Shown here: positions 1 to 64,000 of the stretch, piece after piece
Numbering within the stretch: position 1 is the first letter of the stretch
Layout of the letters: each line of letters starts with the position of its first letter
Assembly (NCBI GenBank): GCA_951406725.2
Contig: OX597830.1
Location: 30,380,001-30,444,000, forward strand
DNA from: Octopus vulgaris
Lineage: Eukaryota
DNA: 64,000 nucleotides
Reading direction: 5' to 3'
The notes under the pieces: generated by a model
Seen by the model: only the letters and a program-made list of their open reading frames with translations
What the model was told of the DNA's origin: nothing
Databases searched by the model: none
Translations under genes and position numbers: made by a program

Positions 1-268
1 CTCGGCCGCAGTTTTCCCCAGGAGAAAACAAAATTTCACGGAAGCACGCTATTCCTTCGTTTCAGCCATCGCAAAATTCGACGAACATAGGATAAGAACT
101 GTAAAACAAAAATGCACCACGTGGCAATACGACTTAACTCGAGGACGCCGGTCGGCCGACTGATATCTGAAGGTTATATCAAATGACGTCTAGCGGCAGA
201 AGCCCGAACTACAACGGGTGTTTGTCCCAAAGAGAACGTTTCTGTCTGCTTTCGAGTACCTCCTCGCA
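1..268. mobile_element. possible end of a Tc1/mariner-type DNA transposon, truncated by the window edge
   Basis: GC-richer stretch ending GCTTTCGAGTACCTCCTCGCA. Its reverse complement resembles the TACGAGGAGG..GAAAAG terminal repeat of the MITEs at 31670-32136. The other end is not visible. Confidence 0.3.
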
Positions 269-288
269 CACACACACACACATATATA

Positions 289-357
<69 letters not shown>

Positions 358-559
358 TATATATGTATATATGCATGTATATATACCATATTTTTATTTA
401 GAGTAAAAGACAGAAAACCCATAAATAGGACAGTTTGATTATGTTATGAGAATAGTAATTTATTAATTGTATATTAATATATATGTATTTTTTTCCAATA
501 AACATATGAACATGTCCAATATATTTTTGGACCAAGTATGGTATGTGTGGAGTCCGATA

Positions 560-1400
560 CATATTTGTCCTGTTGAGTAAACAGTAATAATTTTACATAA
601 GCAAATGTTATCGCAAAATCAAAATAATAGAAGACTGCACTCTTCGATGGGTTGAGAAAATATTACTATGTATGTTTGAACTAAGACTTGGAACATTTGA
701 TGTTATTGTGTTATAGCGCCTGTTTTTGTAGATTCTACATTTATATTAGATTGTAGAAGACATAGATGACATCTGATCGGACTATGCAAATCCCTTAATG
801 CCATCTGTTCGTTGTCTCGCTTGGTAGATTTTCTGTGAAATGGTAACTGTCGGTTTAAGACAATTCTAAATTGGTGGTTTTGACGTTAGTATGCGAGCTT
901 TGGTAGCACCGAATCCCGTTATTTAAAGGTCTGATCTATTCACTGAAATAGAAATATCTTTTGATGATTGTAGCGTCGGCATGTATAGTGATGACAGGCT
1001 CATGATTTCAAATACACACCAGCAACATCTACGAACCTAACAATAAACACTAGGAAGGGAAATGTAATATTGTATTATACAACATATAATACATTCAAAA
1101 AGCTATAGCTGCTATAATTCTTTTTTTTTTTCCTTGATCGACCTGTATTTTCTTCTGGTTGATTAGACAAAAATAATTTTAGCAAATTTTCGACAAGAAC
1201 AACATAAAGGAGATCTACAACTGCCCGTAGAATACCTTGGGTAAAATCAAAAGCCATAGTACCAAAATGTTCGTACAACTACCATTTAATATTTCACTCG
1301 GTACGGTACTCCTAATAAAGTTCAGCTCCTACCTACTGGTATTATTTATTCTTGAGTAGCTCATCCGCCTCTAACAAACTATGTCCTTTTAATGTTGTTG
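560..1400 (+). pseudogene. degenerate Penelope-like retroelement (RT and linker towards GIY-YIG), possibly Naiad-type
   Basis: Manual translation across stops and frameshifts gives, in the correct order: TFDVIVL* (~693), FDVSM/SFGSTES (879-915; cf. FDVTMGSYDGAE), VGMYSDDRL (975-1001; cf. GLYRDDGL), TRKGNVIL, FSLIDLYF, KIFDKNNIKEIYNCP*NTLGKIKSH (cf. KIFNRNTIKVSYSCMPN..IKSHN), then LCPFN. Confidence 0.7.
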
Positions 1401-2096
1401 AGTCTCCTCAGACTCTCTTCCTTGGACAGGCCCAATAAAAGGCTGATTTAGGTATTATTGAATGATATGATTACCAGTTCTGTCAACCTGTGGCGGAATT
1501 CGTCCTGGCGTGACCAAAGCAGACTACCGACAACAGGATACGAATTATCTAACTTCTCTCTTGGTTGCCTGTTACTATAACCACAAGACGTATGTGCATC
1601 AACGTAACTTTACTCTCCGGTGCATTGCACACCGATGTTGCTTATATATGTAGCTAGAAGATTGCAGGTAACATTTATACGAATAGCTGGTTTCGAATGA
1701 ACTTAGAACATTAATTATTTCGTTTTTGTTTCTTTTCTTGTTTTACTTCCACATGTTAATCCCATTTAAACTTTGGGAAAGAAGAGGCAAAGAGCCGGAA
1801 GTGGTGAGTTAGAGATACAAAAGTCGATTTAAATAGTCCGAACATCCCTATCTAATTTAATTCGTTGCTGCCATGTATCTTATTTAAAACATTGCTTGTC
1901 ATCAGTCGCAATTTGGTTGCAGTGAAACAAATTGATTCATTAAGTACATTGAATTAATTGCAGTGTGTGTCTGTGTGTGAACGAGAGAGAGAGAGAGAGA
2001 TGGGGGTAATAAGGAAGAGAGAAACAAACAATAAAAAAAGTTCATTTGATAGAAGCTCGCTTTTAATTGGTGCAATTAAAGGTAACATATATTATA

Positions 2097-2226
2097 TATA
2101 CGCGTGTGCTACGTGTGTGTTTATAGTTTATACATAGACACTTACATATACATTTGCATATATATATATATACGTCTGTGCTACGTGTGTGTTTATAGTT
2201 TATACATACACACTTACATATACATT

Positions 2227-2309
<83 letters not shown>

Positions 2310-2380
2310 CGTCTGTGCTACGTGTGTGTTTATAGTTTATACATACACACTTACATATATACTTGCATATATATATATAT
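2097..2380. repeat. three tandem copies of a ~60-bp unit separated by variable (TA)n
   Basis: GTGCTACGTGTGTGTTTATAGTTTATACATA(C/G)ACACTTACATATA occurs at ~2106, ~2178 and ~2315. Confidence 0.9.
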
Positions 2381-3354
2381 GTGTGTGTGTGTGTATACGC
2401 TTGTGTGTGTACGAATGTATGTATGATGTATGATGTATGTATGTTTGTATGATTTTACATGTGTAATTACGAAGTTACGCTCACATGAATGGGTACTGGT
2501 ATGTGTATTTATGTGTGCTCACGTGCTAGATTGGGTAAGGGGATGAGGGGTAATTGGCTAAATTAAATCAAAATTGGGTCATTTCCATTCGGATAAATTG
2601 ATTGGGCACAGAAAGAAAAATACACCAAATTATCAGAGCCAAGTTAATTATTAAATTGAAATAAACGGTCATACATATCTACGTACACAAATACATAAAT
2701 GAACATAAAGTATGTGTATGTGTTTGTGTTTGTGTGCTTGTGTATGTACGTGTATATATATATGTATATGTGTATGTATGTGTATATATATGTATATATG
2801 TATATATGCATGTGTGTATGTGTATATGTATGTATGTGTTTATGCATATGTATGTGCGAGTTTATGAATGAATGTGTGCATGTCTGTATAAATTGAATCT
2901 CAGCAAATTATTCGGGGCATATGTACTAAAATGAGACATCTTTTATCAGGATGCAGATTATGTTTTGGGAACTGGGAGCATACGCATTAACACAATCAAA
3001 ACCGACGCTTTCAGGAAATATATGTAAAATAGTGAAATATCATGAATACTCATGATAAGGATAGAATAAGACCCGCGGAGTGGAAATCCACCTGAATCGT
3101 GATTGAACTGAAAAATCCTATATTTGAAAGTTGAGATATATTTAAACAAGTGCAAATGCAGCTGCACTTGTAGAACTGTTAATATTAATTGTTTTCCAAA
3201 TGCAACCGAAATGAGCCTTGAGGGAGTATAGTATAAATGTAGTTCATATATTTTTTTATGTCAAGGACTGGTGGACATGATTTGTAACCCCTAAAGGAAC
3301 GAACCATAGACAACCATAAGTACTAACGTATTTAAACATTACACACTCATACAT

Positions 3355-3397
<43 letters not shown>

Positions 3398-3400
3398 TTT

Positions 3401-3733
3401 TAGTTATCGCCAAACTAACATGGCAGTCCAGAAAAATAGGATGAATGCTGCCGTTGATTAGCTCCAAGAGGCCATCGCCTCTAGCTAGCTATGCGACACA
3501 CAAACCTGTGTCCATTATAACCTTCGAACGGGGAAGGTCAGTAGCTTCCCCTTGCTGGTCTGGCATCCACAGACTAGTTTCGAGGTGGTTGCTCTTATCA
3601 ATGTGGTTGCCTCTTATAACGGACACAGGTTTGTGTGTCACATAGCTAGCTAGAGGCGATGGCCTCTTGGAGCTAATCAACGGCAGCATTCGTCCTATTT
3701 TTTTGGACTGCCATGTTAGCTTGGCGATAACTA
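3401..3733. mobile_element. long palindrome (120-bp arms, 93-bp spacer), probably an inverted PLE pseudo-LTR
   Basis: 3401-3520 is the reverse complement of 3614-3733 with few mismatches (ORFs 3445+ and 3489- begin with the same peptide). The spacer contains a hammerhead-like motif. Confidence 0.8.
3562..3611 (-). ncRNA. minimal type I hammerhead ribozyme-like motif (core mutated)
   Basis: Minus strand reads GGCAACCACA-TTGATAA-GAG caaccac CTC-GAAA-CTAG-TC-TGTGGATGCC. Stem I pairs at 9 of 10 positions, stem II is present and stem III is palindromic (ACTAGT). The core differs from CTGATGA at 2 positions. Confidence 0.65.
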
Positions 3734-3864
3734 TTAATATCCAGTACCGCTGCCGTAGTCTCCTTTTGAGAGAATTAGAAATAATGATATTTCTATATTC
3801 ATATATATTCTTTTATTCGTTTACTTGTTTCAGTCATTTGAGTGCGGCCATGCTGGAGCATCTC

Positions 3865-4546
3865 TATAATAATTTCAAATTTTGGCACAAGGCTAGCAAC
3901 TTCAGGAGACTGGGTAAGTCGATTGCATCAACCTCAGAGATTCACTGGTACATATTTTATCGATCCCGAAAGGATGAAAGGCATAGTCGATTGCTGGGTT
4001 CAGCTCAGAAGGGAAAGACGGAGGAACGGACGCTAAGTAGTTCACTCGGTGCGGTAACGATTCTGTCACCTGACCGCTTTTATGCATATATATGTATGTA
4101 TTGCATATATATATGTTTATGCATAAACATATTGGAGATCGTTGAAATTATGTGCGTATACACGCACATACATTTTTTTCTACTCAAAGCACAAGGCCCG
4201 AAATTTGGGGGAAGGGGCCCAGTTCGAAACTGGTACTTAATTTATCGACCTCGAAAGGATGACAGGCAAAGTCGACTTCGGTGGAATTTGAACACAGAAC
4301 ATAAAGATAGACGAAATACCGCCAGGCATTTCGCCCGGCGTGCTAACGTTCCTTATTTCTTTATTGCCTACAAGAGCCTAAACATAGAGGGGAAAAACAA
4401 GGACAGATAAAGGGATTAAGTCGATTACATCGACCCCAGTGCGTAACTAGTACTTAATTTATCGACCCCGAAAGGATGAAAGGCAAAGTCGACCTTGGCG
4501 GAATTTGAACTCGGCGTGCTAACGTTTCTACCAGCTCGCCGCCTTT
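3865..4546 (-). mobile_element. cluster of three family-A SINE copies (AAGGCGGCGAGCTGGCAG head; Deu/Nin-like central domain)
   Basis: Repeated reverse complement of GAGTTCAAATTCC (B box) ... GCCTTTCATCCTTTCGGGGTCGATAAATTAAGTACCAG at ~3950, ~4235 and ~4450. Confidence 0.85.
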
Positions 4547-4574
4547 ATACGCACATACACTATGTTTTGTGTGT

Positions 4575-4622
<48 letters not shown>

Positions 4623-4805
4623 ACGTGTGTGTGCGTGCGTGCGCGCGCGTTTCTGTTTGTAATTTCTTTGGACTAATGAGTACATGTCAATTAGTATGCT
4701 GAGTAAAGCACATTGACAGTTTCGGCTACCTGGTATCATCCACGGTTGTGTTATATTTTCTCTGGATCTATGTCGGAAATTTTGCAGTATTAGTTGAGAA
4801 ACTAA

Positions 4806-4904
4806 TTGATGAAGGATGTAATACAGACTGCACAGATTGATGCAACACAATTAGATGCACAACACCCATAAGGGAGAGTTTCAGGATTGGCCGAAACGAT
4901 CGTC
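4806..4904 (+). ncRNA. degenerate hammerhead-like motif with long stem II (PLE pLTR fragment)
   Basis: TTGATGAAGG ... CCGAAACGATCGTC with palindromic stem III (ACGATCGT). Stem I is poorly paired. Confidence 0.4.
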
Positions 4905-5020
4905 ATGCTGAATAAAGACTAGTACTAAATCTATTTTCCGTCTCCTTCATCAATTATTGTTGTTGTTGTTGTCGTCGTCGTCGTCGTCGTTGTTGTTTTT
5001 GTTGTTGCTGTTGTTATTTA

Positions 5021-8000
5021 TTTGTAACAATCACTTGCCGAGACACACCCAGCGTCCTTGGCCGAGTGATTGATACGGGATGTTACAGTATAACTGAAAG
5101 CTTGGAGAGAGGAAGTGGCAGGGACAGTAGCGAAATATCTCCATGTAATACAACACAGACATTTAAATGGATGGGGTTTTTCTAAGGATGTGGGCAGTAG
5201 TTGTCAGCACAATCTTTTGGATTTCTCCTGGGATGTTATCTAGATGTTTTGTCATTCCTTTTTTATCATAGTTAGGGCACCTACAATAACAGGAACAGTT
5301 TTCGTTTTAAGATACTACATCTTTGTATTTCCATTTCCACGTCCTTATATTTACTTACTTTGCCAAATTCCTTTACAGATATATTTTTATCAGTGGGAAC
5401 ACTTACATCTACAAGTCTACGAGTATTTTCTTACTTGTCTTCAATAATTATGTCTGGTCGATTAGCCTGGATCATTCTGTCGGATTTGATAGGAAAATTT
5501 CAGAGGATAGTTACATTTTTAATTTCAATGACTGGCTCAGGATGATGTTCATACCTGTAAGCAGAAGCGCTGATTTTGTGGTGTTTAAACATTTTCCAAT
5601 GTAAATACTGTCCTACTCTATGGTGACGATTTTTGCATGCCTTTGGCGTCAGCACAGAACATCCCGAGACATGATGTCTATTGTTTCGTCAAATGTGTCT
5701 CAGAAAGTTAGCCTGGTAATTTTTTTTTTTTGTAAGCAAACTTTGATCTTGTGCCGCCAGTATGAAACCATCAGTCTCTGCCTTCAGTCCTGAACTTCTC
5801 AGCTACTGATGGGTTGTTGCTTGATCTACATCAGTATCTCGACTTCGTAGTATATACCGTCCAAGCAGAGGCTTCTGACTCCACCGTTCCTCAGTTTGTT
5901 TCTACCCGTTAATTTTTGCAGTCTGCTCGATCCATTTTGCTTATTTTGTGGCAGTGGTTCGTGGTTCCTCATCTAATTCAGGGTTAATGGTAAGTTCCCT
6001 TGCGAATTTGCAAGCCCACCTTGACAATAGAATGTAAATTTTTGCTGTTTTCGTGTTTGCATACAAGCAGCAGCATCTACTCCTCTATAGTAGATAAGAA
6101 CCTGTTCATTGGTATTGTGGAGGTCTTTTAGCGCAGTTCTGCCTGCATCATTCTTCTTCCCCATTATCTCTAGGTAGTTACAGACGATCAGCATCTGCTT
6201 CTGGGTGGAGCATGTTCTCAGATGTGAGTGGAGCTCTGTAAGATTCCAATTAATGATGTTAACACTATGTTGGACTACTGGAAGTGCCAGGGTGTTAATG
6301 GATTCGTTGCGATTTTTCGAGGTGAGTTCATTTTTTAGTATGTCTTTTCCTCCAGTAATATTTCTTTCTTATTTTTCCTTAATAATAGCATATTCTATAC
6401 CATCTCCTTTTACCCCCAGGTATTTATAACTTTCTTATGGATCAAGCTCCTTGATGGTAGCTTCGGTATCTAATTTAATGGAAGCTGTTTGCCTGTGCCT
6501 GCCTCTTATAAAAGTTGCTTTAGCACACTTATCAAAGCCAAAATCCATCCCGACGTTATTACTGAACTCTTTAACAGTTGTTAGCAGCCCTGCAAGCTCT
6601 TCTTTATTTCTGGCAAACAGCTTCAGATCGTCCATATAAAACACATAGTTTATTGTCGTATTATAAACTTTGAAGTTATTCTTAGTGTTATATAGTTCGT
6701 TTCAGTGTGGGAGCAAGGCCATAGAAAAGAGTTATGGGTAGAGGGAGTCACCTTGAAAGATGCCTCGTTTGATGATGTTGCTAGATTGGCTCATCCCAAG
6801 ATGTATACTCCACTTGGCGATACTGCCTTGTAAACATTTGGAGACGAAAGGAGATACTTTATATATCTCAAGGACCTTGAGTAGCAAATTATGTAGGGCA
6901 TTATCAAACGCTTTCCTGTAGTCTATCCATGCCATACTCAAGTTATTTTTGCTCTGGCAATTCGCTACAATCATCTTATTTATGAGTATTTGATATATGC
7001 GCTCATGTGAATTCCTTTTACGGCCGTTTTGAGCTTGTGGAAGGATAGATTTCTGTTCAAGGAAAGTGCATATTCTTTCAGTTAATAGGGGTGTGAGGAT
7101 CTTGTAAGTGTTGTTGAGACGTGTTATTGCTTAGTAGTTCTTTGGATTTTTGTGTCTTCAGTATTTGGTAGAAGGTATGTTGTTCCTTCAGTCAGCCAGG
7201 CAGGTATTTGCTCTGGGTTTTGGATGACATCATTTAGCGATGCAACGAAAATTTGGTGTACTTCTGTCAAACAATTCAGCCAGAATTTAGGAATCCGGTC
7301 CAATCCTAGGATCTTCCATTTGTGAGACTTCCTAAGAACACATCTTAACTCTTCTATTTCTATTGTCTCTCATTTCTGCTCTTCAACTTCATCCAGTCTC
7401 ACTTTCTCCTTTTCTATCCAGTGAGCTTCACCTTTATATATATATATATATATATATATATCTTCATATCTTCTTCCAGAACTCTTCTATTTCCTCAATC
7501 TTAGGTGGTTCCTTTACGTCTATCTTACTTTTGCCAATTTTCTTATAAAATTTCTTTGCATCCGTCTCGAATACATTGGTTTGTCCATAAAATTTTATTA
7601 TTTTATCATACCTTGAAACCCGTTGGGCTTTCAGCTGTATTCGCTGTTTCATTAGTTCCTTGGTTGCAGGGAGGTTTATAAAATCTTTGATCTTATATTT
7701 TTGCTTGATTTTTCTAATGCGTTTCGCCCTAACATTTACTCCTCACGCAAATTCATTGAGAACTGATACATCTGCCCGCAGAGACTCAATGCCATTTTGT
7801 ATTACTACTTTCCATTTAGGAAGTCTATTGACATCGTTGGTCCTTTTCCATATCGTCCTGATAACTAGTTGAGCAGTTACAACTTTAGAAGTGGAATAGA
7901 TGAGGTTATTTAAGGTTGTTAGGTCATTTCCCCTATTTCTTAAAATCTGTCTAAGACCAACATTATATATCATGATTATATTGTTGCTTTTTATGCTATT

Positions 8001-9272
8001 TGAGAGCTTTGGTAACGGTTCTCTATTGACCATGTTAGTAAACACAGTCTTGCTGAGTTCTCTCATAATATCTTGCTTTGTTTCTATGGCCTCTTTATTT
8101 TTCACCTCAAATTCTGTCATATCTATTCTGGTGTTCTTGAGGTAGATCTACTTTCTCCTCTTTTTCAGCATATTTGTTTTTCGTTATTCTTTCTTCAGTT
8201 TCTTCGTTGGCATGTGCTATTCATACACTGGGCTCTGTGCATCTCTTACCTATTTCATCTATATTGTTGCTGATTTCATTTGATATTTGTATCTCTCCCA
8301 TGAGATATTTGTGTCCTAATTTGGCTAATTTCAGTGTCAGTTAACTTTTTATTCTTAATGATGTCTCTACGTACACTACTTTATTTATTTGCATCTATAT
8401 ATCTGCCTACTAAGTTTCTCCATCAAATGTATGTTTGTACAGTGAGGTTTATTGTCAGAGGTTAGCTGGGCTGTATAGAAAGTATTCAACACATCTCTAT
8501 AATCCTCTCTAGTCTGTTTTATGCGTTTTACTTTAGGTGATGTTTTTGGTGGCGTCACTACAGGTCTAGGGTTAGGGTTATCCTGCTTCTGGGTACCTGA
8601 TAGTTCGTTTTTTTTTTTATTTTGAGAGTTTGTTCCAGCATCAGACCTTTCGACCCCAGTCTGGTTCCCCACTTGGTAACATAGTCCTTGTCTCGGGCGA
8701 TGACCGATCCGGCATGAGTTTGAGCTTGTCATTAAAGCTTTGACGGAGACAATAGTAGACGGGTCTGTTTGTTCAGAGTTGACTTCTTGACATGACACCG
8801 CTTCCTTGTTCTTCAAATGGATACATTTGTCATATAGTTGGTTAATAGATCGAAAATCGCTTTTTTTTTTTTTTATGGAAGCTATGTTTCCAGGCATAAC
8901 TGTTTAGCGAAGTTTTAAACTGAGTAACTGAGAAGTGGCTTTATTTTTGTTTGGTTCGGCGTCGCTCGTGACACGTGTTTTTCTTTTATTATTGTGTAGG
9001 CATGTAATTGGTGTATTTTTCCAGACTTCCTGGTACTAGTTTCGACTTCTTGCGTATATCGCATTGAGATACCGTGCATTCAAGAAAGAAACTACACATT
9101 ATAAAACAAAAATATTTGCGATGTTTTAGTTCCTTTGTTTTAACAGGACTTTTTCCATGGTTGTATTGCAAAGTTTTCCTTCAATCGCACCGATGTTATT
9201 GGATTAAGTTTATTTTGTGGAGAGAGCTTCTTAGTGTACATCCATGTTTTTATTTAGCCCAGAGTTAATTTG
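5021..9272 (-). mobile_element. near full-length decayed R4/Dong-clade non-LTR retrotransposon
   Basis: Collinear minus-strand ORF fragments: N-terminal KRIKQTREDYRDVL (8385-8897), EPPKIEEIEEFWKKI, AWIDYRKAFD and RGIFQGDSL (6732-6974), FYMDDLKLF..GMDFGFDKCA (6435-6644), then a C-terminal RLE region homologous to 60686-61183. Flanked by (TTA)n at 9275-9650 and (TTG/TCG)n at 4955-5020. Confidence 0.9.
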
Positions 9273-9274
9273 TG

Positions 9275-9650
<376 letters not shown>

Positions 9651-10219
9651 GTACATACAGACACACAATGGATTGACAAATGAAATATAAAGGCACTCAA
9701 GGCATTCATTAGGTGTTATGTATATTATACATGAGTCTGAACGGGCTGCATTTCTGTAAGAAGCTCGCGAAACTTTACGTAACATGGAGCCGAATCAAGC
9801 TGTTTTAAATTATATATACATATGTGTGCGTATGTATATATGTGTGCGTATGTGTGTATGTTTATATGCATGAATGTGTATATAATATATATGAGTATGT
9901 ATGTATGTATACAAATATATATTTGTATTTTTCTGGAAGGCAATATATCAAAATATTTCTGAGTCCGAAACAAAACCGTAAATAGTCAACAACAATTTTA
10001 CTGAAAAGAACTTTCACTATATGTAATAACATGTGCTTGAAAGCGTTAAGAACTGAAAGCGGTTGCACATCTAAAAAAGCTAAAGTCACACACATTTTGT
10101 GAAATCTCTTCCCAAAGGTTGGTGCCTTTCGAATTTCTAAAAAGGTTCTTTTCTCAATCTTAACTCTTTGCGACAAACATCTTCTCTCCAGATACACACA
10201 GATATATATATATATAAAG

Positions 10220-10412
10220 TTAATCCAAACATGAAAACACAACAACGCGAAGACGTGGAACAAGTATAGTGATATTGGACGCTCAGGAAAGGAAAGAAAG
10301 AAGGAGGATTTAACGTTTCGAGCGGAGCTCTTCGTCAGAAACATAGGAAAAGGAAAGATCCAAGGAAGGGAAGACGGAGGAAAAAATCGTCAACGATACA
10401 CACGCGGTCACA
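10220..10412 (-). mobile_element. PLE pLTR-like fragment with minimal hammerhead motif (10308-10342)
   Basis: Minus strand GTTT-CTGACGA-A-GAGC tcc GCTC-GAAA-CG-TT-AAAT: canonical CUGANGA/GAAA core, 4-bp stem II and palindromic AACGTT. Confidence 0.65.
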
Positions 10413-10431
10413 ATACATATATATACAAAGT

Positions 10432-12130
<1,699 letters not shown>

Positions 12131-12938
12131 AGATGTAGAGAGAGGGAGAGAGAGACAGGGAAAGACAGATACATGCATACATACATAGCCAAACATACAT
12201 TCCTGGATACGCACAGACAGTTGTCTGAGATAGTTAGAGTGGGAGAGTGAGTGAAGGTGAGAGAAGGAGACAGAATGACACTGGTACACATATGTGCATC
12301 ATCTATAGAAATAGATGGAAAGACATACAGATATATAGGGAAACTGATCGATATAGTCACACCACCGCACGCCTCCATTTCCGCAGTGACACACACCTGC
12401 ACTAACAGACACATAAACGCATACACACAATCACATAAATACACATAAACGAAGACACCCTTGTAAATGCACATACACACACATACACACTCACGTACAC
12501 ACATACAGATATAAACATGTCACAAACTAACACATACAGTTAAACACACACATACATATATACACAGAGATATATGGACTTAGTCTGATATACGTTTGCT
12601 GCAAACGGACACACATTTTCGTTTATGTAGACGCAAGTGCACAAACACATATTAGCAAGCGTATATAGCACGTATAGAGTTAATTAGGGGTGAAAATATT
12701 TAATTTAGAACGCAAAAAGTCTAATTAGAAATGCTGATGCATTTAGGAGAAGAGAGCAGTAAGCTAATGAATAATATCATTTTAACGATTGCAGTAAATG
12801 AGAGATACTAAACCGTGCATGTTTCGCTCTTATTAACCTTCAGCAGCGATAAATAGGCTTCATTCTCTTCTCTGTCGAAATAATAGAAGATTATTCAGTT
12901 ATTTAAATATATGCTTCCTTGTGTTTGTATACGTATAT

Positions 12939-13029
<91 letters not shown>

Positions 13030-13117
13030 TGTATGTATGTATATGTATATGTATAAATACATACAGTGCTAACAATACAAACCGATATGCATGTAAATAT
13101 AAATATCTATCCATTTA

Positions 13118-13171
<54 letters not shown>

Positions 13172-13172
<1 letters not shown>

Positions 13173-13345
13173 TTTATTTAAAACCAGCAGAAATATTTAA
13201 AAAAAGGTGTTACTCAGATTTTCACGTTCTGAGTAACAGCTTTTGTTATATTTCTGCTGCTTTTAAATAAAGCATATTACTCTACCTCTGGGTTTTGAGT
13301 ACTCTTTTTTCCACCTTGTTTCACATTTATGTGCTTGCTCTGGTG
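13172..13345. mobile_element. palindromic PLE-type terminal repeat, same family as 16280-16505
   Basis: CTTTATTTAAAA(C/G)CAGCAGAAAT..TGTTACTCAGA is inverted at 13228-13272 and followed by CATATTACT..GAGTACTCTTTTTTCCACC as at 16431-16475. Confidence 0.7.
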
Positions 13346-13392
13346 TATATATATATATATATATATCCAATTATAAATATGTGTGCGTATGC

Positions 13393-13432
<40 letters not shown>

Positions 13433-13444
13433 TGAGAGAGAGAG

Positions 13445-13520
<76 letters not shown>

Positions 13521-13669
13521 GCAATCTCGAATATAACCAGCCCAAATTGCAAAGATATCTGTAAATCGACTGAAGAAAGAAAACTCCGAATGTCACGTCC
13601 ATGTTTTTTTGTAACGTCTGTCCGGATGTTTTGCGTTCTTGTCCCATTTTTGGTATTCCTTTATATATA

Positions 13670-13717
<48 letters not shown>

Positions 13718-13852
13718 CATCCGCCCCAACGAATTTCCCGTAATATATCTACGGATAACAACAGGTAATCCAAACTGTACCGGTGCATTACTCATCATCT
13801 ATTTATACATTTTATATAATTTCTCCATTATATGTATATACACATATACATA

Positions 13853-14275
13853 TAGGCGCAGGCGTGGCTGTGTGGTAAGAAGCTTGCTTCCCAAGCACAT
13901 GGTTCCGGATTCAGTCCCACTGCCTGGCACATTAGGCAAGTGTCTTCTACTATAGCCTCGGGCCGACCAAAGCCTTGTGAGTGGATTTGGTAGACGAAAA
14001 CTAGAAAAAACCCGTCGTATTTATATGTGTGCATATATTTATGTGTATATGCCTTTGTGTGTATGTTTGTCCCCACCCACCAGCGCTTGACAACCGATGT
14101 TGGTGTGTTTACGTCCCCGAGACCTAGCAGTTCGCTAAAAGAGACCGATAGAATAAGTACCAGGTTCAGAAAGAATACTTTCTGGGGTAGATTTCTTTGA
14201 CTCAAAGGCGGTGCTCCAGCATGGCCGCAGTCAAAGGACTGAAACAAGTAACAGATTAAAACTAAAAAAGTAAAA
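13853..14275 (+). mobile_element. family-B tRNA-derived SINE (complete, with internal low-complexity tract)
   Basis: Head GGCGCAGGCGTGGCTGTGTGG (A box) and GGATTCAGTCCC (B box), body AAGCCTTGTGAGTGGATTTGGTAGACG, tail GGCGGTGCTCCAGCATGGCCGCAGTC..GAAACAAGTAA. More than 10 homologues occur in the window. Confidence 0.9.
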
Positions 14276-14309
14276 GTGTGTATTGGACCAGTGAACTCAA
14301 AACGGTTTG

Positions 14310-14460
14310 TTTCTCAATTTCTCTCCATTTGTTTCCTCTTGTTCCTTTCTGCTGAAGAGCGCAAACTCGAAACTTAAAAGGATTTTCCATTTTTCCCGAG
14401 CGTGACACTAATACACTTGCATGTTTTTCCTATGCCTGTCCTTTTATTAATTTTCTATAT
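14310..14460 (+). mobile_element. PLE pLTR-like fragment with hammerhead-like motif (14343-14382); homologue at 33115-33270
   Basis: TCCTTT-CTGCTGA-A-GAG cgcaaa CTC-GAAA-CT-TA-AAAGGA: 6-bp stem I, non-canonical core. Confidence 0.55.
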
Positions 14461-14471
14461 TTATAGTTATA

Positions 14472-14507
<36 letters not shown>

Positions 14508-15749
14508 TGTATGTATGTATGTATGTATGTATGTATGTATAGTATTACATACATATGAGAGGGATTTCCACTAGGTGGACAACCCTAATGCTAGAAGTAG
14601 ATCTGCTATGATCTTACCACTAAAAAATGTTCTCTAGAAAATTTAGCAAGCACCAGAAACGTAAGCGAGCAAGACAAACGAAAAGTAACAAAAATATAGA
14701 TTAATCATAATGTTTCACTATTAACAGATTACGTAATTTTACTTACGTAATTTGTCCGTAGATCTTCAGTATGATCGTCCACACAAATATAATTTGAAGA
14801 ACTACACACCAGACGTCCACACGAGGTCGAACATGAATGTAGTTCTACCTATTACACTTGTGGTTATTTTTCAAAAGTCCTGCAATTACGGCGTCCATAG
14901 CATATGGATATATGTCTGTGTATGTGCGCATATGCACGTAACTATGGAGAGCTGTAAAGGTTTCTGTGTGTGTGTGTGTGTGTGTGTGTAAATGCGTTGT
15001 TGCTGAGCGTCTCCGATTATGCCGACTTATGATCAAAGTCACCCCAATTATGTATACTTCATCTTCCAGTAGTCAACTATATTACCCACAAGAACGATAT
15101 GGTTGGAAATTTAGCTATCATTTCTAGAAGATTGAATAATGGCTTGCGAAATTGCGCATTGGCTCGAGCCTATATATGTGATTCGTCTATATCATATTTA
15201 TTATGATGACGTATTTTCATGTTTCACAATATATTTAATTTCGCCCTATCATTAAATTTTTCATCAAACCAAACCAGTTTTTAAGCAATTATTTATGCGT
15301 AACTTGTTTCGCTTTTGTCCTCATTTCTACTTTATTTTCTTTATTTTTATTTCACATTCTATTCTCTTTGTATATTCTTCATAATCTTCCTCTCCCCCTT
15401 TCTCGTCTAAATGTTCCTCATCGTCTTTTTCTTTTTCTTCTTCGTCTTTTACTTTTTCTTCTTCTAAAAGAATAACTATTGTTGATATTTCATTTACTCG
15501 TGTCCTTCTGGGTCGCTCACATAGCTAATAAACTGCCTCTGACTTATTCTATGCAAAATCAGAAAAACAAAACCGGAATTTTAAAGAGAATATCGTACAA
15601 GCTGGTTTTGTTAACGTATAACAAAAAAAAACACTTCTTTGTATTTCAGAAACAAAACAAAATTGGTGCGTGTATTAATACGTGTATATATCTATGTGTT
15701 TATATATATGTGTGTGTGTGTGTGTGTGTACGTGTGTGCGTCTTAGTTT

Positions 15750-15948
15750 GTCCCCTAACACCGTTTGGCAACTGGTATTGCTGCATTTACGCCCCCATAA
15801 CTGAGCGATTCGGCAAAAGAGTTCGATAAATTAAGTACTAGGCTTACAATGAATAAGTCTTGGGGTCTATTTGTTCGACTAAAAGCAGTGCTCCAGCATG
15901 GTGGCATTCAAGTGAGTGAAACAAGTAAAAGAATAAAACAATAAAAGA
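15750..15948 (+). mobile_element. family-B SINE, 3' half
   Basis: Homologous to 14075-14275. Confidence 0.8.
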
Positions 15949-16201
15949 ATGTATGTATGTACATATATTTATGTGCATATGTATGTGTATCTATATGTAT
16001 GCCTGTGTATATATACAAACTTGATCGATAAATTTGTTAGTGGTGTAACTAACCCATTATCTAACAATATCAATAAGGGACCAAACCAGTGCGTGTGTTT
16101 ATTATTACAGGCATTATGCCCTAGCCAAAGTTCAATATGATTTCTTTCTACACATGAATTCACATCAACAATCTTGCAAATGCGAACTATACATACATAC
16201 A

Positions 16202-16669
<468 letters not shown>

Positions 16670-17349
16670 TATATATACATATATATATATAGACATACAC
16701 ACATGTATATATATACGTGTGTGTGTGTGTGTATTACGTGAGTGTGTGTTAGCAAGTATTTTTACATGAGTGTAAGACATACAATTGCGTATCACATCTG
16801 ATGATATAATAATCGTGAATGCGAATATGTAACACCTGAAAATAATGTCAATAACCTCTCTCGAGTCACTGAATTTCTTCAAAAACTACAATCCTGTAAT
16901 GAAACAGAACATTGATCTCCTGCCTGGTGCAACATGTGTTGTAATAGTCCGTGAGAAATTTATAAATAACTATATTTTTATCTTTTACTTAAGACTATAG
17001 TTACTCCTTTCCTCTTTTACTTGTTTCAGTCATTTGACTGCGGCCATGCTGGAGCACCGCCTTTAGTCGAGGAAATCGACCCCACGACTTATTCATTGTA
17101 AGCCTATGTTGTAATAGTCTGTGGGAAATTTATAAATAACTATATTTTTATCTTTTACTTAAGACTATAGTTACTCCTTTCCTCTTTTACTTGTTTCAGT
17201 CATTTGACTGCGGCCATGCTGGAGCACCGCCTTTAGTCGAGGAAATCGACCCCAGGACTTATTCATTGTAAGCCTATGTTGTAACAGTCTGTGGGAAATT
17301 TATAAATAACTATATTTCATCTTTTACTGAAGACTATAGTTACTCCTTT

Positions 17350-17950
<601 letters not shown>

Positions 17951-17986
17951 TATTTATAATTTTTTTATCTCGTACTTAAGACTGTG

Positions 17987-18225
17987 AAGGCGCATGGCTC
18001 AGTGGTTAGAGCGTCGAGCTTACAATCATGAGGTTGTGAGTTCGATTCACGGACCGGGCTACTTTGCCTTTCCCTTGGATAACATCATTGGCGTGGAGAG
18101 GGGAGGCTGGTATGCTTGGGTAGCTGCTGGCCTTCCACAAACAACCTTGCCCGGACTTGTACCTCGGAGGGTAACTTTCTTGGTGCAATCCCATGGTCAT
18201 TCATAACCGAAGGGGGTCTAAAAAG
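17987..18225 (+). mobile_element. tRNA-derived SINE (family C) with 13-bp target-site duplication
   Basis: A box TGGCTCAGTGG, B box GAGTTCGATTC. TSD ACTTAAGACTGTG (17974-17986) and ACTTAAGACCGCG (18226-18238). Confidence 0.85.
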
Positions 18226-18413
18226 ACTTAAGACCGCGGCCATACTGGATCATCGCCCTGAAGAATTGTGTTAGTAGAATGAATCGATCCCATTTATTCT
18301 TTTACTTGTTTGTCATTTAACTGCTGCCATACTGGAGCCCTTTTGTTTTCTCAAAGACGTACTTTTCCCGAAACTTTATGTTACGGGGATGCAAACACAT
18401 ACACACACACACA

Positions 18414-18535
<122 letters not shown>

Positions 18536-18538
18536 TGG

Positions 18539-18571
<33 letters not shown>

Positions 18572-18670
18572 CTGAGAGAGATATATTGGTTTCTAAATAT
18601 TCAAAAGAAAATTAAGAAAATGGAGATATAGCAATTATATGATTTATTATCTGCAAAAATCTAACATATT

Positions 18671-18752
18671 CTCTTACAGCTGTTTCAATTAAGCCTAAAA
18701 GATTAAATAGCAATAATCAAATCATTATATTAGGCACAATTTCATCAGAGGG
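18671..18752 (-). ncRNA. minimal type I hammerhead ribozyme in a PLE pLTR fragment
   Basis: CCCT-CTGATGA-AATT gt GCCTA...TAGGC tt AATT-GAAA-CAGCTG-TA-AGAG: intact core, palindromic stem III (ACAGCTGT), GUA cleavage triplet. Confidence 0.75.
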
Positions 18753-18830
18753 TTAGAAAAGATATACTGTTAGGTTATTAGGTCTTGTGTTTTCGAATCA
18801 TCTCAGCAGCTATATATATATATATGTATG

Positions 18831-19047
18831 TACTGTAATTCCCCGACTATCACGGGTGTTACGTTACAAACAAACCGCCTGCAACAGGTTAAAATCCGCG
18901 AAGTAGAAACAGTACTATACTGTATATATACTTTTTATCATTTATATAGTTTGTATATATTCATTTTATTATAAATGCAAAACAACACCACGGAGGAATC
19001 GACGTAAGGTTAAATAATAAACCGCGATATGAGGAGGGACCACTGTA
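18831..19047. mobile_element. pogo/Tigger-like MITE
   Basis: Imperfect TIRs TACTGTAATTCCCCGACTATCACGG and reverse complement TACAGTGGTCCCTCCTCATATCGCGG, with TA ends. Confidence 0.6.
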
Positions 19048-19235
19048 CATCATAGATTCTTCCATCTCCTGACGTTGCATGAGGGTTTTACCGAACAACT
19101 ACACAGATGATTTGTTTATAGCGATGAAATGTTTGTGGGCACGTAAGATCACTCCCTCCATCAAATCGACATTACCTGTACAGTTGCACCGTGTGCCATG
19201 TGTCAGATGACGAAATGTTTGATATATATATATAC

Positions 19236-19314
<79 letters not shown>

Positions 19315-19399
19315 ATGTATAAGTACCGTGTATTTGCAGGTAGTTTGCGTTTTGTTATGGTGGAGAATACTCTCTCAAAACGTGGCAATGTCACTTATC

Positions 19400-19622
19400 T
19401 TTTACCTATTTCAGTCATTAGACTTTTGCCATGGTAGGGCACCATCTTGAAGAATTTTTGGTCGAATTCATTGACCACAGTACTTCTTTTTAAGCTTGGA
19501 ACTCATTCTATCGGACTTTGTTGACAAACGGCTTAGCTACTTCAACAAACCAACACCGGTTGTCAACCTGCAGTGGAGGACAAGCACACACAAACACATA
19601 TACATAAACATATATAAATATA

Positions 19623-19685
<63 letters not shown>

Positions 19686-19875
19686 TCACTTACATATATA
19701 TATATATATATATATATATCTATATATATATATGATTGCTTCTTTCAGTTTCCGTCTACCAAATCCACTCACAATCTTTGTCCGGCTCAAAGCTTGCCCT
19801 AAGTTTCACGCAGTGGGACTGAACCCAGAACCATGTTGCTGGAAAGCAAGCTTCTCATCATACAGTCACGCCTGA
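19400..19875 (-). mobile_element. family-B SINE (diverged) with internal (TA)n
   Basis: Both halves are recognisable on the minus strand. Confidence 0.8.
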
Positions 19876-20675
19876 TAACAATTTATTTATTTGGTAAGTG
19901 TGTTACGCCCCTTTTATGCAAAACTTCTGTCATAAGGTATTCTAAAAAAATGTCATAAGAGGCCTTTCATTCACTAGGTATCTCGGAAAGAGCGGTTTTA
20001 TTGAAACCGCAGTTCTACGTCGTAGCTGCTGTTGTTTTCGTTGTTGGTGTTGTTGATGATATTGTTCTCGTTGCTTAACCCTACGGAGTTAATCCTGCCT
20101 GATTTAGTAGACATTCCAGCCTTGACTCTACCCTCTTTAAAAATGATATCTAAGGCGAAATTATATAACCTGTGGTTTCTCTTTCGAAGACAGCAGAAGC
20201 TTGATTTGAAGAAACATGGCCGCTATTTCTAAGCAGTTATTGTTCTAGCTTTTTGTAATATGAACTAAATGTTTCTTAAATCACACTCTTAAAATCTTGA
20301 TAAAACAAGAACACATTCAGCATTGTAGACCTAGATATATAGAAAAGACGTCGGGGATTGCTTTGATCATTCATAGTTCAGCTCAATCGTATTCTACTCG
20401 TGGTTAAACAACAACAAAACATTGTTTTCTTCTGTAATTCTCATATTTTATAGTCGCTTTCATGAATAAACTTAGTACTGTTTTACACTGTATTTTCTCA
20501 CCAAAAACTCACTTTACATTAAATTGCCTTCTAATGTCCTACAATGGCTTCTATATATAGTTGTCCATGTCTAATCAAGCAGCTGTCGTTACTCTAACTG
20601 AATCCCTTTTTTGTCTTTTTTTTTTTTACTACTGACGACAACTTCGTTCTTTTAGCTATTACATTGATATCCCTT

Positions 20676-20778
20676 TAAAACAACGCGTTGGAAATTCTGA
20701 TAAAAATTCTAATTCCTTTACGTAAATAAAACAACGCGTTGGAAATTCTAATAAAAATTCTAATTCCTTTACGTAAAT
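20676..20778. repeat. ~51-bp direct tandem duplication
   Basis: TAAAACAACGCGTTGGAAATTCT(G/A)ATAAAAATTCTAATTCCTTTACGTAAA occurs twice. Confidence 0.95.
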
Positions 20779-20922
20779 AATACCAAGTCAAATGTACCTT
20801 TGATATTAATCAAAAACATTTATTTTTTACAGCTCACTCTACAACCCATTTTACGTCTTTTCTTTTTCTTTGTCCATAGTGACACCACTGTGTTTATTAT
20901 TATTATTATTATTGCTATTATA

Positions 20923-20993
<71 letters not shown>

Positions 20994-21027
20994 CATTATT
21001 ATTATTATTATTATTATTGTTGTTATT

Positions 21028-21980
21028 CAGTAGTTTTATTTTTATAACGTGCTTTCACTTCATTACCGAGCGCAACTCTGTGTGCCTTGGGTATGTACTG
21101 TGGTTTGCTGTGATGCTCTTATGGTTACTGTATTGAAAGTATTTTGCGTAGGATCGGTGCAGTGCCCAGTAGTACAATTTTCTGTATGTTGTATATATTT
21201 GTAAGTCCCGGTATTTGTTTGAATATTGTTTTATCATAACTAATGCGCCCACTATAATAAGAATTGTTTCTGTTTTTAGATTCCACATTCGAGTTACCTC
21301 TATTTCCAGGTCTTTGTATTTTGAAAGTTTCTCATTTCTTTTAGAGAAACATTATCATCTGCTGGTATTGATACATCAATTAGAAAGCAATTTTTTTTTC
21401 TCCATGATCTCTGACAACTATATTTGGTATGTTGGCCTTAATTTCTATATCTGTGTGTATTGGCATATCCCATAGTATGGTTACTTTCTCGTTTTCTGTG
21501 ACCTTTTCTGGCGTGTGCTTATACCATCTTTTTTTCTGTTGTTATTCCATAGTGTTGGCATAGCTTCCAGTGTATGTAGGTCCCACTTCTGTCGTGTCTG
21601 TGAATATATTCCTTCTTAGCCAGGACTGGGCAGCTAGAGATAATATGATTTATTATTTCTTGTCCATCTCCACATATTCTGCAGTTATTTGTTATGCTTT
21701 TTTTCATTATATGCTTTTGGTAATTTCTGGTGGGGAGGTTTTGGTCTTGTGCTGCAATTAAAAATCCTTCAGTATCTGCTTTGAGTCCTAAGCTTCTCAA
21801 CCATTGCTGGGATTTTTCTCTGTCTATTTCTTTTGCATTTAGTTTAGTCCAGTGTTTGCCATGAAGAGGTTTTTCTTGCCATCGTGTTTTGATAGTCCGT
21901 TGTTGCTCTAGTTTTAGTCTAGATTTCATTTGTTTTATAGTTTTTGATTGTTTCTTTTTTTTTCTTCTTCATATTTGTGG
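21028..21980 (-). mobile_element. 5'-truncated R4/Dong-clade LINE (zinc knuckle + RLE + 3' UTR)
   Basis: ORF 21519-21929 WQEKPLHG..AAQDQ..CRICG..HIISSC..RHD and ORF 21055-21288 MWNLKTETILIIVGAL. The 3' end runs into (TTA)n at 20895-21025. Confidence 0.92.
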
Positions 21981-21984
21981 CTGA

Positions 21985-22325
21985 CAATATGTGCATCTCT
22001 GATCACGAGCAGAAGTAGTGGGGAGGGAGCATCATAGCCATGTGTTGAGAGGGATTCTTTGGGGTTGTAATAATTCACCTTTGGAAACATGGGTGTTTCG
22101 TTCAACATCATTAAACAGCTCTTATTCAGCTCTTTTGAGCGGGATGGGTTACTCGACTAGAAGAAAATTTTAACTGGGCTCCACCTGCAAGGTCATGTGC
22201 TGTTTATCTTGATATGAGATCACCATGTCGCGCACATATGGTTGTGATGCATGTGCATAGTGTACCCTTATCAGACGGGTAGTCATGATGGGTATACTGG
22301 GCTTCGTATATTTTACCCCAGTGTC
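21985..22325 (+). mobile_element. 3' end of an unidentified retroposon with (AAT)n tail
   Basis: GC-richer complex segment ending abruptly in (AAT)n. Its last ~80 bp are duplicated downstream. No protein motif recognised. Confidence 0.45.
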
Positions 22326-22411
<86 letters not shown>

Positions 22412-22556
22412 TAATAAAAGTAATAATGATAATCTCTCTCTTTCTCTCTCTCCCCTCTTCATATATATACATATGTGATGCATGTGCATAGTGTACCCTT
22501 ATCAGACGGGTAGTCATGATGGGTATACTGGGCTTCGTATATTTTACCCCAGTGTC

Positions 22557-22648
<92 letters not shown>

Positions 22649-22712
22649 TAATAAAAGTAATAATGATAATCTCTCTCTTTCTCTCTCTCCCTCTCTTCAT
22701 ATATATACATAT
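22245..22712. repeat. ~231-bp tandem duplication including (AAT)n and (CT)n tracts
   Basis: TGTGATGCATGTGCATAGTGTACCC... at ~22243 and ~22474; the peptide in ORF 22170-22736 is duplicated accordingly. Confidence 0.95.
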
Positions 22713-22717
22713 GGAAA

Positions 22718-23292
22718 AATCTTGCTTCCCAACCACTTCGTTCCGGGTTCAGTCCCACAGCGTAGTACCTTGGGCGAGTGTCTTCTACTGTAGCCCCGGG
22801 CCGTACAAAGCTTTGTGAGTGGATCTGATAAACGGAAACTAAAATAAATCCGTTGTATATATACATACATATATATATATATATGTGTGTGTGTGTGTAT
22901 GTGTATATATATATATATATATGGAAGGCGGCGAGCTGGCAGAAGCGTTAGCGCGCTGGGCGAAATGCTTAGCGGTATTTCGTCTGTCGTTACGTTCTGA
23001 GTTCAAATTCCGCCGAGGTTGACTTTGCCTTTCATCCTTTTGGGGTCAGTAAAGAAATATATATATATATATATATAGGGGTGTATTTGCATGTCTGTGT
23101 TTGTCCCTCCACCATCGATTGACAACCGATGTAGGTGTGTTTACGTCCTCGTAAACTTAGCGGTTTGGCAAAAGACACCGAAAGAATATGTACGAAGTTT
23201 ACAAAGAATAAGTCCTGGGGTCGATTTGTTCGACTAAAGGCGGTGCTCCTGCATGGCCGCATTCAAATGACTGAAACAAGTAAAAAAAAAGA
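22718..23292 (+). mobile_element. family-B SINE interrupted by a nested family-A SINE (22925-23058)
   Basis: Order is B 5' half (22718-22857), (TA/TG)n, A head AAGGCGGCGAGCTGGCAG, (TA)n, B 3' half (23080-23292). Confidence 0.8.
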
Positions 23293-23769
23293 ATATATAT
23301 ACATTCATATATATGTGTGTTTGTATATATATGTGTGTTTGTATATATATGTGTGTGTGTGTGTGTGCAACGCTTCTACACAGTTTACGACCACCAATTT
23401 GACTCACAATGTGTTGGCTGGCTCAGGGCTTTAATTGAAGACACTGCCACCAAAATATAGCGCAATGGATTTGAACCCGAAATCAAATAATAATTACAAA
23501 GCAAGTTTCATAATCACGCAGCCATGCCTCCACCTTTTCCATTATTCTCTTTCAAATGTAAACAAACTGACATTTTGCAGCAGCGGGGACCAAAAGCTTG
23601 TAAGATTAAATGTTCAATTTGGATGGTTAAAAGTCGGAGAATCACTTTGGTTTAACGTTATCACAACTGTGTAAATCACAGTATATATTTTAGTTTTGAG
23701 TCTAGCTCCTGACTTTTGCCTTTACTCCATGCAAAGTTATTTTATTCCTTTTTCTTTATTTTTACGTCT

Positions 23770-23989
23770 TTTATCTATTACTTGCTTCAGTCATTTGACT
23801 GCGGCGATGCTGGAGCACCTCCTTGAAGGTTCTTTAATCGAACAAATTAACACCAGGACTTTTTTTTTTTAGAAACCAAATACTTCGATCTGTCTCTTGG
23901 ACCGAACCGCTAAGTTACGGGACGTAAACACACCAATACCGGTTGTCAAGTGGTGGTGGGGTAACAAACACTGACACAAGGACACACAT

Positions 23990-23990
<1 letters not shown>
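23770..23990 (-). mobile_element. family-B SINE, 3' half
   Basis: TTCAGTCATTTGACTGCGGC..GAACCGCTAAGTTACGGGACGTAAACACACC. Confidence 0.8.
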
Positions 23991-24054
<64 letters not shown>

Positions 24055-24281
24055 TTACAGATGTATATATATATATTGACTATTAAACTATTAAGGTGGC
24101 TATTCGCAATTTACAACCGGAAAGCAACAAGTATAGTCGTTAGTAAAGTGACAGTGTGTGCTACTCATCACCAGCATTGCTAGAAATAAGAGTCAAAACA
24201 ACTCTTAGCTACGTAAAAGCACATTTCTAATAATTAACAAGGGAGATAAGCTCCCTCTGGTAAGTGATATGGACACACACA

Positions 24282-24697
<416 letters not shown>

Positions 24698-25479
24698 AGG
24701 CCACGTTGAGTTTCTGTTTACCAAATCCATCACAAGGCTTTGATCGGTCAAAGCTGTTACACAGTGGGACTGGATCCAGACCACGTAGTTGGGAAGCAAG
24801 CTTTTGACTACACAGCTACGCATGCACCTTTGCACTTCTGTGTATAATAAGCTATTATTCATTGCTGGATTTGTATCTGAGATGGGTCGTATGTATTTGC
24901 GATACGTCGTATGATATACAACGGATATCATTTAAGTTTACTTTTATATCTGGTGAAACAAAATTTTGTCGCGTCATTATGATTTTAAAGCTGCAAATAC
25001 AATTCAGTCATCATTGTGCACTTTCTACTTTTTAAGATTGCGTCCGTCATACGTTAGCACGTATGAAGGACACCATCTTAATGAATCATTGATAATAAGA
25101 GTGAAACACATAAAAACTTTTGACACCACATGTCCTTGGAAGCCATATATTATATTTAGCATTTAAACTAGTACAAAAACTGACAGGATTTATTTTATTT
25201 ACTCACCGTTAAATACGTGAACAGTAACTGTCACTTGAATTCTGCACACACATAGATGCATATAGGTATTCATAGTTACACACACAGACACAAACACACA
25301 CATCCATATATATATATATATATCCAGAGAAAGTGTGAGAGTAGTATATGCATATTTTTAAATAAACCTACATATACACTCATATACACACACATACATG
25401 CATATGCATAAAAACATACTTATATGTATACACACACACACACACACAGAAGAGAGACGTACACTACATACACTGATAT

Positions 25480-25513
<34 letters not shown>

Positions 25514-26216
25514 GCATATATACATATACAAAAATATGCATGTGTGCGTGCGTATGTGTATGTGTAATTAAATGTATGTATATGTATCTGTACATGTGTG
25601 TGTGTGTATATATATATATGTGTGTGTGTGTGCGTATGTGTATGTTTAATTAAATGTATGTATATGTATCTGTACATGTGTATATATATATATATGTGTT
25701 TGTGAGCATGCATGTATGTATATATGTATGCATGTATTGGATGAATGTGTGTGTATATCTATTTTGACGTTTATATATATATATATATATGCTAAATGTT
25801 TAGAAAACTGTACAAAGAATGTTGTTGTTGTTGTTGCTGCTGTTGTTAGCCCTCCCCTCACACGATCCTATCAAAAGTCCATAGTCTGTTTTTATTTATT
25901 TATTTATTTTTCATTCTTTCATTTATTCGCCCGTTCCCTCGTTAGGTCGTTCCTCTATTCTAACCAATAAGCTTGTGGTATTTTAAGTACAATAAAGATT
26001 TCACTACTTACTGTCGATCTATTGTTTTGCGACACATCGAAAATAAGCGTCCGCTCACTGCTCACAGATTGGGGGCACCAGTGCTAACAAAAGGATTCTT
26101 TTCTTGTAGCATTTGTTTTCCATTATTTTCTGAGCTGTTTTATAGCTTTCTTTTGTCTACCTTAGTTTTTACAAAGGCATAAAAGAAAATAGCAATAATA
26201 ATAAGAAGACGAAGAA

Positions 26217-26309
26217 AAACAGAATATATATATATATGTATATATATATAGCTAAAATAAAACAGAATATATATATATATGTATATATATATAGCTAAAA
26301 TAAAACAGA

Positions 26310-26342
<33 letters not shown>

Positions 26343-26362
26343 GCTAAAATAAAACAGAATAT
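26217..26362. repeat. ~38-42-bp minisatellite, ~3.5 copies
   Basis: AAAACAGAA(TA)nTG(TA)nGCTAAAAT repeated. Confidence 0.9.
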
Positions 26363-27097
26363 AAGTAGAAGAAAAACAAAGAAACGAATAAATTGGTGGA
26401 AAGAAAGAAACAAAGAAAGGAAAGTAAGAGAGAAAGAAATTAAGAAAGATAGAAAGAGAGAGAGAGAGAGAGAAGGAAAGAAGAAAATGTCATTTTGCTT
26501 TTGTTTGTACGCTGCCTAGTTCGTTTATTATAAACTATGGAAATCAAACCACTCCTCTAAAAATAAGCAATGAAAAAAAAAGAATTATTTATTGAGGAAA
26601 ATAATTGTAAACATTCAGATAAATACGTATATTGAAAATACCGTGCTTGTGTGTGTGTGTGTGTGTGTGTGATATTGTTTTGTTTCTTAAACTTAACTTT
26701 CACAACCCATTTTCTTTATATGTTTGTTTGGTTTTTGTCGTTGTATTTCTTTTTTTTTAACTCGGAAAATTTCGATAAGAGGACAGTCATACTTTTCTTG
26801 ACTTTCATACCTCGGCGGACGGGTTGGTAAAATAAAGTATCATTCAAGTAACTGAGATCGATAATATCGATTAGCTCACTCCCTCAAAATTGTTGGCCTT
26901 GTGCTTAAATCAAGGGCTGTAATTACCACGTGTCAACTGCATGGTTGTGAGTGAAATTGTGTTGACGGGAAGTATGCAAAATCTCGTCGCTAATTCAGAG
27001 GTTTTTTAACGATCAGTTACTTACATGTTCATTCAATAAGCTTGTAAATCATTTGATCGAATAACCGAATCCTTATCGTAGGAAACGACAGAGACCT

Positions 27098-27240
27098 CTT
27101 TTACTCTTTTACTTGTTTCAGTCATTTGACTGCGGCCATGCTGGAGCACCGCCTTTAGTCGAGCAAATCGACCCCAGGACTTATTCTTTGTAAGCCTAGT
27201 ACTTATTCTATTGGTCACGTTTGCCGAACCGCTAAGTTAC
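27098..27240 (-). mobile_element. family-B SINE, 3' end
   Basis: Near-identical to the reverse complement of 46935-47065. Confidence 0.85.
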
Positions 27241-27279
27241 ATGCCTTGTCCCTAGAGCAGAAATGAATTGTTAGCAAAC

Positions 27280-27646
27280 CGAGCAAAATGCTTAGCGGTA
27301 TTTCGTCTGCCGCTACGCTCTGAGTTCAAATTCCGCCGAGGTCGATTTGCCTTTCATCCTTTCGGGGTCGATTAAATAAGTACCAGTTGCGCACTGGGGT
27401 CGATATAATCGACTTAATCCATTTATCTGTCCTTGTTTGTCCTCTCTGTATATATCCCCTTGTGGGTACTAAAGAAATAGGTATTTCGTCTGACTTTACG
27501 TTCTGAGTTTAAATTCCGTCGAGGTCGACTTTGCATTTCACCCTTTCAGGATCGATAAATTAAGTACCAGTTGCGTACTGGGGTCGATCTAATCGATATG
27601 CCCCCCTCCCCCAAAATTTGGGCCTTGTGCCTAGAGTAGAAAAGAT
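27280..27646 (+). mobile_element. dimeric family-A SINE (body + tail 1, then body + tail 2)
   Basis: Two GGTATTTCGTCTG..GTCGA bodies. The first ends TAAAGAAATA, the second ends GGCCTTGTGCCTAGAGTAGAAAAGATT. Confidence 0.88.
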
Positions 27647-28231
27647 TAACGTGAATATTGCCTCTGCTACTGATTGGTTAGCTAGCAAGCTTTCTGCAAC
27701 GACTCTACACTAGCAAGAACTATTTCGCTTTAAAAAAAATCAATCGTGCATAGATTTTGAGATCGTAATTACATCTCAAGAACGCATATTTGGTTGATAA
27801 CGTGGTCTTGTGGAGCCTGGTATAAACCTTTTATATCATTTCACTTAGTAGTTTCATAATAAATCACTGTAGAAAACGTCCATATTTCCATCAAACTAAC
27901 AATTTTTCGAAATGAATCACGCAACTCAATCTTCATCTCGTCCAAATAATTTGCTCTCAACAACGATAATCGCAATGGATTGCTGAAATCAATAAGTAAT
28001 AAACTGAAAGGTTAACACCAAATCTTGGCCATCATGTAGTGTAATTTATGCCAAAATACATTTGCAAGATCCATTTTTCTCCAACATATACCCAAATGTT
28101 GAGCCAAACTTAAAACTGCATACTTTCGACGTTTGATTTACAGAAGCGCTTAAAATGCTACACCAGTACACACTTCGCTAGTAAATTATTACAAAGATTG
28201 GAGAAGTGTTTCTTTTATGAATCCAGCTCAT

Positions 28232-29112
28232 TAGGAGGTGATATTAAAAAGTTCCCAGACTAGTTCTGTAGTGCACCAACAGATGGCAGCACACGGTTGC
28301 GTGCGCAGTGACAGCTAGCAGTGACTTTCATGAGGCAATGTGCCAAGTGACATCGCTGTGTTTACTTCGTGAGTTGTGAAATTTGTACTTTTGTGATCAC
28401 TTGTAAGCTGTAGTCTGCTATTTTGTCATGGACAGGAACCAAATTGAAATTTGACGGAGCCGAATTAAAATTTGAAAGAGCAGAATTGAAATTTGAAAGA
28501 GCCGAATTGAAATTTGAAAGAGCCGAATTGAAATTTGAAAGAGCCGAATTGAAATTTGAAAAGGCCGAACTGAAATTTGAAAGAGCCGAATTGAAATTTG
28601 AAAAAGCCGAATTGAAATTTGAAAGAGCCGAATTGAAATTTGAAAGAGCCGAATTGAAATTTGAAAGAGCCGAATTGAAATTTTGCGTTATAATTTGAAA
28701 GTCTGCTACAGAGATATTGGGTATGTTTCGGCGAAAGCGACCGGATCTGTGGAGCGAGAATTGGATTCTCCACTCGTGAGTTTTTCGCCAAAAACATGGT
28801 AATGCTTCCGTACATGCCCTATTCCCCAGATTTAGCACCCGCAAATTTTCATCTCTTCCCCCAAGTAGAAAATGCAGCTCAAAGGTCACTGTTTTAACAC
28901 CGTGATCGAGATCCAGAGCGAATCGCAGAAGGTCCTTGACTCGCTTACGGAAAACGACTTCCAGGCCTGATTCCAAAAGTGGCAGGAATGCTGCGACCGG
29001 TGTATTGCTGTGCAAGGTGACTGTTTCGGAGAAGATGGTGATGAAGCTTATGTAAATAAGTTATTTTTTATTAAGCATAACTAGTCCGGGAACCTTTTGA
29101 TACCATCTCGTA
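28232..29112 (+). mobile_element. internally deleted mariner (DD34D-type) transposon with TIRs
   Basis: TIRs TAGGAGGTGATATTAAAAAGTTCCCAGACTAGTT and reverse complement TACGAGATGGTATCAAAAGGTTCCCGGACTAGTT. Translation gives ERAELKFCV..KSATEILGMF, then REFFAKN..PYSPDLAPANFHLFPK*KMQLKG..FQKWQECCDRCIAVQGDCF. Confidence 0.92.
28442..28683 (+). repeat. 21-bp minisatellite (AATTGAAATTTGAAAGAGCCG) x ~11.5 inside the mariner transposase start
   Basis: Direct reading; translates as (AELKFER)n. Confidence 0.97.
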
Positions 29113-29264
29113 TAGGCTGCAGAATACGAAGAATTTTGTCAACAGTCTGTCGGCTTCCCAGTGGAACTCTCTAGAAAATACACTGTAGTTAACCTATCGA
29201 GATCAGGTAGCCATTTCAGGAAAATTTGAAACAGCCTTTTCTTAACATAATTCAATATATCTTT

Positions 29265-29480
29265 TTTCTTCTACTTGTTTCAGTCATTACACTCAGGCCA
29301 TGCTGGGGCACCACCTTGAAGAATTTTTAGTCGAATATATCGATCCCAGTACTTATTTTTTTAAAGCTTGGTACCTATTCTATCGGCTACTTATACCGAA
29401 CCGCTAAGTTGCGAAAACGTAAACACACCGAAACCGATTGTAAAGAGCCGGAGGGTGGAATAAACACAGACACAAAGGCA

Positions 29481-29534
<54 letters not shown>

Positions 29535-29735
29535 CTTATACATATACATACATATATATGTGTGTGTATGTGTGTGTGTGTACACGTACACACACATACC
29601 CTCAGTTTCCCTCTACCAAATTCATTCACAAGGTTTTGCTCAGCCCGGAGCTACAGTGGAAGATATTTGCCCAAGGTGCCACGGAACCATATGGTTGGGA
29701 AGCAAGCTTCTTACACAATCACACCTGCGCTTGCA
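29265..29735 (-). mobile_element. family-B SINE with internal (CA)n(TA)n
   Basis: Both halves are present on the minus strand. Confidence 0.82.
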
Positions 29736-29827
29736 TGACTAAATAACCAATGATTTATTTTTCTTCTTTCTGTATCTTTGTTTGAAAGAAACAGAGCAGC
29801 TTGATCGAACTGATTAAAGAACCAGAA

Positions 29828-30000
29828 GCCATATTTAAATAAGAAGAAATGACATTATTTACATTATTAACATTTGACGAATATTTGTCCTCATATTGTT
29901 TGTTGTTAACACAACGTTTCAGCTGATATTCCCTCCAGCCTTCATCAGGTGTCTTGGGGAAATTTCGAACCTGGCTTCTCATTCCTAAATAATAATAATA

Positions 30001-30037
<37 letters not shown>

Positions 30038-30111
30038 TCACTACTAGGAATCGAACTCGGAATCTTCGGATTAGTAGCCCGTGCTCTTAACCACTACGCC
30101 ATATTGAAATA
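29828..30111 (-). mobile_element. composite short element: tRNA-derived Pol III head + (AAT)n + hammerhead ribozyme
   Basis: A box TGGCGTAGTGG (30091-30101), B box GAGTTCGATTCC (30047-30058), hammerhead at 29908-29953. A 14-bp direct repeat with 1 mismatch lies at 29828-29841 and 30098-30111. Confidence 0.7.
29908..29953 (-). ncRNA. intact minimal type I hammerhead ribozyme
   Basis: GACAC-CTGATGA-A-GGCTGG agggaata TCAGCT-GAAA-CG-TT-GTGTT: 5-bp stem I, 6-bp stem II, palindromic AACGTT. Confidence 0.8.
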
Positions 30112-30654
30112 TAGAACTGAATAAGAAATGATTTGGGAGATGATTCTACATATAAACTTAGACGGAGCAGATGAAGTGGCTCCATCAGATTTGACAAGAA
30201 AAGCAGGTAATGTCATTAAGAAAGGGACGTAAGGAACAATCCCCTGTGCCACATGTATCTGAAGTACACTTAATAACTGTATATATATATATAATAACAG
30301 TGGTAGCACTGTCATTAATCCAGTAAATTTGCAGATGAGTGAGTTACACAACTCTGATGATTAAGCAATGCAAATTTACTTTTGTTAATGAAACGTGATT
30401 AAGATGATGTAATTCAATATACAAGTAAACTCTCCTGTTTCGTTTTCTAAATTAGTACTCTGTGTCTTTCTCAACTTCGTGTTCCATTTAAATGAAACAT
30501 GGGCTCATAATATGAGTTCACCTCATGGTTGCCCATCAGATATATGGGAATACTCATGGAGTTCTAAGTACTGGCTATTTGCTATGCAATTTGAAATTAA
30601 ATACATACATATATGTATGTATTTATGTATGTATGTATGTGTATATATATGGAA

Positions 30655-30736
30655 GAGATAGATAAATAAATAGATAGCTAGACAGACAGACAGACAGACA
30701 GATAGTTAGATAGATAGATAGATAGATAGATAGATT

Positions 30737-30819
<83 letters not shown>

Positions 30820-30820
30820 G
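30655..30820 (+). repeat. (GATA)n array
   Basis: Direct reading. Confidence 0.97.
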
Positions 30821-31669
30821 AAAAATAAACAGGTGGTAAGTACGTAGACACCTTTAATCAGCCGAGTTTAATTAACGTATGATGTGTATATGCATGTGTA
30901 TCTGAGGGTGTGTCTGTTTGTGTAACCGGATGACGTGATACATATCTACAAATACTTTAGATTAATTGATCAACCTAAGGTAAAGAAAAGAAGTAAAAAA
31001 AAAATGGAGAAAGCGGCATCTGTATCAGTTAACAAAGGAACAGCAAACTATAGCCTCTTTATCTCCGTAACACACAAACATTCCTTAAAATATAATCAAG
31101 ACAGAGAAGTGTAATCGACTCAGCATAGTAATTTTAAGGTTATATATACTGAAAAGATTTTAATATGCAGCGATCAGTGTCGCTTCGTCATTGTTAACCA
31201 ATCCTACAAGCATTCCAGACATTAGATACACATACACCCATAAGAACTCACAGACATACATCCACATATACTCAAATACATTCAATTAGACATACACACA
31301 CACACACACATATCAGCGACTGCGTGTGCCTGTGTCTTTACTTATGTATATGTGTACGTATTTATAAAACAATCATGTTTCTTGTCCTTACGCCAGAAAT
31401 GCTTTACTGTTTAATGACTCGTAATATATAACTACTTATGTAGGTATGTAGCTTGCTCAGATTCATAACAAGATACCTGTTGTTGGTTAGAGGAAAAGGT
31501 GGTGCGGTTCATTAACAAGGAATGAGAAAACGAAGGTAGTTTGTTTGACAGAACGTGATTACTAGTTACATTAGTAATATGTTTAATCCAGGCTGTTCAC
31601 ACAACTTGTATTTATAATTAATTACACAGCCATCACATATGTATGTGTGACTGTCCGTCTGTTTGTATG

Positions 31670-31893
31670 TACGAGAGGGGGTGCTGAAAATTTCCTGGCT
31701 TTAGGTAAAAGGAAAATAAAAGAGGGTCAGTTAATTATGATTTTATTCAATATATTCTCCTCTTAGATTCACACACTTATTCCAGTGGTCCTTCAGTTTT
31801 TCTAGACTCTTTAAAAGAACTCGGAAGGCTGGGCTTCCAGCCAGGCCTTTCGTGACATCCTTAGAGCCAGGAATTTTTCAGCACCCCTTCGTA
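31670..31893. mobile_element. mariner-type MITE, copy 1
   Basis: TIRs TACGAGAGGGGGTGCTGAAAATTTCCTGGCT and AGCCAGGAATTTTTCAGCACCCCTTCGTA, with TA ends. Confidence 0.9.
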
Positions 31894-31921
31894 TTAGTGT
31901 GTGTGTGTGTGTATATTGATA

Positions 31922-32136
31922 TACGAGGGGATGCTGAAAAGTTCCTGGCTTCGGGTAAATGGAAATAAAGGAGGATCAGTTATGATTTTATTCAACAGAT
32001 TCCAAACTCAGATTCACACTTATTGTGGCTGTCCTTCAGATTTTCAAAGCCCTGTAAAAAAACTCGGAAGTTTGGGTCTCCTACCAGACCTTTCGCAACA
32101 CCCTTAAAGCCAAGAACTTTTCAGCCCCTCCTCGTA
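31922..32136. mobile_element. mariner-type MITE, copy 2
   Basis: TIRs TACGAGGGGATGCTGAAAAGTTCCTGGCT and AGCCAAGAACTTTTCAGCCCCTCCTCGTA; interior homologous to copy 1. Confidence 0.9.
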
Positions 32137-32515
32137 TGTATGTATGTATGTATGTATGTATGTATGTATGTACACATGTATGTATGTATGTACACATGTA
32201 TGTATGTATGTATGTATGTATGTATGTATGTATGTATGTATGTATGTACGCATGTATGTATGTATGTATGTATGTATGTATGTATGTATGTATGTATGTA
32301 TGTATGTATGTATGTATGTATGTATGTATGTATGTATGTATGTACACATGTATGTATGTATGTATGTATGTATGTATGTACGCATGTATGTATGTGTGTG
32401 CACATGTATGTATGTATGTACACATGTATGTATGTACACATGTATGTATGTATGTATGTATGTATGTACACATGTATGTATGTATATATGTACACGTGTA
32501 TGTATGTATATATGT
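32136..32515. repeat. (TATG)n array with TACACATG/TACGCATG variants
   Basis: Direct reading. Confidence 0.97.
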
Positions 32516-33114
32516 ATCTTCTTTTGTTTCTATACCTAAATAACTATTTGTACGTACGTGCGTATGTATTCTGTGTGCCTCTGTGTGTGTATAATTTTGT
32601 ATGTATGTTAATATATAAGTTTTGCATGTATGTATGAAAGTGTAAATTTTATATTTGTGCAGTAAACATCACGTACAAAATATGAATTATGTTAAATATT
32701 TATACTTTTATGCAAACCATCGTAAGCAGCCTAGCTCTGGGCGAAACTCGGAGAAGTCTGTTGGTCTTTGATATTATAAGGATATAACAGTTCAAAAGGA
32801 AAATCTATGATCTGGATATAAGAACCGTATTTCTCTCAATAGTTCGTAGATATCCTCCTTTCCTCCAACTGATCTTTTTAACAATGCAAGATTTTTCTTC
32901 CATAGAACAATATCTGGTCTATTGTGTTGCTGTTTTTTTTTGTATTTTTTTATTGGAATGTGGTCTGGCTTTGGTTAAGCCATCAGTATAATGAATATTG
33001 CGTATAACATTCTTTAACCTTTCATCTTTTACTCGCTTCATTCATTAGGCTACAGCCATGATGAAGCCCTGCCTTGAAGAATTTTCAATATGTATATTTT
33101 TTAATATATATATT

Positions 33115-33275
33115 TCTCTCTCTGTTTATTTTCTCTAATTCCTTTGTGTTGAAGAGCAAAGGCTCGAAACTTAAAAGACTTTTCCATTCTTCCTGAACGT
33201 CAAACTAATACACTTGTTTATTTGTTGTTGTTTTTTGTTCATACACTTGTCTTTTGTTTTTCTATAAATTTAGAC
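33115..33275 (+). mobile_element. PLE pLTR-like fragment with hammerhead-like motif (33142-33177)
   Basis: CTTT-GTGTTGA-A-GAGC aaag GCTC-GAAA-CT-TA-AAAG; homologous to 14310-14460. Confidence 0.5.
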
Positions 33276-33679
33276 TATATATATATATATGGAGAGAGAG
33301 AGAGATATATATATACACACATGCACATACATATATACATAGAATATTAATATTAATATTAAGTTTTAATGATAAGAATTTTTCTCGCACCATACCATAT
33401 TATTATTATTACGTGCTGTACATATGAATTTTGTTCCATCTTGCGGGTTATATGTTTATTCTATAATGAAATGTTCGAATTATGAAATGACATGCGGTTG
33501 ACCTTGTATTTGCTTGTTCAATGATTTTAGTTTGATATTTTTGTCTCTTCCAATAGAGCACTTCTATTGCAGTCCTATTAAACCTTTTTTTTTTATTGTC
33601 CCTGACAAGAAACAATTATTGTATCGATACATACATACATATATATATGTACATATAATATATATATACAATATATATA

Positions 33680-33734
<55 letters not shown>

Positions 33735-34075
33735 CCAGCATGGTACTTATTCTATCAGTCTATTTTGCCGAACCACTAAATTACGGAGACGTAAACACTC
33801 CAACATCCGTTGTCAAGCGGTAGTGGGGTACTAATACACACACGCACACACATACACACACACACATATATATATATATACATACACACATACACATATA
33901 TCTGTATATATTTACACGGCGGGCTTCTTTCAGTATCCGTCTACTAAACCCACTCACAAAGTTTTGGTCAGCCCGAGGCTATAGTAGAAAACAGTTGTCC
34001 AATGTACCACACAGTGGGATTGAACCCGAAGCTATTTAGCTGAGAAGCAAACCGCTAACCACGCAGCCACGCCTA
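33735..34075 (-). mobile_element. family-B SINE (its 3' tip probably lies at 33020-33085)
   Basis: Reverse-complement head ...ACCACGCAGCCACGCCTA and body. Confidence 0.78.
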
Positions 34076-34134
34076 AAACGTTAAACATTGTTTTACCAAC
34101 AATATTTCATCGCATAGATAGATAGAATGGTCGA

Positions 34135-34153
34135 TTGATTGATGAACTAACTA

Positions 34154-34214
<61 letters not shown>

Positions 34215-34672
34215 CTGACTCGCTGATTGATTGATTGATTCGTTGATGAGTGAGTGATACAATAGAAATGGACAGATATCAACACCTGGTATTCGCCGAA
34301 ATGAATATTTAATATCTTGCAAGACAATCAAATATCTCAGTGGGATGTTGGTCTGCGCGAGTCTCTCCGTGCGCGCGCGTGCGTGTGTGTGTGTATGTGT
34401 GTGTGTGTGCGTGCGTGGATATCATTGTCATTATCGGAGTTTTGCTGTACTTTCGTTTTTTTAAGACAGGCTTTTCCTCAATAGTAAAATTTCTTCTTCT
34501 TCTTCTTCTTCTTCTTCTTCTTCTTCTTCTTCTTCTTCTTCTTCTTGTTCTTCTTCTTGTTCTTCTTCTTCTTCTTCTCCTCCTCCTCCTCCTCCCCTTC
34601 ATCCGCCTCCTCCTCCGCCTTCGCCTCTTCCCCCGCCTCCTCATCCTACTACTACTACTCCTACCACCACCA
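34135..34672. repeat. (GATT)n, (GT)n and (CTT)n/(CCT)n microsatellite cluster
   Basis: Direct reading. Confidence 0.95.
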
Positions 34673-35445
34673 CGCAACTCTTGTTGTTACAAGTTTTCTA
34701 CGGTTAAATGTATGTATATATGTAAAAGTGTATGTGCAAATTGTGTGTATATATATATATATACATGAGTGTGTGTGAGTATACATATGCATAGATATGT
34801 GTGTGTCTGTGTGAGTGTATTTGCATATATATATGTGTGTATTTGCATGTGTGTGTGTGTGTGAGAGTGTGTGAGCGTGGATGTGTGTACATAACGTCAA
34901 AACCAGCTGCAAGGATATTCAGAGCGACACAAATGCCGACACCTGTTCATTTCCTTTCTAGATATGCGGCTACTTCTAATTGCTTTCTATCGATATTGGC
35001 TGTCTCTTTCATTAGCTAGGTATGCATACACATAGATCACCTATATTTTTATATAATTTTATTCATGTACATATATATTTTTTACTATCTTATATTTTTT
35101 TTCTTTTCCTTCTGATGTAGACATTCTGGTATTTATAACTTTACATGCTTTTAGTTAAGTTGAACGCTAGACAAGCGGTAGTTCATTAACTAGAGACGTC
35201 ATCAAATGGATAATTGCAAGTTTGGTAGACAGGCTTACAAATAGACAGACTGATATTGGGGGCGGACGAGTGTCTAGGAGCATATTATCTAATGTGTGTT
35301 TCTTTTATTTTTAAGGTGGTGATGTATGATTTGAGGGAAATTTGGCTGGTATTTCTAGCAGGCAACATGACAACGTACGGACTCCAGCTTTGGCTTGTAC
35401 CTGTTAGTTCGGTTAGTGTAATGTTTGTCAGGAAGACAAACATGC

Positions 35446-35477
<32 letters not shown>

Positions 35478-35687
35478 GCGTACATACAAGCATACATGTA
35501 TATATACATACATACATACGTATACACATACATACATGCACACAAACATGTAGTTAGATAAGTAGATAGAAAGATAGATAGATAGATAGATAGATACATA
35601 CATACATACATACATACATACATACATACATACATACATAAACAGAAAGACAGAGAGTTTGACAGATGGATAGATAGATAGATAAAT

Positions 35688-35726
<39 letters not shown>

Positions 35727-35731
<5 letters not shown>

Positions 35732-35886
35732 CTTTATTGGTCACGCAGGGCGAAACACAGAAGGGACAAAATACAAAGTAGAGCTTTTCTTTTTGGGAAG
35801 AAGAGAAGGGGAATAAAAGGGGGAGCGAATTCCGATCAAAAGAGAACGTGAAAACAAAAAGTGGGGCCGATCAATAGGGATCGTGT
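35727..35886 (-). mobile_element. LINE-like 3' end (possibly Tx1/L1) sharing its terminus with family-A SINE tail 1
   Basis: Minus strand ends TTTGTCCCTTCTGTGTTTCGCCCTGCGTGACCAATAAAGAAAT, then (CT)n. The upstream sequence is not SINE body. Confidence 0.55.
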
Positions 35887-36482
35887 ATTACAGTAGATAG
35901 ATAGATAGACAGATTGATAGTCAAGCAGATAGATGGATTGATAAATGTGTACTGTCTTTATATCTTCCTTCATAACCTCAGGTCAATCGCTAAGTGACCA
36001 TAATTATCTTCGAAAGCGTTCCAGCCGTGCCAATCACCTTTTTTGCTTGTGTATAGGACCACATTTTCTAATGTATTCGTCCGTTATTTAAGACGGGAAA
36101 CTGTGATTTTAGCCTTCTTGGGTGCTATATTTTAAGCATGTTTAGCAACCATACTGAGATTTCATTACCGCTGGCAATCATTCGCTGACTCATCATAATT
36201 TTGACCCAGGTTGATCGTTATCAGATAAACCTATGATCACATACAAATGAACTGTGGCCGTTTTGTAGATTTCTTAGGCATCTACTCGTACAACGACGTC
36301 ATACATATGAGTTTTCTTTACTTAAGGCGGCTGTTATATTTCTCGCGAGATATTTGGCAGTTATTTCTAACAGGCTGGTTGACCACACAGAGGTATTTTT
36401 GTCGGTTTGTCACTCTGGTGATTGTTAAACAAAAATACAGACGCACATACTTACAGACAGACGGACAAATAGACACATACAC

Positions 36483-36755
<273 letters not shown>

Positions 36756-37175
36756 TGTATATTTCTGCATGCGCCAGTGTGTGTATATGCGTATTTCTCT
36801 ATTTGTGTATATGTATAGTCGTTCCTGTAACTGACCGAATAAGGTATGTCTGGTTAATTGGAAGTTAATTATCGAGGTGTGCTGGTAGGTGAATGATCAA
36901 AGCTTTTAAGATAGATACAGACCGATCGATGTTTAATTAGCTGACAAGATTACATTGATTGATATGAAGGTAATTTCCGTATATTAATTAAGAGACCAAG
37001 AAACACAACAAAGTGAATGGCATCAGGTAATATACATCCCTAAATCAATAAATACATACAGTTCCAACTTACAAACTTCAATCCCACACCGAACACTAGC
37101 TTCTTCTTATTGTCGTTGTTGATGTTGTTGTTGTTGTTGTCGTCGTCGTTGTTGTTGTTGCTGTTGTTGTTGTTA

Positions 37176-37476
37176 ATATTTCTCTTTATCACAGATTTTG
37201 TTGGAACTCCTGGACTCTTGCGTGCGTAGCGGGCTTGCTACCTGCAGCCTACGGTACCACGCTATACGTTCTTTTCAGCTATCTAATACTTTCCTGATTA
37301 TTCTGGCCGAGCCAAGGAGGCAAACCTTTTGTAACAGTTCTACTGAACACGCCATTCCAATTTCCTTTATATTCTACTTGATGCCTTCTGTTACTGTCCC
37401 CAAGGACCCAACAATAATTAGCATATCTTCACCGTCTTCATTTTCCATAGTCGGGCTATTGCGTACTTAAGAGGGT

Positions 37477-37521
<45 letters not shown>

Positions 37522-37990
37522 TTTCGCCTTCCTTCTTGACAATGCAATATCAACTATATAGCGTATGTGGTGCACCTTGTCCACCACAACTGAGTCCGGT
37601 CTGTTATGCTTTAGCACCTAATCTGTTTGGATTGGCAAATTCCAGATTCCGCCGCACTTTGCGGTTTGTGCTCATACCATGTCTTGACTCTCTCTAGCCC
37701 CACTTTTCGCACAGTTTTCAATGGAGCACTTTCGCTACCTAATCGTGTCGCTACAACTTGTAAGAGTTTTGGGCAATTCTAGGGCATTTGTTCGTGGTAT
37801 GGGCATGGTTTCATCCACTCTATTGCACAGCGGAAACACTTGCTCATTCCTGATGTTGACAGCCTAGTTCGTGGCCAAGGCTTGGTCCTGCGCTGCCATC
37901 ATAGTGCCCCTGGGCTCCTTATTTTTTAGGGCTCATTTCATCAGCCAATCCCACCTGTTTTTTCCAGCAACTACTGTTGTGGCTACATAT
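37176..37990 (-). mobile_element. decayed 5'-truncated R4/Dong-clade LINE
   Basis: Minus-strand fragments MAAQDQAL, LCNRVDET, RHD*VAKVLH*KLCEKW, IIVGSLGTV. Lies between (TTG)n at 37110-37175 and (TTA)n at 37990-38140. Confidence 0.8.
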
Positions 37991-38025
37991 TGTTATTATT
38001 ATTATTATCATTATTATTATTATCA

Positions 38026-38140
<115 letters not shown>

Positions 38141-38179
38141 GGCTGGCTTCGTGCCAATATTTGAAGCCATTATTATTAA

Positions 38180-38414
38180 CGCAGCGAGCTGGCAGAAACG
38201 TTAGCACGTCGGGCGAAATGCGTAGCCGTATTTCCTCTGCCGGTACGTTCTGAGTTCAAATTCCGCCGACGTCGACTTCACCTTTCGTCATTTCGGGGTC
38301 GATAATTTAAGTACCAGTTACGCACTGGGGTCGATATAATCGACTTAATCCGTTTGTCTGTCCTTGTTTGTCCTCTCTGTGTTTAGCTCCTTGTGGGTAG
38401 TAAAGAAATAGGTA
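38180..38414 (+). mobile_element. family-A SINE, tail 1
   Basis: Head GCGAGCTGGCAGAAACGTTAGC through TAAAGAAATAGGTA. Confidence 0.9.
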
Positions 38415-38850
38415 TAGTGTGCTATTGTCGACTTTTGCTAGAACAAAAACAAAAAATATGTAATATACTAATATTAGCGAAGGTCGACCGAGAGCAAGTG
38501 ATTCAAAAACTTCAGGAAAGGTAAGCTCCAAGAAAATACTTGATTACCAGATGCTAAAAGAAAAGTCCAACAGGAGGACCATTATCGACCTTTATCGGCC
38601 ATTTACCAACGGGAATAAAACATAGAAATCTGGTTGGCGCTGGCAGAAATAGAACTGACCACGTGATTAAAAGAAATATTAATGAAGACTGGATGAACGA
38701 TTAGGTAGGGCGGTGGAGATAAAATACCAAGGAGTATTTATCTACGTCTCTGATCATACTGAGTTCAAATTCCACCGATGTCTAATTTTTCATTGATTCA
38801 CCTGGGCAGGTATATAAATTTAAATATTCAAGCCAGTGCATTCGTCTATG

Positions 38851-39065
38851 TTAGTGGTTTTCAACCATATTTTACAAATGGAATCCTTTGATTTCTATTT
38901 CACTTCGGTTGACCCGCATAGCCATTTAATGTTTTAAAAAATCCCAATTATACTTTTGTAATAAAATGTTATTGAGAATTGTATAAAAAATGTTAAAATA
39001 TTTTGTGTATAACCAATTTAAACCTTAACAACAAAATCTTATATAAACCCCCAAGAGCCATATTT
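38851..39065. mobile_element. possible hAT-type non-autonomous element fragment
   Basis: Starts TAGTGGTTTTCAACC (cf. CAGTGGTTCTCAACC of hAT/Charlie ends), with similar sequence at ~63880-63990. A second TIR is not seen. Confidence 0.3.
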
Positions 39066-39439
39066 CTATTTGTGACTTTGTGCCAAATCCAGAAAGCAAC
39101 ATTGGATCGATGAAGTGACAGAACCGATAGTGAGTGGTATTTAGCAATGCCTATTGATGTTAGTCTGTTCAAATCCCACACAAGGCGTCTTCATATCTTA
39201 TCCATTCAATACAAATGAAATATGAATCCCATCAAATCGATTATTTCTAGCTTCTCTCATTTCTTCTAATATGTAAGCCTTGTGCCTAAATAAGAAACAA
39301 CCATTTGTCATTAGGAATGATTATGAATTGGCTGTAGGGTTGATGTACAGGCAGAATCGTCAGCGTGGTAATTTCCTGGCTATTTATGTTTTGAGTTCAA
39401 ATCTCACTGAGGCCAATTTTGCCGTTTATCTATACACCC

Positions 39440-39810
39440 CAGCCTTTAACCCTCCAACGCTGAGTATAGGCCACTTACAGTTGAATTCCATGTCGCATAA
39501 TTTTTCGCTTCTGTACTTATATACTCTGCCATGAATGTCCCCCTTTCTCTGGTTCCTTTTGTGTTGATCTACGCCACGAGTTCTTAGGCCTACCTTTCTT
39601 TCTATATACATCCGGATTCCATTGTAAAGCACTTTTCGCTACATTTGGTGTGTCTTTTCTAATTGTGCTACCAATCCACTTCCACTTTTTCTGAAATATT
39701 TGCTCCCTAATCGACGAAGATACTAAGATGAGAATAAGTAAGGCAAGGACAGCTTTTCACCTGTTAAAAAAAAGTATGGAGCGCAAGTGTAATTTCAATA
39801 AAGATAAGCA
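39440..39810 (-). mobile_element. RTE-clade LINE 3' fragment with inverted 5' segment
   Basis: Minus 39445-39709 translates to KKWKWIGSTIRK..ALQWNPD..RKKGRPKNSWRR. Plus 39713-39808 translates to DEDTKMRISKARTAFHLLKK/VWS, an upstream part of the same kind of ORF. Confidence 0.8.
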
Positions 39811-40057
39811 CATGGATCAATTTTATCGACTAGAATCCTCCTCTCGTAATTGCTTGCCCCGTGTCTCAATTAGATGTAGCTATACCAACTTATGGGTAAA
39901 GAATTGTCAGAATACGCAAAGTGTCTCAAAAAGAATGTACCTTAAGATTATAGTTATCTCTACATTCTGAGATCAAATTCCAATGGGTACAACATTGCCA
40001 ATCATCTGTTGTGAGGTGCAAAATAACATGAGAGTAATAATAAGGGAAGGCAATGTA

Positions 40058-40450
40058 GGCGGTGAGCTGGCAGAAACGTTAGCATGTCGGGCGAAATGCT
40101 TAGCGATATTTCGTCTGTCTTTATGTTCTGAGTTCAAATTCCGTCAAGGTCGACTTTCCCTTTTTATACTTTCGGGGTCGATAAATTAAGCACCAGTTGC
40201 GTACTGGGGTCGATCTAATCGACTGGTCCCCTCCCGAAAAATTTCGGGCCTGGAGTAGAAAAGATTATTTTGTAAGGCGGCGAGCTGGTAGAAACGTTAG
40301 CAGGCCGGGCGAAATGCTTAGCGGTACTTCGTCTGTCTTTACGTTCTGAGTTCAAATTCCGCCGAGGTCGACTTTGTCTGTCATCCTTTCGGGGTCTATA
40401 AATAAAGTACCATCGGTAAATAAAGTACCGATTAACTGCTGGGCTTGATC
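40058..40450 (+). mobile_element. two tandem family-A SINEs
   Basis: Heads at 40058 and 40274. Confidence 0.88.
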
Positions 40451-40504
40451 CCTCTCTAATTCCCTTCCCGCCCCTCTCCCATTTGCATCTCTCTCTCTCT
40501 CCCC

Positions 40505-40541
<37 letters not shown>

Positions 40542-41024
40542 GGAAATCTGTCTCATTGCACATTAAGAATAGTTATATGACACATAACGTCCATAGAAAT
40601 GGAGAAAGGTGAAAGAAAGAAGCTTGCAAGATTCTTTCATAAAAATCTGAAACATTAATAGAAACGTCTAAGGAAGCATCGTGACTCGGTACAAAGCGGA
40701 AATAAAGAAGAATGAAAGGAAAGGTAGAATCGATTCAATCGACTAGACCCATCCTTCAAAACCTGTGACATTGTCCTTACGCTCCAATTATTCACTGGAT
40801 CAGCTAATCAGAAAGATTCGGTCGATTACTGCAGAGTATACTTTCAGACATATGCGCTTCATTTTATGCTATGCATCCAAATTCCGTGGGAAGAGTGCTG
40901 CCTTTTTCACTCAAATACCATGGTTTAACTTTGCTTTGCCTCGTTTCTGAGACTGACACTGCAAATGCCAGTAAATATAAAATTAACACTGATTAAATTC
41001 AAGAACAATATTTAATTACAGGTT

Positions 41025-41465
41025 AGACGGCAGGATGACAGAGTCGTTACCGCACCGGGTAAAATGCTTAGCAACTTTTCATCCATCTGTGCATTCGCAG
41101 TTCTAATTCCTCACAGGTAGACTTTGCCTTTCATCTTTTCGAAGTCAATAAAACAAGTACCAGCTGAGCACTGGGATCGACATAATCGACTTACCCCTCT
41201 CCCATAAACTGGCTTTGTACAAAAATTTAAAATCAATATTTAACTGCAGCTTAATCAGAGAGCCGGCAGGATCGTTACCGCGCTGGTTAACATACCTAGC
41301 GGCATTTCGCCCGTCTTTACTTTCTGAGTTAAAATTCCGCCGTGGTCGACTTTGCTTTTCATCCTTTCCGGGTCGATAAAACAAGGATCAGTTGAGCAAC
41401 AGGGTCGATGTAATTGACTTACTCCCTCCCTTAAGATTATTGGCCTTGTGCCAAAATTTGAAACT
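41025..41465 (+). mobile_element. two older tandem family-A SINEs (tail 2)
   Basis: Diverged heads and bodies at ~41025 and ~41255. Confidence 0.75.
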
Positions 41466-41708
41466 CGTATTAAAACCATACGCCGATCTTTTGAATATTT
41501 ATTCAAAAATACTACTTTTGTTTTGAAAATTCGAAAGATGGATACTGCAGATAAATATCAGTCTTCAATTTTGTCAATGTTATCTTTTATTTACTTCACT
41601 TCTGCTGTTACTTTAATCTCAATATTAAATACACTGTAAGCATCTTTACCTGACTAAATTGTACAGTTATCACTAATATAAGAACCATTGCAGATCTGGA
41701 TTTCAATC

Positions 41709-41945
41709 GAGGCGATAAGGCGGTGAGCTGGCAGAAACGTTGACACACCGGGCGAAATGCTTATCGGTATTTCTTTTGCCGTTACGTTCTGAGTTCAAAT
41801 TGCGCAGAGGTCGACTTTGCCTTTCATCCTTTTGGAGTCGATAAATTAAGTACCAGTTACGCACTGGGGTCGATGTAATCGACTTAATCCCTCTGTCTTT
41901 GTTTGTCCCCTCTATGTTTAGCCCCTTGTGGGCAATAAAGAAAGA
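41709..41945 (+). mobile_element. family-A SINE with 17-bp TSD
   Basis: TSD AGATCTGGATTTCAATC (41692-41708) and AGATCTGGGTTTCAATC (41946-41962). Confidence 0.92.
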
Positions 41946-42294
41946 AGATCTGGGTTTCAATCATACCCATTATGAAACTACTGGAAAGATGTATAGGGCC
42001 ATGTGTCGATGCTAATAAGCATTATTCATTAACTTATTTCATTCATCGTAATGTGATGGTGCTATTATAGCTCATATTTTCTTACTCTCTTTTTGGTTTC
42101 AACCAGAGGCTGGGGCCATGCAGGAGCACCGTCTTTCAGTGTTTCTAATAGTTATAAACTATTTCTTTTCTGGGAATGTGGCCACACTAAGGCAACAATT
42201 ACAGAAATACGGATATAAAATATGAAGAGTGGATATTATATATGTGTGTGTGTGTATGTGTGTGTGTGTGTGTGTGTGTATTTGTATATATGTT

Positions 42295-42368
<74 letters not shown>

Positions 42369-42452
42369 CGTAAATATATAGTCGTATATATAAATATATA
42401 TATGTATGTATACATGTAAGTATGTATGTATGTATGTATGTATGTATATATG

Positions 42453-42762
42453 TGAAGGCGCGTGGTTTAGTGAATAGTGCATTCGGCTGAGTTCAATACC
42501 TGGCGACGTGTTGTGTCCTTGAGCAAGACATTTTATTTCACGTTGCTCCAGTCCACCCAGCTGGTAAAAAAGAAATAGAGTCAGTATTTCAAAAGGGCAA
42601 GCCTTGTCACATTCTGTGTCACGCTAGATTTCCTAGTGCACCAAGTTCATGGTATTCGTGGCTGTGGACTGCTCAGCCACTTGCACGTTAATTTCAAGAG
42701 CAAGCTGTTACGTTGATCGGATCAACTGGGAACCCTCATCGTTGGAACCGACAGAGTGCTTG
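42453..42762 (+). mobile_element. tRNA-derived SINE (family D; tail ..GATCGGATCAACTGGAACCCTC..)
   Basis: Head GAAGGCGCGTGGTTTAGTG and GTCCTTGAGCAAGAC; tail shared with the copies at 50945, 54416 and 57728. Confidence 0.8.
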
Positions 42763-42935
42763 TATGTATGTGATTGATCAATTTTATTTCAAGATTTCTT
42801 GACAGTAGAGAGCGAGCCTGTTTCTAACCTAGATCCAAGGCTCTTTCATCATCAACCACAAAGTATTTTCGTTTATATGCGTGTATCTATGGATGCACTA
42901 TGTATGTATGCATGCATTATGTATGTATATGTATA

Positions 42936-43170
42936 TATTTCTTTACTGCCCACAAGGTGTTAAAACATAGAGGGGACAAACAAGGACAGACAAATGGATT
43001 AAGTCGATTACATCGACCCCAGTACGAAACTGGTATTTTATTTATTGACCCCGAAAGGATGAAAGGCAAAGTCGACCTCGGCCGAATTTGAACTCAGAAC
43101 GTAACGACAGACAAAATACCGCTAAGCATTTCGCGCGGCGTGGTAACGTTTCTGCCAGCTCACCGCCTTT
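42936..43170 (-). mobile_element. family-A SINE, tail 1
   Basis: Reverse complement of the 41718-41945 type. Confidence 0.88.
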
Positions 43171-43188
43171 TTTATGTATGTATGTATG

Positions 43189-43264
<76 letters not shown>

Positions 43265-43268
43265 TATA

Positions 43269-43450
43269 TTTATTATATAGAAGGAGCTTCTACAGGACTA
43301 GAACTGTTTCATTCAAGAGAAATCTGAAGATTTCTCTTGAATGAAACAGTCTAGTCCTGTAGAAGCTCCTTCTATATAATAAATTAATTTTACTCTGCTA
43401 TGTATTGAGTACCTTATTTACTGTGGTTAACCCCGAATCAACCCGGGACC
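43269..43450. mobile_element. near-perfect 115-bp hairpin (43269-43383) plus unique tail, PLE inverted-pLTR-like
   Basis: ~57-bp arms with one indel and a 2-nt loop. Plus strand reads CTGAAGA...GAAACAGTC. Embedded in (TA)n. Confidence 0.65.
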
Positions 43451-43491
<41 letters not shown>

Positions 43492-43494
<3 letters not shown>

Positions 43495-43865
43495 CGTAGG
43501 AGTGGCAGTGTAGTAAGTAGCTTGCTTACAAACCACATGGTCTTCTACTATAGCCTCGGGCCGATCAAATCCTTGTGAGTGGATTTGTAGACGGAAAGTG
43601 GAAGAAGCCCGCCGTATATATGTATATATATGTATGTGTATGTGTATGTGTATATGTGTCTGTGTCTGTGTCTGTGTTTGTACCCCCTTGACAACCGATG
43701 CTGGTGTGTTTACGTCCCCGTAAATTAGCGGTTCGGCAAAAGAGCCCGTTAGAATAAGCACTAGGCTTACAAAGAATAAGTCTTGGGGTCGATTTGCTCG
43801 ACTAAAGGCGGTGTTCCAGCATGGCCACAGTCAAATGACTGAAACACGTAAAAGAGTAAAAGAGT
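43492..43865 (+). mobile_element. family-B SINE
   Basis: Head AGGCGTAGGAGTGGC, internal (TA/TG)n, tail GAAACACGTAAAAGAG. Confidence 0.88.
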
Positions 43866-44482
43866 ATGTGTATATGAGTATATATATATGTATAGTGTGT
43901 ATGTATTATATGCAATTTTATTCATCGGACTGTGGCCATGTCTGGGCAACAACTTTGACATGATATATGTAAAATATATAAAATGAATATTTCTTTTTAT
44001 GTTGTTCTATGCAATATGACAGTATTTTCAATGAATTCGTTTATTTTTAATATCTAAATAGAAGAAAACAAAAAAAAAAACCTGCTTTACCTGTTTGCTG
44101 CTCAAGATGCACACTTAATTATTATTTTTCATTTTCTTTTTTTTATTATACTTACTGAATATTCATATTTGTTGCATTAATGCGTTCGTATTTTTAGTTA
44201 TGTATTCAATTTTTTTACGTTTCACCTTTCATTGGTGACTATTTAATAATTCCTTTCAATTTCCACTCCAGATATCAAAAGAAATTAACGAGCGCTTTGC
44301 AAAATAAAAAAAAAAAAGAAAGGAAGGAAGGTATAGATAAAAATTGTAAAAAAAAATATTAAAAAACATTGACCTCAAATTTTGACAAGTTGTGTTAAAA
44401 ACGTCAACAAGTTTTTTATGTTTAAATTAGTTTCCTTTTTTTAATTTCGTCTTCTATTTCTTTTGCGTGTGTGTATATGTGT

Positions 44483-44522
<40 letters not shown>

Positions 44523-44708
44523 TTGTTTGATAATTGTCATAATGTGTGAAAAGCAGGGTTAAACAGCATTAACGATGCATAATAGGATAAGTGACAACTC
44601 GTTTTTGTTGTTGTTATTTTAATCTCAGGTCAGCCATAATTTTACAAATCTATGATCAAAAGATATTCTAGCATTGACAATCCCGTCACTTCTCTTTTCC
44701 TCAAATAA

Positions 44709-44815
<107 letters not shown>

Positions 44816-44847
44816 TACTACATATATATACGTATGTATGTACACAT

Positions 44848-44953
<106 letters not shown>

Positions 44954-44962
44954 ACTCACACA

Positions 44963-46045
44963 TACGCTGGGTGTGTCAGCTATTTGAGAAGAACACTTTA
45001 ATTTAAGGAAAACAAAAAAAACATTATAAGAAAAGCCAGTACGTTTATAGACTTTGGTACACATGTTCTTAGATACGGATAGCAAGAGGCTATTCAATAA
45101 AACCACCGTCAACCACAATTACTGCCTCAATACGTCATTTAAAACGTTGATCAGGTGATTTTTATTCATAACGTCTCTAATAGCAAATATCAAAGTATCC
45201 TTGGTATTGTGCAAATATTTGTCCATCTCCTTCTCAATAAAACCCCAAACGTTAGTAGTGCAAGGAAAGCTTGGTCAAATGTTAGGGGATCACATTATGT
45301 TGACAATTTTCGGTCATCCATTCTTGGGTCATGCAGAGGGAGAAAAGGCGGATTCTTGCTTCAGCGTGTACGGTTTACTCCGAGAAACTCTTTTGATCCA
45401 GGGTTTGACAATTGTCTCTATTTATATAGGTCGCAAACATGAGTGGCGCTGGCGGACAGCTGTCCGCTGTTCCTTTGTTTACATTTTTTTTATCATGGAC
45501 AAAGACCTTCTCATGTAAGTAGTACAAACGCATATCGAACTCTTCAGGGGTGCTTTGAGTTTGCTGAGCAAACGCTGCGACCGGATCACGATGTTCTCCC
45601 GGGTTTTACAAGACATGAGTTTCCCACTTCTCATAACATACGATTTGCATCTGATTTGTACCCTAACACATGGAAATGACTGGCAATGGCTTCGCTGATT
45701 TGCTGGGATTCTCGTTGACGCTTCACTGGACGTGCTGGAGAAGCTCGTTTTTGATTTTTGCCCCACAGAGTCTCACTTTCAAAAATGCATATTTTTTCTA
45801 GCCACAGAAGACACAATCCTCTCAGAGACTAGTAACTTTTTTCTGCTCTCAAACATGAAGGACCCGGTGACATTGAAGAACATTGCAATCTCCGAATCAT
45901 TCTGGTTGATGTGTAAAGCGATGAGAGCAGCATGTTTTTCAACGAAACCTCCATATTGGAGCTCATAAAAAAGAAAAGATATTTAAATGTTGGGCAATTT
46001 ATGGTTCTTAAAAATTCTGTTCTCAAATAGCTGGTGCATTCTGTG
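44963..46045 (-). mobile_element. decayed IS630/Tc1/mariner transposon (maT/DD37D-like) with TIRs
   Basis: CAGCTATTTGAGAA is inverted at both ends (44977-44990 and 46020-46033). Minus-strand peptides KSYVMRSGKLMSCKTREN..SQRLLSKLK and IVKPWIKRVSRSKPYTLKQESA..TQEWMTEN. Confidence 0.8.
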
Positions 46046-46046
46046 A

Positions 46047-46183
<137 letters not shown>

Positions 46184-46329
46184 GATAAATGAATTAGAAA
46201 TGAATTACAATCCCTAACAACGCTATGACCCCAATAGGCTTCATGCGATTCTTGGAAGTGTAGCCTACCCTTAGCTACAATAGCATATATCTGAAACTGA
46301 GATAACAGTAAATACCCATTTTTGAGATG

Positions 46330-46505
46330 GGGAGGAAGCTGATTACATCGAACCCAGGACTTTATTGGTACTTGTTTTATCGATCCTGAAAGGATGAAAG
46401 GCGAAGCCGAACTCGGCGGAATTTGAACTCAGAACGTAAAGACGGACGAAACGCCTCGAAGCATTTTGTCTGGCGTGCTTCTGATTCTGCCAGTTCACCG
46501 CCTTA
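46330..46505 (-). mobile_element. family-A SINE
   Basis: Reverse-complement body and head. Confidence 0.82.
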
Positions 46506-46612
46506 CACCTGCCTAATATTGCAGGGCAGATACAACGGAGCTCAAGTCTAGTGATTGCTAAAGGCGGACGAAATGCTGTTATGCATTTTGTTCTGTGTGC
46601 TAACAAGTAACA

Positions 46613-46667
46613 GTTAGCATGGATACCTTCCAAGCAGTCGATCCGGGTTCGACTCCCGGCCGACGCA
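46613..46667 (+). pseudogene. tRNA-Gly(TCC): 5'-truncated tRNA-Gly(TCC)
   Basis: GTTAGCATGGATACCTTCCAAGCAGTCGATCCGGGTTCGACTCCCGGCCGACGCA matches metazoan tRNA-Gly(TCC) from the D-loop to the discriminator. Anticodon TCC at 46629-46631, perfect T-arm, first ~17 nt absent, T-run 10 nt downstream. Confidence 0.88.
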
Positions 46668-46684
46668 TCACTATCACTTTTTTA

Positions 46685-47070
46685 TAGGCGCAAGAGTGGG
46701 TGTGTGGTAAGTAGCTTCCTTAACAGCCACATGGTTCCGGGTTCAGTCCCACTGCCTGTCACCTTGGGCAAGTGTCTTCTACTATAGCCTCGAGCCGACC
46801 AAAGCCTTGTGAGTGGATTTGGTAGACGGAAACTAAAAGAAGCCCGTCGTATATATATATATGTGTATGTGTGTGTGGGTGTGTGTTTGTTTGTATATGT
46901 TTGTGTGTCTGTGTCTGTGTTTGCCCCAACATAGCGGTTCGGCAAAAGAGACCAATAGAATAAGTACTAGACTTACAAAGAATAAGTCCTGGGGTCGATT
47001 TGCTCGACTAAAAGGCGGTGCTCCAGCATGGCCACAGTCAAATGATTGAAACAAGTAAAAGAGTAAGGAG
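46685..47070 (+). mobile_element. family-B SINE
   Basis: Head AGGCGCAAGAGTGG..GGGTTCAGTCCC; tail GAAACAAGTAAAAGAG. Confidence 0.9.
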
Positions 47071-47255
47071 TAAGTCTGCCAGCTTGCTGCCTTAAAACAC
47101 TATGGAGTTTGTCATGAGTGAAGTAACTTTGATCATAGATGTGTTCGGTCAGAGCTGACCTTGAACTAAACAAAAATAAAACGTGGAAACGTATATGAAC
47201 GCAGAAGTTAAAGAGAAAGTTTCATTTCTGTTGTAATAAATGAATAGAAACTAAT

Positions 47256-47440
47256 AGGTATTTCGTCTACCGCTACGTTCTGAGTTCAAATTCCGCTGAG
47301 GTCGACTTTGCCTTTCATCATTTCGGGGTCGATAAATTAAGTACCAGTTACGCACTGGGGTCGATGTAATCGACTTAATCCGTTTGTCTGTCCTTGGTTG
47401 TCCCCTCTGTGTTTAGCCCCTTGTGGGCAGTAAAGAAATA
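47256..47440 (+). mobile_element. headless family-A SINE with 10-bp TSD
   Basis: TSD AGAAACTAAT at 47246-47255 and 47441-47450. Confidence 0.88.
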
Positions 47441-47670
47441 AGAAACTAATCATCTTAAGGTTTTGATAACCAAAATATTACCTAAGTATATTTCTCATAG
47501 AGTTTATTATCCTGATTCCCATACTTATTATCACACTTCACTAAGTCTTTGAAGAAATTGCTGCGTGTATACGTACGTACGTACGTACGTATGTATGTTA
47601 TGTATGTATGTATGTTTGTATGTATGTATGTATGTATGTACGTATGTATGTATGTATGTATGTATGTATG

Positions 47671-47702
<32 letters not shown>

Positions 47703-48203
47703 AATGTATGTATGTATGCATGCATGTATGTTTGCAGACAAGCTGTTCACAGACTTATGAAAATCGCTTACACAATTATGACAAAAACATGTGTATACAT
47801 GTCCTTTGATCAGATAATTCAAATAGTCAACGAAGCAGACGTGTTTATATGTGTATATATATGTATAAATGCATGCACGCATGTATGTATGCTTGTGTGC
47901 AAATAAACAACGACTTACGCTTGCTTCGAATACTTCTGAAAGGGTATAAAAAAATTTTTTTAGGGTTATTATTTTAATAAATGAATACAAGCTTCCACTT
48001 TATATACTAAATACATGGATTTACTTGGGGTTCTTTGCGTTTTGTTAGTCATATAACAAGCAAGCGTGGCTGTGTAGTTAAGAAACTCGTTCTATAACCA
48101 CATGGTTTCGTGTTTAGCCCTACTACATGGCACCTTGGACAAAATGCATGGACACAAATATACATACACAAACACACACACACATGTGTGTATGTGTGTG
48201 TGT

Positions 48204-48518
48204 GTGGAGGCGCAATGGCCCAGTGGTTAGGGCTGCGGACTTGCGGTCAGAGGTTCGCGGTTTCGATTCCCAGACCGGGCGTTGTGTGTGTTCATTGAGC
48301 GAAAACACCAAAAACTCCACGAGCCTCCGACAGGGAGTGGTGGCGACCCCTGTTGTACTCTTTCGCCCCAACTTTCTCTCACTCTTTCTCCCTGTTTCTT
48401 GGGTAACGCTGCGATGGACTGGCGTCCCGTTCAGCTGGGGAGAACACATACGCCATAGAAACCGGGAAACCGGGCCCATGGGGCTGGGTAGGCTTGAAAA
48501 GGGTGAAATGAAATGAAT
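48204..48518 (+). mobile_element. tRNA-derived SINE (family E) with (GAAAT)n tail
   Basis: A box TGGCCCAGTGG, B box GTTTCGATTCC; first ~190 bp shared with 54416; 3' part contains CTGCGATGGACTGGCGTCCC. Confidence 0.88.
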
Positions 48519-48566
48519 ATATATATATATATACACACATATATATATATACACACACATACACAC

Positions 48567-48644
<78 letters not shown>

Positions 48645-48800
48645 GCTAAATTTGTAATCATATACTAACTTACTACTCATATGTAGTCATGACATATTGT
48701 CATGCAGCTTTGGTGTTCGTATGGGTATGCTATAAATATTTGTATTTATATACTAAAACTTGTTATGCTGACGATAGCAGGATGCTTTTCATAACATAGA

Positions 48801-48862
48801 GCTTCAAATCGTTTCGACACGCACTTAACTGAACAGTGTTATTTTTTATTCTTCATCAGCCC
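48801..48862 (-). ncRNA. degenerate hammerhead-like motif
   Basis: Minus strand CTGATGA-AGA...TC-GAAA-CGATT; stems eroded. Confidence 0.3.
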
Positions 48863-49312
48863 GTTTACAACCTGTACTGAAGGAGTAGTAAGGTGGTTTT
48901 TAGTGCCTTTTAGTATATATATCTGGCATGCTAGAGCGGGTAATCCGATCCCTTTAATATAATTATGTATATAATTATAAATTTAGCATAATATAATATT
49001 AACTATATTTTTATTTCACGCTGACCACTTGATAAAATCATTAAAGTAATTTTAACCTTAATGCTGTATAGAATGTATATATATATATATATATTAAGGT
49101 TATGGGAGGTAATGGTGTTAAGAAGACCCAAAGATGTCAGGTAATGCTGAGTAAGTGCTATGGACAGACTATAGTTAACCACCAGGTTCGGTGATTATGC
49201 GAATGAGGAGCCCAACGTAGGTCCTATATCAGCTTGCATACATATAAACAATTAACAGAATGAGATAAAAATCCAAGGCTGTGAAAAATTTCAGAACATT
49301 TATAAAGAGAAG

Positions 49313-49360
49313 GCCTTACAGCTGTTTCCAGGATATTTTATATATCTCTTCATCGGAGAC
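49313..49360 (-). ncRNA. minimal hammerhead-like motif in a PLE pLTR fragment
   Basis: GTCT-CCGATGA-a gaGATAT ataaa ATATC ctg-GAAA-CAGCTG-TA-AGGC: 4-bp stem I, same palindromic stem III as the motif at 18671. Confidence 0.65.
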
Positions 49361-49380
49361 GGTGCGAGAAAATGGTTAAG

Positions 49381-49447
<67 letters not shown>

Positions 49448-50944
49448 CCACTGGTTTTAATTGATTAATATCAATTCCTACCCTTATTATTTAATTTTAA
49501 ATAATAAATATTCTCTAACCGGTAAATTGACTGCTGTAATTTATTAACTGCAGAGTAATTTCCGACCTCAGCACGCCAAAGTGAAGGCATTTGAAAGATA
49601 TACCCAAATATATAAGGTGTAGAACTTTATACATGCTCGGTTTCGGTTGAGCGTTCGGTATCTAGTTCTGGAAATTATGTTTTGTAAACGACAGAATATG
49701 TTGATGATCTTGCAGGTATTTACGTGTTCATATACGTAAATATTAACATGTGCAACCAATGGTACGTAGGTAATGGTTTTTTTTATTTCGTATATTTTCA
49801 TTTGTCTTGCTTAATTTTACATTTTGGTTTTTTGCTGAGATTTTTCTTGGTAATGACGATTTGACTTCTATGTTTAGCATAAGGATGTCTACTTTAGTGG
49901 TCATTCCTCTAAATTTTGTATATATATATATCATATGTTCCTAAGAATTTAATGATCTTTCTACACTGACCTAAATCTTTTGTTACTACATAAATAGATT
50001 GACCCTTTGTTCTAGTGACAATCTGTTCTTCTTTTACATCTCCTGAATTTTCCTCTTCTTTTCTTCAACTAACTTGAATTCTTGACCTGCCCTTACCCCC
50101 ATCCTTACAACTAAGGAAATTTTCTTACAACAGTCAGTTGTGAACAAAGTTTTGGTCAGTTTGCATCCAAACTACACTACCTCATGTTCCTAAGATTCAT
50201 ATCTACATCTTTATCTGTATATTTACCTTCCCTAAGATGTTATTAATTGATCTGAGAACTTTATATTATTGGAAAACCTGTATAAAATTAGCTGAAGATT
50301 ACTCGGCATCTTAAATCTGCTGTAATATTTACAGCTTTTAATAAAATGTTGTAGTATGAAACAATTGTACTAAATTACCGGATTCATTCTTGTTGCTTAT
50401 TTTTGATTATAATCACCCCGCATATTTTTATGGGTAACACCATAAAAAATTCTGGTGCATCTAAATTAAGTGCCATATTCATTTGAATTTAAATTGTTGC
50501 TGAACTTATATATATATATATATATATATACATACATATATATACATATATATATATATATGTTCAGTGTCTTTTGCTTGCCTTACCTGAAGTATCTGTT
50601 CACGCTATCTTATATCATATTGACCTTTGACCTCGCACCATTTTGTAGCAACCATAATCTAATTGTATATCGGTTGCATTATTTGATCTACTAAACAGTG
50701 TCGCTAACATTTTCCCCACCTCGACCGCGTTCACAAAGCACTCCCATTCTCTCTTCAAGACAACAACCACAACTATAAACGACACTATCACCTCTGCTGC
50801 CCGTAGCCTCTCCCTAGCCATAACCGAAACCAGCAACGGCCCCGCCAAATCTACAAAGGCAGACACCTTCCCCACTATCACTCCACCTCTCGCCGCCACC
50901 AGCATCTCCACCCCTGATGACAAGTATTACAACATTATCTTGGT

Positions 50945-51220
50945 GACTGGCTTAGTGGTTAGGACGCACGGCTCCCGATCGTAAGATCTTGCGTTGAGCA
51001 AGACATTTTATTTCACGTTGCGTTTTATTGCCATTCAGCTGGCAAAAATGAGTAGTACCTGTATTTCGAAGGACTAAATTTGTCACATGCTGTGTCATGC
51101 TGACTCTCCCTGAGAACTACGTTAAAAGTACGCGTGTCTGCGGAGTGCTCGACCACTTGCACGTTAAATTCACGATCGGATCAACTGGAACACTCGTCGT
51201 CGCAACCGGCGAACTGGCTG
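50945..51220 (+). mobile_element. family-D SINE (diverged)
   Basis: TGGCTTAGTGGTTAGG head, TTGAGCAAGACATTTTATTTCACGTTG, shared tail. Confidence 0.75.
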
Positions 51221-51639
51221 GTAAAGATCAATAAAAGCAACAACAGCAACAGCAGCAGCAGCCGCAACAACAAAGACTAAACCTCAAGTTCAACCTAAGA
51301 TCGTTATAGTGCGATGTTTACGAAGTGGGTATTGTGAAACAGAAGAGTTGCTAAAAATAAAGAAATTAAACTCGCAAGTATAAATACGTCATCAGACACA
51401 TATATACATGATTCCTAAAAATACATTTGCACTTGCCTACAAACAAACACATAATCACAGACATATTCACACATAAAGTACAACCAAAAATATATAACAA
51501 TAGGAAAGAATAGAAAACAAAGCACTCACACAAATAAAAAACTTTTAATAATAGAACCAACAAAAGCAATAATGATTTCTTATACTTGCCTTAATGGCGT
51601 CAAATGCGATGGATTTAACAAAAACAAGTTAATATTTAT

Positions 51640-51916
51640 GTGGCGGGGAATTACATAAAATGGGGTGAGGGGAAAATGGGATGGGTTGGAAAGAAATGAG
51701 AGAGAAGCTTACACAGTGTACAAAATATGGTGATACATTCTCCTGATACAGGCCAATCAAGACAATCCAAAGACCTGAGTTCTAAGGGTTTGATCTCTCG
51801 AACCCTCACCCAATTACTGTTCACCAATCTACAATCGGATGTTTATCGTTGTTCCATTCACCTTAACCATTTTTGTCACAAGCAACCGCCTTCTGACAAC
51901 TGCGCACTGGAAGACA

Positions 51917-51956
<40 letters not shown>

Positions 51957-51963
51957 CTCTCTT

Positions 51964-51998
<35 letters not shown>

Positions 51999-52392
51999 TT
52001 CTCTCTTTCTCTCTCTCTCTTTCTCTCTCTCTCTCTGTCTCACTCCCTTTGAGCGCCCTTTTGGAAAGATTTGTTTGAAAAACCTTGATGAGAACTTCAC
52101 CGAAGAGGAAAGGTCTATTCTCTAAGCTTGTATTATCGTCCGTCATCCATGTCATTTTGTAGCAGGAAAATCGGAAATAGGAAAACTGCTCGCTTGGTCT
52201 TATTAAAGGATGGCGGGGGAAACTTCTGTTCCAGTGGACCCAACAGACAACCGGATCCGCCCTACCAGTGACAACAGGTATACGACATAAATTCACAAAC
52301 CACCAACGTTCGAACACTGCACATATGCATGTACTATGGATTTGAATCTCTCTCTTTGTCTGCTTGTCTGTCTCACTTTATCTATCTCTCTC

Positions 52393-52435
<43 letters not shown>

Positions 52436-52810
52436 ATCCATCTATCTCTGTCTCTCCCCTCACACACAGATCACTTGTGAGGTCTCTCATGAGAGCTAGT
52501 GTTAACATGGAGTCCAGAACAACCTGTCGTGGTAGAATTTACCAGAACCCTTACAAAACTAGCCTCGTGAGGAGGGTTGCTTGAAACACAGCAGGACTAA
52601 AAAACAAAGACAAAAGAAAGACCTGTCAAAAGGAAATCTGAACCCAGTGCATGTTCAACGATTATCTAGCGATAGTCCGGACACTTAGAAATTCCGAGTC
52701 GGTGTACGGCGGACTAGAAGCTCAGGGGGATTGAGGCAACATTCAGCTTTTGTTAAAGCATGTTTCAAGGAGAAGATATAAAACAAGATGTTAAGGGAAT
52801 GGCCTCGGGG
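51640..52810 (-). mobile_element. decayed Tx1/L1-like LINE 3' region interrupted by (CT)n tracts
   Basis: Minus-strand VHAYVQCSNVGGL*IYVVYLLSLVGRIRLS (H-x4-C end of an ORF2 zinc knuckle, ~52314-52334), followed by ORF 51829-52317 and a pyrimidine-rich 3' UTR. The upstream boundary is uncertain. Confidence 0.55.
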
Positions 52811-53011
52811 CTATTTTGAGGAATTTTTTCTTGTGCTTGAGATCATGGGACTTCAACATTACTGAGTTTGCAAACCATATTGGCATTAGATACCTTTGCC
52901 TCGGTTTAACTCTGAATCATGCCAACAGGGAGGGAGGATCTGTCAGAGGTCGTGCAAACCATATTGAACTTAAAATTTGCACAGGCTTTGCTTGTCAAAA
53001 CGGTCATCCTC

Positions 53012-53060
<49 letters not shown>

Positions 53061-53245
53061 CATACATGCACACACTAGCTCACACATATATGTCGTTTTG
53101 CTTTTTGCTAATTTACATGTATCAATTTCATTCACAAGTTCTTGGTTGCCACATGGCTATAGCAGAAGCAATGCCCCTGTAGTGACACCAAACCGTAAAC
53201 TACATGGCTCCAAAACAAACTTGTTAACTAGCAATGCTAGTACCC

Positions 53246-53515
<270 letters not shown>

Positions 53516-53663
53516 GGGAATATAATTCCAAACTTACAGGGAAAAATTCAATTTAGCAATTATAAATCAAATTTCACAATATATAATATATGTATATAAT
53601 TTATAAGGTTTTTATAGTATATGGTTTGAATAACATCTTTCATTATTCAATTGTTTAACAGAG

Positions 53664-53731
<68 letters not shown>

Positions 53732-53736
<5 letters not shown>

Positions 53737-54967
53737 ATTCCCAAGAGTAACAGATGATTTTCAATTTTTAATAACTTCCTTAACTTTACAAATAAATGCA
53801 TGAAATTTAGTTACAATATAAAGGACATAATGGAAATTACTATGCACAAGTCAAATTTTGCAACAACACTACATATCATATCTGAAAAATTACAACGCTT
53901 AAATGGCAAAGTTTTAGATCCTACTCCTCTGATTTCTCTATTGATGTTCTCTTTCAGTTGCAGCAGAGTCTCCGGTTTGTTGATGTAAATAAACTCTCTC
54001 TTTCAGGTATCTCTACGGAAAACAAGGGCTAGTCATGTCTGGGGAAAGTGAAGGCTAGTTGACATTGCCACTGCGGGAATTATTCTCTCTCCAAAGAACT
54101 GCCGTAGCAACTGCATTGTTATCTCTTGCGGTAAGAGCAGTTGCTTCATTTTTCTAGAACCACGTGTGAGGTCTACTTTGAATGGCTGGGCGCAAAAAGG
54201 TCTCAGTCATGGATACCTGAAAGAGAAGGTTTACGTCAACAAACGGGAGACCTTGGTGCAACTGAAGGAGAAAATCAATATACAAATCAGAGAAGTGGGG
54301 TCTGAATCTCTTGAGGGTGTTATGGTGTAAGTTTTGGAAAAAGTACGGGTGTGCGAAACCGAAATTGGCTGTCATTTAAGCGAAGTCATTTTTCATACTT
54401 GATGTAGTGGTGTTGCGTGGAGGCGCAGTGGCCTAGTGGTTAGGGCAGCGGATTCGCGGTCATAGGATCGCGATTTCGATTCTCAGACTGGGCGTTGTGA
54501 GTGTTTATTGAGCTAAAACATCTAAAGTTCCATGAGGCTCCGGCAGGAGGTGGTGGTGTACCCTGCTGTACTCTTTGACCAAAACTTTCTCTCACTCTTT
54601 CTTTCTGCTTCTGTTGTACCTGTATTTCAAAGGGCCAGCCTTATCACACTCTGTATCACGATGAATCTCCCCAAGAATTATGTTAAGCTGAACACGTATC
54701 TGTGGAATGCTCAGCCATTTACACGTTAATTTCACGAGCAGGCTGTTCCGTTGATCGGATCAACTGGAACCCTCGTCGTCGTAACCGACAGTGCCACGAG
54801 TGGTGTTGTAATATTTGACATGTGCATATGAATCTTCATTACGTCCTTTTACGTATGTATGTATGTATGTATGTATGTATGTATGTATGTATGTATGTAT
54901 GTATGTATGAATGTATGTATGTATGCATTTATTTGTAAAATTAAGTTATTAAAAATGCAAACCCATG

Positions 54968-54972
<5 letters not shown>
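53732..54972. mobile_element. Tc1/mariner-superfamily (rosa/DD41D-like) relic made of two inverted 3' ends
   Basis: Plus 54211-54400 translates to GYLKEKVYVNKRETLVQLKEKI..GCHLSEVIFHT*. Minus 53732-54200 carries the homologous YLKERV..NKPETLLQLKENINREI and the same 3' terminal sequence (TGCATTTATTTGTAAA..AAGTTATTAAAAAT). Confidence 0.8.
54416..54798 (+). mobile_element. tRNA-derived SINE (family-E head, family-D tail) with 10-bp TSD, nested in the transposon relic
   Basis: TSD AGTGGTGTTG at 54406-54415 and 54799-54808. Confidence 0.9.
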
Positions 54973-55017
<45 letters not shown>

Positions 55018-55482
55018 ATATATGTATGTATATAGATACACACACACACACACACACACATATTGGAGGGTACACGAAACACCAACTTGCTAGAAAGTGG
55101 AAGTAAAACAATCCCAACTTAACCACAAATCTCTGTGAAGATGTGCAACTGAACAACAAAAACGGGTCAAGTGAGGTTGGTGTTTAAGTTGGGCGGGGGG
55201 GGGTTACTCCCACTTTGTAGCACGCTGGTGCTTCGTGTAACTTCTGGTATAATTATGAATTTATTGTACAGATACTTAATACTAAAAACGGTTGCTGCCA
55301 CTAATGTTATTATTGTTGTTATTATCATTTATTTAGATATGCCGCTGATAACAACGACAACAACAACAACAAAAACAATAATAATAATGATATCTTTTCG
55401 AGTATTCATTTGAATAGTTACTCACTTTTATGCACACACACACACATATATATACATACATTTTTGTATGTATGCATATATG

Positions 55483-55522
<40 letters not shown>

Positions 55523-55745
55523 GTATATACTGTATAGTTATATGTCCATACATACATATAGACATTTATATGCGTATATAAATATATACATATGTGCGTG
55601 TCTGTGTGTGTCTGTGTGTCTACATGCGCGCGTGTGTGTGTGTATGTATATATATATATAAACATGCAATAATATACAGACAAAAATATAAATGTATATT
55701 TTGATATCTGTGTATATATATATAAGATATATATATATATATAAG

Positions 55746-55786
<41 letters not shown>

Positions 55787-57028
55787 ATATATATATACAC
55801 ACACATAAAAGCACACAGGCATACATACACACATACACACATACATACACGCACACACACACACACATACACACGCACACACACACACTGAACTAGTCGC
55901 CTGAGAACCGGAAACGTGGAACCCTGAGTAGCGACCTACTTGGATAAACAACATTGCAATACAGATAATGATGATGATGATGATGACGACGACAACAACG
56001 ACGACGATGATGGTGATGACTACGATGACGACGACGATAAATTCTATATAAACAACCATATTTGGGTGAAGTTTATAAATAGAACGAAAATATAAATAAG
56101 ACGACGACGAAAATGACTGTCTCGTTTTACACTTCATCAAGATACTGGGGTTTCAGATGAACTAATATTGTGGTAGGCTATGGTGGTGGTGGTGGTTGCA
56201 GTGGGAGGTGGATATGATACTGGTGATGGTGGAATCGGTAGGGGGGAGGTGGTGGTGGTGGTGGACTGTTGCAGTGGTGTGTGTTTGTGGTTTAATGTTT
56301 ATAGGAACGTCATTTCCTTGTAAGATTAACCTGTTGAATCATTCAACGATCATTTAGCGATCACGTATGCTATCTATCGACCCGAGGTGAAAATTGATCC
56401 CGGTACCAACAAAAGAATCTCTTTCATTCTTCGCCACCATCACTCTGTTCCTCTTGTGCATTTTCTCTCTTCTCCTCCAATCACCCCTTCTCTCTCTTTC
56501 ACTCTCCCTCTCTCTCTCTTTCACTCTCCCTCCCTCTCTCTCTCTCTCTTCACTCTCCCTCTCTATCTCCTTCTTTCTCTCTCACTAACTCTGACTCTCA
56601 TTCTCTCTAATTTTTAATCAGTCTTTTTCTACCTCTCACCTTCCCTTAATCTCTAACCATTACTTTAATCCCTCCTAATTCTAACTCATTCATTATCTTT
56701 AATATTCCTTCTCATTCATTCTAACTTTCCTTCTGTTATTTTATTCTCTGACACTCTTTCCCTTTCTCTCTCATTATATCTTACTGTTGCCTTTTCATTA
56801 TCTCTTGATTTTTCTTGTTTTTCTCGTGCTTTTTTTGTCTGTGTGTTTTTGTTTTTCAAACTGTCATTCATTTCTTCCATATACTATTCCGTGTTTTTGT
56901 TCATCAATATGTTTATGTGACCTCGATATCATATCATGTTATAGTTTACTTTACACTTACTCATACGCGCGCGTATGCATACATACACATATACATGCGT
57001 ACATATAAATATATTATATGTATAATAT

Positions 57029-57065
<37 letters not shown>

Positions 57066-57127
57066 CACATATGTATATATATATATGAATATATATGTAT
57101 TATATATGTATATGTATATATATACAC

Positions 57128-57164
<37 letters not shown>

Positions 57165-57369
57165 TGCAAACATGCATGCAAATATCTATACTTATACATA
57201 CATATATGTTATGTAGAAATACTTATACAAACATACATATATATAAATATATACATGCATATGTGGTGTATATATATATGTGTGTGCATGTGTGTGTGTG
57301 TGTGTGTGTGTGCCTGTGTGTATGTGTGTATGTGTGTAGGAGGTACATGCATGACATGTATGCATGTAT

Positions 57370-57409
<40 letters not shown>

Positions 57410-57727
57410 AGAAATTACGATTATCATAAGTTCATATTAGTAGTCCCTACGTACGATTCATCATTGCTTGGTGCCCAAGTGCATTGGGATGTTTAACCAG
57501 AATCGAACCCTTTCTGGTATTCTTTGTAACTTAATGCAAGAAAGTGTTCCATGATGATCCGTTCTTGATAAACAACCAATTGCATTTAGATTACACCCGA
57601 TCCAGGGTTTAAAAAAATAGTGAAACAGATATAGTAACTGAAAGCATAAGCCTGTATTTATCGTAATATGTCCTACATTTGCCCAATATTTCATAATTAG
57701 CTATTCTAATTATAATTGCGACTACAT

Positions 57728-58026
57728 GTGTTCCAGTTGATCTGATCAACAGAACAGCCTGCTCGTGAAACTAACCTACATGTGGCAGAGCACTCCACAG
57801 ACATGCTTTCTCTTAACGTTGCCCTCAGGGAGATTCAGCATGACACAGAGTGTGACAAAACTGGCCCTTTGAAATGCAGGTACAACTCATTGTGAGTGGC
57901 CTGGAGTAACTTGTAATGTTACTCCAATTGAGTGGTCTGGAGTAACTTGTAATGAAGTGACTTGCTTAAGGCCACAACGCACCACCAGGTATCGTGAGTC
58001 GAATACCCTCAGCAACGCGCCTTCAC
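57728..58026 (-). mobile_element. family-D SINE with a short internal duplication
   Basis: Reverse-complement tail GTTCCAGTTGATCTGATCAAC and head AACGCGCCTTCAC; GAGTGG(C/T)CTGGAGTAACTTGTAATG occurs twice. Confidence 0.75.
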
Positions 58027-58143
58027 ATACTAAGTATAGCAGTTGCTTAATTACTATCTCGGAACCAGACAGACTGATAATAATCCACACCAAGCTCTTA
58101 ACTTAAAAGTACCAGACACACATATTTTTGTACACCCAGAATA

Positions 58144-58192
<49 letters not shown>

Positions 58193-58458
58193 TGTACTAC
58201 TAATATAAGATGATGCTTTTTACAGAAAAAAATTTCATCAAAAAAAGAGCAGCATATTAGAATACCTTTAAAGGTTAAAATTATAAACAACTTATAAACA
58301 AGGGCAAAAGAAAATTATTAATACTGATAACAGACTTTTAAATCGTCAATTTCCATATATTATTATATACCCACTACAGAAATACGTTGTGCTGAAATCG
58401 AGAAAAGCTAGCCAACAGAATTTTTTTTTTAAAGTTCGTTATTTCTATATTGAATATG

Positions 58459-58490
<32 letters not shown>

Positions 58491-58721
58491 TGTATGTATG
58501 TATGTATGTATGTATGTTTGTATGTTTCCACCCAAGGTATTTTCAAATGCAAACTTATGGATATGTGTGTGTGCGTGCGTGTGTGTGTATGTGTATGTGG
58601 TGTGTGTGTGTGTATGTGTGTTTTGTAATTTAAATTGGATGTGAAATGACAAATTTGTAGTCAATGATGATAATTGATAAATAAATTAATTTATATCCAT
58701 TAATTCTCTCCATATTCAGAC

Positions 58722-58771
<50 letters not shown>

Positions 58772-58772
<1 letters not shown>

Positions 58773-59223
58773 GATCATGCCTCCCCATTGATATAACTGT
58801 CCCAATCGACATAAATGTATCTGTGAAGAACTACCAAAAACTGAGCAAGTATAAGGATCTTGAAACAAATTGGCAAAATGTGGAACCTCAAGACTAAATC
58901 AATATCTGTTATCATAGGTGCCCTTGGAATGATAGGAAAAGTGGCTGGTTGCTACCTAGCTCAGATACCAGGAAACCCCAAAAAGGCAGAAACTACCATA
59001 GGAACTACCCATATCCTACGTAAGATACTATGTAATCTCAAATTTTAAAACAATCTCGTAATTTTCTTGTTTTCTTAAACATTCTCTAGAACAATACTAT
59101 GTGCAAAAACAAATATATGATACCCCAGGCATAACACCAGCATGAACTTTTAACTTGTTGTCTCTTGAGATCTCTGGGTGAGACTTGGAGACAACTTGTA
59201 AAAATGCAAAGCTCAAGTCAAAC
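58772..59223 (+). mobile_element. short 3' fragment of an R4/Dong-clade LINE inside (TAA)n
   Basis: IDITVPIDINVSVKNYQKLSKYKDL and KMWNLKTKSISVIIGALGMI (RLE C-terminus). (TAA)n at 58723-58771 and 59225-59305. Confidence 0.88.
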
Positions 59224-61488
<2,265 letters not shown>

Positions 61489-61599
61489 TGATGATAATAA
61501 TAATATGTATATATATCCATATATATGCTTCGTTTTGGGATTTGGTTTGCAATATTCTTTATGTGAGTTCGTATGTTGAAGCATATTCTGTTGTGTCTG

Positions 61600-61952
61600 G
61601 GGAGAGGACAAACAAGGACAGACAAACGGATTAAGTCGATTATATCAACTCCAGTGCGTAACTGGTACATATTTAATCAACCCTGAAAGGATGAAAGGCA
61701 AAGTCGACCTCGGCGGAATTTGAACCCAGAACGTATCGGCAGATGAAATACCTATTTCTTTATTACCCACAAGGGGCTAAACGCAGAAGGGACAAACAAG
61801 TACAGACATAGGTATTAAGTCGATTACATCGACCCCAGTGCGTAACTGGTACTTAATTTATCGACCCCGAAAGGATGAAAGGCAAAGTCGACCTCGGCGA
61901 AATTTGAACCCAGAACGTGACGTTCTAACGTTTCTGTCGGCTTGCTGTCTTA
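61600..61952 (-). mobile_element. dimeric family-A SINE
   Basis: Two reverse-complement bodies joined at GAAATACCTATTTCTTTA. Confidence 0.85.
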
Positions 61953-62729
61953 AATTAGTGAAATAATAATGATAATTCTTTTCGGAAATTTAGACAAAAG
62001 ATTTCAAGGCATCTTTATATAAAAGCGTATGTAGATTTATATATGTGTATACGCACTCACACACAGAGACGCACACACCTAAATACATATACATGTGTGT
62101 GTGTGTGTATGCATGTAATATATGTTTTTGAGTATGTGTGCATACACATGTATGGAGAGAGAGAGAGGGGGAAGAGAGAAGATTATGAATTGAGAGAAAA
62201 AGATGAGATGTAGGACAGAATAATGAAAGAGTGAGTGTATGAATAAGGTAGATATAAAAGCTTGCCTCATGAGCAGAGGGAGAGACGGAGAGACGGAGAG
62301 AGAGAGTGAGTAAGAATAGTAGTGAGAGTGGTTCGGAAAGAGAGGAAGAGAGTAAAGTAAGGAGGGAGAAAGGAAGGGAGAGCAAGGAGCGCAGAGGTGA
62401 TGAGACATATGTGAAAGGTAATACATCTGATCTCTAGTGTTTCTTTATTTTGATATCTGTGCGTCGTGTTGACGTCTTTGAAAGGTTTGTATTGCAAATA
62501 GAGTTGGAAAGAGAGGGAGAGAGGGAGAGAGAGAGGGCGGGAAATGGTAGAGATAAGGCGGGAAATGGTGTGGTAACGTGTGTAATTAGAGCGTGAGAAA
62601 TGGGGAGAGGGGGGTAAATGGCGGATGTATGATATGCATGAAGATCGATCAATGATTCTTTAATTAGAACATCACATTCCTCATATCGACTGTTTTCATA
62701 TTCGAAGCCGTTATTTACAAACGTTGTTT

Positions 62730-62744
62730 CGTTGATGATGATGA

Positions 62745-62775
<31 letters not shown>

Positions 62776-63372
62776 GATGATGATCTTGTTGTTATTAATA
62801 TCATTGTCGATGATTTTTAATTTTAATGTTTTGTTTTCTCTGTTCTTCAATTTTTCCATGTCGCAGTTGTTATGGCCAAACAATTACTACGATTATTGTT
62901 GGTGCTGTTGCTGCTGCTACTGTTATCGTTGTTTTTGTTGTTGTTGTTGTTGTTGTTGTTATTGTTACGCATGGGCTGTTGTTGTTGTTGTTGTTGTTGT
63001 TATTGTTACGCATGGGCTGTTGTTGATATTAATAGTAATATTAATAAACATCATTATCACCATCATCATCATCATCATCGTCACAATCATCATCATCATC
63101 TCACCACCGCTACCGCCGCCGCTACCACCACCACTACCACCATCACCTTCCCCATCATCATCATTATCATCGTCATCATCCCACCATCGCCACCACCACC
63201 ACCATCACCTGCTCCATCATCATCATCATCATCATCGTCATCATCCCACCATCGTCACCACCACCACCATCACCTGCCCCATCATCATCTCACCATCGCC
63301 ACCACCACCACCATCACCTGCTCCATCATCATCATCATCATCGTTGTCGTCCTCGTCATCGTCATCAACGAG
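62730..63372. repeat. (TTG)n then (CAT)n/(CAC)n trinucleotide low-complexity region with short duplications
   Basis: Direct reading; GTTATTGTTACGCATGGGCTGTTG and CCACCATCACCTGCTCCATC each occur twice. Confidence 0.9.
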
Positions 63373-64000
63373 ATGATGAGAATATGGATGTGACGTGAGC
63401 AGGTGGCGGTGGGGTGGATTATGAAGATTATGAAGTTTATGAAACCATTCCAAATCCCACTTGGCCATGACCATCTCGCCTTATTTTCCAGTATGGCGAG
63501 CAACATTACACTTTATCACATTGATTAAAATAATGTGGTTCACTATACTAGAAAGCAAAGTGAGATAGTCATGGTCGGAATGCAACAACCTTTGGTCGTT
63601 GGAATGAATGCCCAATCAGAACTGATCTAAACAATAATTGCAACAGCAACGACAACAGCAATGACAACAACAATGAAATCCACGACAACGACAAAGAATT
63701 CTCAAAACCATTATAGATAGATATAAGAGTTAATAAATGTCACTTATTTAGAATACACTCACCTGTTGTTTTCATTTGACACATTCCGCTTCGTATATAT
63801 ATTCCGGTTATGAAATGAGAATTCCATACAAACGGAACAAAGTCTCAATATTTCTATTTCGAAGGCTCAGCACTAAAACAATGTTTTATTTTACCTAGGA
63901 ACCCCTTTGATTACTGTTTTATCCTGACGGGCCTCCATAATTAATCAATGTTAAAAGCTGATTTTGAAGAAACTTCTTCCAAAATTCCTATGCTGATTTT

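Follow-up and report, generated by a model that had tools for sequence, protein, structure and literature searches.

A dispersed octopus SINE family with a tRNA-derived head and a Penelope-type minimal hammerhead, possibly inserted as uncut linear RNA

The window analyzed in this study, 64,000 nucleotides of Octopus vulgaris DNA (contig OX597830.1), contains a short tRNA-headed element on its minus strand. The element and its parts are as follows, in window coordinates.

29852 to 30104, minus strand: element copy, 253 bp, delimited by depth steps and loose ends in four of four runs
30036 to 30104, minus strand: tRNA-derived head, with a sub-threshold Rfam tRNA match at 30036 to 30108
30091 to 30101, minus strand: Pol III A box, called from the sequence by the A box consensus
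30047 to 30058, minus strand: Pol III B box, 32 nt past the A box, called from the sequence by the B box consensus
29984 to 30037, minus strand: (AAT)n/(TAT)n linker with a long predicted hairpin (inverted repeat I1; paired in the minimum free energy [MFE] fold of the whole unit)
29908 to 29953, minus strand: minimal type I hammerhead motif of the Penelope kind, from motif coordinates, fitting the consensus in the supplement of PMC4209133
29852 to 29874, minus strand: 3' tail of 9-nt tandem units of the AAATAATGT type, from the sequence and the clustering of family 3' ends there
29828 to 29851, minus strand: probable target site duplication (TSD), 3' copy, with a 14-bp core at 29828 to 29841 and single-copy depth
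30098 to 30116, minus strand: probable TSD, 5' copy, the last 7 bases of which are the start of the head (5' microhomology)

The preliminary description of this DNA had placed an A box, a tRNA-like arm, a B box, a linker, and a hammerhead on the minus strand, and all of these were found in that order. It had also noted that TTTT is absent from this strand across the unit, which was borne out: the first four-T run occurs only at 29417, and the studied copy is without a terminator for 435 nt. The family to which the copy belongs extends beyond it by ~10 nt at the 5' end and ~7 nt at the 3' end. No second copy of the head, the hammerhead part, or the tail was detected by BLAST within the window. 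The element is short (253 bp, thus below 1 kb) and non-coding, and it has a 9-mer tail and a duplication of 14 to 24 bp, the latter known from one copy; on these points of size and tail/TSD, it is a tRNA-derived SINE as defined in SINEBase (PMC3531059). Here and below, cited papers are drawn upon for those portions of each that were available. Elsewhere in the window, 28414 to 28698 is occupied by a tandem array of 21-bp units that has an open frame (AELKFER repeats) and may be either a minisatellite or a coding repeat.

The match of the head to the Rfam tRNA model was full-length and scored 17.5 bits (E value of 1.1) against a gathering score of 29, while ARAGORN reported 0 tRNA genes. The head is presumed to resemble tRNA-Arg. 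The linker had been described as (AAT)n; an AAT-type repeat is present, but it is not a plain one, being part of a 25-bp, 88% complementary hairpin (inverted repeat I1, 25 nt) that is closed on both sides by non-repeat bases. Rfam matches to microRNA and snoRNA families were far under their gathering scores and arose from this AT-rich linker. In the DNA consensus, the 5' end of the family (30101 to 30104 and beyond) carries a short palindromic cap, GCCC and GGGC separated by 2 bases, with ATAT on both sides. A head-to-head inverted pair centered on this palindrome was observed in 251 and 184 RNA reads, and the palindrome may represent either a fixed leader hairpin or a fold-back made at insertion.

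In the hammerhead motif, stem I is formed by 29953 to 29949 with 29912 to 29908 (5 bp, one G-U) and stem II by 29940 to 29935 with 29926 to 29921 (6 bp, two G-U). The core CUGAUGA occupies 29948 to 29942, followed by an unpaired A at 29941, and GAAA occupies 29920 to 29917. After GAAA comes C-G-U-U, and the putative cleavage would follow U29913 of a GUU triplet, at site 29913/29912. The motif had been presented as a fully paired minimal hammerhead. This holds for stems I and II but not for stem III, which is a self-complementary ACGU without a loop and can therefore pair only between two molecules (intermolecular duplex, -5.7 kcal/mol). Minimal hammerheads of Penelope-like elements (PLEs) were described by Cervera and De la Pena in 2014 as having a short helix I, a long helix II, an unpaired base 5' of helix II, a G10.1-C11.1 pair, and a palindromic 15.2-16.2 (PMC4209133). 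The octopus motif fits every point of that description, including the >80% consensus, and, judged from its sequence, it belongs to the minimal Penelope type and is not a canonical hammerhead. When such PLE motifs were assayed in vitro, a single motif showed no cleavage and dimers were weakly cleaved (PMC4209133). Folded alone, a 56-nt piece of the element has the hammerhead close to its MFE. The hammerhead was not the predicted fold of a 63-nt piece (z of -0.92), and in the 253-nt unit the predicted pairing probability was 0.0 for stem I and ~0.02 for stem II.

The disfavored fold in the whole unit and the lack of any match to an Rfam hammerhead family would be compatible with a chance hammerhead-like string adjoining a tRNA pseudogene. 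A hammerhead descriptor was run on the window and on 200 dinucleotide shuffles of it, a match being counted as strong when stem II had at least 6 bp and stem I at least 5 bp. Two matches were obtained in the 64-kb window (29948 and 10338) against a shuffle mean of 0.01, and a match as strong as the studied hammerhead occurred in 0 of the 200 shuffles. The motif also agrees with the published PLE consensus and is found in thousands of contigs, the majority of which pair stem II better than the studied copy does. The shuffle test and the family-wide presence refute a chance origin, the probability of which is put close to nil.

Three other CUGANGA...GAAA motifs were noted in the window, at ~10338 (minus strand), 14352 (plus strand), and 48859 (minus strand). 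The first of them passes the hammerhead descriptor, the second has a second copy at 33117 to 33216, and the segments of both reach (TA)n ~100 nt further on. All three are probably the ends of other Penelope-like families. The studied element showed no sequence likeness to them, its 3' part aligning with these ends no better than shuffles did.

For the family analysis, 24 public runs were sampled for words of the element, and 14 runs under five organism labels were found to contain 34 to 62% of the words. Six RNA runs (X15 to X20) with 7 to 10% of the words were left out. Four runs were compared at 85% likeness, namely, the DNA contig sets X1 (organism A, possibly the source of the window itself) and X7 (organism D) and the raw RNA runs X22 and X23 (both organism D). 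Contigs matching the element numbered 14,545 in X1 and 16,653 in X7. Summed depth was 17 to 27 (X1) and 55 to 65 (X7) in the flanks, 0.43 million and 1.44 million in the head, and up to 3.2 million and 6.5 million in the hammerhead-tail part. This gives a crude copy estimate of 1.1 × 10^5 to 1.6 × 10^5 for the hammerhead-tail part and ~2 × 10^4 for the head, although summed depth is no true copy number and could be inflated 31-fold by overlapping short contigs; after 31-fold deflation, the head count is still ~700. The family thus comprises thousands to about 10^5 copies, and, with thousands of contigs in two DNA runs, the earlier proposal of a non-autonomous retroelement with a Pol III-type head was upheld.

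The borders of the family were sharp, at 30104 (5') and at 29852 to 29860 (3'). Contig ends at 30104 numbered 173 in X1 and 181 in X7, and ends at 29852 to 29860 numbered at least 374 and at least 267, respectively, among the four positions listed per run; the 3' clusters in the DNA runs fell at 29852, 29854, 29855, and 29860. Since the borders lie at the tRNA start and in the 9-mer tail, the hammerhead is well inside the family unit. The loose ends at both DNA borders agreed with one another to only 0.41 to 0.48. Those beside the tail were A-rich on the plus strand (agreement of only 0.44), which may be what is left of a U-run terminator that source copies carried. The family is interspersed and not tandem, with single-copy flanks at the studied locus and head-to-tail joints rare among those listed.

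Among the variants listed, the studied copy differs from the family majority at 11 of ~195 non-repeat positions, one of the differences being seen in RNA only. One X7 contig, which has 16 differences, spans 34 bases of the head and 156 of the flank, and organism D therefore has the insertion as well. The copy is an old one that stands about 6% away from the family majority and also occurs in a second organism. At the base of stem II, 69 to 73% of the family has G-C, the conserved G10.1-C11.1 pair, and the G-U of the studied copy is consequently its own CpG decay. No variant in CUGAUGA or stem I was found among the 40 variants listed of 80, and the hammerhead was intact in the source copies. 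CpG decay was 13 to 15% inside the hammerhead palindrome versus 11 to 22% at CpGs elsewhere. As decay is the same inside and outside, selection on the ribozyme in the genomic copies was rejected.

A full-library search with the translated 44-residue 3' part returned 20 protein matches, including a UniRef record of Octopus bimaculoides at 81% identity. One match (P0123), which had no matched stretch, was dropped as a repetitive artifact. The translated head was present in none of the 20, a weak negative because most of the open reading frames begin only downstream of the linker, at an ATG. Nothing was found when the translated unit was used in word-index protein searches. Exact-pattern scans for copies gave 0 hits in metagenome contigs and 0 in prokaryote genomes; a single exact-pattern match in a viral contig, where the rest of the element is absent, was taken as chance.

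Chance nesting of the two halves at the studied locus had been named beforehand as the case that would speak against a head and hammerhead forming one unit. In the comparison, reads were cut at the linker repeat (29982 to 30040), so the reads and contigs that do cross it show that linkage occurs, rather than the share of heads that have it. Approximately 90 RNA reads from X22 and ~30 from X23 crossed the linker, with ~45 and ~18 start places, respectively. Each carried at least six other differences, and RNA depth in the flanks was 0 (0.17 in one bin), so that these reads derive from other loci; they could stem from few of them. DNA contigs likewise joined the head to the tail part, from 29875 to 30087 and from 29953 to 30079 (internal deletions or inversions). 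The halves are therefore linked beyond the studied locus, and nesting there alone does not apply.

Depth in the hammerhead part nevertheless exceeded that in the head by 4.5- to 7.4-fold in DNA and 2.3-fold in RNA, so that head-bearing copies may be a minority. Some head depth was probably lost at the 85% cutoff, the head being shorter and CpG-rich. Three headless copies were found among the protein matches, one (P0132) directly after a LINE reverse transcriptase (RT) fragment and two (P0127 and P0135) after unrelated sequence, and such copies are read as 5'-truncated, perhaps by stalling at the linker hairpin. A further match, P0140, opens with consecutive Met codons immediately ahead of the hammerhead-tail module, as would be expected if its linker were built from a different triplet. 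The depth ratio and the headless copies could also reflect two families that are sometimes nested, a simple tRNA-(AAT)n SINE serving as a microsatellite target into which an abundant Penelope 3' remnant was inserted, with the composite as a minor by-product. The insertion bias of PLEs toward microsatellites (bioRxiv 2021.04.23.441226) would suit this. However, no AAT tract lies 3' of the element here, a single duplication encloses the whole unit, and the linker pairs with itself through bases that include non-repeat ones from both halves. In addition, the order of the halves is unchanged in the reads and contigs that connect them at other loci, and contig ends at the 5' border amount to about half to two-thirds of those at the 3' border among the positions listed. 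Two nested families are accordingly regarded as very unlikely.

The 14-bp direct repeat of the preliminary description was confirmed at 29828 to 29841 and 30098 to 30111 (93% alike). If one gap is allowed, its length grows to ~18 bp, and perhaps to 24 bp, at which it would reach the family border. It had been read as either a TSD or a head-to-tail junction. The 3' copy lies 10 bases beyond the 3' border of the family, where depth in X1 was 20.3 (29822 to 29839); being in single-copy DNA, it is not a head-to-tail junction, and that reading was rejected. The repeat looks like a TSD, probably one with 5' microhomology at a slightly truncated insertion, as seen in this one copy. Separately, a 13-letter word was noted just past the tail in RNA reads that number in the hundreds and come from a single locus elsewhere (positions 29854 and 29863 in X22 and X23). 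The same word recurs in opposite orientation in the upstream flank of the studied copy, at 30107 to 30119, either by chance or through a target site preference.

RNA reads matching the element amounted to 6,639 of 12.9 million in X22 and 5,143 of 12.0 million in X23. Of these, 51 to 52% were on one strand, and 74 to 75% continued into unlike sequence; the reads represent copies inside longer transcripts. No discrete Pol III transcript was seen in the two runs, which are unstranded in effect and showed no pile of starts. Neither a pile-up of RNA ends, including at 29913/29912, nor a frequent fixed back-joint such as a circle would give was found in X22 or X23. These libraries consist of 150-nt paired cDNA, of which ~6% per run was read (in X23, moreover, 31 repeat-associated joints were discarded), and they are ill suited to short Pol III RNAs or circles, so that the RNA negative is a weak one.

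These data bear on the proposal that the element is a retrozyme yielding circular RNA. In a retrozyme of the Sm-alpha kind, tandem arrays would be transcribed by Pol III into multimeric RNA, cut by dimeric hammerheads into monomers that circularize, and then reverse transcribed. The palindromic stem III suits dimer cleavage, and a type I hammerhead, albeit minimal, is present in the unit. A few head-to-tail joints do exist, one in X22 RNA (30100 to 29854, 2 reads, 26 letters between, the sole such RNA joint listed) and one in X7 DNA (30104 to 29859, 22 letters between, among 15 of 46 joints listed), and one joint falls exactly at 29912, the first base past the cleavage site. Five of the translated matches (P0131, P0133, P0137, P0139, and P0141) carry a related hammerhead-tail segment at 43 to 46% identity, in ~43-codon units that are mostly head-to-tail, on long contigs: two to three tandem units in P0131, P0133, P0139, and P0141, and two units in P0137. 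On their translated sequences, these may belong to a tandem, retrozyme-like sister family. Against this, cut monomers or circles as templates would give permuted copies or starts at 29912, whereas the family in fact begins at the tRNA start and ends in the tail. Depth shows no step at the cleavage site, and the 6,639 and 5,143 reads contain no end pile or frequent back-joint, weak as that negative is. Consecutive hammerheads in tandem units are not evident, with one copy in the window, family borders that give way to unlike flanks, and few tandem joints listed, although rare arrays may exist. Known retrozymes use canonical hammerheads in tandem and seem promoterless (PMC7761336, PMC7229834). 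The retrozyme side of the preliminary description was thus not sustained, and an Sm-alpha-like cycle is considered highly doubtful for this family.

The data are best explained, with a probability slightly above one-half (about 0.52), by a dispersed octopus family of tRNA-SINEs of ~250 to 270 bp with a Penelope-like 3' module that inserts as uncut linear RNA, with a Penelope-like RT as its most likely partner. Source copies would be transcribed by Pol III from the internal A and B boxes. Given the architecture and the published tests on other minimal hammerheads, the loopless GUU-site motif would be nearly silent in a monomer, and the RNA would stay whole. An RT supplied in trans would then begin at the 3' tail of the RNA and copy it into a target rich in AT, with a duplication of ~14 to 24 bp as the result; the borders of such copies are observed in the family and the TSD in one copy. 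The partner would most likely be a Penelope-like RT that reads the 3' module as its own end. Many copies would stop early, often near the linker hairpin, to leave headless copies like the three observed. Inserted copies then decay neutrally, as observed at CpG sites.

With respect to the partner enzyme, the 3' half (the minimal hammerhead and ~60 nt ending in 9-mers) appears from its sequence to be of the kind found in Penelope terminal repeats. In two X7 contigs, a piece of the 3' terminus stands inverted at the 5' end of a sense copy, to which it is fused (29886 joined to 30106 and 29912 joined to 30100, on opposite strands); each joint is a single contig among 15 of 46 joints listed. An inverted 3' fragment at the 5' end is frequent in PLE insertions (Craig et al., bioRxiv 2021.04.23.441226). 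The motif type and these two contigs together point to a PLE partner. No autonomous PLE reading frame with this 3' end was found in the protein searches.

A tandem-repeat tail and a long TSD are equally typical of LINE-driven SINEs. The element could accordingly be an ordinary one, in which a LINE RT (R4/Dong-like or RTE) reads the 9-mer tail and the hammerhead is a passenger captured once from Penelope. The short tandem tail with staggered 3' ends and long TSD fits this, as does the equal CpG decay inside and outside the palindrome (13 to 15% versus 11 to 22%), which gives no sign of selection on the ribozyme. RT-bearing LINE fragments also lie beside (AAT)n tracts in the window. These derive from a 5'-truncated non-LTR retrotransposon, presumably R4/Dong-like, at 59182 to 61183 (plus strand), 21055 to 21968 (minus strand), and 6732 to 8903 (minus strand), with RVT_1 and a zinc-binding region. 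It starts directly after an (AAT)n tract and has an open frame of ~450 codons, and a 97% identical protein is present in ENA; no named close relative of its RT was found by protein search. The 3' part of the studied element aligned with one LINE 3' end in the window at a score of 47, which was reached by 1 of 200 shuffles and came largely from AAT-rich sequence, whereas the score with the other LINE 3' end was equaled by 93 of 200. Penelope and Dong-R4 expansions are reported in octopus, where RTE-BovB is abundant and SINEs make up ~40% of transposable elements (Marino et al., PMC8967140). Set against a LINE partner are the core and both stems, which are intact in the family majority, and the two contigs with inverted 3' fragments of the PLE type. 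A LINE-driven SINE is considered unlikely, though it keeps a real share of the probability. The more specific form of the preferred Penelope reading is that the SINE is served by a Penelope-like, telomerase-related RT, that its hammerhead fold is kept as a recognition or priming signal and not as a cutter, and that the family, a tRNA promoter joined to a pLTR end, numbers 10^4 to 10^5 copies; this is put forward tentatively, at rather less than even odds.

The accepted view is that SINEs borrow the 3' ends of LINEs; a hammerhead end as the sole non-tRNA module would point to a partnership between a SINE and a PLE. The role of the barely active minimal hammerheads of PLEs has been described as unclear (bioRxiv 2021.04.23.441226, PMC4209133), and, if the Penelope RT reading is true, the element would be a natural minimal substrate of 250 nt for asking what they do. 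One large octopus repeat family would then carry a ribozyme fold of which no report was found in the literature searched. If the partner is a LINE, the element is of lesser interest, as a SINE that took its body from the end of a Penelope element.

The novelty of the combination had been overstated, as tRNA-derived, Pol III-transcribed SINEs with a hammerhead are already described in Schistosoma. Sm-alpha and Sj-alpha have a tRNA-derived head (tRNA-Gln in Schistosoma mansoni), with the promoter followed by the hammerhead, are apparently transcribed by Pol III, and are present as tens of thousands of hammerhead copies (PMC2770079, PMC6765202). Compared by description and not by sequence, the octopus element resembles them in its tRNA-derived head and in the order of promoter and hammerhead. 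In Sm-alpha, however, which is often tandem, the hammerhead is canonical and active and releases copies from RNA multimers (sources including PMC4209133), whereas the octopus element has the minimal PLE type with a GUU site, copies that appear mostly dispersed, and borders away from the cleavage site.

With PLEs, which carry such hammerheads in their pLTRs, the octopus element shares the motif architecture and, in two contigs, the inverted 3' fragment at the 5' end. Unlike PLEs, it has no open reading frame and no pLTR tandem, and a tRNA head takes the place of the PLE body and promoter. Animal retrozymes are tandem, yield circles, seem promoterless, and are tied to PLE pLTRs (bioRxiv 2026.07.22.740005, PMC7761336, PMC7229834). 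In the available portions of these sources, the metazoan non-LTR retrozymes of coral, mussel, axolotl, and Xenopus are, like the octopus element, AT-rich and non-coding units of 150 to 450 bp with a type I hammerhead and longer TSDs, and their PLE origin is proposed or shown. The octopus element differs from them in its internal Pol III-type promoter and in behaving as a monomeric linear SINE.

Three octopus tRNA-derived SINEs, OK, OR1, and OR2, are said to have been described by Ohshima and Okada in 1994. OR1 and OR2 are reportedly tRNA-Arg-like, and OR2 is reportedly ~270 bp long, as is the studied element. The chance that the studied family is one of OK, OR1, and OR2 is about one in three. 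The repeats neighboring the studied element are taken to resemble octopus SINEs. Among them, a second, far more frequent SINE starts ~110 bp downstream of the element (~29250 to 29740, minus strand; further copies at 13829 to 14261 and 46683 to 47073), and it is presumed to have a CORE-like body and may be OR1 or OR2. OR1 and OR2 are called CORE-SINEs (PMC4824008 and PMC4758252, respectively), and the portions available of these two papers make no mention of a hammerhead in either. In a comparison by description only, the studied element differs from them in lacking, by eye and against the CORE motif as remembered, a CORE-like body.

A 10-nt A-box motif did not occur in the readable supplementary files of two papers on SINEs, and the available portions of PMC10886601, PMC6962438, and PMC9115989 contain nothing on the studied family. 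Automatic repeat libraries surely contain a family of this size. Searches of the open-license literature, a body separate from Repbase, Dfam, SINEBase, and subscription papers, turned up neither a hammerhead-bearing octopus SINE nor a tRNA-SINE that ends in a PLE tail. Next to the Schistosoma SINEs, the PLEs, and the animal retrozymes, what is new in the octopus element is a tRNA-SINE that carries a hammerhead of the Penelope minimal type and apparently spreads uncut.
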